From contig OZ245894.1 of the NCBI GenBank assembly GCA_965229635.1, positions 2,090,672 to 2,154,671 of the forward strand: a stretch of DNA of 64,000 nt, read 5' to 3'. The position numbers were made by a program, and so were the translations under genes. The notes under the pieces were generated by a model, which saw nothing but the letters and a program-made list of their open reading frames with translations, did no database searches and had not been told where the DNA came from. Shown one piece after another: positions 1 to 64,000 of this stretch; within the stretch, counting starts at the first letter, position 1, and each line of letters starts with the position of its first letter. Origin of the DNA: Saprospiraceae bacterium. Lineage in GTDB: Bacteria; Bacteroidota; Bacteroidia; Chitinophagales; Saprospiraceae.

Positions 1-335
1 CGACTTTCCTCCCGACAATTCCCGATGCAAGACGATATCATTGGAGAGGTAGAATTGAATTTTTTTCAGTTCAGACTCGGTCCAGCGGTTTTCTTCATAA
101 AGATTTTGGGTGAAGGGGGTAAGGGTAGGACCACAGGCCGAAAAGAGCATCATCAAGCTTGAAATAGCGAAGTATTTTACTGTATTCATTGTTAGATTGT
201 TTATTGGTTTAAGAAGTAGCGTTAAGCCACTTCCGTACCAAAATAACACCATTGAAGCCAGTAAATCCAGTGTGTTAAGAGATTTTAACCCGTCTATTAA
301 CAGTATTTAACGGGGGAAGGTGGCCTTAACGGGCC

Positions 336-779
336 TTAACGTTTTCGTTGGAAGAAATTGGTCATCAGATCACGGCATTGGTCCTCTAAAAAGCCGTACT
401 CTACCTTGGTTTTGGGGTGCAGTAATCTTTTGCCAAAACGCATAAAGCCACGTTTGTCATCGGCAGCACCATAAACGAGTCGGTCGAGCTGTGCCCAGGC
501 GAGGGCTCCGGCGCACATTACGCAAGGTTCGAGGGTGACATAGAGTGTGCAATCGGTGAGGTATTTGCTGTCGAGGAAATTGGCCGCAGCCGTCAATGCC
601 ACAATTTCTGCATGTGCAGTCACATCTTTGAATTGCTCCGTGTGATTATGGCCCCGGGCAATGATCTGGTTTTGGCTGACCACCACGGCACCCACTGGAA
701 CTTCGCCCAATTCAAAAGCGCGCTGCGCTTCCTTCAGGGCCTGCTGCATGAAGTAATCATCACTGTGAACGGATAACAT
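336..779 (-). CDS. tadA: tRNA-specific adenosine deaminase (CMP/dCMP deaminase zinc motifs HAE...PCxxC); start probably at internal Met (MLSVHSDDYFMQQAL)
   Basis: HAEIVAL and PCVMCAGAL motifs, ~150 aa core; the annotated ORF extends 20 codons upstream. Confidence 0.85.
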   Translation of the reverse strand: MLSVHSDDYFMQQALKEAQRAFELGEVPVGAVVVSQNQIIARGHNHTEQFKDVTAHAEIVALTAAANFLDSKYLTDCTLYVTLEPCVMCAGALAWAQLDRLVYGAADDKRGFMRFGKRLLHPKTKVEYGFLEDQCRDLMTNFFQRKR

Positions 780-857
780 AGGTGCAAAAATGAAAATAGG
801 AATCGGTTTTTGCAAGTGCCAACCGATTCCTATTTTCAAGGATTTTAAATTCCGGGC

Positions 858-2195
858 TTAGTTACAGCCCAAATCTTGCTTTGACTCGGGGTCGTTATTG
901 GGGAAGCAATTTCCGGAAAGCACCTCCTCGGGAACAAAGCGCTGCAGATTTGGATCGTGCAGTCCATCGCTGAGGAAGGCAACGAGCTGCTGAATTTCTA
1001 CAATGCTCATATCCAGTGGATGGAAAAAAGGAGAAATTTGCTCAGAAGGAACCCTTGGATTTTCCGGTTCCGCCTTATTGAAATAATCAACAACTCCCCA
1101 CAAGGTATTCTTGCTGCTTCCGTGGAAGTAGAAAGGCGAGTCCTTCATATTGTATAGCTGTGGGACCTTGAATTTATACATGTCCTCTGCCTTGCCGGTA
1201 AAGCCACCACGTCCGAAGTTGCGAATATCGTTTGGACCAGTATTTAATGCATCAACATCACAAAGGTCTCCCACGCCCAGTGCATGAAACTCCACGGAAC
1301 TCATTGCAGGACCCTTATGGCAGCGGTAGCATCCCGCTTTACCATAAAACAACAACGCTCCCTGCTTTTCCATTTCGGTCATCGCCTCATAATCTCCTTT
1401 TACCCATTTTTGGAAAGGTGCCTCGGTGGGCAATAGGGTGCGGAGGTAAGCAGAAAGCGCAAAGCTGGTAGTAACAGCGCCATAGCGTTCTTCCGGAGCA
1501 AAATCAGGAAATGCCTCATCAAACATGCTGCGGTAGCCCAGCGTGTCCAAAACATACTCGTCAATGCGCATCCGATGTAGATCCAGGCCTTCTATATTTT
1601 GGCTTTCAAGCCCTTGAAATCCATGATGGTTAGCCTCCGTGGTTTCATCTTCCGGTGTACCCCAGAGGTGTTCCGTGCCCTCATTAACATGAGTGGAGCC
1701 GAACTTGCCACTCCAGGTAGAATTGGTAACAAAGGCTACATTAAGCATGCTCAGGGCACGAGCGCCCTGTACGTCAAGTTCATCCTCGCCGTAAGTCATA
1801 TCCTGAGAGCGAAATTCTCCATTTTCACCAAAACCGGTACCGCCGTCGGCAATACCCTGTTTGCGTCCGGGCATAAATCCTGCGGACGGGACGTGACAAG
1901 AACTACACGAGTAGGTGCCTTTGCCTTGTTCGTATTTCGAGTCGCGAGCGATGCCCGTTTCAAAAAAAAGCATTTTGCCCAGTGCCACCTTTTCGGGTGT
2001 TAGTGGGTTTTGCGGATCTTGTGGAATATCGGCAAGATTATCACTTTCGGGAAGCTCAAAGTAATCGCGGTCACCGGTGGGTGCAATTCGCTTTAAGGTT
2101 TTATCGAGCGCGATATCTAAGGGGTCGATCAATCGATCCTTTGTACAAGCAAAAAACAAAACCCCCAGTAAAAACAGTAGTAGATTTTTTTTCAT
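858..2195 (-). CDS. di-haem cytochrome c peroxidase family protein, lipoprotein signal
   Basis: two CxxCH haem motifs (CSSCH, CYRCH), N-terminal signal peptide with Cys, length ~445 aa typical of CCP/MauG family. Confidence 0.8.
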   Translation of the reverse strand: MKKNLLLFLLGVLFFACTKDRLIDPLDIALDKTLKRIAPTGDRDYFELPESDNLADIPQDPQNPLTPEKVALGKMLFFETGIARDSKYEQGKGTYSCSSCHVPSAGFMPGRKQGIADGGTGFGENGEFRSQDMTYGEDELDVQGARALSMLNVAFVTNSTWSGKFGSTHVNEGTEHLWGTPEDETTEANHHGFQGLESQNIEGLDLHRMRIDEYVLDTLGYRSMFDEAFPDFAPEERYGAVTTSFALSAYLRTLLPTEAPFQKWVKGDYEAMTEMEKQGALLFYGKAGCYRCHKGPAMSSVEFHALGVGDLCDVDALNTGPNDIRNFGRGGFTGKAEDMYKFKVPQLYNMKDSPFYFHGSSKNTLWGVVDYFNKAEPENPRVPSEQISPFFHPLDMSIVEIQQLVAFLSDGLHDPNLQRFVPEEVLSGNCFPNNDPESKQDLGCN

Positions 2196-2499
2196 GAGAC
2201 TTATTTATGTTCCGGGATCTCCATAATTACCAGATTAAACAAATTCGCTACAAACGTCAAAAGCATAAGCACCTGAGCAATAAGGCGGCTTCTGAAGGGA
2301 CGAAAAAATTTGCCTGATCTCGTGAAGTAAAGTAATTAGTGGTAGTAGTAAACAGCTCTGAGGACTCTATGCGACACAAAAATAAAGGATCGCGGGCAAT
2401 TTTTCAAACTCTTTTAGATGATTAATTTCATTGCATTTCCATTTTGGTAGTACGATTTTTTTGTTAAAAGGTTCTGTAAACCGCAAATTCTTTTTGCCT

Positions 2500-2535
2500 G
2501 ACAAAAAAAATGCAGGCCCGAAGACCTGCACTGGC
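2500..2535 (-). terminator. putative intrinsic terminator downstream of the TonB-receptor/DUF4249 operon
   Basis: hairpin tgcagg-N8-cctgca followed on minus strand by T8 run. Confidence 0.45.
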
Positions 2536-2650
2536 GGGCTTTCGCCCAATATGTAGATTGATTGTTTAAGTAAAAAAGGGATGAATTTTTAATTCGGGTG
2601 ATTAATTTAAGGCATCAGGTGTCGGAACTTTTTTGAGCTTTATTTGAATC

Positions 2651-3496
2651 TTATTTTTCCACAGGGTATGTTTCTTCGTTATACAGTGCAAAAATACCCA
2701 GCCCCTGATCAAAATTGGTCAGTAGCCCCACGGGTTCCGCAAAGGGGTCGTCCTGGGCATAAATATGTCCGGTAACGGATTTCAGATAAAGGAATCTTTC
2801 CTTGGTGATATTGCGCCAAACGAGTTTAAACTCGACTTCTTCATTGCTGTAATAGCCATAAAATTTAGGGCTCAGCGTGTAGGATTGGCCGTTAAAAAGC
2901 TGGTCACTGACCACCAATACATCACTGTACACGGTGCTGATGCCCTGGCTATTGTTTTCGGCAGGATATACAAAATACACCTGATCGGGGTTGTTAATGG
3001 GGTCCTGATAAACGAGCAACACTATCTCGTAGTAGTTTTCTTCCTCCGCCGGATCATCGATGGAGATCTGTAACACATCTACTTCATCGCCAAACTCATC
3101 AATGCCACCATTTTCCTTATAAACCGCCTTTTTGACGGGCACGTGTTGTGGCATCTTTTGGGTAGCCTGCATGGTCTCAAATTCGGGGTGGGTTACTTTC
3201 AACGTATATTCCTGGCCATTTTTTAAGGGTTCCGTAAAAGGGACAATGGCATTGCCATCGACAGAGAACAGCAGTTGACTTCCCTCGTAAAGTTCAACGG
3301 TGGCATCAGCCAGTGGTTCCGGATTGCCGTTTTCCAATAGTCCCACGGTAGTGGAAACCGCCGTAGAAAAGCTTTCTGTATTGGGATAGCAGTGTACCAC
3401 CATTTGTTTTTCGTAGTCGGGTAGTTCCGCATCAACGGTCAATTCGCAGGCGGAAAAAGTAAGGATTGCTATCAAAAAGAAAAATAGATTTTTCAT
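2651..3496 (-). CDS. DUF4249-family lipoprotein (TonB-dependent receptor partner)
   Basis: lipoprotein signal MKNLFFFLIAILTFSAC, size and position immediately 3' of a SusC-like receptor, paralogous to 9549..10436. Confidence 0.6.
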   Translation of the reverse strand: MKNLFFFLIAILTFSACELTVDAELPDYEKQMVVHCYPNTESFSTAVSTTVGLLENGNPEPLADATVELYEGSQLLFSVDGNAIVPFTEPLKNGQEYTLKVTHPEFETMQATQKMPQHVPVKKAVYKENGGIDEFGDEVDVLQISIDDPAEEENYYEIVLLVYQDPINNPDQVYFVYPAENNSQGISTVYSDVLVVSDQLFNGQSYTLSPKFYGYYSNEEVEFKLVWRNITKERFLYLKSVTGHIYAQDDPFAEPVGLLTNFDQGLGIFALYNEETYPVEK

Positions 3497-3515
3497 GATG
3501 CTTGATTTAGAATAA

Positions 3516-5906
3516 TTAAAATTCAAACTTGTAGGCAATGGCCGGAATCACCGGGAACAAACTTACTTGCTTGAGTTTACGCTTGGGCTCGCCTCCGGGG
3601 TTATACTCGTTGTCTACATACAGGAAAAATGGATTTTGTCTGGAATAGGCGTTGTATACGCCAAACGACCAGGTGCGGGTACCCCACTTCTTTTCTTTGA
3701 TGAAGTCAACATTCAGATCCAGACGGTGATAAGCCCTCATACGATAGTTATTGCGATTTTCATAGTGTTGTACCTGGTAGTTGTAGAAGCCATCCAGCGG
3801 CCGTGGTAACTGAGAGTCGTAGCGCGAATATCCAAGGGTGATGGCGTTTCCGGTACCGTATACCCAGGCTCCGGAAAGCTGTATACGATCAGAGAGCTTG
3901 TAGGTGGCCACCACACTGAAATCGTGGCGACGGTCGTACTTGTAGGGGAATTGTTCACCAAAATTAATGTCGTCAAATTGCCTCCAGGCCCAGGCCAGCG
4001 TATAGCCGATCCAACCGGTCAGACGTCCCTTCTTTTTCTGGATGAATAACTCTGCACCGTATGCTTCACCATCGCCCTGGGTAATATCATTTTCCCAATC
4101 ACCAAATTGTAGTAGGCTGGAGCCTTCCTTGTAGGAAACTACGCGCTTCATTTGTTTGTAGTACCCTTCCAGGCTCACCTCGTATTTGCCGCCAAAGGTC
4201 TTGGCCAGTCCGGCTGCGACCTGCCAGCTATCTTGTGGTTTTACATTGTTAGTGGTTGGCACCCACAAATCAGTAGGCAGTCCGATCCCTTCATTACTCA
4301 GTAAGTGGATGTACTGTCGCATTTGGGCGTAAGACCCCTTGAGGGCAATGCCGTTGGGCAATAGGTAGCGGGCACTGATCCTGGGTTGAAGAGAGGTATA
4401 CCAGCTGTCTTCTACATTGAAGGCAGAGAAATGTAGACCCGCATTGATCTTCATGTTGTCACCGATTTTGAATTCATCCTCAGCGTAAGCCGCAAATTCC
4501 CAGCCAAACACTCTGTTGTTGCCAAAGGTAGTGTCGATATTGATGTTTTCACTATCAATAATGGTCTTGCTGTTGAATTTTCCGGGGTTGAAGGTGTGGT
4601 AGGTGCCACCTACGCCGAAGCGGATAAAGTGATTGGGCGTTGGCACGTAGTCAAAATCAATCTTGGCACCAAGGTCGTGAATGCCGGCAAAGTAGTCGAT
4701 GCCGTAGATTTCCGTCTCACGCATACCATTCTCCATATAGTTGCTTTCCTCTTCGGCTTTGGTGTCAAACTTGTAGCGGCTGTACGTCACGGTGGTATTG
4801 CTGAACAACTTTTTGCCAAACAAGTGGTTCCAGCGCAGGGCAGTGGTCAGATTGCCCCAACCGAGTCCGGCTTTAGTGGCATACCCGTAATCAGGGTCTT
4901 TGTCGCGTTCGCGGAAATAGAACTTGTCGCGGCCGGTATAGGCACTCAGATACAGGCGGTCTGCATTGCTGAATTTGTAGTTGACCTTGGCGTTGAAGTC
5001 GTGGAAAAAATAACCGGCATCGCCCTGTGATCCATAGGAGCTGAAAGAGCTTTTGATAAACGGTTTGGCCAAAATATCAATATACGTACGGCGACCGGAG
5101 AGCAGGATCGACGCCTTGTCTTTAATCAGTGGGCCTTCTACGGTAAGGCGGGAGGCAACGGTGCTGATGGAGCCGGCACCGTGCCATTCCTTCATGTTGC
5201 CCTCTTTCATGTTGATTTCCAGTACGGAAGACAAGCGACCGCCGTAGCGGGCCGGGAAACCGCCTTTTACCAAATTCACATCTTTAAGCGCGTCAGAGTT
5301 GAATACAGAGAAAAATCCGAATAAGTGAGAGGCGTTGTAAACGGGTACCCCATCCAGTAAAATCAGGTTTTGATCGGGGCTTCCTCCACGCACGTAGAGT
5401 CCGCTTTGACCCTCACTTCCGGATTGCACACCAGGGAGCAGTTGCAGGGTTTTCAACACATCATTTTCACCGAGAAACGCGGGTAATTTTTTGATTTGTT
5501 CGACCGGTACACCAATCCGGCTCATTTGTACCTGTTCTTCCACCCGTTCTATCGCTTCAGCCGTTACTTCTACGGCTTCCAGAGTAATGTCGGAGTTTAG
5601 TTCAATGTTGAATTCCATGTCTTTATTCAGGTAGAGCGCGCGCTCCCACGTCTGAAATCCAACGTAGGATGCGGATAGCTGCACGGAATCCACAGGAAGG
5701 GTAAGGCTAAAAAAACCGTAGGTATTGGTAGAGCTGCCTTTCATGCTTTTGAGGTCATACACGTGTACCCCCATCAGTTTTTCACCAGTTTGAGCATCGG
5801 TGACATAGCCGGAGATGGAATATTTTTCCTGGCCCTGGGCTTGTATGCGCGAGAGTACACCTCCGAGGAGAAAGATCATTGAGAGCGCAAGTACGAAACG
5901 GTTCAT
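3516..5906 (-). CDS. SusC/RagA-like TonB-dependent outer-membrane receptor (CarboxypepD_reg + plug + barrel), C-terminal Phe
   Basis: signal peptide, N-terminal carboxypeptidase-regulatory-like domain, plug motifs, terminal ...AYKFEF; start taken at MNRFVLAL. Confidence 0.85.
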   Translation of the reverse strand: MNRFVLALSMIFLLGGVLSRIQAQGQEKYSISGYVTDAQTGEKLMGVHVYDLKSMKGSSTNTYGFFSLTLPVDSVQLSASYVGFQTWERALYLNKDMEFNIELNSDITLEAVEVTAEAIERVEEQVQMSRIGVPVEQIKKLPAFLGENDVLKTLQLLPGVQSGSEGQSGLYVRGGSPDQNLILLDGVPVYNASHLFGFFSVFNSDALKDVNLVKGGFPARYGGRLSSVLEINMKEGNMKEWHGAGSISTVASRLTVEGPLIKDKASILLSGRRTYIDILAKPFIKSSFSSYGSQGDAGYFFHDFNAKVNYKFSNADRLYLSAYTGRDKFYFRERDKDPDYGYATKAGLGWGNLTTALRWNHLFGKKLFSNTTVTYSRYKFDTKAEEESNYMENGMRETEIYGIDYFAGIHDLGAKIDFDYVPTPNHFIRFGVGGTYHTFNPGKFNSKTIIDSENINIDTTFGNNRVFGWEFAAYAEDEFKIGDNMKINAGLHFSAFNVEDSWYTSLQPRISARYLLPNGIALKGSYAQMRQYIHLLSNEGIGLPTDLWVPTTNNVKPQDSWQVAAGLAKTFGGKYEVSLEGYYKQMKRVVSYKEGSSLLQFGDWENDITQGDGEAYGAELFIQKKKGRLTGWIGYTLAWAWRQFDDINFGEQFPYKYDRRHDFSVVATYKLSDRIQLSGAWVYGTGNAITLGYSRYDSQLPRPLDGFYNYQVQHYENRNNYRMRAYHRLDLNVDFIKEKKWGTRTWSFGVYNAYSRQNPFFLYVDNEYNPGGEPKRKLKQVSLFPVIPAIAYKFEF

Positions 5907-6161
5907 GTTCGTGAGTTTAGAGTGATTAATTTTTCTAAGAATCATTTCTTGTTCGTACTCTAATACCACATTCTGAAAAAGTACCCCCAAAAGGATTTGA
6001 AGTTTTTTTTGGTGGGCTCATTTTTAGCAGAAAGGGGGATTATTTTGCAAACTTGAGATGATCCTTTTGCGATAAGCGGACGATTCGCTATTTTCAGGGT
6101 TATTCGTAATCGAGGAGGTGTTTTCCGCAAGGATATTCACTTCTTCAGGAACAAAAAATTT

Positions 6162-9100
6162 ATGGTGAAACTAGTAACAAAGCTGACGGGATTGTGCCTG
6201 ATCCTGCTTCTGGCAATGCCCTTTCCAATGCAGGCACAAAAGAAAAAGAAAAAAGAGGACAAGCAGGAAGAAACGGCCAAACAGCCGTTGGATAATCTTT
6301 CGTTGTCCGGCTTAAAATTCCGGTCCATCGGGCCGGCACTTACTTCGGGACGTATTTCAGACTTTGCCATACATCCCGAAAATCCCTACATCTACTACGT
6401 AGCAACTTCTTCCGGAGGGGTTTGGAAAACCGATAATTTCGGAACAACCTTTACCCCCATTTTTGACAGCCAGGGATCTTATTCCATCGGTTGTGTCACC
6501 ATCGACCCCAACAATCCGAATGTGGTATGGGTGGGAACCGGTGAAAACAACAACCAGCGAAGTGTGGCTTACGGTGATGGCATCTACAAATCATTGGATG
6601 GCGGCAAAAGCTGGAAGCACATGGGACTGAAAAATTCCGAGCACATTGGCAAGATCATTGTTGATCCTACCAATTCCGATGTGGTCTACGTAGCCGCCAT
6701 CGGGCCGGTATGGAATTCAGGCGGTGATCGGGGTGTGTACAAAACCACCGATGGCGGAACAACCTGGGAAGCAGTCCTGACCGTTGACGAACACACCGGG
6801 GTAACCGATCTGGTGATGGACCCGCGGAATCCGGAGGTGTTGTATGCCTCAGCTTTCCAGCGGCAAAGGCACGTGTTTACCTACCTGGGTGGAGGTCCTG
6901 GTTCAGGACTATACAAATCAACAGATGGTGGAAAAAACTGGGAGAAGATCAATAAAGGCTTACCGAGTGTTGATTTGGGACGCATTGGCCTGGCCATTTC
7001 TCCGGCCGATCCCGAAGTCATCTACGCCATCGTGGAAGCGGCACAAGGAAAAAGTGGCTTCTACCGGTCTACCAATCGCGGAGCCAGCTGGGAAAAAAGA
7101 GGAGGTTATTCCACCAGTGGCAACTACTATCAGGAAATCGTTGCCGACCCTAAAAACCCCGATTTGGTGTACGCCATGGATACCTGGATGCACGTGAGCA
7201 AAGATGGCGGCCAGTCTTTTTCCATTGTAGGCGAAGATTACAAACACGTGGACAACCACTGCATGTGGATTGATCCCAACAACACCGCCCACTGGCTGGT
7301 AGGTTGTGACGGCGGAATCTACGAAACCTGGGATGCTGCGGCTACCTGGGATTTTAAAGCCAACTTGCCGGTGACCCAATTTTATAAGGTAGCAGTTGAC
7401 AACGATCTTCCATTTTATAACATCTATGGCGGTACCCAGGATAACTTCAGTCTGGGTGGCCCTTCCCGTACGGTGACCAATCACGGCATTACCAACCGCG
7501 AGTGGTTCATTACCCACGGTGGTGATGGGTTTGAATCGCAAGTGGACCCGGAAAATCCGGATATCATCTATGCACAATCCCAGTATGGAGTACTGGTGCG
7601 CTATGATCGGAAGAGTGGGGAAGAGGTAGGCATTCAGCCCAAGGAACGCAAAGATGAAGATGGCTACCGCTGGAACTGGGACGCACCATTGGCGGTAAGC
7701 CCACACCAGTCGGGACGGGTGTATTTTGCGGCCAATAAGGTCTTCCGGTCTGATGATTATGGGAATAGCTGGGAGGTAATCAGTGACGACCTCACGCGCC
7801 AGATCAACCGCAACGAACTCGAAATTATGGGCCGGGTGTGGAGCATCGACGCGGTAGCTAAAAATGGTTCAACTTCTCCTTACGGAACGATTGTGGCGTT
7901 TTCCGAATCACCGATCAATGCCAATTTGCTGATTGTGGGTACCGATGACGGTCTGATCCAGATCACCGAGAATGGAGGAGAAAGCTGGCGCAAAGTGGAC
8001 AACATTGCCGGTGTGCCGGAACGCACTTATGTGAATGCGGTATACGCTTCTCAGCACGATGAAAATGTAATGTACGCCGCCTTTAATCACCACAAATACG
8101 GTGATTTCAAACCCTATATCTACAAGAGTACCGACAAGGGAAATACGTGGACCAAGATCAGTAATAACCTGCCAGAACGTGGTAGCGTCTATTCCATTGA
8201 GGAAGATCACGTAGATAAAGACCTGATTTTCTGCGGAACGGAATTTGGGGTCTTTTTCTCTCCCAACGCCGGTGGTCACTGGAAGCAACTGGGAGCAGGC
8301 GTGCCGACCATTGCCGTTCGCGATTTGGCTATTCAGCGCCGCGAAAATGATTTGGTACTGGGCACATTCGGTCGGGGCTTCTATGTGTTGGACGATTACA
8401 CCCCACTGAGAAATGTAGGGGTAGATACCATTGCCGAACCTCAGCTCTATGCCGTACGGGAAGCGTTGATGTTTGAAAAGAGTTTGCCGTTGGGACTACC
8501 GGGTAAGGCGTTCCAGGGAGATAGTTATTATACCGGTGATAATCTGGGGCCGGTGGCGCTGATTACCTACTACATGCCAGAAGGTATTGAAACGCCCCGC
8601 GATGAGCGTCGGGAGGAAGAAGCGAAGGCCGCGAAAAAAGGAGAAGACAATGCTTACCCGAGCTACGAAGCATTAAAGAAAGAGAATGAAACCTTTGATC
8701 CGGCGCTCGTATTTACCATCCGCGACAGCGAAGGTACGGTGGTGCGGAAGTTAGAGCGACCTGCTTCAAAGGGACTGCAAAGAATGGAATGGGATCTGCG
8801 CTACGCGGCCAAGGATCCGATCAATTTGAATGGCCCAAGCTTTTACAACCCATTTGCCAGTGCATCAGAAGGTACTTTGGTGAAGCCCGGGGCCTACACG
8901 ATCACCATGAGTACTTATGTAGATGGGGAATATAAAGATGTAGCCGATCCGGTAACGGTTAATGTAAAAGCGCTTAAGAATACAGTGTTGCCGGCTGATG
9001 ATCGCCTTGCCAAGGTGGACTTTCAGCGGCAGGTGGATGAATTGGCTCGCTCTATTGAAGGAGCGCAGCACATGATCCGTGAGGTGAACAACAAACTGCG

Positions 9101-9479
9101 TCACATCCGTGAAGCCATCAAGTTGGTAGAAAAGCCCATGACTGAGCTTACGGCTTCCGCCAATAAGATAGAACGGGAGATCGATGACATCAGTCAACGG
9201 TTGAATGGTGATCCGGTTAAGGCTCGCCTCGACATTGATGCGCCGCCCACTCCGGGAGGTCGCATTGGCTGGATTGCCTATGAGCAAAAGTACTCCACCT
9301 CAGCTCCAACCAAAACACATCGCGACAGCTATGCGATCGCCAAGGAAGAGTTTGAACCGATTTTGAAAGACCTTCGCAAATTGGTAGAACAGGATTTGTC
9401 TCAACTTGAACAGAAACTGGAAGATGCCGATGCGCCCTATACACCGGGCCGTGCCATTCGTATGATTAATCGGCATTAA
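6162..9479 (+). CDS. secreted BNR/Asp-box repeat protein with sortilin/VPS10-like beta-propeller and C-terminal coiled coil
   Basis: repeated SxDxGxTW Asp-box motifs (SLDGGKSWKH, TTDGGTTWEA, STDGGKNWEK...), signal peptide, 1105 aa. Confidence 0.7.
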   Translation: MVKLVTKLTGLCLILLLAMPFPMQAQKKKKKEDKQEETAKQPLDNLSLSGLKFRSIGPALTSGRISDFAIHPENPYIYYVATSSGGVWKTDNFGTTFTPIFDSQGSYSIGCVTIDPNNPNVVWVGTGENNNQRSVAYGDGIYKSLDGGKSWKHMGLKNSEHIGKIIVDPTNSDVVYVAAIGPVWNSGGDRGVYKTTDGGTTWEAVLTVDEHTGVTDLVMDPRNPEVLYASAFQRQRHVFTYLGGGPGSGLYKSTDGGKNWEKINKGLPSVDLGRIGLAISPADPEVIYAIVEAAQGKSGFYRSTNRGASWEKRGGYSTSGNYYQEIVADPKNPDLVYAMDTWMHVSKDGGQSFSIVGEDYKHVDNHCMWIDPNNTAHWLVGCDGGIYETWDAAATWDFKANLPVTQFYKVAVDNDLPFYNIYGGTQDNFSLGGPSRTVTNHGITNREWFITHGGDGFESQVDPENPDIIYAQSQYGVLVRYDRKSGEEVGIQPKERKDEDGYRWNWDAPLAVSPHQSGRVYFAANKVFRSDDYGNSWEVISDDLTRQINRNELEIMGRVWSIDAVAKNGSTSPYGTIVAFSESPINANLLIVGTDDGLIQITENGGESWRKVDNIAGVPERTYVNAVYASQHDENVMYAAFNHHKYGDFKPYIYKSTDKGNTWTKISNNLPERGSVYSIEEDHVDKDLIFCGTEFGVFFSPNAGGHWKQLGAGVPTIAVRDLAIQRRENDLVLGTFGRGFYVLDDYTPLRNVGVDTIAEPQLYAVREALMFEKSLPLGLPGKAFQGDSYYTGDNLGPVALITYYMPEGIETPRDERREEEAKAAKKGEDNAYPSYEALKKENETFDPALVFTIRDSEGTVVRKLERPASKGLQRMEWDLRYAAKDPINLNGPSFYNPFASASEGTLVKPGAYTITMSTYVDGEYKDVADPVTVNVKALKNTVLPADDRLAKVDFQRQVDELARSIEGAQHMIREVNNKLRHIREAIKLVEKPMTELTASANKIEREIDDISQRLNGDPVKARLDIDAPPTPGGRIGWIAYEQKYSTSAPTKTHRDSYAIAKEEFEPILKDLRKLVEQDLSQLEQKLEDADAPYTPGRAIRMINRH

Positions 9480-9548
9480 GCGGGAAATAACGCTCTGTTG
9501 GAAGGAGTGGACCACGCTCGTGCTTCATTCCTTCCAACCACTCCGTTC

Positions 9549-10436
9549 CTAATCCACATCGTAATTCCTTTCCAATCGTAGTGAAAAGACCCCAAATCCC
9601 CGATCAAAATTGGAATAGGCGGGACTAGGGTCAACAATTGGCTCCAGTTCAATCTCTATCGGTGAATAGAGGGATTGTAAGTGAAAATATTCTGGCGTGT
9701 CCAGAAATCGAACCTGTACGTAGGCATTTTCCGAGGGAGGCTGATTGTTGCCGCTAAAGGATCGAAAACGCAGGGACACCCGTTGACCATTGAACGCTTC
9801 ATCACTTAGCGTCACGCTCTTGTTATTTTGAATTGATTCTACTTCGGGCATATCCGGAGCGATAATGTCAACCAATTGCATAGTCGTGAGTGCTAGATCA
9901 CCGGTACCAAAGGGATCATTAAAAAAAGAAAAAGTATAGAGGTTTGTCTCTTCAACCGGATCTTCAAAAGTGATTTCAATTCCATGTGAAATCAGCTCAT
10001 TATTGCGAGAATAAAAGTTTTGGATCGCCTTTATTTCCTCTATTTCAACTTCTGCCGGAAGTGTTGATCTAGCCTCACTGGTACCAAACTCCGGGTGTTC
10101 TGCTCGTATCAGGTAGCTTTGTCCGGTGACACCAAACGGTATTATAGAGGCTGCATAGATCGGTGATTCATCTCCGGGGGAGAAGGACGCAATCAATTCT
10201 GATCCGTCCCAAAGCGTTACCGTAGCCGGGGTTTCCAGAAGTGTTTCTTCAAGACTCAGATCCTCTTTTAATCCGGCAGTTCGATTGACAAAAACTGTAG
10301 AAACGGAGTCGTTGGGATTGATGAATCCATAGATTACCAGGTCTTGCTGCCGCGGAGGCAGATCAACAGTAAGATCCGTTGAACAGGATGCTAAAAGGAT
10401 GATACAAAGGGTGGAGAGCAATAAAAAGGTTCTCAT
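9549..10436 (-). CDS. DUF4249-family lipoprotein
   Basis: lipoprotein signal MRTFLLLSTLCIILLASC, paralog of 2651..3496, directly 3' of TonB receptor. Confidence 0.6.
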   Translation of the reverse strand: MRTFLLLSTLCIILLASCSTDLTVDLPPRQQDLVIYGFINPNDSVSTVFVNRTAGLKEDLSLEETLLETPATVTLWDGSELIASFSPGDESPIYAASIIPFGVTGQSYLIRAEHPEFGTSEARSTLPAEVEIEEIKAIQNFYSRNNELISHGIEITFEDPVEETNLYTFSFFNDPFGTGDLALTTMQLVDIIAPDMPEVESIQNNKSVTLSDEAFNGQRVSLRFRSFSGNNQPPSENAYVQVRFLDTPEYFHLQSLYSPIEIELEPIVDPSPAYSNFDRGFGVFSLRLERNYDVD

Positions 10437-10439
10437 CTG

Positions 10440-13127
10440 CTAAAATTTTAACTGATAACTTACTGATGGGATGATGGTGAAAATGGTAACCGCTTCGATG
10501 GAGCGATTTCCCTGAGTGTCGACATACTCGGTGTAGAGTGTTGGGTTTAACCGATTATAAACATTAAAGAAACCCACTGACCATTTTCGCTCGTAGGTTT
10601 TTCGTTTTTTCAGAAAGGTGAAATTAATATCGAGGCGATGATAATTGGGCATTTGGGCATTGTTGACCGTAGAGTAATCCCGGTATACATCATATGACCA
10701 TGATCCGTTGTCATTATAGGCCACTGGAATACGCTGGTCAGAAATGGTAATGTGGTTACCTGTAGAAAAATGCCAGGCCATATTGAATTTGGTCTTTGGG
10801 CCGAGCGCAATATTGGCCATAGCCGCCAATTGATGCCTTCGGTTGTTGCGGTGTGGAAAGTAGGTGTTGTTATTGAAGCCCGGAAATTGTCTTTCTGCCC
10901 AGGAAAGATGGTAGGATAGTAGTCCTGTTAATATCCCGGCATTTTTACGCAACAAGAATTCCAGTCCATAACTGCGGCCTTTACCCTGTACCAGGTTTTC
11001 TTCCCAGTTGTTTTCCCGAAAGGTGGAAGAATAAGGTGAAAATGTCACCAGATTTTCCAGGTGGTTATAATAGGCTTCCAGGCTGACCTGATACTTCTTG
11101 ACACCCCATTTCTTTTCCCAACCCAGGCCAAATTGCCACGATGATTCCGGTCCGATCTTTGCATTGGCCGGTACCCAAATATCGGTTGGCAGGTTAAAAT
11201 TGTTATTGGTCAACAGATGTGCGTACTGTTGCACATTAATGATCGAGCCAAAAATCCTTTGCGAGCCAGGTAATTCATAATTGGTACGCAGCCGTGGCTG
11301 AAAAGAAAAAAACCAATCCTTCCCATAATTGAATCCGGCCAGGTGGGCACCTGCAAATAGTTGCCATCGTCGATTGATATCCCAGGTGGCTTCGCCGTAA
11401 AAGCCCTTTTCAAAGGCGTGCAGGCTCAATGGATCAAACTTGAGGTCGACCCCTCCGGGAATGGCATTGCCCACCCGATCATCGGCCAATATCAGCAAGC
11501 CATTGCCACTGGATTGAGGCTGGTAGTGGTGCCAGATCAGGCGACCGCCGTAACGCAATCGCACATTTTGCTTCCAGTTCCAGTCGAAGTCCCAGCGCAG
11601 GCTGAGGTCATTTATTCCGGAATAGTAAACTGCTTTTGAAAAACGATCAATGTAGGTGGTATCGAAGCCCTCAAATCCTTTCTGCACAATTTCCACAAAT
11701 AAATCAAAACGGTAAGTGCTGTAAGATAAACTCGCATTGGAAAAAAGCCGGTCATTCCACACGTGATTCCAGTTGAGCGCCCCCAATTTATTGCTCCAGC
11801 CCACCCGAATGTCGTTTATGTCCTTACTTTCCACAACCCTGATGCTATCCTGGGAAATGACTAACGTATCAAAAGGGTGGTCGGCAAAGTCTTCGTAATA
11901 CTTAAACCGATCTTCGCCCAGGTACAGGCTAAAACTCCAGTCGTCCCGCTCGGATATCTTGTGTTTGTATTTAAAATTCAGATCGCCAAAGTGATAGCCG
12001 ATGTCCAGCCTGGTATCAGCAGCGTTAATGATAGGTTTGGCCAGCCAGTCCCAGATCGAACGCCTCCCGGAGAGCAGGAAGGACGACTTTCCTTTTTTTA
12101 CCGGTCCTTCAATCATTACCTTGGCGGCAATCAGCCCGATAGAGCCTTCGGCTTTAAATTCGTTAAAATTACCTTCTTTACCGTTCACGGTAATCACTGA
12201 TGAGAGCCGCCCACCGTACTGTGCCGGAAGGGCTCCCTTGATCAATTCCACATCCTTGACCGCCGAACTGTTGAAAACGGAGTACACCCCGAGCAGGTGG
12301 TTGGGGTTGTACACCTGAGCACCGTCCAGCAAAAAAAGATTGTGACCATTATCTCCACCCCGTACATTGACACTGCCCAGAGAAGCGGAACCGGCTTGTA
12401 CACCGGGAAGGAGGTCCAGCGCCTGTAAGGCATCGCCTTCTCCGAGGATGGCGGGCATCTCTTCGATCAATGCTCCGCTAATGCGTGGTTGCTGGTTACT
12501 ACCTTCCAGTGGTGGCAGAGAGGGGGGCGCAGCATTGGCCTTCACCTCAATGGTGGAAAGAGTAGTGGAGGGCTGTAGAGGGATCAATAATTGCTGATTT
12601 TCAAACAATCCGATCGATTGCTCCAGAGGCGAATACCCCACGTAGGAAAAGATCAAATCAACTGAATCAGCGGGAAGCGAAAGGCTGAAAAATCCGTTTT
12701 CGTTGGTGGTTGTGCCCCGGCCGGTATTGGGTTGGTAAATATTTACTCCCGTTAGCCGTTCGCCGCTTTGGGCATCCTCCACCACTCCACTAATCGTATA
12801 GCGCAGCGGTGGTGGCACCTCTCCCGGGGTAGGACGAATCGCAATATAGGCTCCGGCTTCGGCATAGCTCAATTCTGTATCTCTCAGCAATATATTGAGA
12901 ATGGTATTTACCGGTACAGCCTTGAACTGGTAGGTAAATTGCCGATCCTTGGGGAGCCAGTCGCTACTATAGCTCAACTGGATGTTAGGGTCCTGCCCCA
13001 ATAGTCCCAAGCATTCTTCCAGGGTAAGATTTTGGAAATGAATATCAATTGCTTTCTCCAGGGCCTTGGTTTGAGAGAAAGCAAATCCGGTAAGAAAGAG
13101 CAGTGCGCAGCTAAGAATACCTTTCAT
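10440..13127 (-). CDS. TonB-dependent receptor with N-terminal STN signalling domain (FecA-like transducer)
   Basis: STN-like N-terminus after signal peptide, CarboxypepD_reg and plug regions, terminal ...SYQLKF; follows ECF sigma/FecR genes. Confidence 0.85.
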   Translation of the reverse strand: MKGILSCALLFLTGFAFSQTKALEKAIDIHFQNLTLEECLGLLGQDPNIQLSYSSDWLPKDRQFTYQFKAVPVNTILNILLRDTELSYAEAGAYIAIRPTPGEVPPPLRYTISGVVEDAQSGERLTGVNIYQPNTGRGTTTNENGFFSLSLPADSVDLIFSYVGYSPLEQSIGLFENQQLLIPLQPSTTLSTIEVKANAAPPSLPPLEGSNQQPRISGALIEEMPAILGEGDALQALDLLPGVQAGSASLGSVNVRGGDNGHNLFLLDGAQVYNPNHLLGVYSVFNSSAVKDVELIKGALPAQYGGRLSSVITVNGKEGNFNEFKAEGSIGLIAAKVMIEGPVKKGKSSFLLSGRRSIWDWLAKPIINAADTRLDIGYHFGDLNFKYKHKISERDDWSFSLYLGEDRFKYYEDFADHPFDTLVISQDSIRVVESKDINDIRVGWSNKLGALNWNHVWNDRLFSNASLSYSTYRFDLFVEIVQKGFEGFDTTYIDRFSKAVYYSGINDLSLRWDFDWNWKQNVRLRYGGRLIWHHYQPQSSGNGLLILADDRVGNAIPGGVDLKFDPLSLHAFEKGFYGEATWDINRRWQLFAGAHLAGFNYGKDWFFSFQPRLRTNYELPGSQRIFGSIINVQQYAHLLTNNNFNLPTDIWVPANAKIGPESSWQFGLGWEKKWGVKKYQVSLEAYYNHLENLVTFSPYSSTFRENNWEENLVQGKGRSYGLEFLLRKNAGILTGLLSYHLSWAERQFPGFNNNTYFPHRNNRRHQLAAMANIALGPKTKFNMAWHFSTGNHITISDQRIPVAYNDNGSWSYDVYRDYSTVNNAQMPNYHRLDINFTFLKKRKTYERKWSVGFFNVYNRLNPTLYTEYVDTQGNRSIEAVTIFTIIPSVSYQLKF

Positions 13128-13150
13128 GCCGCAAAGATAAACATTCGTCT

Positions 13151-14143
13151 TTATCGATGAATTCTTATCTGCTTACCGTTTTTTGTATACTCAAGGTCAA
13201 AGGTGAAGGTAATGACATCCAGAATTTCCTCCAGGGAATTGGGCTTGAATGAACTGGTATAAGCCTGAGTGTTAATGTTTGATTCATTCACGATGGTCAC
13301 GTCGTACCGGCGCTCCAGGCGTTGTAATACTGTTTCGAGTGGAGTATTGTTGAAAATGAGCAGACCGTCTTTCCAGGCATTGGCATTAGCCTGATAGGTC
13401 ACACCCGCAAGGCTTCCTGACTGGCGGTTGATTTCGGCCGCCTGCCCGGCGCTATAGATGCCATTGCTTTGGGTTTTCAGACTGTTGAAAGCTACTTTCC
13501 CCTCAGCTACATCAAGAGCGATGACGGATTCATCGGGATAGGCACTCAGGTTGAATGCCGTACCCAGCACTTCTACCGTGGCCAGTTGGTCCATCTTGAT
13601 CATGAAAGGTCTAATGCTGTCACTTTGTACATCAAAATAGGCTTCTCCACTCAGTTTTACCCGGCGGTTTTGCTCATTAAATCCTTTGTATATAGCCAGT
13701 TGGGAACCGGCATTGAGCGTTACCACCGTACCGTCGGGCAGTTTCACCTCTTCTTGTTGGCCGAAAGGCACCGTCCATTCCTGTGCCAGTTGCTCGGAAG
13801 TGGGGTTGAGGAAAAACCATACGGCCCCCAGGCCTAAGATGACCATTGCCGCAGCTGCGTATCGCCACCAGGCAATAGTGCTTCTTTTGGCGGCTACTTT
13901 CAGCGAACGCTCTGGCGTTGCTTCCTCAATGTTGCCCATCAGCTTCGACCACTCCGATTCGGTTTCCGGGGCCAGATCAAAATCGATATCGATTGCAGCC
14001 AGCCACAATTCCTCTACCTGCGCGTAATGGCGCCGGTTGCGCTCATCCGCCTGCAGCCACCCTTGCAAATACCGGTTTTCTTCCTCCGATATCTGCCCGG
14101 TGAGGTGCTTTTGAATGATACTATCGATGTGGTCCTGTTGCAT
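13151..14143 (-). CDS. FecR-family anti-sigma factor (single TM, periplasmic FecR/DUF4974 domains)
   Basis: position between ECF sigma and STN-receptor, central TM segment, FecR-like C-terminus. Confidence 0.8.
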   Translation of the reverse strand: MQQDHIDSIIQKHLTGQISEEENRYLQGWLQADERNRRHYAQVEELWLAAIDIDFDLAPETESEWSKLMGNIEEATPERSLKVAAKRSTIAWWRYAAAAMVILGLGAVWFFLNPTSEQLAQEWTVPFGQQEEVKLPDGTVVTLNAGSQLAIYKGFNEQNRRVKLSGEAYFDVQSDSIRPFMIKMDQLATVEVLGTAFNLSAYPDESVIALDVAEGKVAFNSLKTQSNGIYSAGQAAEINRQSGSLAGVTYQANANAWKDGLLIFNNTPLETVLQRLERRYDVTIVNESNINTQAYTSSFKPNSLEEILDVITFTFDLEYTKNGKQIRIHR

Positions 14144-14186
14144 GAATTTATATTGCGTCCGTTGGTAGATACCCCATTGGCGACAG

Positions 14187-14777
14187 CTACCCCCAAAGGA
14201 TTTTAAAAAAAGTTAAAAAAATCATAAAAAAAGTCAAAAAAGCGATTTTTCCCGTGCTCGAATCGGGTGTTTCCGGCCCATAAACCCTGGCCCGCAGCCG
14301 CTTCAGGGCGATGGTCATTTGATTTTCCACCGTTTTGACGGAAACCTCTAATCGTTCGGCAATTTCGCGGTTGGTCAGGTCTTCCTCCCGGCTCAGCAGG
14401 AAAATCTTTCGGCAGCGGTCCGGCAATGCATTGATTTCATCATAGATCAGTGCTTTCAGCTCTTCGGTTTGCAGCTTGCCCTCAATTTGCTGATCTTCAT
14501 AAGCCTCCGGAGTGGATTCATTCATTTCTACCGTTTCCAGCCGGCGCTTCCGCAGGTGATTGTAGCATTTATTGCGGGTAGCCGTAAACAAATATGCCTT
14601 CAACGATTCGTCCAGTTGCAGATTGTCCCGATTATTCCACACCGCCATGAATACATCCTGCACCACCTCGCGCGCATCCTCTGCCGAGTGTACAAACTGC
14701 CTGGCATAGCCCACCAGCACCGGTTGGAAGCGGTGAAAAATTTTTTCCAGTCCCTTTATTTGAGTGGAATGCGACAA
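14187..14777 (-). CDS. ECF-type RNA polymerase sigma-70 factor
   Basis: sigma-70 region 2 (VQDVFMAVWNNRDN...YLFTATRNKCYNHLRK) and region 4 (LSREEDLTNREIAERLEVSVKTVENQMTIALKRLR). Confidence 0.85.
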   Translation of the reverse strand: MSHSTQIKGLEKIFHRFQPVLVGYARQFVHSAEDAREVVQDVFMAVWNNRDNLQLDESLKAYLFTATRNKCYNHLRKRRLETVEMNESTPEAYEDQQIEGKLQTEELKALIYDEINALPDRCRKIFLLSREEDLTNREIAERLEVSVKTVENQMTIALKRLRARVYGPETPDSSTGKIAFLTFFMIFLTFFKILWG

Positions 14778-14841
14778 GTTTTTCTCTGATTTTGGCTGCT
14801 AATATAAGGAAGTATCAGCACAATTGTTTACAACTTGTTTT

Positions 14842-14942
14842 GGGCGTGTCCTCCCGGTCCAACCGGGAGGTCGGTCCCTTCCAGGCTCGCCATTCGGCTC
14901 GTCCCTAACGGGAGCTTCGCCCTTCCAGGCACCTCACGCGGG
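14842..14942 (+). ncRNA. candidate structured cis-regulatory RNA element (copy 1) in metH leader
   Basis: GC-rich segment with conserved cores gggcgug / aggucggucccuuccaggcucgccauucggcucgu / caggcaccucacgcggg shared with a second copy upstream of queA; closing helix gcgug-cacgc; variable hairpin insertions. Confidence 0.4.
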
Positions 14943-15012
14943 CTCCCTCTTGATAAAGACCGTAGCGATTGCGAATCGGTTGCAATCCAAAATCGTTACT
15001 TTTATCATCATG

Positions 15013-15062
15013 ATAAAAATAACGATTATAAATATCATCATTATTTTTATAACGATTTTTCA
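15013..15062 (+). terminator. putative attenuator/terminator hairpin with U-tract in metH leader
   Basis: 14-bp A/U stem auaaaaauaacgau / aucauuauuuuuau followed by aacgauuuuuca; compensatory changes in the queA copy; upstream alternative hairpin can sequester the 5' arm. Confidence 0.45.
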
Positions 15063-15226
15063 TGCCTCATTAAACAAAATTTATCAAACCGCTCCCTCAA
15101 TAGCATATTCCTCTGGAATTACCTAATTTTGCGCCAGCTCGACCAACCGAACCTAAAAAAAGACTGTTTTACATTTTAATTCAGGGGAACCATAACCTTT
15201 GTATACTCAATAAACTGATAGGGATC

Positions 15227-18200
15227 ATGACCAATAATATTTCCGACGCCTTACGTCAACGTATCCTGGTACTCGATGGTGCTATGGGAACAATGCTTCA
15301 ACGCTATAAACTTGACGAAGCAGGCTATCGGGGAGAGCGCTTCAAGGACTTCCACCGCGACATCAAAGGCAACAATGACCTACTGTCTATCACCCAGCCC
15401 AAGATCGTAGAAGATATCCATACCGCTTATCTCGAAGCAGGAGCAGATATTATCGAAACCAACAGCTTTACCGGTACCAGCATTGCTCAGGCCGATTATG
15501 ATATGCAGGATTTGGCCTATGAGATCAACCTGGAAGCTGCCAGAGTGGCGCGTCGGGCAGTCGACAAATTTCTGGAAAAACACCCAGGTGAGCAGCGCTG
15601 GGTGGCGGGATCTATTGGTCCTACTAATCGTACCGCCTCCATGTCGCCCGATGTCAATAATCCAGGCTACCGGGCCGTGACTTTTGATGAATTGAAAGAC
15701 GCATTTGGCGAGCAGACACGTGGCCTGATTGACGGAGGAGTGGATGTATTGCTGCTGGAGACGATCATTGACACACTGAATGTTAAAGCGGCACTCTTTG
15801 CGATTGATGAAATTAAAGAAGAGCGCAACCTGGATATTCCAGTCATCATCTCCGGAACGATTACTGATAGTAGCGGTCGTATTCTTAGTGGACAAACGGT
15901 TGAAGCCTTCTGGATTTCAGTGATGCACGCCCGACCACTTTGTGTAGGGCTCAACTGTGCCTTAGGAGCCAAGGAAATGCGTCCTCATCTGGAGGCCCTT
16001 TCCCGGATCGCTGATTGCTATGTACATGCCTATCCCAATGCCGGGTTGCCCAATGAATTTGGAGAATACGACCAGGAAGCAGAGGAAATGCGGGATTACA
16101 TCCGCGATTTTGCGGAAAGCGGCTTTGTCAACCTCATTGGCGGTTGTTGCGGCACCACACCCGACCATATCCGCGCCATGGCCGAAGCGGTAAAAGGAGT
16201 GACCCCACACCAAATTCCCGAGCAGCCACACTACACCATGCTCAGCGGGTTGGAGCCGTTGATCATTCGTCCCAATACCAATTTCGTGAATGTTGGTGAA
16301 CGGACAAACGTGACCGGGTCCAAGAAGTTTGCTCGTTTGATCAAGGAAGGTAATCTTAGCGAGGCCTTAAGCGTAGCCCAACATCAGGTGGAAGGAGGTG
16401 CCCAGATTATTGACATCAATATGGATGAAGGTCTGTTGGATTCCGAAAAGGCAATGGTGGAATTCCTCAATCTGCTCATGGCCGAGCCGGATATTGCCAA
16501 GTTGCCCATCATGATTGACTCCTCGAAGTGGAGTGTGATTGAAGCCGGACTAAAATGTGTGCAGGGTAAGTCGATCGTAAATTCCATTTCCCTCAAGGAA
16601 GGGGAGGAAAGTTTTATTCACCAGGCCAAACTGGTACGCCGCTATGGTGCGGCTGCAGTGGTCATGGCATTTGATGAAGTAGGACAGGCCGATACCATTG
16701 ACCGAAAGGTCAACATTTGCCAGCGGGCTTATAGAATTCTTACAAAACAGGTGGGATTCCGCCCCGAGGATATCATCTTTGATCCCAACATCTTTGCAGT
16801 AGCTACCGGGATTGAAGAACACAACGAATACGCCATTAACTTCATTGAAGCTACCCGCCAGATCAAGCAAAGCTGTCCAGGTGCAAAAGTCAGCGGCGGG
16901 GTCAGCAATATCTCTTTTTCTTTCCGGGGCAACAATGCCGTTCGGGAGGCTATGCACGCGGCCTTCTTGTATCACGCCATCCAGGCGGGAATGGATATGG
17001 GCATCGTCAATGCGGGCATGATTGAAGTATACGAGGAGATTCCAAAGGACCTGCTCGAAAGGGTAGAAGATGTATTGTTCAACCGACGCACCGATGCCAC
17101 CGAGCGGCTGACTGACTTTGCAGAAAGTCTGAAAGATACTGGAGGCAGAACGATTCAGAAAGATCTCGAATGGCGAAAAGGTACGGTGGAAGAGCGACTG
17201 AGTCATGCGCTGGTGCGTGGAATCACCGATTATGTCGATGAAGATACGGAAGAAGCCCGTCAGAAATACCCCTCGCCCTTGTCTGTCATTGAAGGGCCAC
17301 TAATGGATGGCATGAATATCGTTGGCGACCTCTTTGGCGCCGGAAAGATGTTTTTGCCCCAGGTGGTGAAAAGCGCCCGGGTAATGAAAAAGTCTGTGGC
17401 TATACTTACTCCGTATATCGAGGCCGAAAAGGCAGCTTCCGGCGATGTTAGTTCAAAAGGAAAAATCCTGTTGGCCACCGTGAAGGGTGATGTGCACGAT
17501 ATTGGTAAAAATATCGTCGGGGTCGTATTGGCCTGTAACAATTACGATATCGTCGATTTGGGTGTGATGGTGCCCGCCGAAAAAATCCTGGATGCGGCAC
17601 GCGAACACGAGGTCCAGGTGATTGGGCTTAGCGGGTTGATTACCCCATCACTGGATGAGATGGTTCATGTGGCCAGTGAAATGGAGCGTCAGGGGTTCAA
17701 ATTACCACTATTGATTGGCGGCGCTACGACTTCCAAAACCCATACCGCGGTCAAGGTAGAGCCGCAGTATTCCGGTCCGGTGGTGCACGTGCTTGACGCC
17801 TCACGGGCGGTATCGGTGGTGAGTTCGCTGATCGGTGGCGACGAGGATAGTCGCAGCAATTTCATTCTGGATACCCGAAAGGACTACGAGCGCGTTCGTG
17901 AACAGCGGGCCGGTCGTACCTCCCGTAAGAAATACCTGACCATTGAACAGGCTCGCGAAAATAAGGTGAAACTGGATTGGGATCAATTTACAGCGGTCAA
18001 ACCCAAGACCATGGGTATCCAAACCTTTGTGGATTACTCCGTTGAAGAGCTAACTGACTATATCGACTGGACGCCGTTCTTTACCAGTTGGCAGTTGGCC
18101 GGTAAATTTCCCGATATTTTGAAAGACGAGGTGGTGGGGCACGAGGCGCAAAAGCTTTACAACGACGCCCGCAGCATGTTGCGGCGCATCATTGACGAAA

Positions 18201-18907
18201 ACTGGCTCGAAGCCCGCGCCGTGATCGGTCTTTTTCCGGCCAACAGTATAGGTGATGACATTGAGATTTACGCTGATGAAAGCCGTACGGAAGTACTGCA
18301 AACGCTGCACCATTTGCGGCAGCAAAACCAAAAAGCTCCCGGATTACCCAATTACTGTCTGGCAGATTACATCGCTCCCAAAAGCAGCGGTAAGTCCGAC
18401 TATATTGGGGCCTTTGCCGTAACTGCCGGACACGGGATCGAATACTGGATTCAACATTTTCAACAGCAGCAGGATGATTATCAGGCCATCCTGCTTAAGG
18501 CCCTGGCCGACCGGTTGGCGGAGGCTTTGGCGGAGCGCATGCACCAGAGGGTTCGCAAGGAATTTTGGGCTTATGCCAATGATGAATGCCTGGAGAATGA
18601 TCAACTGATTGCAGAGGCATATAAAGGCATCCGTCCAGCTCCGGGCTATCCGGCTTGTCCCGAGCATACGGAGAAAGGCACGCTTTGGAAGTTGCTGGAT
18701 GTCGAAACACAGACTGGTATGATTTTAACCGACAGCTTTGCAATGTATCCAGCTTCATCCGTCAGTGGATGGTACCTGGCGCATCCGGAATCTCGGTATT
18801 TTGGTTTGGGTAAAATCAAGGAGGATCAGGTCGAGGATTACGCGGAACGCAAAGGCTTTACCATTGAGGAGGCCCGCCGGTGGTTATCGCCCGTCCTGGA
18901 TTCCTAA
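15227..18907 (+). CDS. metH: cobalamin-dependent methionine synthase
   Basis: 1226 aa with homocysteine-binding, pterin-binding, B12-binding ([14 protein letters not shown], DxHxxG) and AdoMet-activation domains. Confidence 0.97.
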
Positions 18908-18983
18908 CATTGCGATTTCGGCGAATATTCCCTATCTTTGGATAGGTATACCCGGCACAAAGTGGTTGGGAAAAAATGAATAT

Positions 18984-19931
18984 ATGAGCGACACCAGGCC
19001 CACATCCTCCATCAATTTTTTGTCTCTGTTTTTGGCTGCATTAGGCCTGTTTTGGCTTTTTTCAGTGGTCAAGGCTTGCACCCAACAACCCAGCGAAAAT
19101 ATCACCTATTTTCCTGCCGAAGCAGAAGCAACAATGGCCAATGCCAACCGGGCGGAGGAAGAACAACCTTCTGTTCCACCTCCGGCAATACCTGAATATA
19201 TCCCTTTGGAAATCACGCCTTGTGCACTGACTGCCGATGATTCCCTGTTCATCCCTCAACTATTAATGCAGTTTTTTCGGTCGGATGTCCTGACGGCCAG
19301 TGGCGGCATGAACTGGTCGCCCAATCCGAAAATTGACAAGGCCTTATACCGAATTCATCAGGATTCCTGGGAAAGCAGAGTGATCTGCCTACAGGACATT
19401 CGTGAGGTGGGTAAGGCCAAGGAGCGATTGGCCATCATTTCCAGCAATTATGAAGGCAACCAATGTGCCGATTGTACGCATTATATCGGCTGGATTCGCT
19501 TCACAATTGAGGAAAATGACCCCGTTACCCTGGTCATTCGTTCATCCGATCGCAATGCCTATCAGTACGAAACCGGGGAGAACCGATCAGAGAATATCGG
19601 CCTCGCTGAGGTAGGACCGTACGAATGGGCCGTGGTCATTACGGGTAAAGCTAAAGAGGAGCGCAGGGCATCTTTACAAACGGAATTACTCGATCTTGAG
19701 GATTTTCATACCCTTTTGACGGTTCCAAAAGTTGAGGTACAAGCGGATAGTGCATCTCAGCTAACTCCGCTTGCATTTGATTATTTTTTCTTTAAACCTT
19801 TGGAGCAGGATTATTATCCATTGTTGCATACCAGTCAGCTGTATTGGCCGGATAAGGATTCCCTTGCAGGTACCACGCCAGTGGTCTATAATTACGATGC
19901 CAAGAAGAAACAATACACCTTGGTGGAATAA
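18984..19931 (+). CDS. hypothetical lipoprotein
   Basis: ORF downstream of metH; start moved to MSDTRP...LFWLFSVVKAC lipobox because the upstream part of the ORF overlaps the metH 3' end. Confidence 0.45.
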   Translation: MSDTRPTSSINFLSLFLAALGLFWLFSVVKACTQQPSENITYFPAEAEATMANANRAEEEQPSVPPPAIPEYIPLEITPCALTADDSLFIPQLLMQFFRSDVLTASGGMNWSPNPKIDKALYRIHQDSWESRVICLQDIREVGKAKERLAIISSNYEGNQCADCTHYIGWIRFTIEENDPVTLVIRSSDRNAYQYETGENRSENIGLAEVGPYEWAVVITGKAKEERRASLQTELLDLEDFHTLLTVPKVEVQADSASQLTPLAFDYFFFKPLEQDYYPLLHTSQLYWPDKDSLAGTTPVVYNYDAKKKQYTLVE

Positions 19932-20081
19932 GGTCAATTCTACGTTAATCGATGAAAAAGGCGCGCTCATCTATCAGTTTACCAAAATGTTACGTTTGGT
20001 AACCATGTCGTTGATTTTTTTTCTAAATTAAGCATACGCTTAGTTGTAATAAACCCGATTCATTCATTATAAATAGAAATT

Positions 20082-21530
20082 ATGAAACGCGTATTCTTTA
20101 CTCTATTACTTTTTTGCTGTTTATCACAGATTCGCGCTCAATTCACTCCTGGTCAGTTTGCGCCCGATTTTACGCTAACCGATATCAATGGTCAGGACTG
20201 GCGATTGTACGATTATCTGGCACAGGGCACTCCTGTAATCATCGACTTTACGGCCACCTGGTGTGCTCCCTGTTGGACAGCACATACCTCGCACGTATTG
20301 GAAGATATCTACGAAATGTATGGTCCTGATGGTACGGGTGAAGTCATGGTGTTTTTTATTGAGTCAGATCCCTCCACTGGTCTTGAGCAATTGTATGGAC
20401 AATTAGGACCTTCACAAGGCAATTGGGTAGAAGGCACCTCTTATCCCATTATTGATGTACCTACTTTTTCGATCCCTGATGCGTTTGGTGTTGATGCCTA
20501 TCCATCCATTTTCTTGCTGTCGCCGGATTTAACAGTATCTGAAAACCTTTGGAATACCGACTGGTCGGTGGCCAATGTGTATAGTCATGTTCAATCGGTA
20601 GCATCGGCTACTCCTCCTGCTAATGATGCTGCAGTACATGCCTATCAGGATTATAATGTGACTTGCGATGAAGCATCCATTAGTGTCAAACTGTATAATA
20701 CCGGTTCTACTCCATTAACGGAAGCGACCATTCAACTTACTTTGGACGGCGAAGAAGTTGCTACGGAGAATTGGACTGGAAGTTTAGCTTTTGGGGAGTC
20801 AGAGGAGGTTTCTTTTGGTAGTATTTCCCTTCCAGAAGCAGGGTTGACCACTTATGAAGCAACACTCACCACTGCGGATGCTGAATTGGATAATAACAGT
20901 ACCCCCATCCGCTGGTTGAAGTCTCCGCAGGCGACTAATCAGCTTGTTTTCTACCTGGAATCCGATGAAAACGCCGAAGCGGATAGTACTCAATGGTATA
21001 TTCTTGATGAGACAAATGAAGTGGTTCTGGAAAGTGGCATTATCGCCAACAATGTTTCAGAAGAAATCACTATGACGATTCCCGATCTGGGGTGTTACCT
21101 TTTTGTCTTTGAGGACAAAGGGGGCGATGGCCTTGGAGAAGGATATCTGATCGTCAGCGATTCCGAAGGAGAGATCATTTTCAGTAGTAATGCTCAGGAT
21201 GAATTCCGGAATGTTTTGTTTAATGTCAGCACAGTAGTCGGTGTACCACAAGAACCCAAAACGATTCAGGAGGTTACGCTGTTCCCGAACCCTGTATCCG
21301 ATGTGGCTACCCTGCAACTAGAATTAACAGAAACGACTACTCTACAACTGGACATCCGTGACCTGACCGGTAAACAAATCCGTCCACAAACTACGGCAAC
21401 CTTCGCCGCTGGTGCGCAGTCATGGACAGTTCCTACGGCTGATCTTCCTGCTGGAGTTTATACCATATCGTTGCGTACTGATGATGGGGTGAAGGCGATA
21501 AGGCTAGTAAAGCAGAATTCTCAGAATTAA
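20082..21530 (+). CDS. thioredoxin-fold (TlpA/redoxin-like, WCAPC) protein with T9SS C-terminal sorting domain
   Basis: signal peptide, FAPDFTL...IIDFTATWCAPCW redoxin motif, C-terminal por-secretion CTD (VTLFPNPVSDVATLQL...YTISLRTDDGVKAIRLVK). Confidence 0.7.
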   Translation: MKRVFFTLLLFCCLSQIRAQFTPGQFAPDFTLTDINGQDWRLYDYLAQGTPVIIDFTATWCAPCWTAHTSHVLEDIYEMYGPDGTGEVMVFFIESDPSTGLEQLYGQLGPSQGNWVEGTSYPIIDVPTFSIPDAFGVDAYPSIFLLSPDLTVSENLWNTDWSVANVYSHVQSVASATPPANDAAVHAYQDYNVTCDEASISVKLYNTGSTPLTEATIQLTLDGEEVATENWTGSLAFGESEEVSFGSISLPEAGLTTYEATLTTADAELDNNSTPIRWLKSPQATNQLVFYLESDENAEADSTQWYILDETNEVVLESGIIANNVSEEITMTIPDLGCYLFVFEDKGGDGLGEGYLIVSDSEGEIIFSSNAQDEFRNVLFNVSTVVGVPQEPKTIQEVTLFPNPVSDVATLQLELTETTTLQLDIRDLTGKQIRPQTTATFAAGAQSWTVPTADLPAGVYTISLRTDDGVKAIRLVKQNSQN

Positions 21531-21565
21531 AGCAGAATTCTCAGAATCTAAAGCATCAAAGGAAT

Positions 21566-21609
21566 ATGGAGTAGGGCCTTTGGATGGTTCTACTCCATAC
21601 TTTTTTATT
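21566..21609 (+). terminator. intrinsic terminator
   Basis: 9-bp stem atggagtag/ctactccat followed by acttttttatt. Confidence 0.6.
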
Positions 21610-21997
21610 ATTTGATTAGCCTCTGGTACTTGGGATTGAATATCAGCTTGTATTCGAGGCTTTTACCACCGAAGTTGATTGACAAGCCGGTGGGGAAGCT
21701 GTAAGCTACCGTGTAGTTTTTTGCTTGCACCAAATGCAAATCTTCTAGGCGGCTTTTGGCTTTCAATTCGACAACCACTTTATTTTCGACAATAAAATCC
21801 GCCTTTCTTGTTCCGACCTGAATACCATCGTAAAATATGGCCTGTTCCTTCTCTCGTGAAAATTCAAGGTTGGTTTTTTTCAATTCGATAGCTAAGCCTC
21901 TCTGATAAATAACTTCTTGGAAACCCGGGCCGAGTCTGTTATGTACCTTAATCGCACATCCAATAATTGTATAGGTCAACTCATCCTTTTCCATCAT
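21608..21997 (-). CDS. GxxExxY family protein (PD-(D/E)xK-like)
   Basis: 129 aa, typical family pattern incl. GxxExxY-like core (GPGFQEVIYQRG), KADFIVENKVVVELKA. Confidence 0.75.
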   Translation of the reverse strand: MMEKDELTYTIIGCAIKVHNRLGPGFQEVIYQRGLAIELKKTNLEFSREKEQAIFYDGIQVGTRKADFIVENKVVVELKAKSRLEDLHLVQAKNYTVAYSFPTGLSINFGGKSLEYKLIFNPKYQRLIK

Positions 21998-22047
21998 TCT
22001 GAAAATTTAATCATTCTGGTAATTCTGATTCAAAATCCACAAATCCG

Positions 22048-24102
22048 TTAAATCCTGCTCCATCTTTGCACTTCCACACTTCCCCCCACATCTATTCGCA
22101 GCAGGTATGTTCCGCTGGGCAAGTCCGCGACGTTGATTTCCATGGGCTTGGCGTTGTTGATGGACTGCACTTGTCGCAGTGGCTGTCCGGTTATGGAAAA
22201 TATTTGGATGACTGTTGGGTGATCTGTTGGTTCATTGAAATGTAGGAAGATTACTTCAGTGGCTGGGTTGGGGAAGATCGAAACGGTGATTTTTTGTAGA
22301 TCGGTTCTTTCGGTATGGATGACCTTTGAATAGGTGTATTGGCCATCGTCATCAACCTGTTTTAGTCGGTAGTAGCTGGAGCCGGTTAGGGGATGGGAAT
22401 CCAGAAAGGTATAGATGTAAGGATCGGAGGTAGTGCCCTGACCGTCAATGACTCCAAGTTGTTGAAAGGTACGACCATCAGCGCTGCGCTCTATGGCAAA
22501 ATAGTCATTTTGCACTTCTGAGGCTGTTTCCCATTTTAGTAGGATACCCTCGGGTAGGTTTTTGGAGGTGAAATGGGTGAGCTCTACTGGAAGTACACCG
22601 CCACTGGCCACCGCAAAAGGTGACAGGCTGGTAATGCCGGAACGAGTAAACGTATACGGTGGCCCACCACTGGCGCTGCCCGTTGGGCCGGCATCCCAGT
22701 AGGTTCCGGTATAGTGGGCCATGTAGCAACTACTACGGTCAAAACCGCTGAGTTCCTGGGCGGAATTCCATTGTACAGTGAGGTTGAGCGAGCCATTGAC
22801 AGTGCCTTCGACATACCAGGTTCGGTTGACTATATTTGAAGATTGTTGCACCCCATTGTCATTGACCCAATCTTCGATGCGTACGCCAAAATTGCCGCTG
22901 CCGGTGTGTTGCAGAATAGCCGGATTGTACTGGTCATTACCGATGGGGAAGACCACACTACTGCTTACCGGTCGAATCAACATGCCCGAACTTTCTCCGA
23001 TGACGTTGGTTTGGATATAGCTTTGATTGTGAAATCCAGACAAGTCAGCCAGAACAGTAAGGTTGAAAGTATTGAGGGTAATTTTGCCTAACCCCATGGT
23101 CAGGTTGTTAACTTGTAACGCTCTAGCCAGGTTGAGTCCATTGCCGTTGAAAAGCGTGAGGTTATCAATCAGTATGGTCCCATTGCCGCTGATGGTCTGT
23201 GGCCCATTGCCGCCAATAGTCACGGAGGTCTCTTCACCGATAATAGCGAGTGTTCCCTCCACATTGATGCCGCCTTTAAAGTTGAAGCCAGAGCCAAAGG
23301 CCGTGCCCTGATTAGTGAGCGTGGAGCCAAAGCCAATCTGGGTCGCTCCATTTACCGCAATCGGGATGCCGCTGGTATTTTGATTGTAAATAACGACAGA
23401 ACCCCCTCCCGAAGTTCCGACATCCAAATTTCCGAGAACGGTTGCAGAACCACTAGAGCCTTGAAAACGACTGGAGCCAATGCCCGGATTCCAATTGTCG
23501 CCGGCGAAGTTTTCAAATCGCAAATTGGGGTAATAAGCCCCAATAGTAGTGATATTGGGGTCTCCGGCCCCGGTGTAGCGAATTACCCAATTGGCGGATG
23601 GAGGAATGGAAAACATACCTCCTTCATAGTTGTCGCGATATACCGAAGCACTGGAATTATTGCTCTTGATAAAGGTGCCATTTGAACCTAAATTCCAGGT
23701 TGCACCGCCCTGAAAGCGGGTGCCGTTGCCGGAACTGCCATTATCTTGGTAGCTGCCATTGACCACGAGATCAGAACCGGAGGCGGTATTGTAAAGGAAG
23801 AGTTCCAGGTCGGTATCAGCGAGGACGAGACTACCACCTGCTTCAATAACGATACTGCCTGCGTGCGCATTGTCAGAGAGGCCGCCGTCAATGTCGGTGA
23901 TATTGATGGTATGACCGGATTGGATGACCACATCGTCGGTGCTGCCGGGAGGATTGGTTGCGGTAGTCCAGGAGGAGGTAAAGACCTGCCAACTGCTGGC
24001 GACCATCCACGGTCCACTGGAGGCACTGCGATAGGAAGCCGCCATTAGAAGGGTTTCACAAATCAGAAAAAGCGCAAGGGTGAGTGTTGTTCTTGTTTTC
24101 AT
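22048..24102 (-). CDS. large secreted Gly/Asn-rich beta-helix-like protein with T9SS C-terminal sorting domain
   Basis: signal peptide (MKTRTTLTLALFLICETLLMAAS), C-terminal CTD (ITVSIFPNPATEVIFLHF...GTYLLRIDVGG); start at internal Met. Confidence 0.6.
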   Translation of the reverse strand: MKTRTTLTLALFLICETLLMAASYRSASSGPWMVASSWQVFTSSWTTATNPPGSTDDVVIQSGHTINITDIDGGLSDNAHAGSIVIEAGGSLVLADTDLELFLYNTASGSDLVVNGSYQDNGSSGNGTRFQGGATWNLGSNGTFIKSNNSSASVYRDNYEGGMFSIPPSANWVIRYTGAGDPNITTIGAYYPNLRFENFAGDNWNPGIGSSRFQGSSGSATVLGNLDVGTSGGGSVVIYNQNTSGIPIAVNGATQIGFGSTLTNQGTAFGSGFNFKGGINVEGTLAIIGEETSVTIGGNGPQTISGNGTILIDNLTLFNGNGLNLARALQVNNLTMGLGKITLNTFNLTVLADLSGFHNQSYIQTNVIGESSGMLIRPVSSSVVFPIGNDQYNPAILQHTGSGNFGVRIEDWVNDNGVQQSSNIVNRTWYVEGTVNGSLNLTVQWNSAQELSGFDRSSCYMAHYTGTYWDAGPTGSASGGPPYTFTRSGITSLSPFAVASGGVLPVELTHFTSKNLPEGILLKWETASEVQNDYFAIERSADGRTFQQLGVIDGQGTTSDPYIYTFLDSHPLTGSSYYRLKQVDDDGQYTYSKVIHTERTDLQKITVSIFPNPATEVIFLHFNEPTDHPTVIQIFSITGQPLRQVQSINNAKPMEINVADLPSGTYLLRIDVGGSVEVQRWSRI

Positions 24103-24103
24103 T

Positions 24104-24202
24104 CTAGTGGATTGATGCAGAAATAACTGACATTTAATGTTCAGCATCTTCAGTGCTTCTAGCGTGAAAAAAGTATCAACTATTTCGGACTAGTCGCACT
24201 AG
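24104..24202 (+). repeat. ~100-bp MITE-like repeat family B, copy 1 (ctagtg...cactag termini)
   Basis: near-identical copies at 54767-54864 and 55957-56064. Confidence 0.7.
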
Positions 24203-24308
24203 AGCATTAGGTCAGCAAAGAGAGCGAAGGCAAAAGCGATCACAAAAACAGTTTTGGGATAGCCTCTATATATTTGGACGCCGACCGATCAGAAATTCCA
24301 TAACTTTT

Positions 24309-24333
24309 TGAAGTTTTTTTTGAAAAAACTTCA
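24309..24333. terminator. bidirectional palindromic hairpin (tgaagtttttt..aaaaaacttca) 3' of queA
   Basis: perfect palindrome flanked by A/T runs. Confidence 0.45.
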
Positions 24334-24484
24334 TTTGACTGAATGGTATTTGGTTCTATCTATTTGATTTGAAGTGTTTTATGTGTTGATTGGCCTGTGG
24401 TGAATAAATAGGAGGTGTCGCGTCGGAGACGCTCACCAGCGACGCAGATTGGCCGATGGTCACTCGACAGTTGACAGTCATGCG

Positions 24485-25705
24485 CTAGGGCAAAAGCAAA
24501 TTACTATCCCCATAGCTCAAAAAGCGGAAGTCTTCGGCCAGGGCATAGTCATAAATCTTATGCCAGTCATCTCCCACCAGTGCAGCTACGAGCAGCATGA
24601 GTGTGCTTTTTGGTTGGTGAAAATTGGTGATTAGTCCGCGAATCAGGCGGTACTGGTAGGAAGGTGCAATGAGTAGTTGGGTACTGCCCTCAAGCGTATC
24701 GAGGTGATGGTCAGTAAGATGCTGGATGACAGCTTGGAGGCATTCTTTTGCAGTTGGCCAGTCTTGATTTTCATACGGCAGCCACTGAGGCACTTCCATG
24801 TAGGTTTGGGCCGTGCCAGCGATGATCTGCGTACCGTGCCAGTAGATGCTTTCCAGTACCCGGCTGGCAGTCGTGCCCACCGTGATGATGGGCCGCTGAT
24901 CGAGTACTGCCTGAAGAAGCGTTTGTAGTGTTTCTTTATTAATAGCTACCGTCTCTGAGTGCATGTGGTGCTCACCAAGGGTAGGGGTGCTAACCGGCTT
25001 AAAGGTCCCTGCTCCAACGTGCAGGGTAAGAAAAGTGCGACTGATGCCCTTGGACTCCAAGTCTTCAAAAACCCGGTCGGTGAAGTGCAATCCGGCAGTA
25101 GGCGCCGCTACCGAACCTTCGTGATGCGCGTAGATGGTTTGGTAGCGATGCACATCATCGGCGGTGCTTTCGCGCTTGAGGTAGGGTGGGAGTGGGATAA
25201 TGCCGCCTTCGGCCAGTAGTTCTCCAAAGGATAGGTTGGTATCTGGCCACTGAAAGCGGATATCAAAGGCATTTTCATTGCGGCCCAGTCGCTCGATGTG
25301 TAGCGGGATGTTTTTTTGGCTTAAAGCCAAATGCGTATCGATTACCCCGGTCTTCCACTTGCGGTTGTTGCCTACAAGGCACTTCCAGGTGACTTCTTCG
25401 GTTGCCGAAAGATTTTGCTGATATTCGGCGGGTCGCAGTGGTTCCAGGCACAGGATTTCAATCTGGGCGCCGGAGGGTAAGGTGAAGCGCAAACGGGCGT
25501 GGATTACCCGCGTATCATTGAAGACGAGCAGACTATTTTCCGGAAGGAAATCTCCAATATTCCGGAAGGTTGAAGAGGAGATTTGCCCCCCTTGGTAAAC
25601 CAATAACTTAGAGGCGTCCCTTTCTTCCAGTGGGAAGCGGGCGATGCGGTGATCGGGTAGATCGTAGCTATAATCCTCGATGTTAATTGCTGCTGGCGTC
25701 TGCAT
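24485..25705 (-). CDS. queA: S-adenosylmethionine:tRNA ribosyltransferase-isomerase
   Basis: N-terminus DYSYDLPDHRIARFPLEERDASKLLVY...LLVFNDTRVIHARL matches the QueA family, C-terminal FRFLSYGD. Confidence 0.9.
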   Translation of the reverse strand: MQTPAAINIEDYSYDLPDHRIARFPLEERDASKLLVYQGGQISSSTFRNIGDFLPENSLLVFNDTRVIHARLRFTLPSGAQIEILCLEPLRPAEYQQNLSATEEVTWKCLVGNNRKWKTGVIDTHLALSQKNIPLHIERLGRNENAFDIRFQWPDTNLSFGELLAEGGIIPLPPYLKRESTADDVHRYQTIYAHHEGSVAAPTAGLHFTDRVFEDLESKGISRTFLTLHVGAGTFKPVSTPTLGEHHMHSETVAINKETLQTLLQAVLDQRPIITVGTTASRVLESIYWHGTQIIAGTAQTYMEVPQWLPYENQDWPTAKECLQAVIQHLTDHHLDTLEGSTQLLIAPSYQYRLIRGLITNFHQPKSTLMLLVAALVGDDWHKIYDYALAEDFRFLSYGDSNLLLP

Positions 25706-25780
25706 AATCCTTCAATTTCGCTGCAAAAATAGGATTTTTCCGGATTGTGGGAATATAGGGAAGGTTTAGGTTGAAAAATC

Positions 25781-25830
25781 GTTACAAATATAATGATGAT
25801 AAAAATAATCATTATATTTGTCATCGTGTT
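25781..25830 (-). terminator. putative attenuator/terminator hairpin with U-tract in queA leader
   Basis: 14-bp stem acaaauauaaugau / aucauuauauuugu then aacgauuuuuca; covaries with the metH-leader hairpin. Confidence 0.45.
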
Positions 25831-25902
25831 AAAAGTTATTATTGTATAGACATTGGTTTTAATTTTCCTCACCGCTTTTCATCATCCACTGCGCCCGCGT
25901 GA

Positions 25903-26030
25903 GGTGCCTGCAAGGGGAAGGCCTGCGGCCGCCCCTGCCCACCGAAGCCTCCAGGCGAAGGTGGGTACGAGCCGAATGGCGAGCCTGGAAGGGACCGACC
26001 TGACGAAGGAAGGGCACGCCCAAAATACCT
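25903..26030 (-). ncRNA. candidate structured cis-regulatory RNA element (copy 2) in queA leader
   Basis: same three conserved cores and closing helix as 14842-14942, inverted orientation, different variable hairpins. Confidence 0.4.
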
Positions 26031-26544
26031 ATACTTTCCACTTCAATGACCGCTCATCCAAGGCCCGGGAGGTGGCTAAAATGCCATCCAAATGATCGTA
26101 TTCGTGCTGCAATAATTCGGAAAGGTCACCATCCAGTTGCCAGGTTTCCTCCTGCCAATCCGGGGTGCGAAAGTGTAGGGTGCAGCTCTGATGACGCTCC
26201 AGTTGGACCAGTAGATTGGGAAAGCTCATGCAGTCGTCCCACAGGATCATTTTTTCCTCACTGAAGTTGGTCAACATTGGATTGATCATCGCTATCGGTC
26301 GGTCGATGTTGAGCACGATCAGTCGCTTCATCACGCCAATTTGTGGCGCGGCAATTGCCCGTCCGGCCCCATATCTGGCCCGAAACTGCAAGATGAGATC
26401 GGCCATGCCGTCAATGACCTGTTGTAGCCCGGCGACCTCCTCCCGTTTGATGGGGGTACAGACTTCATATAGACGAGGGTCGCCGAGCAGCAGTATATCG
26501 TCAAGCTTGTAGCGCTTAGTCGACACGCTTGGCATGGATTTCAT
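26029..26544 (-). CDS. def: peptide deformylase-like protein
   Basis: motifs GRAIAAPQIG (GxGxAAxQ), Cys-containing motif II (DDCMSFP, diverged from EGCLS), HEYDHLDG (HExxH); start at internal Met, overlapping the end of the upstream gene. Confidence 0.75.
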   Translation of the reverse strand: MKSMPSVSTKRYKLDDILLLGDPRLYEVCTPIKREEVAGLQQVIDGMADLILQFRARYGAGRAIAAPQIGVMKRLIVLNIDRPIAMINPMLTNFSEEKMILWDDCMSFPNLLVQLERHQSCTLHFRTPDWQEETWQLDGDLSELLQHEYDHLDGILATSRALDERSLKWKV

Positions 26545-28048
26545 CAAAGAAAATATCGTCATTGGGTACATCAAATTCGATGCCGATGACCTTGCCGTTA
26601 TTGTTGAGCACAAATTGGACCGTACCAAAGTCAAACCACGCGTGCACTTCATTCCACTTGATCTCGAAGGTGTTGAGGTGCCAGTGCTCCAGCTTTGCAT
26701 CCAGTGAAGGGGCCTCTGGGAAGTGTAACTGTAGCCCCCCATCCGCATTTTTGATCTCGATGGTGCCAAACATTTTGTCTTGATAAGTTCCGGCGTAGTC
26801 TGCCAGTGCAAGTGTTGGTTTAGTATCCTTTATTCGATCATTGTAACGCTCCTGGACACGCTCTTTGCGATAGGTTTCGCCTCGTTCCTCTCCCTCCAGA
26901 CCCAGTTTCATCCAGTCCTGTGGCTCAAGGCCAAATGCCTGATCGAGAATGTGATAGGCGATGGGGTTGCTGATGCCTTTCATGCTATTGGTGAGGATAA
27001 CAATGCCCATTTCAGCCCCCGGCACGACCACCACCTTGGAGTACATGCCATCGTAGCCGCCGCCGTGATTGTACACCATGTGACCGCCGTGATCAAAATA
27101 GCCCCAGCCTAGCGCATAACCCGCCACGTTACGAGTGGGGAAACGTTCCTTGGCTCCCGAGCTTACGGTATAATTGTTGTGAGGCTTCCAGAACGTGGCC
27201 TGTGCCGCTTCTGAAAAGATTTGCTGTTCACCAATCTTGCCGCCGTCGATTTGCAGCTGTATCCACTTGAGCATGTCATCGACGCTGGAGAGAATACCAC
27301 CCGCAGCGCCCATATTGTCCCAATTGACATACGGAATGGCTTTGTTTTTACCATCCATCGGTTTGTGGGGTTGAGCCACATTGGTCATCTTTTTGAGGTC
27401 CTCCACAGAGGTGCGGGTACGGTCCATCTTCAACGGATCAAAGATGCGCTCTTTGATAAATTCATCCCAGGTTTTACCGCTGGCGGCTTTGATCACTTCG
27501 CCGGCTGTGATAAACATCAGATTGGAGTAGCCGTAGCCCGAGCGGAAGGGATACGCCTGCGGCACTTCAGCTGCCCGTTTGACCACTTCTTCAGCCGGAT
27601 ATTCGCTCTTATACCAGATCACATCACCACTAAAGGTGCCCAGTCCGGCGCGGTGACACAGCAGGTCACGCACGGTGGTATTGGCACTCACATAGGGATC
27701 ATATAGCTCGAAATAAGGCAGGTATTTTTGCACCGGATCATCCCAATCCAACTTGCCATCATCCACCAGAATGCCAATGGCAGCAGCGATAAATGCTTTG
27801 GTATTGGAGGCGATGGCAAAGATGGAATTTTCGTCGACGTTACCTTTTTTACCGGCTTCCAGCTGCCCGTAACCTTTGGCAAGTTTCACTTCACCGTCCT
27901 GAATCACTCCCACCGCGAAGCCGGGAATGTCCCAATCTTTTTGGGCCTTGGCCAGGTATTGATCCAACGCCTGGTAGTCGACCTGGGCTTGTAGCAATAA
28001 TGAGGGAAGTAGAAACAAACAAAGCAAAAGCGTTCTGATATCTTTCAT
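26516..28048 (-). CDS. serine hydrolase of the beta-lactamase/penicillin-binding family, secreted
   Basis: signal peptide, SxxK motif (ASNTKAF), ~510 aa with C-terminal extra domain. Confidence 0.8.
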   Translation of the reverse strand: MKDIRTLLLCLFLLPSLLLQAQVDYQALDQYLAKAQKDWDIPGFAVGVIQDGEVKLAKGYGQLEAGKKGNVDENSIFAIASNTKAFIAAAIGILVDDGKLDWDDPVQKYLPYFELYDPYVSANTTVRDLLCHRAGLGTFSGDVIWYKSEYPAEEVVKRAAEVPQAYPFRSGYGYSNLMFITAGEVIKAASGKTWDEFIKERIFDPLKMDRTRTSVEDLKKMTNVAQPHKPMDGKNKAIPYVNWDNMGAAGGILSSVDDMLKWIQLQIDGGKIGEQQIFSEAAQATFWKPHNNYTVSSGAKERFPTRNVAGYALGWGYFDHGGHMVYNHGGGYDGMYSKVVVVPGAEMGIVILTNSMKGISNPIAYHILDQAFGLEPQDWMKLGLEGEERGETYRKERVQERYNDRIKDTKPTLALADYAGTYQDKMFGTIEIKNADGGLQLHFPEAPSLDAKLEHWHLNTFEIKWNEVHAWFDFGTVQFVLNNNGKVIGIEFDVPNDDIFFDEIHAKRVD

Positions 28049-28276
28049 AGATGGGTTGTTTTTATGACGAAAATAAACAATTCAGCCGGAAAGAGTGTAT
28101 ATTGCATAGTAGCCGAGTGCTTTATTCGCGATCATCATTTAACTTCAAAACCTATAAGCACCAGCTCTTGTGCCCATCCTCATTCAAATAGTTTCTCACT
28201 GATTTTTTTGATAACGTAACAGCAGGTTCAAGCTTCGCTTGACTGTACATTAATTTAATCAATAAATCACTCTATT

Positions 28277-29410
28277 ATGAAAAGGATGAATTTACTCATT
28301 GTGTTATTGGCATTGTGTGGTGGGCTGGTGGCACAAAGCATTACCCTTCCGCCCAGTGGCGCCAACCAGAAAAGTGTGGTCACGCAATACATTGGCTCCC
28401 TGGCTCATGTGACCATCATTTACAACAGCCCGGATGTGACCGCCCCCAATGGCGACGACCGCAGCGGTCAGATTTGGGGACAATTGGTGCCTTACGGAAT
28501 GGCGGCCAACAGTTTTGGCACAGCTAAGGAGATCCCCTGGCGGGCTGGGGCCAATGAGAACACCATCATTAAGCTGTCGCACGATATGATGGTGCAAGGC
28601 AAGTCGCTCAAAGCCGGGAAATATGGATTGCACATGATCCCCAAAGAAAACGGTCCCTGGACCATCATTTTTTCTAATAATTCCGATGCCTGGGGTAGTT
28701 ATTTTTATGAGGAAAAAGACGATGCGCTGCGTGTTGAGGCCACTCCGGAGGCCAGCGACTACCACGAGTGGCTGACCTACGAATTTACCGACCGTCAACC
28801 CAATTCCGCTACGGTAGCGCTGAAGTGGGACAAGTTGAGTATCCCCTTTAAGTTTGAGTTATCTGATGTAAATAATCTCTACGTTGAAAAAATTCGGGGA
28901 GAACTGCAAAACAGCCCCGGCTTCAATTACCAAAACTGGGTCGCTGCCGTCAATTTTGCCGTGCAGAATGATGTAGCGCTGGAAGAAGCACTCGGCTGGG
29001 CGGATTACGCCATCAGCGGTTCTTTTATTGGTGTGGAGGATTTTACTTCACTGTCGGCAAAAGCAGCTTTGCTCAACAAACTCGAACGCCAGGATGAGGC
29101 GGCTAAGGTAATGGACAAAGCGATTCACCACGCTACGGCTACGGCTTTCCAGATTCACGCTTATGGACGTCAGCTCATCGCTCAAGGCAAAAAGAACGAA
29201 GCGCTGGAGGTCTTCAAATACAACCACGAGCGCTACAAAGGTGGTTGGCCTACCGTGGTGGGACTGGCCAGAGGATATTCGGCAGTGGGCAAGTACAAGG
29301 AGGCCCTGAAATACGCCAAAATGGGCTTGGAGCAGGCACCTGACCAGTTGAATAAGGATTCAATGGCAAAGGCGGTGGAGCAGTTGGCGAAGGGGGAGGA
29401 TATTAATTAA
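28277..29410 (+). CDS. secreted DUF2911-like protein with C-terminal TPR-like helical repeats
   Basis: signal peptide; N-terminal region resembles DUF2911; C-terminal helical repeats. Confidence 0.45.
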   Translation: MKRMNLLIVLLALCGGLVAQSITLPPSGANQKSVVTQYIGSLAHVTIIYNSPDVTAPNGDDRSGQIWGQLVPYGMAANSFGTAKEIPWRAGANENTIIKLSHDMMVQGKSLKAGKYGLHMIPKENGPWTIIFSNNSDAWGSYFYEEKDDALRVEATPEASDYHEWLTYEFTDRQPNSATVALKWDKLSIPFKFELSDVNNLYVEKIRGELQNSPGFNYQNWVAAVNFAVQNDVALEEALGWADYAISGSFIGVEDFTSLSAKAALLNKLERQDEAAKVMDKAIHHATATAFQIHAYGRQLIAQGKKNEALEVFKYNHERYKGGWPTVVGLARGYSAVGKYKEALKYAKMGLEQAPDQLNKDSMAKAVEQLAKGEDIN

Positions 29411-29416
29411 AGGTTG

Positions 29417-29462
29417 TTTTGTTTCTGTTTTTTACGTATTTTCGTAAAAAACAGAAACAAAA
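29417..29462. promoter_or_regulatory. perfect 20-bp inverted repeat (ttttgtttctgttttttacg-tatttt-cgtaaaaaacagaaacaaaa) abutting abiEi start
   Basis: seen directly; candidate AbiEi autoregulatory operator or strong hairpin. Confidence 0.6.
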
Positions 29463-30095
29463 TTGAATTATATAGACTTTTATCAGGCATTTAAAAACTT
29501 TACTCTATTCTCGATTCAGGATATACAAAAGTCATTTCCCGGATTTGATAGAAAGATTTTGGTAGACTGGCAAAAGAAGGGATACCTTCTGAAGGTTAGG
29601 AATAGTTGGTATTGCTTAGCTGAATTCTCTATACAAGAGTCCGATTTATTTTTTATTGCCAACAAAATTTACTCGCCTTCTTATATTTCTCTGGAATCGG
29701 CTTTCTCCCTTTATGGCCTAATTCCGGAAGGTGTCTTTAAAATTACTTCGGTAAGTACGCTGAAAACGACCTCATTTGATACTCCAATCGGCGTTTTTAA
29801 TTATCGCAATTTTAAACCATCACTGATGTGGGGATATACATTGAAGAAACAGATTAATCACGATTTGAAAGGTTGGTACAAAGTAGCCACTCCAGAGAAA
29901 GCGATTTTAGACTTTTTATATCTTAATCCGGGTTACAATGACTTGGAAGATTTAGAAGGACTAAGATTTAACTGGATACAATTGCATGATCAGATCGATG
30001 TGGCAAGACTGGAATATTTAGCAAAATATTTTGACTCGAAAGCGCTTCTTGATAGACTCGAAAACCTCTTAAAACTTTTCTATGCTCACTCTTGA
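29463..30095 (+). CDS. abiEi: AbiEi-like antitoxin/transcriptional regulator (wHTH N-terminus), apparent TTG start
   Basis: size, N-terminal pattern and 14-nt overlap with the downstream AbiEii gene; low-GC island. Confidence 0.55.
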   Translation: MNYIDFYQAFKNFTLFSIQDIQKSFPGFDRKILVDWQKKGYLLKVRNSWYCLAEFSIQESDLFFIANKIYSPSYISLESAFSLYGLIPEGVFKITSVSTLKTTSFDTPIGVFNYRNFKPSLMWGYTLKKQINHDLKGWYKVATPEKAILDFLYLNPGYNDLEDLEGLRFNWIQLHDQIDVARLEYLAKYFDSKALLDRLENLLKLFYAHS

Positions 30096-30858
30096 TGAAA
30101 TTAAACAATTTTATACAGAGGATTTACATAGCTTTGATCGGTTTCTTCTACGCGAATACTTACAGTATAAAATATTGGAAATCGTTTTTGATAGTGCTTA
30201 TGGGAATAAGCTCTGCTTTATCGGCGGGACTTGTTTAAGAATTGTACACAACAATAATCGCTTTTCGGAAGACCTGGATTTTGATAATTTTAATTTGTCA
30301 AAAGAGGATTTTGAAGCAATTGCCGATATCATTAAAAGGCAGTTGGAGCTAGATGGATATGAAATTGAAATGCGCAATGTATTTAAAGGGGCATTCCATT
30401 GCTATATTAGATTTCCCAAAATACTGCATGAGAGTGGATTAAGTGGACACCTGGAAGAAAAAATCCTGATTCAGCTGGATACGGAGCCACAACATTTTGA
30501 ATTTGAACCAGAAGCTTACATTCTGAACAAATTTGACGTTTTTACCAGCATTTTAACCACTCCCATAGATATTCTGCTGGCACAAAAGTTTTATGCCATT
30601 TGCAATAGAAACCGCCCCAAAGGACGGGATTTCTTTGATGTACTCTTTTTACTGCCCAAGACGAAACCCAATTACAACTATCTTCAGCAAAAGATGGACA
30701 TCAGCGATGGAAAGGCGCTTAAAGAAAAGGTGCTGGAAGTATGTGCTGGTATAAATTTTCAAGAATTAACGCAGGATGTCAGCCCATTCCTGTTTCACTC
30801 CAAGGACGAAAAACGCATTGCGTTATTTGCTGATTATATCAAGCAAGAACAACTTTAA
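30082..30858 (+). CDS. abiEii: nucleotidyltransferase AbiEii/AbiGii toxin family protein
   Basis: LREYLQYKILEIVFDS...LCFIGGTCLRIVHNNNRFSEDLDFD signature of the DUF1814/AbiEii family. Confidence 0.75.
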   Translation: MLTLDEIKQFYTEDLHSFDRFLLREYLQYKILEIVFDSAYGNKLCFIGGTCLRIVHNNNRFSEDLDFDNFNLSKEDFEAIADIIKRQLELDGYEIEMRNVFKGAFHCYIRFPKILHESGLSGHLEEKILIQLDTEPQHFEFEPEAYILNKFDVFTSILTTPIDILLAQKFYAICNRNRPKGRDFFDVLFLLPKTKPNYNYLQQKMDISDGKALKEKVLEVCAGINFQELTQDVSPFLFHSKDEKRIALFADYIKQEQL

Positions 30859-30867
30859 AAAAAGCAA

Positions 30868-30897
30868 CCCCTCTCCCAACAACCGCCGGGAGAGGGG
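30868..30897 (-). terminator. GC-rich 10-bp stem hairpin followed by U-run on minus strand, 3' of flotillin gene
   Basis: cccctctccc-N10-gggagagggg, then ttgcttttttt on minus strand. Confidence 0.65.
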
Positions 30898-30914
30898 CCC
30901 AAAAACACTTGTCA

Positions 30915-33086
30915 CTACAACAAGCCTGCTATCTTTTGATCGCCGATGCCGAGAGTTCGGACCTGGTCGATCAAACCAGAGAGCGCGCTTTTATCGTCTT
31001 CACCGGCTTTGTTGTGGAGCTTCAGCAAGAGTGCCGCAATACTGAGGTTTTTGATGTCCTCCGTTTTCAGTCCCGACTCACTGATGAAATGCTTCACTTT
31101 GCTGAGCAATCCGCTGGAGCCAGTGTTATGGCCGTTTCCGTTGCCAATCAGGGCGGTTTTCAGGTCGCCGAGGTGCTGACTGTTGTCAATCAGGCGATCC
31201 ATGCTTTTACCGCGGTTGATGGCGTTCATCACGTTGTTGATGAAGGTATCTTCACCGCCAACGATGTCGATATTGGCTTTCTTGAAGGCTTCGGCTAATA
31301 CTTGTGCCTGAGCCTGTGCAATGTGCTTCTGAATTTCAATACCGGCCAGCTGAATGGCACGGTCGTTCTCCAGGCGCAGCTTAAACTCTTCATGCTCTTT
31401 TCCTACGCCGTCGAGTTGCTTCATGGCCTTGGCTTTTTGTTCTACGCCCTTGGCTTCGGCCAGTAGTTTTTCTTCCAGTACTTTGGCTTCCGCCAATCCC
31501 TGCTCGCCGGTACCCTTGGCAGTAGCCAGGCTCTTCAGTTCGATTACCTTGGCTTCGGAAGTACCCTTTTCGGCCATCACTTCGGCTTCCAGCAAGCCCT
31601 GCTTGTGCATGGCGGTCGCTTTCACTTCGATGCCTTTGGCTTCGGCAACGGCCTGCTTTTCGAGTACTGCCGCTTCGATCAATCCTTCCTGTTCGCGGGC
31701 CTTGGCTTTGGCTTCGATCACCTGTGCTTCCGACAATCCGATGGTGGCTTCTTCTGCCGCCTTGGCTTCGGCGCGGATCTTGCGGGCTTCGGCTTCTTTC
31801 TCGGCAGCGTTCTTCTGCGCTTCGGCGTCGATCAGCATCTTTTGCGCCTGTATTTCGGCGGACAGTCTTTCGGCTTCTGCAGCCTTCGTTTGCTCGATCA
31901 CGGTGGACTCACCGGTCTCCTGAGCGTGGATGATGGCGACTTGTTTGGCTCTGTTGGCGGCAGCTACTTCCCGGGTATCCTTGATCTTCTCTTCTTCTTC
32001 AACGGTCTTCTTTTCGACCATCACACGCTCGCGGATCACGTCCTGAATGTTTTTCTGCTCTTCTTCGATGGCGCGCTGCTTCTCAATTTCCGCAAGGGTC
32101 ACAATGCGCTCACGCTCGGTGGCTTCCAACAGGCGGTCTTTTTCTACGCGCTCATTTTCTACAGCTTCGGTACGCTCCTTATTCTTTTGGGCCACCAGCA
32201 CCTGGCGCAGCTTGTTTTCCTCAGCGATCGATAGTTCCTCCTCCGTTTTGATGCGGACCATCTCGCAGCGCAGGCGCTCTTCTTCGTTGATCTTGGCAAT
32301 TTCTGCCGCTTCACGGGCCTTGATATTGGCGATTTCGCGCTTCTGGCGCTCCTCCTTTTCGGCCAGTTGACGCTCAAATTCCAGAATGGCTTCCTGAGCC
32401 TCTACATTTTGCTCTTTAATGGTCTTCTCCTCTTCCCGGCGGATAAAGTTGGCCTTGATTTTCTGGGTAGCGGTCAGCTCGGTAATCTTCTTGATGCCTT
32501 CCGCATCCAGTATATTATCCACGCGCAAAAATTCCAGGGAAGTCTGCTCGACATAGTCGATGGCAGCGTCATCCAGGATGTATCCGTTCAGGTCGGTGCC
32601 GATGATGTCGATGATCTCGTTCTTAAACTTATTGCGGTTGTCGTACAGCTCGATAAAGTCGAAGCGTTTGCCCACCGTCTTCAGGGCTTCGGAGAATTTG
32701 GCCTCAAACAACTGGCGTAAGGTCTCCGGATCGGAGGCGCGGCGGCAGCCAATAGATTGTGCCACGTTCTTGATTTGCTCGGGGTCTTTGTTGACCCGCA
32801 CGAAGAAAACGACTTTGATGTCGGCCCGGATATTGTCTCTACAAATCAGACCTTCCTCCTTCATTCTGGCGATCTCTACGGTTTTCACCGAAAGGTCCAT
32901 CATTTCAAGCATTTGAATGACTGGAACGACCAGCATTCCCTTGTCAAATTCTACCTTGGTACCACCACTACCGGTCCGTACCATGGCCATTCCCTGGGGT
33001 ACCTTTTTGTAGAAGGAGACAATCAGAGCAATGATGCCGAAGAGGATAATAACAACAGCGATCAGCGCTACCCAAATTGGATTCAT
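30915..33086 (-). CDS. flotillin family (SPFH/band-7) protein with long E/A/K-rich coiled coil, YqiK/FloT-like
   Basis: N-terminal TM, SPFH domain, long EA-repeat coiled coil, 723 aa. Confidence 0.8.
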   Translation of the reverse strand: MNPIWVALIAVVIILFGIIALIVSFYKKVPQGMAMVRTGSGGTKVEFDKGMLVVPVIQMLEMMDLSVKTVEIARMKEEGLICRDNIRADIKVVFFVRVNKDPEQIKNVAQSIGCRRASDPETLRQLFEAKFSEALKTVGKRFDFIELYDNRNKFKNEIIDIIGTDLNGYILDDAAIDYVEQTSLEFLRVDNILDAEGIKKITELTATQKIKANFIRREEEKTIKEQNVEAQEAILEFERQLAEKEERQKREIANIKAREAAEIAKINEEERLRCEMVRIKTEEELSIAEENKLRQVLVAQKNKERTEAVENERVEKDRLLEATERERIVTLAEIEKQRAIEEEQKNIQDVIRERVMVEKKTVEEEEKIKDTREVAAANRAKQVAIIHAQETGESTVIEQTKAAEAERLSAEIQAQKMLIDAEAQKNAAEKEAEARKIRAEAKAAEEATIGLSEAQVIEAKAKAREQEGLIEAAVLEKQAVAEAKGIEVKATAMHKQGLLEAEVMAEKGTSEAKVIELKSLATAKGTGEQGLAEAKVLEEKLLAEAKGVEQKAKAMKQLDGVGKEHEEFKLRLENDRAIQLAGIEIQKHIAQAQAQVLAEAFKKANIDIVGGEDTFINNVMNAINRGKSMDRLIDNSQHLGDLKTALIGNGNGHNTGSSGLLSKVKHFISESGLKTEDIKNLSIAALLLKLHNKAGEDDKSALSGLIDQVRTLGIGDQKIAGLL

Positions 33087-33154
33087 GGTTTTTTATTTTT
33101 TGGTTATAAATGAGGTTCTTGTAAGTTGTTTATGAGGTTTATGATGTTTAGCTG

Positions 33155-33415
33155 GTTGAGACGGTTTAGAAAGTGTAGAGTTTAGAGAAAGGAACAGCTA
33201 TTTATTTTGCAAATTCTTTATTTACAGGCTGTTGCTTTGACTAGGAGGTTAAAGATTAATGTCTCGTTCAGGTTAAGGAGACGGTTTAGGCAGTTATCGT
33301 CGATGTTGCAAACATCTCCTGAGCGAACGGTTATTATATTGAATGGCCTCCTCTAAACCTTCTACACACTACACTCTAAACTAAAATAATTCTGCTAATT
33401 CTGCTTCAATTCCTA
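33155..33415 (+). repeat. MITE-like repeat family A, copy 1 (gtttagagtgtag... / ...ctacactctaaac inverted termini, aattctgct motif)
   Basis: related copies at 40225-40445 (inverted), 59759-59832 (short), 60224-60464. Confidence 0.7.
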
Positions 33416-33430
33416 CATTCCATCCACACT

Positions 33431-34090
33431 TTACACTTCAATTAATTCTTTTACCAGGTAATATTTTCCGTCTTCTGTTTTTCCGGTGATGACCACCTGT
33501 TTGCCTTTTTCCAGCGCAAGCAATTGCTCGGGGGCGGCTTTCACGTTGATGAGCAGCGTGCTGCCGTCGTTTTTGACTTCGGCCTGGGCTACTTTCCCAC
33601 TTTCGAGCGGTAATCGCAGTGATGCGGCTTGTCCCAGGTATTCAATGGGAGCGGCGCCGGACTGGTAGTCCTTAAAAATGGGTAGTAAGGGCGTCGTTAG
33701 TACTTTTGTAATGATCAGACTGATCGCCAAATTGGGCAGGAAGGTAATGGCCATGAAGGCCAATGAATCCCACCCCCACCAGCGGTTCAGCCAGATGCCG
33801 ATGGTCCACATACTCAGGCTCAAAAAGCTGAAGATGACCATAAACGGAATTCTGCCAAAGTTGAGAAAATGTAGGGCGTTGATCCAGCCTCCGGTATGGC
33901 CGGAAGCGTCCACATCAGCGTCCATGTCTACGTCTACATCCAGGTCGGCATCTACCTCAAAATCGAAGTCGATACTACCCAGGTCAAGCAGTCCCACGAA
34001 GACCGTGAGCCAGTAAAACATGGCAAAAACCAGCAGCCCGGTATACACAATGTTGGCAGGCAAAATGGCTTCTTGGAGTAATTCGTACAT
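33431..34090 (-). CDS. YqiJ/NfeD-like membrane protein (flotillin operon partner, OB-fold C-terminus)
   Basis: two-TM N-terminus, acidic DxD linker, C-terminal beta-rich domain, directly upstream of flotillin; start at MYELLQEA. Confidence 0.55.
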   Translation of the reverse strand: MYELLQEAILPANIVYTGLLVFAMFYWLTVFVGLLDLGSIDFDFEVDADLDVDVDMDADVDASGHTGGWINALHFLNFGRIPFMVIFSFLSLSMWTIGIWLNRWWGWDSLAFMAITFLPNLAISLIITKVLTTPLLPIFKDYQSGAAPIEYLGQAASLRLPLESGKVAQAEVKNDGSTLLINVKAAPEQLLALEKGKQVVITGKTEDGKYYLVKELIEV

Positions 34091-34123
34091 TTTCAGTTGG
34101 TTTGGTGTGTATATATTATGTTT

Positions 34124-34171
34124 GATAGAGACGTATTGCAATACGTCTCCACACATTGCAATGTGTCTCTA
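34124..34171. repeat. tandem palindromic repeats gagacgtattgcaatacgtctc / acacattgcaatgtgt
   Basis: perfect palindromes of the family also at 34499-34528 and 34577-34604. Confidence 0.7.
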
Positions 34172-34179
34172 CAAATACC

Positions 34180-34398
34180 CTACACAAATTCATCTAATGG
34201 TTGCACCCGGCTTTTGCGGCCCAGGCCTACGTACAGCAGCGAACCCAATACCGGTAGCCACAATACGAGGATCAACCATACTAATTTGTCGGTGGTACTT
34301 TTGAATTCGCTTTTCACGATTTCAATGATGCAGGCCACCCAAAAAATCAGGCATGCCAGCCCGATGATCGTTGTGAACAAAAACAGTAAGATTGTCAT
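34180..34398 (-). CDS. PLDc_N (phospholipase-D-like N-terminal) domain small membrane protein
   Basis: 72 aa, motif DKLVWLILVLWLPVLGSLLYVGLGRK. Confidence 0.6.
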   Translation of the reverse strand: MTILLFLFTTIIGLACLIFWVACIIEIVKSEFKSTTDKLVWLILVLWLPVLGSLLYVGLGRKSRVQPLDEFV

Positions 34399-34498
34399 AC
34401 GTCGGATAATTTTAAATGAATACTGTTGTCCGAAAATACATTGTTTAGCGGACTAAAATCAGGTGATGTTTTTTGTTTTCATCTGGTTCTTTGGGGTA

Positions 34499-34604
34499 AT
34501 GTAGAGACGCATTGCAATGCGTCTCTACATTTTTTCATTGGTCTTTTGGGGGTTGTACGGTTTTCATTGGTTTTTCTGTGGAGACACATTGCAATGTGTC
34601 TCTA
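34499..34604. repeat. palindromic repeat pair: perfect 28-bp gtagagacgcattgcaatgcgtctctac and near-perfect gtggagacacattgcaatgtgtctctac
   Basis: seen directly; first copy followed by T6 on plus strand. Confidence 0.75.
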
Positions 34605-34879
34605 CATTGCAATTTGTGCAGAAATCTTACCCAAAATAGATTGGGGTAATTTAATTTTTTGAAACAGTCGGGAAATCTATGGGTGATTGTTATACCACAA
34701 TAATGCACTATTTTCAGGGCTGAGTGCCACTTTCCTCGTCAAACTTGGATTAAATCTCGACAAGCGTTAAAAATTTCTTAATAATAAAGCCTGGAGAGGT
34801 TTTAGTAGTCTTTGGGTGTCTTGAATGTATCTTAGGATATCTATTTACAGGACATTTAAGAACAAGAGGGGTGGAATAA

Positions 34880-35371
34880 TCACTCCTCTGGTCTTATGGC
34901 TTGCGCCAGTTCAGGATGCCCTTTGAGAAACGCCTCCCACTGACTCTTACTGGCAATAAAGGTCATGCGTTTGCCAAAGGTGCCAGGGGTTTTCAGGCGG
35001 ATAGAGACGATGTTGAAGAAGAGGAATTTGACCTCGTTGATGGCTTCTATATTGTGCCAGGGATAACGAAAGTTGCGAAAGTAGTCAGTGACATAGACAA
35101 ATTCTTCATTCATTTCCACACGTTTGAGGCGCATCAGTGTGAGCGCCAACACTAGTGCTCCACTGATAAAGAAAAGCAGTGTACCTATCTGAAGAGATTT
35201 GACAGGCATGGCGCCGGACAACTCCTCTCCGTAAAAAAAGGTAGCGGTGGTCAGTGCACCAAAAAAGATAATCCAGAAGACTGGAATAAAAAATTTATAA
35301 AATAAGGTCAGATTCGTGGAAACTCGTTGCATGTTATTTAGAGTATGTTTAAAGTTCGTTTTTGTAGTCAA
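34880..35371 (-). CDS. hypothetical membrane protein (3 TM + C-terminal soluble domain)
   Basis: ORF with hydrophobic helices; no recognisable family. Confidence 0.4.
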   Translation of the reverse strand: MTTKTNFKHTLNNMQRVSTNLTLFYKFFIPVFWIIFFGALTTATFFYGEELSGAMPVKSLQIGTLLFFISGALVLALTLMRLKRVEMNEEFVYVTDYFRNFRYPWHNIEAINEVKFLFFNIVSIRLKTPGTFGKRMTFIASKSQWEAFLKGHPELAQAIRPEE

Positions 35372-35567
35372 AAATAATTCATTTCAGCTTTAATCGAGGC
35401 AAATTTGAGGTTCATATCCCGAAGCCAGTTCGGGACAGGCTCTGGAAGGTCTGGGCCGATAATTTAACGAAGAGTAAAGTTGAAAGGGATATTTTAGGCC
35501 CGAAGGATGAACTTTAAACATACTCTTGTAAGGCGAAATCTCTGTGTTGAAATTTCCGGTTGTTAAA

Positions 35568-36425
35568 TTAAGCCATCTCTTTTTCATTCTGCTTTTGTAC
35601 CCTTCTGGAAATGAAGATACTGCCTTCATACAAGATGTAAAGCGGAATACCGATGAGGAATTGTGTCACCACATCGGGTGGTGTCAAAAGAGCGGACAGT
35701 GCCAAAATACCAATAATCGAATGTCGGCGATACTCTCTCATTCCCTCTGGTGTGACTAGCCCCACTTTGGAGAGGAAATATACCACCACGGGCAATTCAA
35801 AGATCAAACCGGCCGGTGCGGTAAACATCACCATGTAGTTGACCAATGATACCAACGTGGGTGAATTGACGACCCCGGGTATGGTATACCCCACCAGAAA
35901 TTTGATGGCAAAAGGTGATATGATGAAATAGCCAAAAGAGACTCCTAGGAAAAAGAGGATGGAACAGATAAATACCATGCCCCGGGCAGCTTTTTGTTCT
36001 TTAGGATACAACCCTGGCTTGATAAACTGCCAAATCTCGTAAAAGATATAGGGAAACGATAAAACAAATCCGGCAACGAAAGACACCTTGATACTATTGA
36101 TAAAGGCTTCTCCTACACCCACTGTCTGAATAGTGAATTCGGGTGGGCTAAAACAAAGCGCACCTCCTAAATGAAGTATATCCGCCAGATTACAAAAAAG
36201 TCGATAGGAGATAAAGTCAGCATGTTTTGGACCAAAAATGACCTTGTTAAAGAACCAGTCATTAAAGATAAAGAGCACAATCCCCAATACGGTAATAGCA
36301 ATCAGCGAACGAATGATATGCCAGCGCAATTCCTCCAGGTGCTCCAGAAAAGACATTTCCTTTTCCGCGCCGTCCTGGCCGTCACCAAGTTTTAACTGAT
36401 CTACATCCATCTGATCCAGTGGCAT
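35568..36425 (-). CDS. tatC: twin-arginine translocase subunit TatC
   Basis: MSFLEHLEELRWHIIRSLIAI... six TM TatC pattern; start at MPLDQ. Confidence 0.85.
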   Translation of the reverse strand: MPLDQMDVDQLKLGDGQDGAEKEMSFLEHLEELRWHIIRSLIAITVLGIVLFIFNDWFFNKVIFGPKHADFISYRLFCNLADILHLGGALCFSPPEFTIQTVGVGEAFINSIKVSFVAGFVLSFPYIFYEIWQFIKPGLYPKEQKAARGMVFICSILFFLGVSFGYFIISPFAIKFLVGYTIPGVVNSPTLVSLVNYMVMFTAPAGLIFELPVVVYFLSKVGLVTPEGMREYRRHSIIGILALSALLTPPDVVTQFLIGIPLYILYEGSIFISRRVQKQNEKEMA

Positions 36426-36783
36426 AATCTGCAATTGTGACTCTCTGATCTTTACGTGGACCAAAGAAGAATTTTATAAACGTTACAAACCATCACTTTC
36501 GCTTTGATTCTTTTGGGGTGATTTCGTTTAACCAATACCCGGCAAAAATACGAAAAAGTTACACTTGTTGTCAAAACGTGTCTTATTTAGAACGACTATA
36601 TTTTCTGGCAAAGTGTTACTTTTTTCAACTTCTGCATTATGAGATGGAAAACGCGTCAGACACTTTCCAGGTTGTTTCCTATCAGACTGCTATTCTCAAC
36701 ATTCCTATAGACTGCTTCTATCGTGTATTGCCATCGGTAATACGGCTATTTTAATTCAATTACCAATTAAAAACACCCTTGTT

Positions 36784-38298
36784 ATGTCTATACCAAAGGA
36801 ACCCCGTCAATTGATGGTGAATCTGATGTATTTGGTGTTGACGGCTCTATTGGCCCTCAACGTTTCTGCTGAAATCCTCAACGCATTTAGTACCATTGAC
36901 CGCGGCCTGGGCGAGAGTAGTCAGGTCGTTTCTCACGCCAACGGCCAGATTTTTGCCGCCATTTCCAGCCAGGCTGATGCCTACACCCAGTTTGAACCCT
37001 TTCGGGAAAAGGCCGACGAGGCCATGAAAATTACCGATGCCTTTGTCAAGGAAGTAGAACAACTCAAACAGCAAATTATCGAAGCGGCTGGTGGCCTGGA
37101 TGAGGAAGGCAAACCGGTACGGAAAACGGATAAGGATATTCCTACGCGCATCCTGCTAAATGAGGGCAAAGGTGCAGCATTGAAAATAGAGGTGGAAAAA
37201 ACGCGTGAAAATCTCCTGAATCTATTGCCGGAACAACAACGTGTAGCCCTGGCTGCGGGCATTCCCTTACAAATTGCGGAAGTGCCCGCCAAATCTGACA
37301 AAAACACCTGGGAGCAATACACTTTTCAGCAAATGCCGGTGGTGGCCGTGCTGCCCATTCTCAGCAAATTGCAGAACGATGCCCGCATCGCTGAAACTAC
37401 CCTGCTCAATTTTTACCTGGAAGAAACCAATGTTGGCTCCATCAAACCCGATCAATACATCCCGATGATTGCAGCGGACCAAAGCTACGTTATCCGTGGA
37501 GAACCCTATCGCGGTGAAATCGTACTGGCGGCCTATAGCTCTACAGCTGATAATATCTCGGTAAGTGTGGATGGACGTACCCTGCCGGTAGAAAATGGTA
37601 AGGCAATTTTTACCAGCAATCCTTCTTCTCTGGGTACTAAAAAACATCGTATGTCTATTGAACTGACCAATCCGGTAACCGGTGAAAAGGAACATTTTGA
37701 GCGCGACTTTAGCTACGAAGTAGGGGAGCGCTCGGTGGCCGTTTCTGCGGAAAAGATGAATGTCTTTTATGTAGGTGTCGACAATCCGGTGGCGATTTCC
37801 GTGGCGGGAGTGCCAAGCGGTCAGGTGAATGTTTCGGCCAATGGAGTTTCCCTGCAAAAGCTCGACAACAATCACTATTTGGCGAAAGCCGATAGACCCG
37901 GCGAAGCCAGCATCACCGTTTCTGGCGGCGGGTTGGAGCCTTCTACCTTCAAATATCGCGTCAAGCGCATCCCCGATCCGGTCATTCGTCTGGGTACAAA
38001 AAGTGGGGGGATACTCAGCGCTGCGGAACTGAAAGCACACCGTGGACTCATCCCGGTATTGGAGGGATTTGATTTTGATGCCACTTGCCGCATTCAGTCT
38101 TTTAATATCGCTCGTGTACCCAAAAATGATGATGTGCAAACGGCTAGCAACAACGGTGGTGCATTTGAAAGCCGCACCAAAGCCATTATTGACCGTGCCG
38201 ATCACGGCGATGTTTTCTATTTCGATGAAATCAAGGTCAGATGTCCCGGCGACAGCTATTCACGCGAAGTGAATGGGTTGATTTTTAGAATAAGATAA
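36784..38298 (+). CDS. gldM: gliding motility / type IX secretion protein GldM (PorM family)
   Basis: N-terminus PRQLMVNLMYLVLTALLALNVSAEILNAF matches the conserved GldM N-terminal TM motif, ~504 aa. Confidence 0.8.
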   Translation: MSIPKEPRQLMVNLMYLVLTALLALNVSAEILNAFSTIDRGLGESSQVVSHANGQIFAAISSQADAYTQFEPFREKADEAMKITDAFVKEVEQLKQQIIEAAGGLDEEGKPVRKTDKDIPTRILLNEGKGAALKIEVEKTRENLLNLLPEQQRVALAAGIPLQIAEVPAKSDKNTWEQYTFQQMPVVAVLPILSKLQNDARIAETTLLNFYLEETNVGSIKPDQYIPMIAADQSYVIRGEPYRGEIVLAAYSSTADNISVSVDGRTLPVENGKAIFTSNPSSLGTKKHRMSIELTNPVTGEKEHFERDFSYEVGERSVAVSAEKMNVFYVGVDNPVAISVAGVPSGQVNVSANGVSLQKLDNNHYLAKADRPGEASITVSGGGLEPSTFKYRVKRIPDPVIRLGTKSGGILSAAELKAHRGLIPVLEGFDFDATCRIQSFNIARVPKNDDVQTASNNGGAFESRTKAIIDRADHGDVFYFDEIKVRCPGDSYSREVNGLIFRIR

Positions 38299-38335
38299 CC
38301 TGTATAACCCTAATTCCCATAACCAACAAAATTCA

Positions 38336-39175
38336 ATGATCATGAAGAACCTAATTTTGATTTTTGCTTTTATCGGCGCGTTCTCTTTGTCTTTACACGC
38401 CCAATTGGAAAGCACTCCCGATGCCGTCCTGCCGTTGGACGGCGTCGTGGAGCGCACCACTCTGCAGGAGAAGTCTCCCCTGAAATACCCGCCCATCCGT
38501 GAAGCCGATATCCTGTGGGAGGAGCGCATCTGGCGCATTATTGACACCCGCGAAAAGCAGAATTTGTGTTTTCGCTATCCGAAAAAGATGTTGTTTGAAA
38601 TTCTCCAGGAGGGCATCGAATCCGGCGCATTAACGGCCTATAGCACCGAAAATGACAATTTCCAACAACGGATGGATACCGTAGAGCTGTTTGCTCAATT
38701 GTACAGACGTGATACCGTCCCGATTTTTGATCCGATAACCTATGATCCCGATTTTCAGATCGTCATTAACGACACCGATCCGGACGATATCAAGCGCTAT
38801 CGCCTGAAAGAAGTCTGGTATTTTGATAGCCGACATAGTGTATTGCGGGTGCGTATCATTGGCATTGCACCCATGATCGATGTCAAAGATGACAATGGCA
38901 ATTTTCTCTACGAGAAACCGCTGTACTGGATTTATTATCCGGAGGCCCGCGAATTACTGTCACACCACGAGGTGTTTAATCCGCTAAATGACCAGAGCCG
39001 CATGAGTTGGGAAGATTTATTTGAAATGAGACAGTTTTCCAGTCATGTGTACAAGGAATCCAATGTGTACAATCGCCGGTTGCAGGATTATTTGTCAGGA
39101 GTGGATCTGCTACAAGAAGGCGAAAAAATCGAAGTGGACCTCTTTCACCGCGAGCACGATTTGTGGAGTTATTGA
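38336..39175 (+). CDS. gldN: gliding motility / T9SS protein GldN (PorN family)
   Basis: signal peptide, ~280 aa, immediately downstream of gldM as in gldKLMN operons. Confidence 0.6.
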   Translation: MIMKNLILIFAFIGAFSLSLHAQLESTPDAVLPLDGVVERTTLQEKSPLKYPPIREADILWEERIWRIIDTREKQNLCFRYPKKMLFEILQEGIESGALTAYSTENDNFQQRMDTVELFAQLYRRDTVPIFDPITYDPDFQIVINDTDPDDIKRYRLKEVWYFDSRHSVLRVRIIGIAPMIDVKDDNGNFLYEKPLYWIYYPEARELLSHHEVFNPLNDQSRMSWEDLFEMRQFSSHVYKESNVYNRRLQDYLSGVDLLQEGEKIEVDLFHREHDLWSY

Positions 39176-39187
39176 TCCCGTATTGGA

Positions 39188-40240
39188 TCACCAAAAAACC
39201 GGATGAAGCCGAAGTTGCCCCTGCGTATTCAATTCCAGGGCCGGTGCGGGAATTTTGATCCAGTTGATGGATTTAAAGATCGTGCGTAATACCCGGCTCC
39301 TGGTCTTGATGCGGCTCAGGTCAATATCCAGCGAAAGGTAAAACTGGCGGTAGCGTGGAAAGGCCTCATTGTTTAAAACGAACTCCGCTCCATCGTCATT
39401 GGTCCAACGGTTTTCAAAGCCACCGTAGAGGTTTTGGGAACCGTAACCAATGGCCAGGTTGAGCCAATCGGGAAATCCGTCATTTCGCTTCCTAAAGGCG
39501 TTGATATTGATCGATGCCCAGACGGTCATGGCATTGTAGTCCTTTAAAAATCCTTCAATGTAAGTAGGGCCAAATAGCTGGCTGGCGCGTTGCCGTGGGG
39601 TAGTGGCAGCTTCTCCGTTAGTGGAGATAATCGGCTCGGTGGAGTAGGGGGCTTCCGCCAATGAGGATACTTTAAAACGAATGCGTTGTTCCTGCCACGC
39701 CAGCTCCTGAACGGCAAAACTGGCAGTCCCCAGAGCGTTGAAACCCACGTCACTCCAGGAAAAACCCCATTTGGCAGAATAGCCATCCATCACTTCCACG
39801 GTGCCTTGCAGCAAGGTGGAAATACCAACCGAGGTCCATAGTGCAGACCGGCGTTTCATCCCTGTCCAACGCAGAATATTAAAGGCAAAATCCGTTTCGA
39901 CATAGGCCGTGAGTAGGTGCCCGGCTTTATCCATTTGATTCCATTCCGCCAGATCATCAAAGGTGTGAAATCCGATCAGCTCGTATTGTTTGTACCAGGT
40001 GTGGTAAAGCCCGATCGAAGCCGCTGTATACGCCGTCGCTCCCGAGCCGATACTCAGCCAGAAGCGCGTCTTGTTGAGTGTATCACTGGGTTGCAGAATT
40101 TTCCACTTCAGGTCATCCTGTGCAGAAAGGCTACAACAAAAAATCAACAGCAAAATTGGTACTAAAGGAAGTCTCACAATAGCATGTTTGTGCAAAGGTA
40201 GTGTTTTTTGAAAGCCCCTCAACCGTCTCCTCTGTCTCAA
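39188..40240 (-). CDS. hypothetical secreted/outer-membrane protein (possibly DUF2279-like)
   Basis: signal peptide LPLVPILLLIFCCSLSAQ; first codons overlap a repeat element so the true start is uncertain. Confidence 0.4.
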   Translation of the reverse strand: MRQRRRLRGFQKTLPLHKHAIVRLPLVPILLLIFCCSLSAQDDLKWKILQPSDTLNKTRFWLSIGSGATAYTAASIGLYHTWYKQYELIGFHTFDDLAEWNQMDKAGHLLTAYVETDFAFNILRWTGMKRRSALWTSVGISTLLQGTVEVMDGYSAKWGFSWSDVGFNALGTASFAVQELAWQEQRIRFKVSSLAEAPYSTEPIISTNGEAATTPRQRASQLFGPTYIEGFLKDYNAMTVWASININAFRKRNDGFPDWLNLAIGYGSQNLYGGFENRWTNDDGAEFVLNNEAFPRYRQFYLSLDIDLSRIKTRSRVLRTIFKSINWIKIPAPALELNTQGQLRLHPVFW

Positions 40241-40445
40241 CCGGCTAAACCAAAGCAGAATTAGCTGAATGATGTAGGATTTAGGTTTTGGGCGTTAGGG
40301 TTTAGGTGGCAGTATAAACCTGATAAACTTCCATAAACCTAATAAACCAATAAGCTAGAGCAAGATTCCCAGAATCAAAGAATATGCAGGATAATCAGCT
40401 GCTCCCCTTCTCTAAACTTCTACACTCTAAACCCTACACTTCCCC
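40225..40445 (-). repeat. MITE-like repeat family A, copy 2 (inverted relative to copies 1 and 4)
   Basis: shares gctaattctgctttggtttag / cctaaaccctaacgcccaaaacctaa / gtttagagtgtagaag segments with 60224-60464. Confidence 0.65.
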
Positions 40446-42860
40446 CTACTTCACCGTCACCCGCAAGGCCCTCAGCCCCTGTACCCCCTGCAGTTTTTCC
40501 AGGGCCACATCTTCAATCTCATCGGTGATCATGTCTTCGTGGCGCAAGTAGTTGAGGTATTCCATGTACTCGCGCTGGTCCTTTTCATGCAGGTACACAA
40601 TAGCGATCTTACCCGATTGGGTCAGCCGTTCGGAAGTACCCTCAATGGTGGCTTTGTCGATGCGCTTTTTCAGAATTTCGTAGCGCACATTGTAGGCGCC
40701 ATCCACATCAAAAAGCTTCTCATCCATGCGGAAGCTAATCGCTAATGGTGAAGAATAGACAAACACCAATTGGGCCGTAGTCAGCGGTACCGGCAGCGTA
40801 GATTGTAAGTCTTTTACCTTTTGAGTAATTTCTACCATGTGCAACAACTGCCAAAGACGGAAGTTTTTCAGATGCAACTGGGTGAATTGCCCCCGCCGTA
40901 GGATAGACTGGCCAATGTACAAATCGTATTCGACCCCATCGGTTTTGTATTTTTCAAAATAATGGGGCAACACCTCCTGCGTTTCCTTTTCCTGCTCATC
41001 GAGCAAATGTGCAATCGTGTCCGCCACGATTTCTACACTTTCCTCGTAGTCTTTTCGCTTTTTGTAGATGATGCCGTACTCCGGGTTTAACTCGTTAAAA
41101 TACTGGTCAATCGTCATTTTATATTCCGGATATTCCTGACCCAGTTGCCGCAGCATCGGGTGAATTTCGTATTCCAAAACCTCCACAATCCTCGATTCAT
41201 CACTGCTATTGAATTCCTTATCCAGTCCGTTCAAATTGTGCTGTATGGTTACCATCATTTGTTTGGCCAACGGAAAGGTAACGGACTTGGTCACCTGCTT
41301 GAGGATAGCCAGTGCCTTCTCCAGATTTTCTTCCAGGTCGGCCTGGATCGCTTCGTTGCGCAGGTGTGAAGAACTGACAATATCGGCCTGACCGTACAGC
41401 GGGTATACATCATTAAAAATGATGGGCTCCTGAACTACTTTTTCGTCATTACCCATCTGCTCCATCAAGTCAAAGGCCGACTGGACAAACCTCCATTCTA
41501 CACTGGGGTGAATGGCCGTGTATTTTTCCCGGATCAGGGCTTCAATCTGATTGTCGATCTCCTCCCGACTCCGCTCCACGGCCATGCTGAACAGCCCAAT
41601 AATTTCCTTAAACTTCAATTCCACAAAGCTGTGCATCTCAAAGGGCTTCGGCGAAGCAATCTCCAGTAATCCGATCACCTTATTATTGTCCTTACTCAAC
41701 AATGGTGCTACAATAATACTTCGCAATCCCATGGCCAATAAGTCTCGCTCAATTGGCGTATGTGTTTTGAGGGCCTTAATATCCTCAACTAGTAGGATTT
41801 CTCGGTATTTACAAGCTTTTTCATAAATGGAATTCTCATTGTCAGGAGACAATAGACAATCCTGGACATCTGCCAGAAAGTCGAAGCGAATTTTGTAGCG
41901 GTGTGCCCCCTGATTTTCCTTGGGGTAGTCTATGGCGGTCAGCCCCAGGCGCAGATCTGGAACATTGAAATAAATGCGCATAAAAGACTGTAATTGATCC
42001 AGGTTCTCCCTCGATACCACGGCGTCTTTCTGCAACAACTGGTGCTTCATTCGCGAAAGCGACTCCTCATCGGTAATATCGATTAAGGTACCCAGGAAAA
42101 AACCGTGAAACTCAAATCGCTCGGGCTGGATGTATTTTAGCCATAGTTCCTTATCGTAAATATTACTGAGCAATTCATTGATTTTTTCCTGGCTCAGCGG
42201 CTTTAGAGGTTTGATGGCTTTGATATCAAGAAAATCGGTATTGAAGTTGGTTTTATAAAACTGGCGCATTCCGTTGGACTCATTGTCAAAGGTGAGCATT
42301 AGCGGATAGTCAACCGTAATATTCTGATTGTAAAATTTATTGAGAATCATGCAACAAGCCCGGATGATCATCGTGCAGTGCAGGTGATCATCGGCCGTGG
42401 TGGCTACGTAGCTAACTTTGTTTTCTGACCACAATTTCTTCAATGCTGGCGTCAGGTACAGCGGGGTCATGCCAAAAGGGGCACTGACCTTTGACAACTG
42501 AGTATTTCTCACTGCCGGTGAAATTACCATTAGCATCATCAGTTGCAGTAATTCCTTGTACTCTTCCAACAGCTTATGATCCTGGATGGGAGCCCGGAAT
42601 AGGGGCGCCTCCTCCAGCTTGTTTAGGATGGTTTCCGCCAAAAACTGCTCCGCAGGGTCACCCTCCTCCAGCTTTCGCTCGATCACCTCAATGAGTGGAG
42701 CAAAACTGAGATGTGACTTAAACGGAATAGCATCAACGCCCATCTTGTGAAACGTTTCCTCATTGAAGGAAGGACGGTTCATTGGCGATGCCTTCAATTC
42801 ATTTAATGGTTCTACGGTTCCAATAGCCATAATCGTAGATTTACAGGTGACAAAAGTCAT
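40446..42860 (-). CDS. large cytoplasmic GAF-domain-containing protein of unknown function
   Basis: GAF-like segment LLAMGLRSIIVAPLLSKDNNKVIGLLEIASPKPF; 804 aa. Confidence 0.5.
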   Translation of the reverse strand: MTFVTCKSTIMAIGTVEPLNELKASPMNRPSFNEETFHKMGVDAIPFKSHLSFAPLIEVIERKLEEGDPAEQFLAETILNKLEEAPLFRAPIQDHKLLEEYKELLQLMMLMVISPAVRNTQLSKVSAPFGMTPLYLTPALKKLWSENKVSYVATTADDHLHCTMIIRACCMILNKFYNQNITVDYPLMLTFDNESNGMRQFYKTNFNTDFLDIKAIKPLKPLSQEKINELLSNIYDKELWLKYIQPERFEFHGFFLGTLIDITDEESLSRMKHQLLQKDAVVSRENLDQLQSFMRIYFNVPDLRLGLTAIDYPKENQGAHRYKIRFDFLADVQDCLLSPDNENSIYEKACKYREILLVEDIKALKTHTPIERDLLAMGLRSIIVAPLLSKDNNKVIGLLEIASPKPFEMHSFVELKFKEIIGLFSMAVERSREEIDNQIEALIREKYTAIHPSVEWRFVQSAFDLMEQMGNDEKVVQEPIIFNDVYPLYGQADIVSSSHLRNEAIQADLEENLEKALAILKQVTKSVTFPLAKQMMVTIQHNLNGLDKEFNSSDESRIVEVLEYEIHPMLRQLGQEYPEYKMTIDQYFNELNPEYGIIYKKRKDYEESVEIVADTIAHLLDEQEKETQEVLPHYFEKYKTDGVEYDLYIGQSILRRGQFTQLHLKNFRLWQLLHMVEITQKVKDLQSTLPVPLTTAQLVFVYSSPLAISFRMDEKLFDVDGAYNVRYEILKKRIDKATIEGTSERLTQSGKIAIVYLHEKDQREYMEYLNYLRHEDMITDEIEDVALEKLQGVQGLRALRVTVK

Positions 42861-42924
42861 TGTTTTCTACCTAAACAAAAGAAAGGCCATTTAAGATCAA
42901 TTCTTCTAATAAATTAGCTGATAA

Positions 42925-43953
42925 TTAGAGGATTGGAAGGTAATCGGAGGCAGTATTTCTTTGTTTTGACTTCATAAACTGGCGGGCCGTGGCGGCGATG
43001 GTGTCATCGACGGGGGTGTAGGTCAGGTCGAGGAGTTGTCTTGACTTTTGATTACTAAATTCAAAATGTCCTCCCGCCAGCATCACCGATTCGCGGGTGA
43101 TCAATGGTCGGTATCCGGTGATGTAACTGCGTACCCATTCCATGCGCCACAGAATTTGTTGCAACCAAACAGGCAAATAGCGCGAAGGTGGCCGGCATTG
43201 CAGAGCCTGGGCAATGGTTTCCATAATATCCCGGAATGCCCGGTTTTCGCCGTTGATGATAAACCTTTCGTTTTCAATATCTTTTTCCATCAGACTCACC
43301 ATACTGCGTGCTACATCGCGTACATCTACAAAGCCCGATTGGCCAAGCGGGTAAAACGGAAAGGACTTCCAGATGAGCCCAAACATTTGCAGCGGTCCAC
43401 TATCCCAGGGGCCACTGCCTAAAATAACGGAAGGATTGACGATGCCCACCGTTAACCCTTCGGCCATACCTCGCCACACTTCCTGCTCGGCCTGGTACTT
43501 GCTGATGGCGTAGTGGGTGTTAAACTCGGTGCGTTGCCACTTGGTTTTTTCCGTCACTATCGGCTCTTTTTCATTTCTTCCGATGGCGGCAATTGAACTG
43601 ACGTGCACCAGTTTTTGTATGCCGTGATGCAAGCAGAGGTCGACAATATTGGCAGTCCCCTCCTGATTGACGCGGTACATCATTTCCCGATCTCTGGGGT
43701 CAAAGGAAACCATCGCAGCACAGTGAAACACCCGCTCAATACCTTCCATGGCTTCGTCCAGATCTGCTAAGTCCAGGATATCTGCGGTGATCCATTCAAT
43801 TTGGTCTTTTACTTCCGCCACCATCTCCCAGGAACTATTGGGGCGGCGCAACGCATGGATATTGGTGTACCCGTTTCTAACGAGGTAACGCAAGAGGTAA
43901 GAACCTAAAAAACCGGTTCCTCCGGTCACAAAAATGGGCTGTTCCTTTATCAA
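42925..43953 (-). CDS. NAD-dependent epimerase/dehydratase (SDR superfamily)
   Basis: FVTGGTGFLGSYL Rossmann motif, ~340 aa. Confidence 0.8.
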   Translation of the reverse strand: MIKEQPIFVTGGTGFLGSYLLRYLVRNGYTNIHALRRPNSSWEMVAEVKDQIEWITADILDLADLDEAMEGIERVFHCAAMVSFDPRDREMMYRVNQEGTANIVDLCLHHGIQKLVHVSSIAAIGRNEKEPIVTEKTKWQRTEFNTHYAISKYQAEQEVWRGMAEGLTVGIVNPSVILGSGPWDSGPLQMFGLIWKSFPFYPLGQSGFVDVRDVARSMVSLMEKDIENERFIINGENRAFRDIMETIAQALQCRPPSRYLPVWLQQILWRMEWVRSYITGYRPLITRESVMLAGGHFEFSNQKSRQLLDLTYTPVDDTIAATARQFMKSKQRNTASDYLPIL

Positions 43954-43954
43954 A

Positions 43955-45091
43955 TTAGTTGTTGGTTAATGGCTTTGCAAAATGTCGGCTTCCGCCAATA
44001 GTATCGCGACTGGCCCCGGTAACAGACGCTCGGCAATTTGTTCTTCCACTCAGGTGCAGTGCTCCCATCAGGGCCATTAGTGCTGCTTCCTTGTAGTTGA
44101 TGATTTCCGGTGCCGGTACAATTAGTTCAATTGGTTGCAGCCTTGCACAGGCTTCTTCAATACATTCGAGCAAAAAATGATTGAAGGTTCCTCCTCCGGT
44201 CACCATCACTTTGGGCCTGGATGTGTGGAAACGACCTTTCACCACCGTATCATTGACGGCTCTCGCGATCTGTCCGGCCAATTGTCGACAGGCCGTATGT
44301 AGCTTATCCTCCGGTCGGCCTTCCACTTTCGTGAAAAGCGGCCATTGTACTTCCCGCACCCAGTCATTGCCCAGTGATTTGGGGAAGGGCCTGGCAAAGT
44401 AGGGAAGCGCATCGACTGCTGCCAACAAGTCTGGCAGCAATTGCCCCTTTCGAGCCAGGGCTCCGCCTTCGTCATAAGCCAAACCCAGGGGTTCAACAAT
44501 GGCATTCAGGATTTGGTTGGCGCCGCCAATATCAAAGGCCAGGTAGCCCGATGACGTTTGGGCACTTAGATTGGCAATGCCGCCCAGATTCAGGCAAAGG
44601 TCAAAAGCTCCAAATAAATATTCATCAGCAATTGGAGCCAGCGGTGCGCCCTGACCCCCTAGCGCAATGTCTTGTGCCCGAAAATTGTTGATGGTGGTTA
44701 TTCCCGTAAGGGCAGCAATACCAGCCCCACAGCCGATTTGGGTGGTAAATCCCTGGTCGGGGTAGTGGAATACGGTGTGCCCATGCGAGGCGATACAATC
44801 CGGAGTGAGGTTGTTTGCCTGAATGAATTCTTGGAGTTGTTGCCCCAGAAAAACGCCGAAATCTGCGTCCGTTTTAGCAAGTTGCCAACCGTCCAGGTTG
44901 GGCGCTTCCCGCAATCTTGACATCCAATCATCTGAAAAAGGCACCATCGCCGCGGCTGTAATCTCCCAGCTTTGTAGCCAGGCCTGTGGTGTCCTCGCGT
45001 CTTGATCAACCCGAAAGACCACACAGGCCAGGTCGAGGCCATCCAGTGAACTTCCCGACATCAGTCCAACCGAAGTAATCGGTGTGCTCAT
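43955..45091 (-). CDS. anmK: anhydro-N-acetylmuramic acid kinase
   Basis: N-terminus VGLMSGSSLDGLDLACV and overall ~378 aa match to AnmK family. Confidence 0.85.
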   Translation of the reverse strand: MSTPITSVGLMSGSSLDGLDLACVVFRVDQDARTPQAWLQSWEITAAAMVPFSDDWMSRLREAPNLDGWQLAKTDADFGVFLGQQLQEFIQANNLTPDCIASHGHTVFHYPDQGFTTQIGCGAGIAALTGITTINNFRAQDIALGGQGAPLAPIADEYLFGAFDLCLNLGGIANLSAQTSSGYLAFDIGGANQILNAIVEPLGLAYDEGGALARKGQLLPDLLAAVDALPYFARPFPKSLGNDWVREVQWPLFTKVEGRPEDKLHTACRQLAGQIARAVNDTVVKGRFHTSRPKVMVTGGGTFNHFLLECIEEACARLQPIELIVPAPEIINYKEAALMALMGALHLSGRTNCRASVTGASRDTIGGSRHFAKPLTNN

Positions 45092-45098
45092 GGCCGGA

Positions 45099-45458
45099 TT
45101 ATTTCTTAAGCTCCTGAGTGTACTCAGCTACTGCCTTGATTTCTGCTTCAGAAAGTAGGTCCTTAAACGGTGTCATGGCGTTGCGGCCATTGGTGATGAC
45201 CGTCACTTTTTCTTCTACCGACAACGTAGAGGTGGTCAGATTGAAAGCCCCACTGGCTCCCATATCGCCGTAGAGGCCATGACAGGCAATACAATATTGC
45301 TTGTAAATCTTTTTGCCATCGGGGGCATCGGCAGCGGCTACACTCGTGGATTCAGCACTGCTGCTGCTTGAACTACTGCTTTCTGTTTTGTCTGAGCTGG
45401 CATCACCGCAGGCCCAAACCATTCCGATAATCAAAGCGAAGAAAAGAAGTTGTCTCAT
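45099..45458 (-). CDS. small c-type cytochrome, lipoprotein with Ser-rich linker
   Basis: CIACHG haem motif, signal peptide with Cys. Confidence 0.75.
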   Translation of the reverse strand: MRQLLFFALIIGMVWACGDASSDKTESSSSSSSSAESTSVAAADAPDGKKIYKQYCIACHGLYGDMGASGAFNLTTSTLSVEEKVTVITNGRNAMTPFKDLLSEAEIKAVAEYTQELKK

Positions 45459-45677
45459 TGGGAATTCATTTTTAGTACTTACGAAGTAATTGCAAAGTAA
45501 AACAATTACTGCTTATATTTATAGCTAATTGACCATTGCCGGGTACCTGGTACGCCGCTTTATTTGATAAATTGAGTGCTAAAAGCCCGCTTTGTCGCTG
45601 TAAATTGGGAATTAATCTAATAATCCCAACCAAAGGCCATAGCAGGTGTTGCAATTATAAACCTAAAAAGAATTCTA

Positions 45678-46520
45678 ATGAGTGAATCTAGAAATCGAGG
45701 TAATCGACAGGGAAAGTTGGTCACCTCGGGTATTATTGCTTTTGTTGTTTTACTGTTGGTCATCATCTTTTCCAATGCTACTTTCATGACCATTGACGCC
45801 GGTTTTCGCGGGGTACTCTTTCGCACCTTTGCCGGAGGACTGGATAAAGAAAATATTTATACCCCCGGTTTTCATGTCATTGCCCCCTGGAATACCATGC
45901 ACCTTTATGATGTAAGGGAAAAACAGATTGAGGAATCAATGATGATTCTTTCCAGTAATGGTTTGAATATTCAGGTAGATGTGACGGTAAGGGTCAATCC
46001 TCAATATCAAAAAATTGGTGATTTGCATGAGAAATTTGGCCAGGGATATATCAAATCGCTGGTGAGTCCGGAGGTGCGTTCTTCGGTGCGAAAGATCATT
46101 GGCCGATTCCAGCCGGAGGAGCTATATTCTACCCGTCGTGATGAGGTACAGGAGCTGATCCAGAAGGATATGGAGGAAAACCTCAAAGCCAACTATGTTG
46201 AATTGCGGGCAGTGTTGATTCGGGATATTCAATTGCCCGATAAGGTGCGTGATGCTATTGAAGCCAAGATCGAAGCGGAGCAGTCGGCTCTGAAGTACGA
46301 ATTTATCCTGGCTCAGGAACGCAAGGAGGCCGAAAGGAAGGTGATTGAGGCTCAGGCAAAAGCGGATGCCAACCAGATTTTGAATGCTTCTCTGACAGAT
46401 AAAATCCTGAAAGACAAAGGTATTGAGGCAACGCTGCAACTCGCCAACTCCCCCAACTCAAAAGTGGTGGTGGTAGGTGGTGGTGACGCCGGATTACCGT
46501 TGATTCTGGGAGGACAATAG
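45678..46520 (+). CDS. SPFH/band-7 (prohibitin/HflC-like) membrane protein
   Basis: N-terminal TM, SPFH domain, coiled coil (AIEAKIEAEQSALKYEFILAQERKEAERKVIEAQAKADANQI). Confidence 0.8.
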   Translation: MSESRNRGNRQGKLVTSGIIAFVVLLLVIIFSNATFMTIDAGFRGVLFRTFAGGLDKENIYTPGFHVIAPWNTMHLYDVREKQIEESMMILSSNGLNIQVDVTVRVNPQYQKIGDLHEKFGQGYIKSLVSPEVRSSVRKIIGRFQPEELYSTRRDEVQELIQKDMEENLKANYVELRAVLIRDIQLPDKVRDAIEAKIEAEQSALKYEFILAQERKEAERKVIEAQAKADANQILNASLTDKILKDKGIEATLQLANSPNSKVVVVGGGDAGLPLILGGQ

Positions 46521-46528
46521 GTGGTTGT

Positions 46529-47686
46529 CTAGACCGGACCGGATACGCTATAGGCTATACCAAAAATGATAACGGTAATGATGATGCCAATCATAAAGAT
46601 GTTGTAGCAAATGCGTAACTGGTTGTATTTCTTACCCAGCGAAAGCCCCAGGAAAAAGAGATCTCGCATGATCGAACTTTCCAGGTTTTTTTCATCATCA
46701 ATGATGATCTGCATGCCTTTCTGGTAAGTCTTATAATCCATCTTATAAAAGTTGCCGAAGAAGAATAAATTGGATTCTCTGGATTTGATTTTTTCTTCTT
46801 CGGTATATCCTGTCATTTTTATTGGCCGCGTAGCCAGGGTGGCAAAAATCATCGATCCAAGGCAGGAAAGCAAGAGGCTGATGGTAGGCACCAGCAGATA
46901 AGGATTAGTGCGTACATAAGAGGCGGCCATTGGCATAGCAATGGTGATGATCAGCGCATTGACACTCAACATGATGTTGGCTTTGTTATCTGCCAGATTG
47001 CTCAAATCGAGGTGATTCCGCAAAGCCGTTTTAAACATCATCTGAGCACTCTTGCTATTGGCAATGGCACTCTCCAGGCTTTTTGAACGAGCCTTTTTCT
47101 CCTTCTTGGCCATTTTTTTGAGCTGCTTCTGGTTGGCCTGACTTTGTTTGCCGTACAAAAACTCGGCAGCATCCGTATAGTAGTTGTGTTTCTTGACAAA
47201 TTTATGGTTGAGCTTATACCATTGGGCATCGGAGTGGTTTTCTCCCAGAAAGTGCTCCCATTCATAACGCAAATCTGCCAGGTGCGCAAAATAATCTTCT
47301 CGTCCCAAATTGCTCAGGTCAGCATCCTTCATGGCTTTATCCAGCATAGTTTGCGGCATCTGGTCCTTTTGTGTGATGCCAATCAGGTGCAGGACTTGTG
47401 CAGTTTTATCTTCGGGATATTGGTGCCCGTTCAGAAAGGTCTCTGCATATTGTTGGCTGACCGCTTCGTGGCCCTCATAAGTTTCCACAAAACCAGAGTC
47501 ATGAAAAAGTGCCGCCAGCGCCAGCACTTCCAACTGTTCCTGGTTGAAATCAAGTGCTTTACCGATGTCCTGACTGGCTTCGGTAACGGCAAGGGTGTGG
47601 GTCAGGTTATGGTATTTGACGTGTTCGTCCAGTTTTTCGCTTAAAAGCTTTTCGATGTGCTCTTTTGCTGCCTTAATGATATCCAT
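46529..47686 (-). CDS. HD-domain phosphohydrolase fused to a C-terminal 3-TM domain (resembles Pycsar-effector/DUF5706-type TM module)
   Basis: HD motifs (HNLTHTLAV, LFHDSG), C-terminal hydrophobic helices. Confidence 0.65.
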   Translation of the reverse strand: MDIIKAAKEHIEKLLSEKLDEHVKYHNLTHTLAVTEASQDIGKALDFNQEQLEVLALAALFHDSGFVETYEGHEAVSQQYAETFLNGHQYPEDKTAQVLHLIGITQKDQMPQTMLDKAMKDADLSNLGREDYFAHLADLRYEWEHFLGENHSDAQWYKLNHKFVKKHNYYTDAAEFLYGKQSQANQKQLKKMAKKEKKARSKSLESAIANSKSAQMMFKTALRNHLDLSNLADNKANIMLSVNALIITIAMPMAASYVRTNPYLLVPTISLLLSCLGSMIFATLATRPIKMTGYTEEEKIKSRESNLFFFGNFYKMDYKTYQKGMQIIIDDEKNLESSIMRDLFFLGLSLGKKYNQLRICYNIFMIGIIITVIIFGIAYSVSGPV

Positions 47687-47784
47687 ACAAATGATTTGCT
47701 CCTAAAATTTCTAAACCATTTCCCGCCCAAGATAGTTGATTATGTCGGAGCCTGAAAATTCTTTCTTCAAACAAAAAGACAATT

Positions 47785-48627
47785 GTGATCATTCGTTTGT
47801 TTGGCCTGGTCATTATTTATTGCCTGATTGCCCAAAATATTTGCGCTCAATCTCCTTTCAATGATAGCCTGCCGGACCCGTATCAGGTCAATCCGCTCAT
47901 TAGTCTTCCCTTGGCCGTTGGAGGCCTGTTGGTACAACCTTTGGGCGTGAGAAATAACCAAAAAAAGCCAGGTATTCCCAATGAAACACTGGAGGCACTG
48001 AAAAGGTCAGATGTCAATTTTGTTGATCGCCTGGCACTTCGTCAAGACATCTCAACCCGGAAGCAAGCAGGCAAATTTTCGGATATCGGGCTGATCTTCG
48101 GTGCAGCCTCACCACTTTTACTATTCCTCGATCGCAAAAGCCGGCGCAATTGGATTGATTTTACCATAATGCACCTCGAAGCGCAGGCTATTGCCGGAAA
48201 TTTGCAGAGCTGGGGTCCTTTTGGTCCAAACTTGATTGACCGCTATCGCCCCATTGTCTATTATGATAATGCACCCATTGAGGAGCGCAATTTTGGTGCT
48301 TTACGCAATTCGTTCTACAGCGGGCATACTTCGGTGGCGGCGGCAGGGGCTTTCCTGACGGCGCAGGTTTACCTGGATCATCACCCGGAACTGGAGGGAA
48401 AGCGCTGGATGATTTATGCGTTGGCTACGGTTCCAACTGTTTGGGTAGGTCTCAACCGGGTGAGGGCGCTTCGACACTTTCCTACTGATTGTCTGGTAGG
48501 AGGAGTGGTAGGAGCCGCTACGGGGATCATGGTGCCCTGGTTGCACCGAAAATTAAAGGGTAGGATGAGCCTTTCATTACTCTACGAAGAGGAGATCAAA
48601 GGCATGGGCATGATCCTGCGGTTTTAG
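47785..48627 (+). CDS. PAP2-family phosphatase (acid phosphatase/haloperoxidase superfamily)
   Basis: motifs SGHTSVAAAGAF and RVRALRHFPTDCLVGGVVG, signal peptide. Confidence 0.8.
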   Translation: MIIRLFGLVIIYCLIAQNICAQSPFNDSLPDPYQVNPLISLPLAVGGLLVQPLGVRNNQKKPGIPNETLEALKRSDVNFVDRLALRQDISTRKQAGKFSDIGLIFGAASPLLLFLDRKSRRNWIDFTIMHLEAQAIAGNLQSWGPFGPNLIDRYRPIVYYDNAPIEERNFGALRNSFYSGHTSVAAAGAFLTAQVYLDHHPELEGKRWMIYALATVPTVWVGLNRVRALRHFPTDCLVGGVVGAATGIMVPWLHRKLKGRMSLSLLYEEEIKGMGMILRF

Positions 48628-48726
48628 CAGGTGGGTTGGTCCATAAATTTAGCCTTTAGGTAGAATAAAAACGTGCTAAACCGGGGCAGAGAATTATCTT
48701 TGTATAGAAACCAAAAACAAATCACA

Positions 48727-49053
48727 ATGGCCACAAAATTGAAAATGACCGGCTTTGCCCGCTTTTTTATAGTGATGCTTTTTCTAGTGCCCGCTGCCTA
48801 TATTGGTGCATCTTATTACAACGGAGAAGATGGTATTAAAAATATAAAGGAACTGCTGGGCCTGGATAAAAAATCAGAACAGGAAACCACCACCACGATT
48901 CAGGCAGATCAGCAACAACCTCAGCCCACTGCCACTGATAATGCCAATATTCAAGACCTGAAGCAGCAAATTCAGGACCTGAAATTGGAGAATGACAGGT
49001 TGAAAGCTACCATCCGTAACCGAGATCGCGAGATTCAAGAGCTGAAAAAGTAA
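48727..49053 (+). CDS. small membrane-anchored coiled-coil protein, hypothetical
   Basis: TM helix then Q-rich linker and coiled coil; start at internal Met. Confidence 0.35.
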   Translation: MATKLKMTGFARFFIVMLFLVPAAYIGASYYNGEDGIKNIKELLGLDKKSEQETTTTIQADQQQPQPTATDNANIQDLKQQIQDLKLENDRLKATIRNRDREIQELKK

Positions 49054-49178
49054 TTAAAATAAGCAAAGGCTATTGTTATAGTTCCATCTTCTTTTGCTAT
49101 AATTAAGGAATTATCCGTAATCTTACCCTGTTCTGTGTTCAAGACAGTGATGTGAAATTATCGGTGAATCTAAAAGCT

Positions 49179-50735
49179 ATGGTGAAAAAGGGGATATATA
49201 GCTTAATTCTGATGTTCTTTCCGCTCTTCCTCTCCGCTCAGTTGCGCGATTGGGCAGTGGGGCCTATGGCTGGTTTTTGCAATTATGGTGGCGATTTGGT
49301 GAGTGGTAAATTTATCGATCCGCAGGCCACCAACCTCACCCTTGCCCTCCTGGCCCGAAGTCCGATCAATGATCAGTTTAACCTCAGACTCTCCTTAATT
49401 TCCTGTCGCCTTTCCGGCAATGACCTTAATCGTCGAAACATCGATACCCGAGAGCAACGCGCCTTTCGTTTTAGCACTCATGTTACAGAAATTGCGGCAT
49501 TGGGTGAATGGCATTTTCTGGGACGGCGGTCACCGGCTATTTCTCCGTATTTGAGTACCGGCCTGGCCATCATTTTTATGAAACCGGAACCGTTTTTTGA
49601 CCTGGTTAAAGATGAAGGCCTTCTGCCGCGTATCGAATTGGATAAAAATGCTGATTTTGCCAAAACTCGCCTGGCAGTGCCCATTAATGTAGGCGTCAAT
49701 TGGAAAATTGATGAATCCTGGACGATTGGCCTGGATCTGGGGCTGCGCACGGCTTTTACGGATTATCTGGATGGCATCAGTGAATCGGCCAATCCTGACC
49801 GCAACGATTGGTACGGTTATCTGGCGGTGAATGGTACGTACCTATTGAAGCCCAAAGATGCTGACAATGACGGCATAGCTGACAAGCAGGACGACTGTCC
49901 AAACCTTCCGGGTCTGAAACGCACCTACGGTTGTCCCGATACCGATGGAGACGGCATGGCCGATCACCTGGATTATTGTCCATTTGAAATTGGTCCCCCC
50001 CATCTTTTTGGATGTCCTGACGATGATGGAGATGGAATCTCCAACCAGGATGATCACTGTCCTGATGACTTTGGTCCGCAGGAGCGTAATGGCTGCCCAT
50101 TCCGTGATACCGATGGTGATGGAGTAGAAGATTACGTCGATCTGTGCCCATCGGCACCCGGGCCGCCAGAGCGGGAAGGATGTCCCGCCGTTGATAGTGA
50201 CGGTGATGGACTGCTGGATGAAGACGACCGGTGTCCCAATGTCTATGGTGTCCCGATTTTTGCCGGTTGCCCTGATTCGGATGGAGACGGCATTGAGGAT
50301 GCCAAGGATGCCTGTCCGTTTGATTTTGGGGTCTATGAAGAAAATGGCTGTCCCGAGGTCATTAACCCCAAAGAGGAGGCCAAATCGTTGAGCCGGCAGT
50401 TGTTATTTTTTAATCGAAACAGCGTAGATATTGAACGCTATATCTTGCTGGATAAGATTGTGGATTTTCTGCTGGAAAACCCCGATTACCGATTGCATCT
50501 CAAAGGCTTTAGCGATAGCGCAGGGACTTCCGCCCAGAATGTCGCAACTTCGCGCAGGCGGGCGAGGGCCTGTTATGAGTACCTGATCGGTCAGGGCGTG
50601 GCAGCTTCGCGCATGGACTATACCGGATTTGGTGCCGAGCATCCTATTGCCAGTAACGAAACTGAAGAAGGGCGTCAACAAAACCGCAGAGTGGAATTTG
50701 AATTGTTTCACAAAGATGAAGACAGAGAAAATTAA
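49179..50735 (+). CDS. OmpA-family outer-membrane protein with N-terminal beta-barrel, thrombospondin type-3 repeats and C-terminal OmpA peptidoglycan-binding domain
   Basis: repeated DxDxDGxxDxxDxCP motifs, OmpA-like C-terminus (NRNSVDIERY...RRVEFELF). Confidence 0.8.
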   Translation: MVKKGIYSLILMFFPLFLSAQLRDWAVGPMAGFCNYGGDLVSGKFIDPQATNLTLALLARSPINDQFNLRLSLISCRLSGNDLNRRNIDTREQRAFRFSTHVTEIAALGEWHFLGRRSPAISPYLSTGLAIIFMKPEPFFDLVKDEGLLPRIELDKNADFAKTRLAVPINVGVNWKIDESWTIGLDLGLRTAFTDYLDGISESANPDRNDWYGYLAVNGTYLLKPKDADNDGIADKQDDCPNLPGLKRTYGCPDTDGDGMADHLDYCPFEIGPPHLFGCPDDDGDGISNQDDHCPDDFGPQERNGCPFRDTDGDGVEDYVDLCPSAPGPPEREGCPAVDSDGDGLLDEDDRCPNVYGVPIFAGCPDSDGDGIEDAKDACPFDFGVYEENGCPEVINPKEEAKSLSRQLLFFNRNSVDIERYILLDKIVDFLLENPDYRLHLKGFSDSAGTSAQNVATSRRRARACYEYLIGQGVAASRMDYTGFGAEHPIASNETEEGRQQNRRVEFELFHKDEDREN

Positions 50736-51116
50736 TAGCTTTTTAGTTAATATTTTAAAAATAAATGTCTAATTTGCATTCCATAGAGGGTGTAATTATC
50801 GCCAAAACCCTCAATTTTATTGATCACAATCCAGTCCATTTTCCTGCAAACCGATTAGTGTGAGCCCTCCGGCTTTCACCATTATTTTTATCAATTCATA
50901 TTGCCCAAGATTATTTTCCCCCTTAGGAATTGAATTCGAATTAATCATTTGAATTCAAGTATTCATCCAGGTTATCTCATTTTTAGATACCAAGTTATTC
51001 AGAGTGATTCCACTTTTGGTGGATCAATGAGCATTTTATACTCAGCAAACTATTGTTTTCCGGCTCACCCTCCGGACTACAACAATAATCCTATTAACTG
51101 AACAAACACTTTTTTA

Positions 51117-52766
51117 ATGATGAGGAAAGCAATTACACTATTTTGGGGGCTGGTATTGTGGACGGGAGTATTATCAGGGCAATGGTCGAAAGTAGAGGCC
51201 GGTTTTTTTCTGGGCGGATCCAATTATCAGGGCGATGTCGTAAAATCTACCGTTTTTTTATTAGACCAAACCTCAATGGCCTATGGGCTTCATCTGCGGT
51301 ATAACTTTTCACCCCAGGTGTCCCTTCGCGGCAACCTGATGCACACCGATTTACAGGGCAACGATGCCAACTTTTTTCAATTACAGGACCGGGGATACGA
51401 ATTCAAAACACCCTTAACCGAACTGTCTTTCCAATTGGAATACGACCTTTTTGGAGATCAGCGTTACGAAAATCAATCTTTCCGGCGCATTCTCTCACCA
51501 TACGTCTTTGTCGGACTCGGCGCAACCTATTTCAAACCGCAAACACATTTTGGCAACCTGGATAGTAAACCTGGCAATCTGAAGGAAATTCTGGAAGATC
51601 AGAATGCAGATTATTCCAATGTTCAGCCGGTCATACCGCTTGGACTCGGCATTAAAATAGATCTTGCTGAGCAGTGGCTGGTGGGGGTTGAATTCGGCAT
51701 GAGGAAGACTTTCACCGATTACCTCGATGGGGTAAGCAGAGCCGGAAATCCGGGGGCGAATGACTGGTATATTTTTTACGGGGCAAACCTGACCTACCGC
51801 TTTGCCCTGAGAGATATCGATAAGGATGGCATTGTTGATGATAAGGACTTGTGTCCCGAACAGTTTGGACTTGCCTCATTGAAGGGGTGTCCGGATGCCG
51901 ATGGCGATATGGTAACCGATCAGAAAGATCTATGCCCTGATGTTCCCGGCTCGGAACTGCTCATGGGGTGCCCGGATAGTGATGATGATGGGGTTGTTGA
52001 TCATCTTGACAACTGCCCAAAAATTCCCGGAATAAAAACGTTACAAGGATGTCCTGATTACGACGGCGACGGCGTTTCGGATGCAGATGACCTATGTCCT
52101 TCCCTGGCCGGATTGGCTGATCGCGGAGGATGTCCCTTCCCGGATATGGATGGCGATGGGGTAGAGGACAATAAGGACGATTGTCCCCAGATGGCCGGAC
52201 TGCCGGAAAACAAGGGCTGTCCAAAAGACCGGGACAATGATGGCATTGTGGACAGTCAGGATCTTTGCCCCGATGTATATGGTTTGCAATCGGCAAAGGG
52301 CTGTCCGGATCAGGATAGAGACGGTGTTACTGATGATCAAGACGAATGTCCAAATGAATTTGGCCTGGCCAAATACGATGGTTGCCCACGAGCCTTTAGC
52401 AAAGATGCAGAGGTGTTTGATCTTAATGTTAGAGCCATCTGGTTTGAGCCTGCAGAAACCAATATTAAAACCAATGCCATCACCGTCTTGGATGAAACAG
52501 CCATTATGATGTTGCGCAATCCTGGTTTGAAGTTGCGGATCATCGGTTTTGCGGATAGTAACGGTAATGAATTGATCAACCAGCAGTTGTCTGAAGTCAG
52601 GGCCAAAGAGTGTTTTGATTACCTGGTTAGCCTGGGCATCGACCTCGAACGCATGATCTATCAGGGATACGGTGAAGCCAGCCCATTGGGTAATAACGAA
52701 ACACCGGAAGGCCGTCGCCTCAACCGTCGGGTAGAGATTGAATTGTTGAAAGCAAAAGATAAGTAA
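51117..52766 (+). CDS. OmpA-family protein with TSP3 repeats (tandem paralog of 49179..50735)
   Basis: same architecture; C-terminus RRLNRRVEIELL. Confidence 0.8.
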   Translation: MMRKAITLFWGLVLWTGVLSGQWSKVEAGFFLGGSNYQGDVVKSTVFLLDQTSMAYGLHLRYNFSPQVSLRGNLMHTDLQGNDANFFQLQDRGYEFKTPLTELSFQLEYDLFGDQRYENQSFRRILSPYVFVGLGATYFKPQTHFGNLDSKPGNLKEILEDQNADYSNVQPVIPLGLGIKIDLAEQWLVGVEFGMRKTFTDYLDGVSRAGNPGANDWYIFYGANLTYRFALRDIDKDGIVDDKDLCPEQFGLASLKGCPDADGDMVTDQKDLCPDVPGSELLMGCPDSDDDGVVDHLDNCPKIPGIKTLQGCPDYDGDGVSDADDLCPSLAGLADRGGCPFPDMDGDGVEDNKDDCPQMAGLPENKGCPKDRDNDGIVDSQDLCPDVYGLQSAKGCPDQDRDGVTDDQDECPNEFGLAKYDGCPRAFSKDAEVFDLNVRAIWFEPAETNIKTNAITVLDETAIMMLRNPGLKLRIIGFADSNGNELINQQLSEVRAKECFDYLVSLGIDLERMIYQGYGEASPLGNNETPEGRRLNRRVEIELLKAKDK

Positions 52767-52875
52767 AAAGCGCTAAAACCCTATCATAGGCGGGCTGTTA
52801 TGGCCCGCCACCTTTTTATTTTCCGGTAAATCTACAAATAGCGGGAGAAATCCTATTTTTGGGCAAAAATGTTTT

Positions 52876-54567
52876 ATGCTGACATCCAGTAGCCAAAGAA
52901 CCAGAGCCCAGGAATCGCGTGCTGCCATCCAACGCTTGTACATTGCCATGCGCCATCTCTTTATTCGGGGTGGGTATAAACCGCTGGGCGTCTCTGGGGA
53001 GGCCATGATTGAGGCGCTGATGGTGTTGCAACCAGAAATCTATGGAGCGATCACCGATCCTGAACGGGTAGAACTGGATGGATTGTTGTATATTTTTCAG
53101 CGACTGCCCCGAGGGATCGAAGAATGCCGATACGTACGGCTTATCTCCCGCGAGGGGTTTGAAAACAGCAATTTTGAGCCCATCATTCCACCCAAGCGTC
53201 GGCGCAACGCCTACCGCATTGACAAGGAAGAGATCTATATCGAGATGACTCGTGGAAGAAGTGATATTTACGATATTCTTACCCACCTTACCTTCCTGTA
53301 TATTGAGGCCGAAAAGATTCGCAAAAACAGCCAGGACCACCGCGACCGCGACCGGCGGGAGTGGACTATGCTTGAAGAAATTGTGCGTCGGGAAGATGCC
53401 GGAGAAGACTTTAACCAGGAAGTGGCCTACACCTATCTGAGTGCGCTACTGGGACGTACCTATGATGAAACGGTAGCGGCCTGCAAGCGCTTCGCCGCTG
53501 ATCCGGATGTCAATAGCATTTTTCACATCACTTACTGGATGGGGCGTCTTTCGATTGAGGAAGACCAGGAAAAAAATGACCGGGAAATTACCTTTTCATC
53601 AGCGCTTCGTGAAAAAATCGGCCACCACTACTATGGGGAAATCTGGGCGCATAAAATCAAGGAATTTCTCAAGGAAAAAGGTTTGATGGACAGACCCTTT
53701 CACGTTATCAGTGCCAATTTGCACAGTGTGATGAATACGCTCTATGCCAGTGAGGCACTTAAAAAGCACAAGGGGATGAATGAACTGGAAGACTATGCAC
53801 GGGAGTTGAGCCTTCTGGAAAATGAAGATATGCGCTTGCAGGTGAGTAAAGTTGCCGGAAGGCGCGGCATGTACCAGCTTGACGATACCAGCGGAACCAA
53901 TATTTCAGTGCAGATATACGACACGGCCCAGTTAAGCACCGATATGCTCCCCCCCGAAATAAAGCTCCGCGAAGATGTGCCGGAAGAAGAGCGGCCGGTA
54001 TTATTGGTGATGGACTACGCCTTTGGCGAGCAAGCTTATGAGACCATGGATGAACTGTTGAAGCCCTTTGAGGAGGGCGAAAACAAAACGCAAATATCTG
54101 TAGAGTCGATCTCCATTATGGGCAAGGCTGGTATTTTGGAAGGCGGCAAAGGGGATATCATGGTGCCCAGTGCCCATATTTTTGAAGGAACTGCGGACAA
54201 TTATCCCTTTGAAAATGATTTCTCCAAGGCTGACTTTGAAGGTCATGGCCTAAAGGTCTACGAGGGGCCCATGATCACCGTGCTGGGTACTTCGTTACAA
54301 AATAAAGATATTCTGCGCTATTTTCTTAAGTCCTCCTGGCATGCCATTGGTCTGGAAATGGAAGGAGCACACTATCAAAAGGCGATTCAGGCTGCTGCCA
54401 AAATCAGAAAGAGCATTAATGAAAATGTGCGCTTAAGATATGCCTATTATGCCTCTGATAATCCGCTGATTACCGGCCACACACTTGCTTCCGGTAGCCT
54501 GGGCGTTGATGGCGTAAAGCCGACCTATCTGATCACTGTGAAAATCCTGAATGCAATATTGGGATGA
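52876..54567 (+). CDS. protein with C-terminal phosphorylase-superfamily (PNP/UDP/MTAN/AMP-nucleosidase-like) domain and ~380-aa N-terminal domain of unknown function
   Basis: C-terminal motifs MGKAGILEGGKGDIMVPSAHIFEG and IGLEMEGAHY resembling nucleoside phosphorylase/nucleosidase signatures. Confidence 0.55.
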   Translation: MLTSSSQRTRAQESRAAIQRLYIAMRHLFIRGGYKPLGVSGEAMIEALMVLQPEIYGAITDPERVELDGLLYIFQRLPRGIEECRYVRLISREGFENSNFEPIIPPKRRRNAYRIDKEEIYIEMTRGRSDIYDILTHLTFLYIEAEKIRKNSQDHRDRDRREWTMLEEIVRREDAGEDFNQEVAYTYLSALLGRTYDETVAACKRFAADPDVNSIFHITYWMGRLSIEEDQEKNDREITFSSALREKIGHHYYGEIWAHKIKEFLKEKGLMDRPFHVISANLHSVMNTLYASEALKKHKGMNELEDYARELSLLENEDMRLQVSKVAGRRGMYQLDDTSGTNISVQIYDTAQLSTDMLPPEIKLREDVPEEERPVLLVMDYAFGEQAYETMDELLKPFEEGENKTQISVESISIMGKAGILEGGKGDIMVPSAHIFEGTADNYPFENDFSKADFEGHGLKVYEGPMITVLGTSLQNKDILRYFLKSSWHAIGLEMEGAHYQKAIQAAAKIRKSINENVRLRYAYYASDNPLITGHTLASGSLGVDGVKPTYLITVKILNAILG

Positions 54568-54766
54568 ATTTGATATAAAATTAATTGATATCATTAAAAG
54601 AAATACTTAACTTGCACATCACTTCAGGAATTTGTTCCTGTACTACAGTCAAACACCACTCAATAACTTTCCCACAAGCCGATCTATTGAATAGTTTCAA
54701 GCGCTATTTCCGTAAGTAGTTTTAAGTTTTTTCATTCCCCCCCTTTTTGGCATCATGTTTGGACGC

Positions 54767-54864
54767 CAGTGGATTGATGCAGAAATAATTGACATTTAAT
54801 GTTCAGCATCTTCAATGCTTCTAGCCTGAAAAAAGTATCAACTATTTCGGACTAGTCGCACTAG
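54767..54864 (+). repeat. MITE-like repeat family B, copy 2
   Basis: ~95% identical to 24104-24202. Confidence 0.7.
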
Positions 54865-54960
54865 TTTTTGAGCTACAAACAGTATCCTGAATGCTGCATG
54901 AGTAAAGCAGCTATGATTCGGCAATCAAACCATTTACCAAAACAAATAAATCGTTACGTG

Positions 54961-55653
54961 ATGAGAAACAAATTTACACTAATGGTGGTCTGTGTGTTGT
55001 GGACAAGCCTCTTGTGCGGGCAGACCTATAAATTTGAGGGAGGACTCTTCCTCGGTGGGGCTAATTTTCAGGGAGATTTGGTGGAAACCAATGTCTTTAG
55101 AGTGGATCAGACTACGCCTGGTATTGGCCTGAACTTTCGCTACCACCTTTCGCCAATTTTTGCAGTGCGCGCCAATCTATTGCATGGAACATTAAAAGGA
55201 AATGACAACAATTATGATCGTCTCAAGGATCGCGGCTTTAATTTCCGCACGCCTTTGACCGAAATCTCCACCCAATTTGAATGGGATGTGCTAGGCAAGC
55301 AACGGGCAACGCAGGAAACCTTTAAAAGACTGGTTTCTCCTTATCTGTTTGTCGGTGTAGGGATTGCTTTTTTTAAGCCTGACACTCACTACGGAGATGA
55401 AACAACCAATTCCATCAGTCTGGAAAAAGTAGAACAGGACAAAAAAGGAAGTTATTCCACGACCCTGCCGATCATTCCGATGGGCTTTGGCGTGAAGATT
55501 GATCTCAAGGAACAATGGTTGTTGGCGCTCGAATTGGGTATGCGCAAAACCTTTACCGATTATCTCGATGGGGTAAGCCAATCTGGTAATCCCGAGAAGG
55601 ATGACTGGTATACTTTTTACGGCGCTTCGGTAATGTATCGATTTGGGCAATAG
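54961..55653 (+). CDS. truncated OmpA-array paralog: N-terminal beta-barrel domain only (no TSP3 repeats, no OmpA domain)
   Basis: clear similarity to N-terminal 230 aa of 51117..52766 (FEGGLFLGGANFQGD..., GMRKTFTDYLDGVS...DWY.FYGA). Confidence 0.6.
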   Translation: MRNKFTLMVVCVLWTSLLCGQTYKFEGGLFLGGANFQGDLVETNVFRVDQTTPGIGLNFRYHLSPIFAVRANLLHGTLKGNDNNYDRLKDRGFNFRTPLTEISTQFEWDVLGKQRATQETFKRLVSPYLFVGVGIAFFKPDTHYGDETTNSISLEKVEQDKKGSYSTTLPIIPMGFGVKIDLKEQWLLALELGMRKTFTDYLDGVSQSGNPEKDDWYTFYGASVMYRFGQ

Positions 55654-55658
55654 CCTTC

Positions 55659-55720
55659 ATCCGCACAAAGCTCCGGGACACGGCACTTTATGCCGGAGCT
55701 TTGTGCGGACTTTAATTTTT
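55659..55720 (+). terminator. strong intrinsic terminator (17-bp perfect stem, 16-nt loop, T-rich tail)
   Basis: tccgcacaaagctccgg ... ccggagctttgtgcgga then ctttaattttt. Confidence 0.75.
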
Positions 55721-55956
55721 CCTTTACCATTCACCCAGAGGCTTGCTACTCATCCCTCTGGCTTGCCATTGGCCCCAGGTTTTTGGTGGTAATCCCTCAT
55801 TTCTGCGGCCTATTTGCCGGATCTATACATTTGTTGAAAAAAGAATCCGGTTATGAAAATTCCGACGATGTCAGCCTGTATGGAGCTGGAGGTTGCTTAT
55901 TAAACTACAAAAGCCCCAGGCAGTGGCTGGTCTGCTGGGGCCTTTGTAGTGTGCAA

Positions 55957-56064
55957 CTAGTGGATTGATGCAGAAATAATTGATATCTAATGTTCAGCAT
56001 CATCAATGCTTCTAGCCTGAAAAAAGTATCAACTATTTCGGACTAGTCGCACGAGTCGCACTAG
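55957..56064 (+). repeat. MITE-like repeat family B, copy 3 (with internal cgcacgagtcgcactag duplication)
   Basis: seen directly. Confidence 0.7.
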
Positions 56065-56069
56065 TTCCT

Positions 56070-57125
56070 TCAATTGATTTCGGGCTTGACGATTTCTGCC
56101 GGAGGGTTGCTGGGCAACTTAGGTGAAAAACCATTCTCCAGCTCGATGAAGAACTGGTCCAGGTATTTGGTCACCTCCTTGCGGCTCTTACGGCTGAGTA
56201 GCTCAAATTGATCTACGGTGGTCAGCAATTGCTGACGAGCTGCTTTCATTTGATCGATAGCCGGTTTAAGGCTAGTCTGATTCATTCTTCCCAGGTAAAT
56301 GCGATCCGTCATAGACCGTTGGCCAAGCTCGTTACGAGGAACGGCATATTTGGCATTGACCACTCCGGAAAAGTCAAAATCGTATGGTACAGGTACGTTT
56401 TTGCCGGATGGCAAGGTCAATAATTTCAGGTTGCGGCTCATCTGTACGGACCAGTCCGTATTGCCGATCATGTACTGAAACAGTGCATGAGTATAGATCA
56501 CATCGGTATTCAACTGGCTATCTTCAATACCAAAGCAATCCTTGCAGGTTTCGCCCTGGTAGCGTTCTTCCATTTCATCGGTGTCTTCGATGAGAATGGC
56601 GTAGGAGGAAGTCTTTTTACCAGTGACGAGGTCTTTGTAGGTCAAATTGACCAACTGCACGCGGTAGTGGTAGGGGCTCACCTGTTGGTACAGCTTGTAC
56701 GCCAGGAATTCCCGCAATACATAGTCGTTACCTTCGTCAGTGCCGGTTACATTGGTGACCAGTTTGAGATCGTTGTGGTGATTCATGCCTCTGGCGGCGA
56801 GGGCCTTCTTTGGAAACTTCAGCTTAAGCGGCGGGAAGTCGCCAAATACTCTGCGAAAGCGGCCGCGGGCGCGCACTTCCAGTGGCCAGCGTTGTTCCTG
56901 ACCAGTAGCATCGGTAAAGGTAAAGACTGCTGGGTGGAAGTCATTGGTCTTCTTCTTTTCAAGAAGGTACTCAACGTTTACCTCCAGTGTCGCGTCCAGA
57001 ATTTGCTCGGTATATAGTCGGTCAAAAATACTCGGCAGCTCTTCGTGGCCGTTGGCAAATACAGTCATTGGGCTCATGGCGGCTATCCATAGCGCCATGA
57101 CCATCATTTTGTGTCGGGTGATCAT
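56070..57125 (-). CDS. hypothetical secreted protein
   Basis: signal peptide; no recognisable domain. Confidence 0.4.
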   Translation of the reverse strand: MITRHKMMVMALWIAAMSPMTVFANGHEELPSIFDRLYTEQILDATLEVNVEYLLEKKKTNDFHPAVFTFTDATGQEQRWPLEVRARGRFRRVFGDFPPLKLKFPKKALAARGMNHHNDLKLVTNVTGTDEGNDYVLREFLAYKLYQQVSPYHYRVQLVNLTYKDLVTGKKTSSYAILIEDTDEMEERYQGETCKDCFGIEDSQLNTDVIYTHALFQYMIGNTDWSVQMSRNLKLLTLPSGKNVPVPYDFDFSGVVNAKYAVPRNELGQRSMTDRIYLGRMNQTSLKPAIDQMKAARQQLLTTVDQFELLSRKSRKEVTKYLDQFFIELENGFSPKLPSNPPAEIVKPEIN

Positions 57126-57375
57126 GATTAAGGTTTTAAGGTACTTTCCTTATACTGTTATAAAAGAAAGACGATGATTTCAATGCAAAGTTGCAAGACT
57201 GGCAGCAAATAAGCTATTTTTTTCGAGGGAAGTTGGATTTTTTCTAGACGAACGAAAGGAATGGTTGTCTTGGAACGATGAAGGGAGGAGTTTTATCGAC
57301 GAAAAATAATATCAACCCACTAGCAACCTTTCCCGATTGATGCAGTCCTTAGGGTGTACCTAACACTCATTGGTT

Positions 57376-59745
57376 ATGCTTCAGAACTACTTCAAAACGG
57401 CTTTTCGCAATCTTTTCAAGAACAAATTATACAGCTTTATCAATATCGGCGGCCTTGCGCTGGGGATGGCGATTGCCATCTTGATTGCGCTTTACGTACA
57501 ACACGAGCTCAATTATGACAAATGGATCAATGGCCACGAGCAGGTACACCGCGTATACCGGCATTGGCTGGGCGGTGGTAAAACAGCCTGGACGCCCGAT
57601 CCATTGGCGGAAGCCCTGGTGGAGCACCTTCCGGAAGTAAATAAGGCGGCGGGCGTCTCCAATTATGGGGAGGTATTGATGGAGTATGAGCAAGAGAAAA
57701 TCTACGTGAAGCGAGCGGCCATGGCGGACAGTACTTTCCTGTCGGTTGTGGAGTTGCCATTGTTGTACGGCAATCCAAAAGAGGCACTAAAAGCACCCAA
57801 TGCGGTGGTGCTCTCCAAGCGGGTGGCGGAAGCCTTCTTTGGCCCGGTAAACCCCGTTGGAAAGTCGATGCGTTTCAATGACGAGATAGACCTGACGGTG
57901 GGAGGTGTGCTGGATGAATATCCTGGCGATACGCATCTGGACTATGAATTGTATACCCGCTACACTTATTCGTCGCCCAACTGGACTGGTAATAACCGGG
58001 CCACCTATGTGCGGTTAAATGCAGAGGCGGTGGTGCCGCAGGTGGAAAAGAAGATGACGGAATTGGTGAAGCCACATTTTGTTGCCCAAATGAAAGAAAT
58101 GGGCGTAGTGGTGAAGGAAGAAGATATTGCCCGCTGGGAATTACAACCAATGGATGATATTCATTTGTACTCCGGTGAAATTGGCTGGCGCACGCAAACG
58201 GGTGGCGACATTAAATACATTTATATTTTTGGCGTCATCGCTTTAATCGTTTTGCTGATTGCGAGTATCAACTACATCAATTTATCGACGGCAAGAGCCA
58301 TGAATCGGGCGCGGGAAGTAGGCGTGCGTAAAGCAACGGGCGCCCGTCGTGACCAGTTGGTGATGCAATTCCTTTCGGAAACGCTGGTGCAGACTTTTAC
58401 GGCTTTAGTGCTGGCTGTGGTGCTGGCTCAGGTGTTTTTGCCCACTTTTAATCAAATTATTGATCGTGAGCTTATTTTTTTGAATGGAGCCTGGGCGCAG
58501 TATATCCCCGCGATGCTGCTTTTGGTCTTACTGGTAAGTTTGCTGGCGGGCAGTTATCCGGCCTTTGTACTTTCCGGTTTCCAGCCGGTGAAGGTGCTCA
58601 AGGGAGTGTTGAAGCGTAGCAGCGGCGGGCAGTTGTTTCGCCGGGCGCTGGTGGTTTCGCAGTTTTCCCTTTCAGTGGTATTGGTTATTGTGATGCTGTT
58701 TATCTACCGACAGATGAACTACATGATGGCCCAGGATTTGGGCTTTTCGGGGGATCAGGTATTGTTAATTCCACTTAATAAGGACGACTCTCACCGCAAG
58801 CTGGAGAGCATGAAGGATGCCTTTTTGTCTATCCAGGGCGTGAAGTCGTTGACCACCGCTAGTCGGATGCCTGGTCATTCCTATCCTGATTGGGGTATGA
58901 ATGTCGAAGGTAAAACGGACCCCATTTATCCGCGCACGATGTTTGCGGATGCCGATTATGCTATAACACTGGGGCTTGAAGTGGTTGAAGGGCGATTTCT
59001 GGCCGCAGATCGTCCATTAGATACGCTCAATAACTTTATCGTCAATGAGGCGTTTGTGCGCGACTACCAAATTGAAAACCCTATTGGGCAGAAGCTCAAA
59101 TTCATGGGTGAGGAAGAATACGGACAGATTGTGGGGGTTATAAAAGATTATCACTACCGTGGCCTGGATGGAAAGATTGATCCGTTAATCATTGGCGGCC
59201 ACCACGATCGGTACTACACGGCCATCAAGGTGTCACCGGAGCAGTTGACGACCACCATTGCATCCATTCGTAATTTATGGGAGCAGGTTGAAGCGGCTCA
59301 TCCAATGGTGCATTCTTTTTTGGATGAATCTTTCCAGAAGCAATACAATGAGTATGAGCGCTTTGGCAAAACCCTACTCTATGCGACCATCCTCGCGATC
59401 TTTTTGGCGGTTTTAGGCTTGTTTGGCCTGGCCACTTATGCCGCGATAACCCGAACCAAAGAGATAGGTATCCGTAAGGTGCTGGGAGCATCGATTCAAG
59501 GTATTAGCTTTATGTTGGTCAAGGATTTCATCCGCTGGGTGATGGTGGCGGGCATCATTGCCGTGCCGTTTGGTTATTTGTTGTCAAAACGCTGGCTGGA
59601 AGACTTTGCTTATCGAACCGATATGAGTATTTATCCATTCTTACTATCGATCGGAGCGGCGATATTGATTGCGGCACTGACGGTGAGCTTTCAGGCGATC
59701 CGGGCGGCTTTGGCCAATCCGGTGGAGGCGCTGAAGTATGAGTAG
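57376..59745 (+). CDS. ABC transporter permease, FtsX/MacB-like (two FtsX domains)
   Basis: N-terminal MLQNYFKTAFRNLFKNK, duplicated 4-TM FtsX modules, ~790 aa. Confidence 0.85.
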   Translation: MLQNYFKTAFRNLFKNKLYSFINIGGLALGMAIAILIALYVQHELNYDKWINGHEQVHRVYRHWLGGGKTAWTPDPLAEALVEHLPEVNKAAGVSNYGEVLMEYEQEKIYVKRAAMADSTFLSVVELPLLYGNPKEALKAPNAVVLSKRVAEAFFGPVNPVGKSMRFNDEIDLTVGGVLDEYPGDTHLDYELYTRYTYSSPNWTGNNRATYVRLNAEAVVPQVEKKMTELVKPHFVAQMKEMGVVVKEEDIARWELQPMDDIHLYSGEIGWRTQTGGDIKYIYIFGVIALIVLLIASINYINLSTARAMNRAREVGVRKATGARRDQLVMQFLSETLVQTFTALVLAVVLAQVFLPTFNQIIDRELIFLNGAWAQYIPAMLLLVLLVSLLAGSYPAFVLSGFQPVKVLKGVLKRSSGGQLFRRALVVSQFSLSVVLVIVMLFIYRQMNYMMAQDLGFSGDQVLLIPLNKDDSHRKLESMKDAFLSIQGVKSLTTASRMPGHSYPDWGMNVEGKTDPIYPRTMFADADYAITLGLEVVEGRFLAADRPLDTLNNFIVNEAFVRDYQIENPIGQKLKFMGEEEYGQIVGVIKDYHYRGLDGKIDPLIIGGHHDRYYTAIKVSPEQLTTTIASIRNLWEQVEAAHPMVHSFLDESFQKQYNEYERFGKTLLYATILAIFLAVLGLFGLATYAAITRTKEIGIRKVLGASIQGISFMLVKDFIRWVMVAGIIAVPFGYLLSKRWLEDFAYRTDMSIYPFLLSIGAAILIAALTVSFQAIRAALANPVEALKYE

Positions 59746-59758
59746 ATGAGAGAAGACT

Positions 59759-59832
59759 GTTTAGAGTGTAGAGAAAATAAGCTGATAATCCTGCAAATGC
59801 TGTCATTCTGAAAATTCTGCTTTAATTCTGTA
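59759..59832 (+). repeat. short derivative of repeat family A
   Basis: gtttagagtgtagag...cctgcaaat...aattctgctttaattctg. Confidence 0.5.
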
Positions 59833-59849
59833 CCTTACGGTAAAAAGAT

Positions 59850-60215
59850 ATGACTCGTCATAATGAAACGGGGGCCTTGGGAGAGCAATTGGCGCGAGCG
59901 TTTCTGGAAGAGAACGACTACGTAGTGCTGGAAGCCAACTGGCGATACCGACGGGCAGAGATCGACTTGATTGCCAAGGATGGAGAAATATTGGTCTTCG
60001 TTGAGGTCAAAACCCGCAGCTCTGCTGCATTTGGACGGCCAGAGGAATTTATCGATGCCAAAAAGGAAGCCTTCATGACGGATGCCGCTTCTGCCTACAT
60101 GGAAGAAATAGGCCACGAGTGGGAAATCCGGTTTGACTTTATTTCCGTACTGCTACCCAGTAATCAGGAGCCGGAGATTGAGCACTTTAAGGATGCCTTT
60201 TTTCCGGGAATTTGA
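59850..60215 (+). CDS. yraN: YraN-family endonuclease (UPF0102)
   Basis: GALGEQLARAFLEENDYVVLEANWRY...EIDLIAKDGEILVFVEVKTR pattern. Confidence 0.85.
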   Translation: MTRHNETGALGEQLARAFLEENDYVVLEANWRYRRAEIDLIAKDGEILVFVEVKTRSSAAFGRPEEFIDAKKEAFMTDAASAYMEEIGHEWEIRFDFISVLLPSNQEPEIEHFKDAFFPGI

Positions 60216-60223
60216 TTTGAGGA

Positions 60224-60464
60224 AGTTTAGAGTGTAGTGTGTAGGAGTTTAGAGAAGGTGCACTTGATTTTCCTGCAAATCCAATAATTTTGGAAATCCG
60301 GCTTTGGTTCATGCTGAGGCGGTTTTGAGGTCGATGTTACAAACATCTCCCAAGCGAGCCGATATTGCAAGCATCTCCTGAGCGAATGAGGCCGACAAGA
60401 CCTAAAGCCCAAAACCTAATCCCTAAAATAATTCTGCTAATTCTTTAATTCCGGGAATTCTGCT
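60224..60464 (+). repeat. MITE-like repeat family A, copy 4
   Basis: shares termini and internal cgatgtt(g/a)caaacatctcc...gagcgaa segment with copy 1. Confidence 0.7.
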
Positions 60465-62948
60465 TTACTTCTTACTCCGAATATCATCCAGAAAACGCTC
60501 CAGCTCGATCTCATCGTACACCAGTACCTCGCGAGCTTTGCTGCCGTCGCTGGCACCAACGATGCCCATGGCTTCGAGTTGGTCCATGATGCGGCCAGCG
60601 CGGTTGTAGCCCAATTTCAGGCGGCGTTGGATCATGGAGGTAGAGCCGTGCTGGTTTTGCACAATCAACCTTGCAGCATCTTCAAACATCTCGTCCAGGT
60701 CAGAATATTTCAGATTAGAAGTGCCGGGAATTTCCTCATCGCCGTGGAATTCGGGCAGGTAGAATGGTTCCGGGTAACCGGGCTGAGATGAGATGAAGTT
60801 GATCACTCGTTCTACCTCCGGCGTATCGACATAAGCTCCCTGTAGGCGCACCATTTCGCCGCCTACAGAAAGCAGCATATCACCGCGGCCGATCAATTGA
60901 TCCGCACCTCCAGCATCGAGAATGGTTCGCGAGTCTACTTTAGCAGTTACCTTGTAAGCAATACGGGCCGGGAAGTTTGCCTTGATCACCCCGGTAATAA
61001 TGTTGACCGATGGACGCTGCGTAGCAATAATCAGGTGAATACCCACCGCTCGAGCCAGTTGCGCCAAACGTCCAATGGGCAGTTCCACTTCTTTGCCGGC
61101 GGTCATAATCAGGTCGGCAAATTCATCAATGACCAGGATCATGAAGGGCATAAAGCGGTGTCCCTTCAGCGGATTCAGCTTGCGTTGAACAAACTTTTCA
61201 TTGTATTCGCGAATGTTTCTGGCAGATGCTTTTTTGAGCAGGTTGTAACGCTCGTCCATTTCGATACAAAGCGAATTGAGCGTGTGGATCACCCGATTGG
61301 TCTCCGTCGTAATGGGCTCGTCCTGTCCGGGCAGATAGGCCAGGAAATGGTCGTGCAGTTTGGCGTAAGGAAACAGCTCCACCTTCTTTGGGTCGATCAA
61401 CACCAGCTTAATCTGAGAAGGGTGCTTTTTGTATAACAAGGACATCAAAATGGCGTTGATACCCACCGACTTACCCTGACCGGTAGCACCGGCAACGAGC
61501 AAGTGAGGCATCTTGGCCAAATCCACCACAAAAACTTCGTTGTTAATGGTTTTTCCAAGAGAAATGGGCAGGTCCATCTTGGCCCGCTTAAACTTATCAT
61601 GCATCAGCACTTCTTTCATCGAAACGGTTTGCTGATGGCGGTTAGGCACCTCAATACCAATGGTTCCCTTGCCGGGAATGGGCGCAATGATCCGAATACC
61701 CAATGCGGAAAGGCTGAGGGCAATGTCGTCTTCCAGGTTTTTGATCTTGGAAATTCGTACCCCCGGTGCCGGAATAATCTCATAAAGCGTCACAGTAGGC
61801 CCGATGGTCGCCCGTATTTTGATGATCTCTATCTTGTAGTGCAGTAGTGTTTCAATGATCTGGTCCTTATTGGCCTCCAGCTCGGCCCGGTCAATTTCTA
61901 CCTTCTGGTCGGAATAGTCTTCCAGGAGGGTTGTAACCGGATATTCATAAGAAGAAAGTTCCAGGGTCGGATCGTATGGTTCACTATGGTCCACATTTTC
62001 TTCCTGGAATGGCATTTGCCGGGTGGGTGTAGCGCCACCAGGTCCAGGGGTTTGTCCCCCTTCATTTTGAGCCCCATCATCGATTTCCAGCTCCGCATCA
62101 CCCGATTTGAGGGTTTGCGGTTTTTTTACTTTTTTATCTTCATCCAGTTCAAAAGCTAATTGATTGCCGGTCAATGTCTTGGAAGCTTGTCCGTTATTGT
62201 CCGACATCTGGGCATTGGTAGCGGCACGGTGCTCGCCTGGGCGTAAGGTAGCTACTTTTTCGCTGCTGGTGCTCGTGTTGGAATTGCTGGCAGTGGATGT
62301 GCGAGCAGGCCGCTTTTTACCGGTAATTAAATTGCGAACATATGCCGCCAGGTCCTCGAAGAATCCACCAGGGGTCAATTCGTTAAAATTGGGGTTGAAT
62401 TTCCAAACCAATAAACCAACGATAATAAATAGAATCAAGGCAATAAGCCCGATCGTCCCTACGAAACTCAACAGCCAGTTACTCAGGCCTTCGCCAAAAG
62501 CACCACCCCACGGAAAATCAGAACGGCGCCCGAAGAGAAACTCCAGTAAAACAGAAGTGACCAGAATCAGCAACAGGGAAGAGTTGAGTACCGGCAGAAA
62601 CTGAGTGAAAGGCTTGCGCTGGATGAGTGCCAGGCCCCCCTTCACCAATAGGTAAACAAAGACAAAGCTGGCGAGCCCAAATCCCCAAAAGAAAAAGATA
62701 TTGGAGATAATGGCACCAAGGCGTCCCAGCCAGTTGGCCATTTCCATATCGCTTTGCAGCAAAAGTCCCCAGGAGAAATGGAATACCTTATTCTGGTCGA
62801 TGGACCAGGTAAACAAATAGGATGTGAATGCCACAAACAGATAAAGGGCCAAAAATAAACACAGAATGCCCACTAACTTAGGTATGCGTTCATCATTGAT
62901 ACCAAGCTTGAGCGATAGCTGCCCCTTTTTCGCTTTCTTTTTCGCCAT
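60465..62948 (-). CDS. ftsK: DNA translocase FtsK (N-terminal TM domain, linker, FtsK/SpoIIIE ATPase, gamma domain)
   Basis: P-loop GATGQGKSV, motor domain, C-terminal winged helix. Confidence 0.95.
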   Translation of the reverse strand: MAKKKAKKGQLSLKLGINDERIPKLVGILCLFLALYLFVAFTSYLFTWSIDQNKVFHFSWGLLLQSDMEMANWLGRLGAIISNIFFFWGFGLASFVFVYLLVKGGLALIQRKPFTQFLPVLNSSLLLILVTSVLLEFLFGRRSDFPWGGAFGEGLSNWLLSFVGTIGLIALILFIIVGLLVWKFNPNFNELTPGGFFEDLAAYVRNLITGKKRPARTSTASNSNTSTSSEKVATLRPGEHRAATNAQMSDNNGQASKTLTGNQLAFELDEDKKVKKPQTLKSGDAELEIDDGAQNEGGQTPGPGGATPTRQMPFQEENVDHSEPYDPTLELSSYEYPVTTLLEDYSDQKVEIDRAELEANKDQIIETLLHYKIEIIKIRATIGPTVTLYEIIPAPGVRISKIKNLEDDIALSLSALGIRIIAPIPGKGTIGIEVPNRHQQTVSMKEVLMHDKFKRAKMDLPISLGKTINNEVFVVDLAKMPHLLVAGATGQGKSVGINAILMSLLYKKHPSQIKLVLIDPKKVELFPYAKLHDHFLAYLPGQDEPITTETNRVIHTLNSLCIEMDERYNLLKKASARNIREYNEKFVQRKLNPLKGHRFMPFMILVIDEFADLIMTAGKEVELPIGRLAQLARAVGIHLIIATQRPSVNIITGVIKANFPARIAYKVTAKVDSRTILDAGGADQLIGRGDMLLSVGGEMVRLQGAYVDTPEVERVINFISSQPGYPEPFYLPEFHGDEEIPGTSNLKYSDLDEMFEDAARLIVQNQHGSTSMIQRRLKLGYNRAGRIMDQLEAMGIVGASDGSKAREVLVYDEIELERFLDDIRSKK

Positions 62949-63254
62949 GAACTTATCGTAACGTATTTAAGTTCTGCTCCGTGTGCCAGATACCAGACGA
63001 ACGGAGAACGGGTAAAATGCTAATCCACTAGTAATGGCCAGCGTGTACAAAATTAGTCAATATAAATTGGAATTGTGAAAAGAATAAAATTTTAGTTGTT
63101 TAAAATATCATTAAATGGTTGATTTTCATTCAATAATTTGGTGATTTTTACGAGTTTTGGCCAGAATTTATTTTAATCAGTCAGTCGATGCTTCAACTGA
63201 GGTAGATCGAAAAATGTTCCTACTCATTCAATTTATCAATCAAAAATCGAAGAT

Positions 63255-63494
63255 ATGAAAGCGGCCATAGAACTCAGCATGTACCCTCTCAATCAAAACT
63301 ACGAACCACCCATTCTCGACTTTATAGAGCGCCTGAATCAGCATGAAGGTATTCGCGTGCAAACCAATAGTATGAGTACCCAGATCAGCGGAGATTATGA
63401 TGAGATCACGTCCATCGTACAAAGGGAAATGAAGACCAGCTTTGAGCAAGGCGAAACGGTAGTAATGGTCATGAAAGTGATCAAATTGGGGTAA
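63255..63494 (+). CDS. MTH1187/YkoF-family (DUF77) small protein
   Basis: 79 aa, pattern ELSMYPL...QISGDYDEITSIV typical of the family. Confidence 0.65.
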   Translation: MKAAIELSMYPLNQNYEPPILDFIERLNQHEGIRVQTNSMSTQISGDYDEITSIVQREMKTSFEQGETVVMVMKVIKLG

Positions 63495-63574
63495 TTGGCA
63501 AAGAAGCACTATAAATCGTAAAACCGTCAAAATTTAGGGTAGCCAATGGATACCACGAGGGTTACCTTCGCTTC

Positions 63575-64000
63575 ATGAATCGTACAAAATCTACTGTAGT
63601 TGCCCAGGGCAACACCAATACCCTTCTGGCTGCGGGGCTGGTATTTCTTGGGGCCATTCTCTTTTCCACCAAGGCGGTGTTTGTCAAGCTGGCCTACCGC
63701 TACGATGTCGATAGTATTTCTTTGCTGGCGCTAAGAATGCTCTTTTCTCTGCCTTTCTTTCTGGTTGTAGGGTGGTGGAATCGTCGCAAAACGCCCACGC
63801 GGGAATCCCTGAGTTCAAAAGATTGGATAGCCATTATACTGCTGGGGTTTGCCGGCTATTATCTGGCCAGTTTATTTGATTTTCTCGGACTGCAATTCAT
63901 TGGTGCGGGCATGGAGCGGCTGATTTTGTTCGTCTATCCGACCTTGGTGCTGATGATTTCAGCCATTGTGTACAAACAACCCATTTTGCCCAAGCAATTG
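63575..64000 (+). CDS. EamA/DMT-family transporter, 5' partial (runs off window)
   Basis: hydrophobic helices with EamA-like pattern; truncated by window end. Confidence 0.65.
   Translation, partial: MNRTKSTVVAQGNTNTLLAAGLVFLGAILFSTKAVFVKLAYRYDVDSISLLALRMLFSLPFFLVVGWWNRRKTPTRESLSSKDWIAIILLGFAGYYLASLFDFLGLQFIGAGMERLILFVYPTLVLMISAIVYKQPILPKQL

Follow-up and report, generated by a model that had tools for sequence, protein, structure and literature searches.

The stretch of Saprospiraceae DNA analysed here (64,000 nt, referred to below as the window) contained two copies of a GC-rich element. The first copy, W1 (14842-15062, plus strand), was located between an ECF sigma-factor gene (14187-14777, minus strand) and the divergent metH gene (15227-18907). 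The second, W2 (about 26025-25772, minus strand), began 8 nt past the stop codon of the peptide deformylase gene (pdf), upstream of queA (24485-25705, minus strand). The strands given are those of the initial annotation, in which the two copies were regarded as riboswitch-like leaders of metH and queA.

The GC-rich part of W1 was 104 nt long with 70% G+C (about 65% had been estimated), in a window of 47.4% G+C (against about 48%), and it stopped 282 nt, rather than 285 nt, short of the metH ATG at 15227. It was followed by a spacer and then by a 77-nt AT-rich tail (Table 1). The shared cores reported for the two copies were all recovered. The 35-mer AGGTCGGTCCCTTCCAGGCTCGCCATTCGGCTCGT was exact on the plus strand in W1 and at 25967-26001 on the minus strand in W2, with 0 matches expected in shuffles. 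The 17-mer CAGGCACCTCACGCGGG was exact at 14926-14942 (+) and 25894-25910 (-), and its occurrence by chance was not expected. TTTTGGGCGTG and TAACGATTTTTCA were likewise common to both. Between the cores, W1 and W2 carried different hairpins at matching places, as described initially.

The tails of W1 and W2 were about 80% identical, both ending in TAACGATTTTTCA. The 14-bp A/U hairpin was found about 71 nt downstream, with the U-A to C-G and A-U to U-A changes and one repaired mismatch. The alternative pairing with an upstream segment in W1 also existed, and was the minimum-energy fold.

Table 1. Positions of the element, its parts and the neighbouring promoter-type boxes in the window.
Feature	Position	Strand	Remarks
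W1 structured GC-rich core, subtype B	14841-14941	- (favoured folded/RNA strand; initially annotated on +)	5'-GCGUGAGG...CACGCCC-3'
P1 closing helix, arm 1 (GCGTG on +)	14844-14848		pairs with CACGC at 14935-14939
P2 hairpin (CCTCCCGG tccaa CCGGGAGG)	14850-14870		base always CC/GG; length and sequence vary among copies
35-nt core, same in W1 and W2	14868-14902		invariant blocks GGTCG, GCTCG and ATTC
Inner helix arm GGTCCCT	14873-14879		pairs with AGGCACC at 14927-14933, one central mismatch; from minus-strand fold and model alignment
Mini-hairpin GCC-ATTC-GGC within the 35-nt core	14889-14898		
Inner helix partner arm AGGCACC	14927-14933		from minus-strand fold and model alignment
P1 closing helix, arm 2 (CACGC on +)	14935-14939		partner of 14844-14848
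Core-to-tail spacer of W1	14946-14985		no conservation in the alignment of W1 with W2
W1 AT-rich palindromic tail	14986-15062		19% G+C; terminates in TAACGATTTTTCA
TAATTTTG, sole TAnnTTTG box of the sigma/metH intergenic region	15124-15131	+	downstream of the element
TATTTTTG, -7-type box upstream of queA	25724-25731	-	downstream of W2; conserved in L001
W2 AT-rich tail	25772-25850		14-bp palindrome ACAAATATAATGAT/ATCATTATATTTGT
W2 structured core, subtype B	25895-26022	+	covariance model, full length, 36.3 bits, E 1.4e-05

Exactly two copies were present in the window, both by nhmmer and by a covariance model with the filters off. The window also contains an unrelated second intergenic repeat family, of 100 nt, so this genome carries dispersed repeats.

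No Rfam 15 family reached the gathering score in the window, and matches with E up to 10 were only noise at the positions of either copy. At the gathering score, 12 element-bearing loci gave no Rfam match besides one tRNA. Neither copy thus belongs to an Rfam 15 family. Readings of the element as tRNA-like, 5S-like, SRP-like, attC-like or an inverton were also rejected: their defining motifs were absent, and there was nothing in Rfam.

Further copies of the element

Exact scans with a 22-mer of the core against genome contigs, and with a 20-mer against metagenome contigs, gave no match; the host genome was therefore in neither contig collection. The QueA protein, looked up by its exact sequence, had no record either. 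A QueA-based scan yielded one close relative, the Saprospiraceae MAG L001 (QueA 84%).

The sister species carried three family members in the region orthologous to the window. One was located upstream of metH; its central core was gone, with CCCTTCCGTATTCGGCATGCG in place of CCCTTCCAGGCTCGCCATTCGGCTCGT. Another, 26 nt past a beta-lactamase gene, had a first hairpin that differed from that of W1 by a compensatory change. The third was directly upstream of the queA promoter, inverted, and of subtype A', where W2 is of subtype B.

For the scan of metagenome contigs, a degenerate pattern was built from four copies of the window and the sister MAG. It gave 11 distinct true copies, each with the same blocks, on contigs of 34-45% G+C, and also picked up coding DNA of high G+C, clearly as false positives. 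Two of the hosts could be assigned to Bacteroidota, one from the relatives of its GalE and the other from a Por_Secre_tail protein. With about 15 further copies, from the sister Saprospiraceae MAG and from low-GC Bacteroidota metagenome contigs, the family came to about 17 members, 100-210 nt in size. It ranges over Saprospiraceae and other low-GC Bacteroidota. The relative L100 had one copy, of subtype A. Subtype B comprised the window copies, L001b and L088, with co-varying differences.

A covariance model made from subtype-A copies only, without those of the window, recovered W1, W2 and all other known members, and nothing in the window beyond W1 and W2. With this model, whose copies came from other genomes, and the filters off, the W1 core was matched over its full length at 38.2 bits (E 5.6e-06).

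QueA loci of other Bacteroidota and of Firmicutes, about 1.2 Mb in all, were free of copies by the covariance model, and the element was absent upstream of queA in 74 QueA loci. The family pattern had 0 matches in viral contigs. Six viral loci picked up with the 17-nt core were rejected, being partial, weak matches (E 0.04-0.24) without P1 or P2, in a number equal to chance for a 17-mer. Literature searches with the sequence strings gave no relevant papers, and keyword searches only general background on REPs, MITEs and non-coding RNA.

Consensus fold, covariation and strand preference

On the initially annotated strand, the consensus starts with GGGCGUG, which a single nucleotide separates from a variable hairpin; GUCGCUAYG and a stretch of six nucleotides come next. 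It continues with GGCUCG(C/U)UAUUC(G/A)CUCGGCC, one to three variable hairpins, the complement of the bases before GGCUCG, and CAUCGCUCACGC. The core fold consists of P1 (GCGUG/CACGC), a three-way junction with the variable hairpin P2, and a stacked helix leading to an inner loop. This loop has the invariant sequence GGCCGAGCGAAUAGCGAGC (GAGCCGAAUGGCGAGCC in the subtype of the window) plus one to three variable hairpins.

Of 17 copies, intact or partial, 16 had the same P1 arms; in L100 both arms were replaced together (GGGGCCUA/UAGUCC). The pairing of the outermost cores as a closing helix, proposed initially for the window copies, agreed with this family-wide covariation. P2 stems elsewhere were CCCCCGG/CCGGGGG, CCTCGGC/GCCGAGG, CCCCCAC/GTGGGGG, CCATCTT/AAGATGG and CCCCGC/GCGGGG. 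Helix P3, next to GCUCG, occurred in at least six complementary versions (GGGUG/CACCC, GGAGG/CCUCC, GUGG/CCAC, AUAG/CUAU, AGGG/CCCU and GGGG/CCCC). One pair of the mini-hairpin covaried between subtypes, being C-G in eight copies and U-A in two. The inner helix GGTCCCT/AGGCACC of W1 was the subtype-B counterpart of the helix stacking on P1, and direct reading of the sequences revealed a G/C swap in it (UCGGU...GCACC versus UCGCU...GCAGC in L001b).

These changes were compared with shuffles. In alignment A6, 93.6% of the cells were paired, compared with 80.8% in the shuffles (0 of 500 as good), and 10 pairs were changed on both sides, compared with 5.2 (0 of 500). The covariation score was 0.403 against 0.148 in shuffles (0 of 500), and slid controls gave 29-59% pairing. 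The stems were almost purely Watson-Crick. The element is a conserved structured element supported by covariation, and what had been suspected from two copies, a conserved structure with variable peripheral stems, held for the whole family.

RNAalifold on the reverse strand produced a coherent structure of P1, stacked helix, P3, mini-hairpin and P2. The stacked helix, GCGAUGU/ACGUAGC, was formed from what had appeared to be single-stranded junctions, and the mini-hairpin consisted of two base pairs around GAAUA. On the initially annotated strand, RNAalifold gave an uninformative structure, and single-sequence folding was no better than shuffles.

The reverse complement of that strand was the more stable one in 15 of 15 copies, by a mean of 6.4 kcal/mol. 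Its dinucleotide-shuffle z was better in 14 of 15 (mean -1.65 versus -0.36). The consensus structure contained nine G-U cells on the reverse strand versus two A-C cells (G-U on the other strand), although six of the nine were in one column and perhaps not independent events. Stability, z-scores and G-U pairs all favour the reverse strand. Should the element act as an RNA, or as DNA in single-stranded form, the active strand of W1 would therefore be the minus strand, directed away from metH.

The AT-rich tail was carried by W1 and W2 and, in part, by the orthologous copy L097a; all other family members were without it. The conserved tail block was TTTTATCATSATKATWTTTRTAACGATTWTT, and the register of its hairpin partner varied between copies. 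In L097a, the sister-species metH copy, the hairpin was present in another register, AACGAUUUUUCA read AACGAUUAUUGC, and the U-tract was lost. The other copies had no consistent T run. The interpretation of this hairpin as a terminator/antiterminator platform was not sustained by these results. The tail is confined to the three copies of this genus, and was moved or kept with the core as a longer unit.

Gene context and distribution among relatives

The neighbours of the copies were unrelated. They included pdf, beta-lactamase, M1 peptidase, NUDIX, GalE, DUF2589, CysZ, PCMT, phosphoglucomutase, ABC ATPase, acyl-CoA dehydrogenase and response regulator genes, among others, and no neighbour protein family was shared by three or more element-bearing loci. 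Of 12 classifiable loci, six were convergent, four tandem and two divergent. Several copies were 0-41 nt from a neighbouring stop codon. The search for further copies proposed in the initial annotation thus succeeded, with covariation, but without a tie to one gene class.

The sequence TAnnTTTG is the -7 promoter consensus of Bacteroidota. The box at 15124-15131 is likely to be the metH promoter, and equivalent boxes were present upstream of metH in L097, L100, L102, L103, L105 and L106. The region of the queA box was identical to L001 over 26 nt (L001 6037-6062), despite the inverted element of another subtype there. Around the copies themselves, TAnnTTTG occurred within 160 nt upstream, on either strand, in only 1 of 17, a count that covers this consensus only, and T runs were sporadic.

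One relative retained the order of genes but lacked the element at metH. In this relative, L100, whose MetH is 85% identical, the TonB-receptor/FecR/sigma/metH order was the same, with 186 nt from sigma to metH. This region contained neither the GC-rich element nor the AT-rich tail, and the promoter-proximal block ttcctatggaattgcctaattttgcc was kept. Four further Saprospiraceae (MetH about 76% identical) had no copy in 24 kb each, about 95 kb in total. All four had a TAnnTTTG-type box no more than 250 nt before the start codon of metH (CTACCTTTG in L102).

The subtype-A copy of L100 occupied an intergenic site that was empty in the window and in L097. Alignment of the occupied and empty sites revealed no target-site duplication or exact boundary, the flanks being too diverged.

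At the GalE/rhomboid locus, the elements of L083 and L091 were 99% identical (108/109), and their flanks 93% and 88%. This difference indicates constraint or homogenisation. In relatives with 78% GalE (L107-110), the copy at the same site had decayed; it was 64% identical, equal to its flanks, and the invariant blocks were mutated. Decayed copies were thus seen in L097 and in L107-110. The core was conserved across hosts whose proteins were only 35-61% identical.

Nature of the element

The initial annotation proposed a SAM-cycle riboswitch on the plus strand, in the 5' leaders of metH and queA. This would explain the aptamer-like architecture (closing helix, conserved junctions, variable stems), the position of both window copies upstream of the MetH and QueA genes, the compensatory differences in the A/U hairpin between W1 and W2, and the retention of the metH copy in the sister species. 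It fails because no gene class goes with the copies. They adjoin unrelated, often convergent genes, which the initial annotation itself had named as an outcome against it. Further against it, the element was absent upstream of metH in five relatives (L100 and the four further Saprospiraceae), the sister metH copy was without the central core, and the sister copy next to queA was inverted and of another subtype. The hairpin register and U-tract were not kept in L097a. The promoter boxes were conserved downstream of the element, and the opposite strand was favoured; W1 is accordingly not a metH leader, and we give the riboswitch reading almost no credence. The presence of a copy beside both metH and queA is best read as a coincidence, because metH and queA are syntenic neighbours (in L105, queA directly follows metH) and the window carries another repeat family.

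The favoured strand of W1 faces the sigma gene, with 65 nt between the end of the core and the start of the sigma ORF at 14777. The element could thus be a cis leader of the divergent ECF sigma/FecR/TonB-receptor operon, with the palindrome as operator or promoter region. The same arrangement was found in L097, about 57 nt separated the L100 copy from a TonB-dependent receptor gene downstream of it on the same strand, and to our eye the palindrome looks like an AT-rich operator of the Fur-box kind. However, L100 kept its sigma/FecR/receptor operon without the element there, and most copies, read on the favoured strand, are directed at the 3' end of a gene in convergent orientation. W2 has no downstream gene on that strand, and the other downstream genes on it are PCMT and queA. 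A leader function toward the sigma operon is therefore improbable, if less so than one toward metH.

The reading that we prefer, with a probability of roughly one half, is that W1 is a copy of an uncatalogued, structured intergenic family, REP/BIME- or MITE-like and new to the databases searched. It best fits the several copies and subtypes per genome, the occurrence in any intergenic type, and the gain, loss and decay among close relatives. The copies also have no transcription signals of their own, and have near-pure Watson-Crick stems with conserved junctions. Against it, no mobilising enzyme was found: no element-bearing locus contained a Y1 transposase, and no RAYT gene was near any copy. 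No target-site duplication or insertion boundary was defined. The density (two copies in 64 kb, three in the sister region) is biased, since the window was chosen for its two copies. The conservation across distant hosts is broader than that of typical species-specific REP families, the L083/L091 copy is clearly under constraint, and the fold is strand-asymmetric. Constraint and strand asymmetry agree with selfish DNA no better, and perhaps less well, than with a functional RNA.

The broad conservation, the constraint in one lineage and the strand asymmetry make a functional RNA a serious rival. The copies may be independent small structured RNAs (protein-binding, catalytic or trans-acting) of the 5'-GCGUGAG...CACGCCC-3' strand, with several dispensable paralogues, which we consider possible but clearly the less probable of the two. 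This would agree with the strong covariation and invariant junction nucleotides in distant hosts, with the asymmetry in stability and z and the U-G pairs (A-C on the other strand), and with the purifying selection in the L083/L091 lineage. Context and orientation do not depend on the neighbours, as is usual for small RNAs and ribozymes that lie scattered in a genome. On the favoured strand, W1, W2 and L097a are preceded by an AT-rich block, which in W2 has a TATATTTG box at a distance of 74 nt from the RNA. On the other hand, neither a promoter nor a terminator recurred consistently (the promoter box in 1 of 17 copies), several copies were 0-41 nt from the stop codon of a neighbour, orthologous copies were decayed or missing in close relatives, and G-U pairs were rare for a natural RNA. 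The more specific version, a new Bacteroidota class of functional RNA on the reverse strand with a self-cleaving or protein-binding junction core and several copies per genome, is a tentative proposal, slightly less probable still.

If the element is a dispersed repeat, a spreading or homogenising agent would recognise it by its conserved junctions and its Watson-Crick stems. The agent would act on a single-stranded nucleic-acid form of the 5'-GCGUGAG...CACGCCC-3' strand. Once inserted, the element would ride passively on neighbouring transcripts, where its GC-rich compact fold would at most insulate or form a barrier at the 3' end. A longer unit, of core, spacer and AT-rich palindrome, would have been duplicated in this genus, and one duplicate may have landed upstream of the metH promoter and the other upstream of the queA promoter. 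In Bacteroidetes, TnpA-Y1 genes of subclass 2.6 are reported to have atypical secondary structures on their flanks, and the same structures to be repeated at other places in the genome (PMC6006769).

The removal of a false riboswitch candidate means that the sharing of the element by metH and queA does not imply their co-regulation. A covariation-supported family of about 17 members, absent from Rfam 15, is now defined and has a working covariance model. It offers surveys a target for deciding between a Bacteroidota REP-like system and an unrecognised class of small RNA or ribozyme, and should be of moderate interest to cataloguers of bacterial structured RNAs and repeats.

The closest known systems share only part of these properties. 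Riboswitch aptamers also have a closing P1, invariant junction nucleotides and variable peripheral hairpins; unlike them, the element had no 5'-UTR position, common gene class or conserved expression platform. The small self-cleaving ribozymes of bacteria (hammerhead, twister, HDV-like) are likewise compact junction folds in which few nucleotides are invariant, and they too are scattered over intergenic regions of various kinds, in either orientation and with no associated gene. However, no Rfam ribozyme model matched up to E 10, and the invariant sequences were unlike known catalytic cores.

ERIC/IRU, BOX and Correia/NEMIS repeats (MITE-like) resemble the element in being 100-200 nt long, intergenic and co-transcribed with neighbours, and in having conserved modules, variable insertions and presence/absence polymorphism. 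They differ from it in that their terminal inverted repeats are long and that target-site duplications are common among them. MITEs are defined by terminal inverted repeats of at least 10 bp and a target-site duplication; the element had terminal complementarity of 5-7 bp, and no duplication was found, although the flanks are diverged. In contrast to ERIC/BOX-type repeats, its internal helices changed by compensation, not by simple identity.

Like the REP/BIME/REPIN systems, which RAYT (TnpA-REP) transposases mobilise, the element is extragenic, rich in G+C and structured, occurs in multiple copies, and frequently lies at 3' ends or in the gap of a convergent gene pair. It also has covarying stems with conserved short flanking motifs, several subfamilies per genome and a patchy distribution among relatives. 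REPs, however, are single, species-specific hairpins of 21-65 nt, whereas the element is a multi-branch fold of 100-210 nt, with about 45 invariant junction nucleotides common to distant hosts. REPs are recognised by a short GC-rich hairpin whose foot has a GTAG/GTGG tetranucleotide on its 5' side, at a distance of 0-2 nt; their copies flank a cognate RAYT gene and number tens to hundreds per genome. In the element, which is much larger, GUAG was found on the favoured strand 3 nt 5' of the P2 foot in 6 of 10 subtype-A copies, and AUAG in 3 of 10. Subtype B, including the window copies, had GGGACCGACC in their place.

Gene order and the metH start region

In L105, a Saprospiraceae locus (GCA_964419545.1), metH is followed by queA after a gap of 9 nt, as if the two formed a single operon. 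This spacing indicated that the linkage of metH and queA in the lineage is a matter of gene order, independent of the structured GC-rich element.

A conserved block at the metH start codon was kept in the three closest genomes (those of the window, L097 and L100). It may represent a translation-initiation signal or a genuine signal of the metH 5'-UTR.

Features in the window and in loci of relatives
Feature	Locus	Coordinates	Strand	Remark
Block caaactgatagggatyatgac	window	15195-15229		just 5' of and spanning metH start codon
	L097	9980-10003		
	L100	9985-10003		
metH then queA	L105	10001-14935		
AT-rich palindromes	window	14986-15062 (copy 1); 25772-25850 (copy 2)		from sequence reading
Hairpin ACCCCCAAAAGG...TTTTTTTTGG..GGGGG	window	5978-6050		
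	L097	700-745		
Element-family member	L084	330-440		
Tandem duplication	L001	1960-2110		
Second repeat family	window	24091-24202; 54753-54864; 55944-56055		three copies
Y1 transposase (PF01797), 153 aa	L103	739-1200	-	Saprospiraceae genome

Palindromes and hairpin near element sites

The AT-rich palindromes beside the two element copies (copy 1 upstream of metH, copy 2 upstream of queA) resemble Fur boxes and would be putative operators, e.g. TATAATGATTATTTTTATC in copy 2. An operon of ECF sigma, FecR and TonB-receptor genes adjoins copy 1.

The hairpin shared by the window and L097, resembling a bidirectional terminator, lies where a TonB-receptor gene and a BNR/sortilin gene diverge. A copy of the element family was found in its place in L100, the relative with 85% identical MetH.

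Insertions, duplications and other repeats

In the L084 member of the element family, about 90 nt of AT-rich sequence are inserted within a variable hairpin whose closing pairs GCCGCTC/GAGCGGC are retained. Elsewhere, in the Saprospiraceae locus encoding the Y1 transposase, no copy of the family was present in the 24 kb examined.

The window also contained a second family of intergenic repeats (about 100 nt, 86–92% identical among copies), which is unrelated to the structured family near metH and queA and had no match in Rfam. It has CTAGTG...CACTAG termini and an internal GCATC..GATGC-like hairpin, and it looks MITE-like.

In L001, the sister Saprospiraceae MAG, a poorly coding stretch between a beta-lactamase gene and a 1022-aa gene contains a tandem duplication, the repeated unit (gagcgatttccgacgcaaaaggaatgaaagtccagtggactttcaagcgagtgaaccgccagcgggtgggtcagccga) being about 66 nt long; at this position the window carries the deformylase gene.
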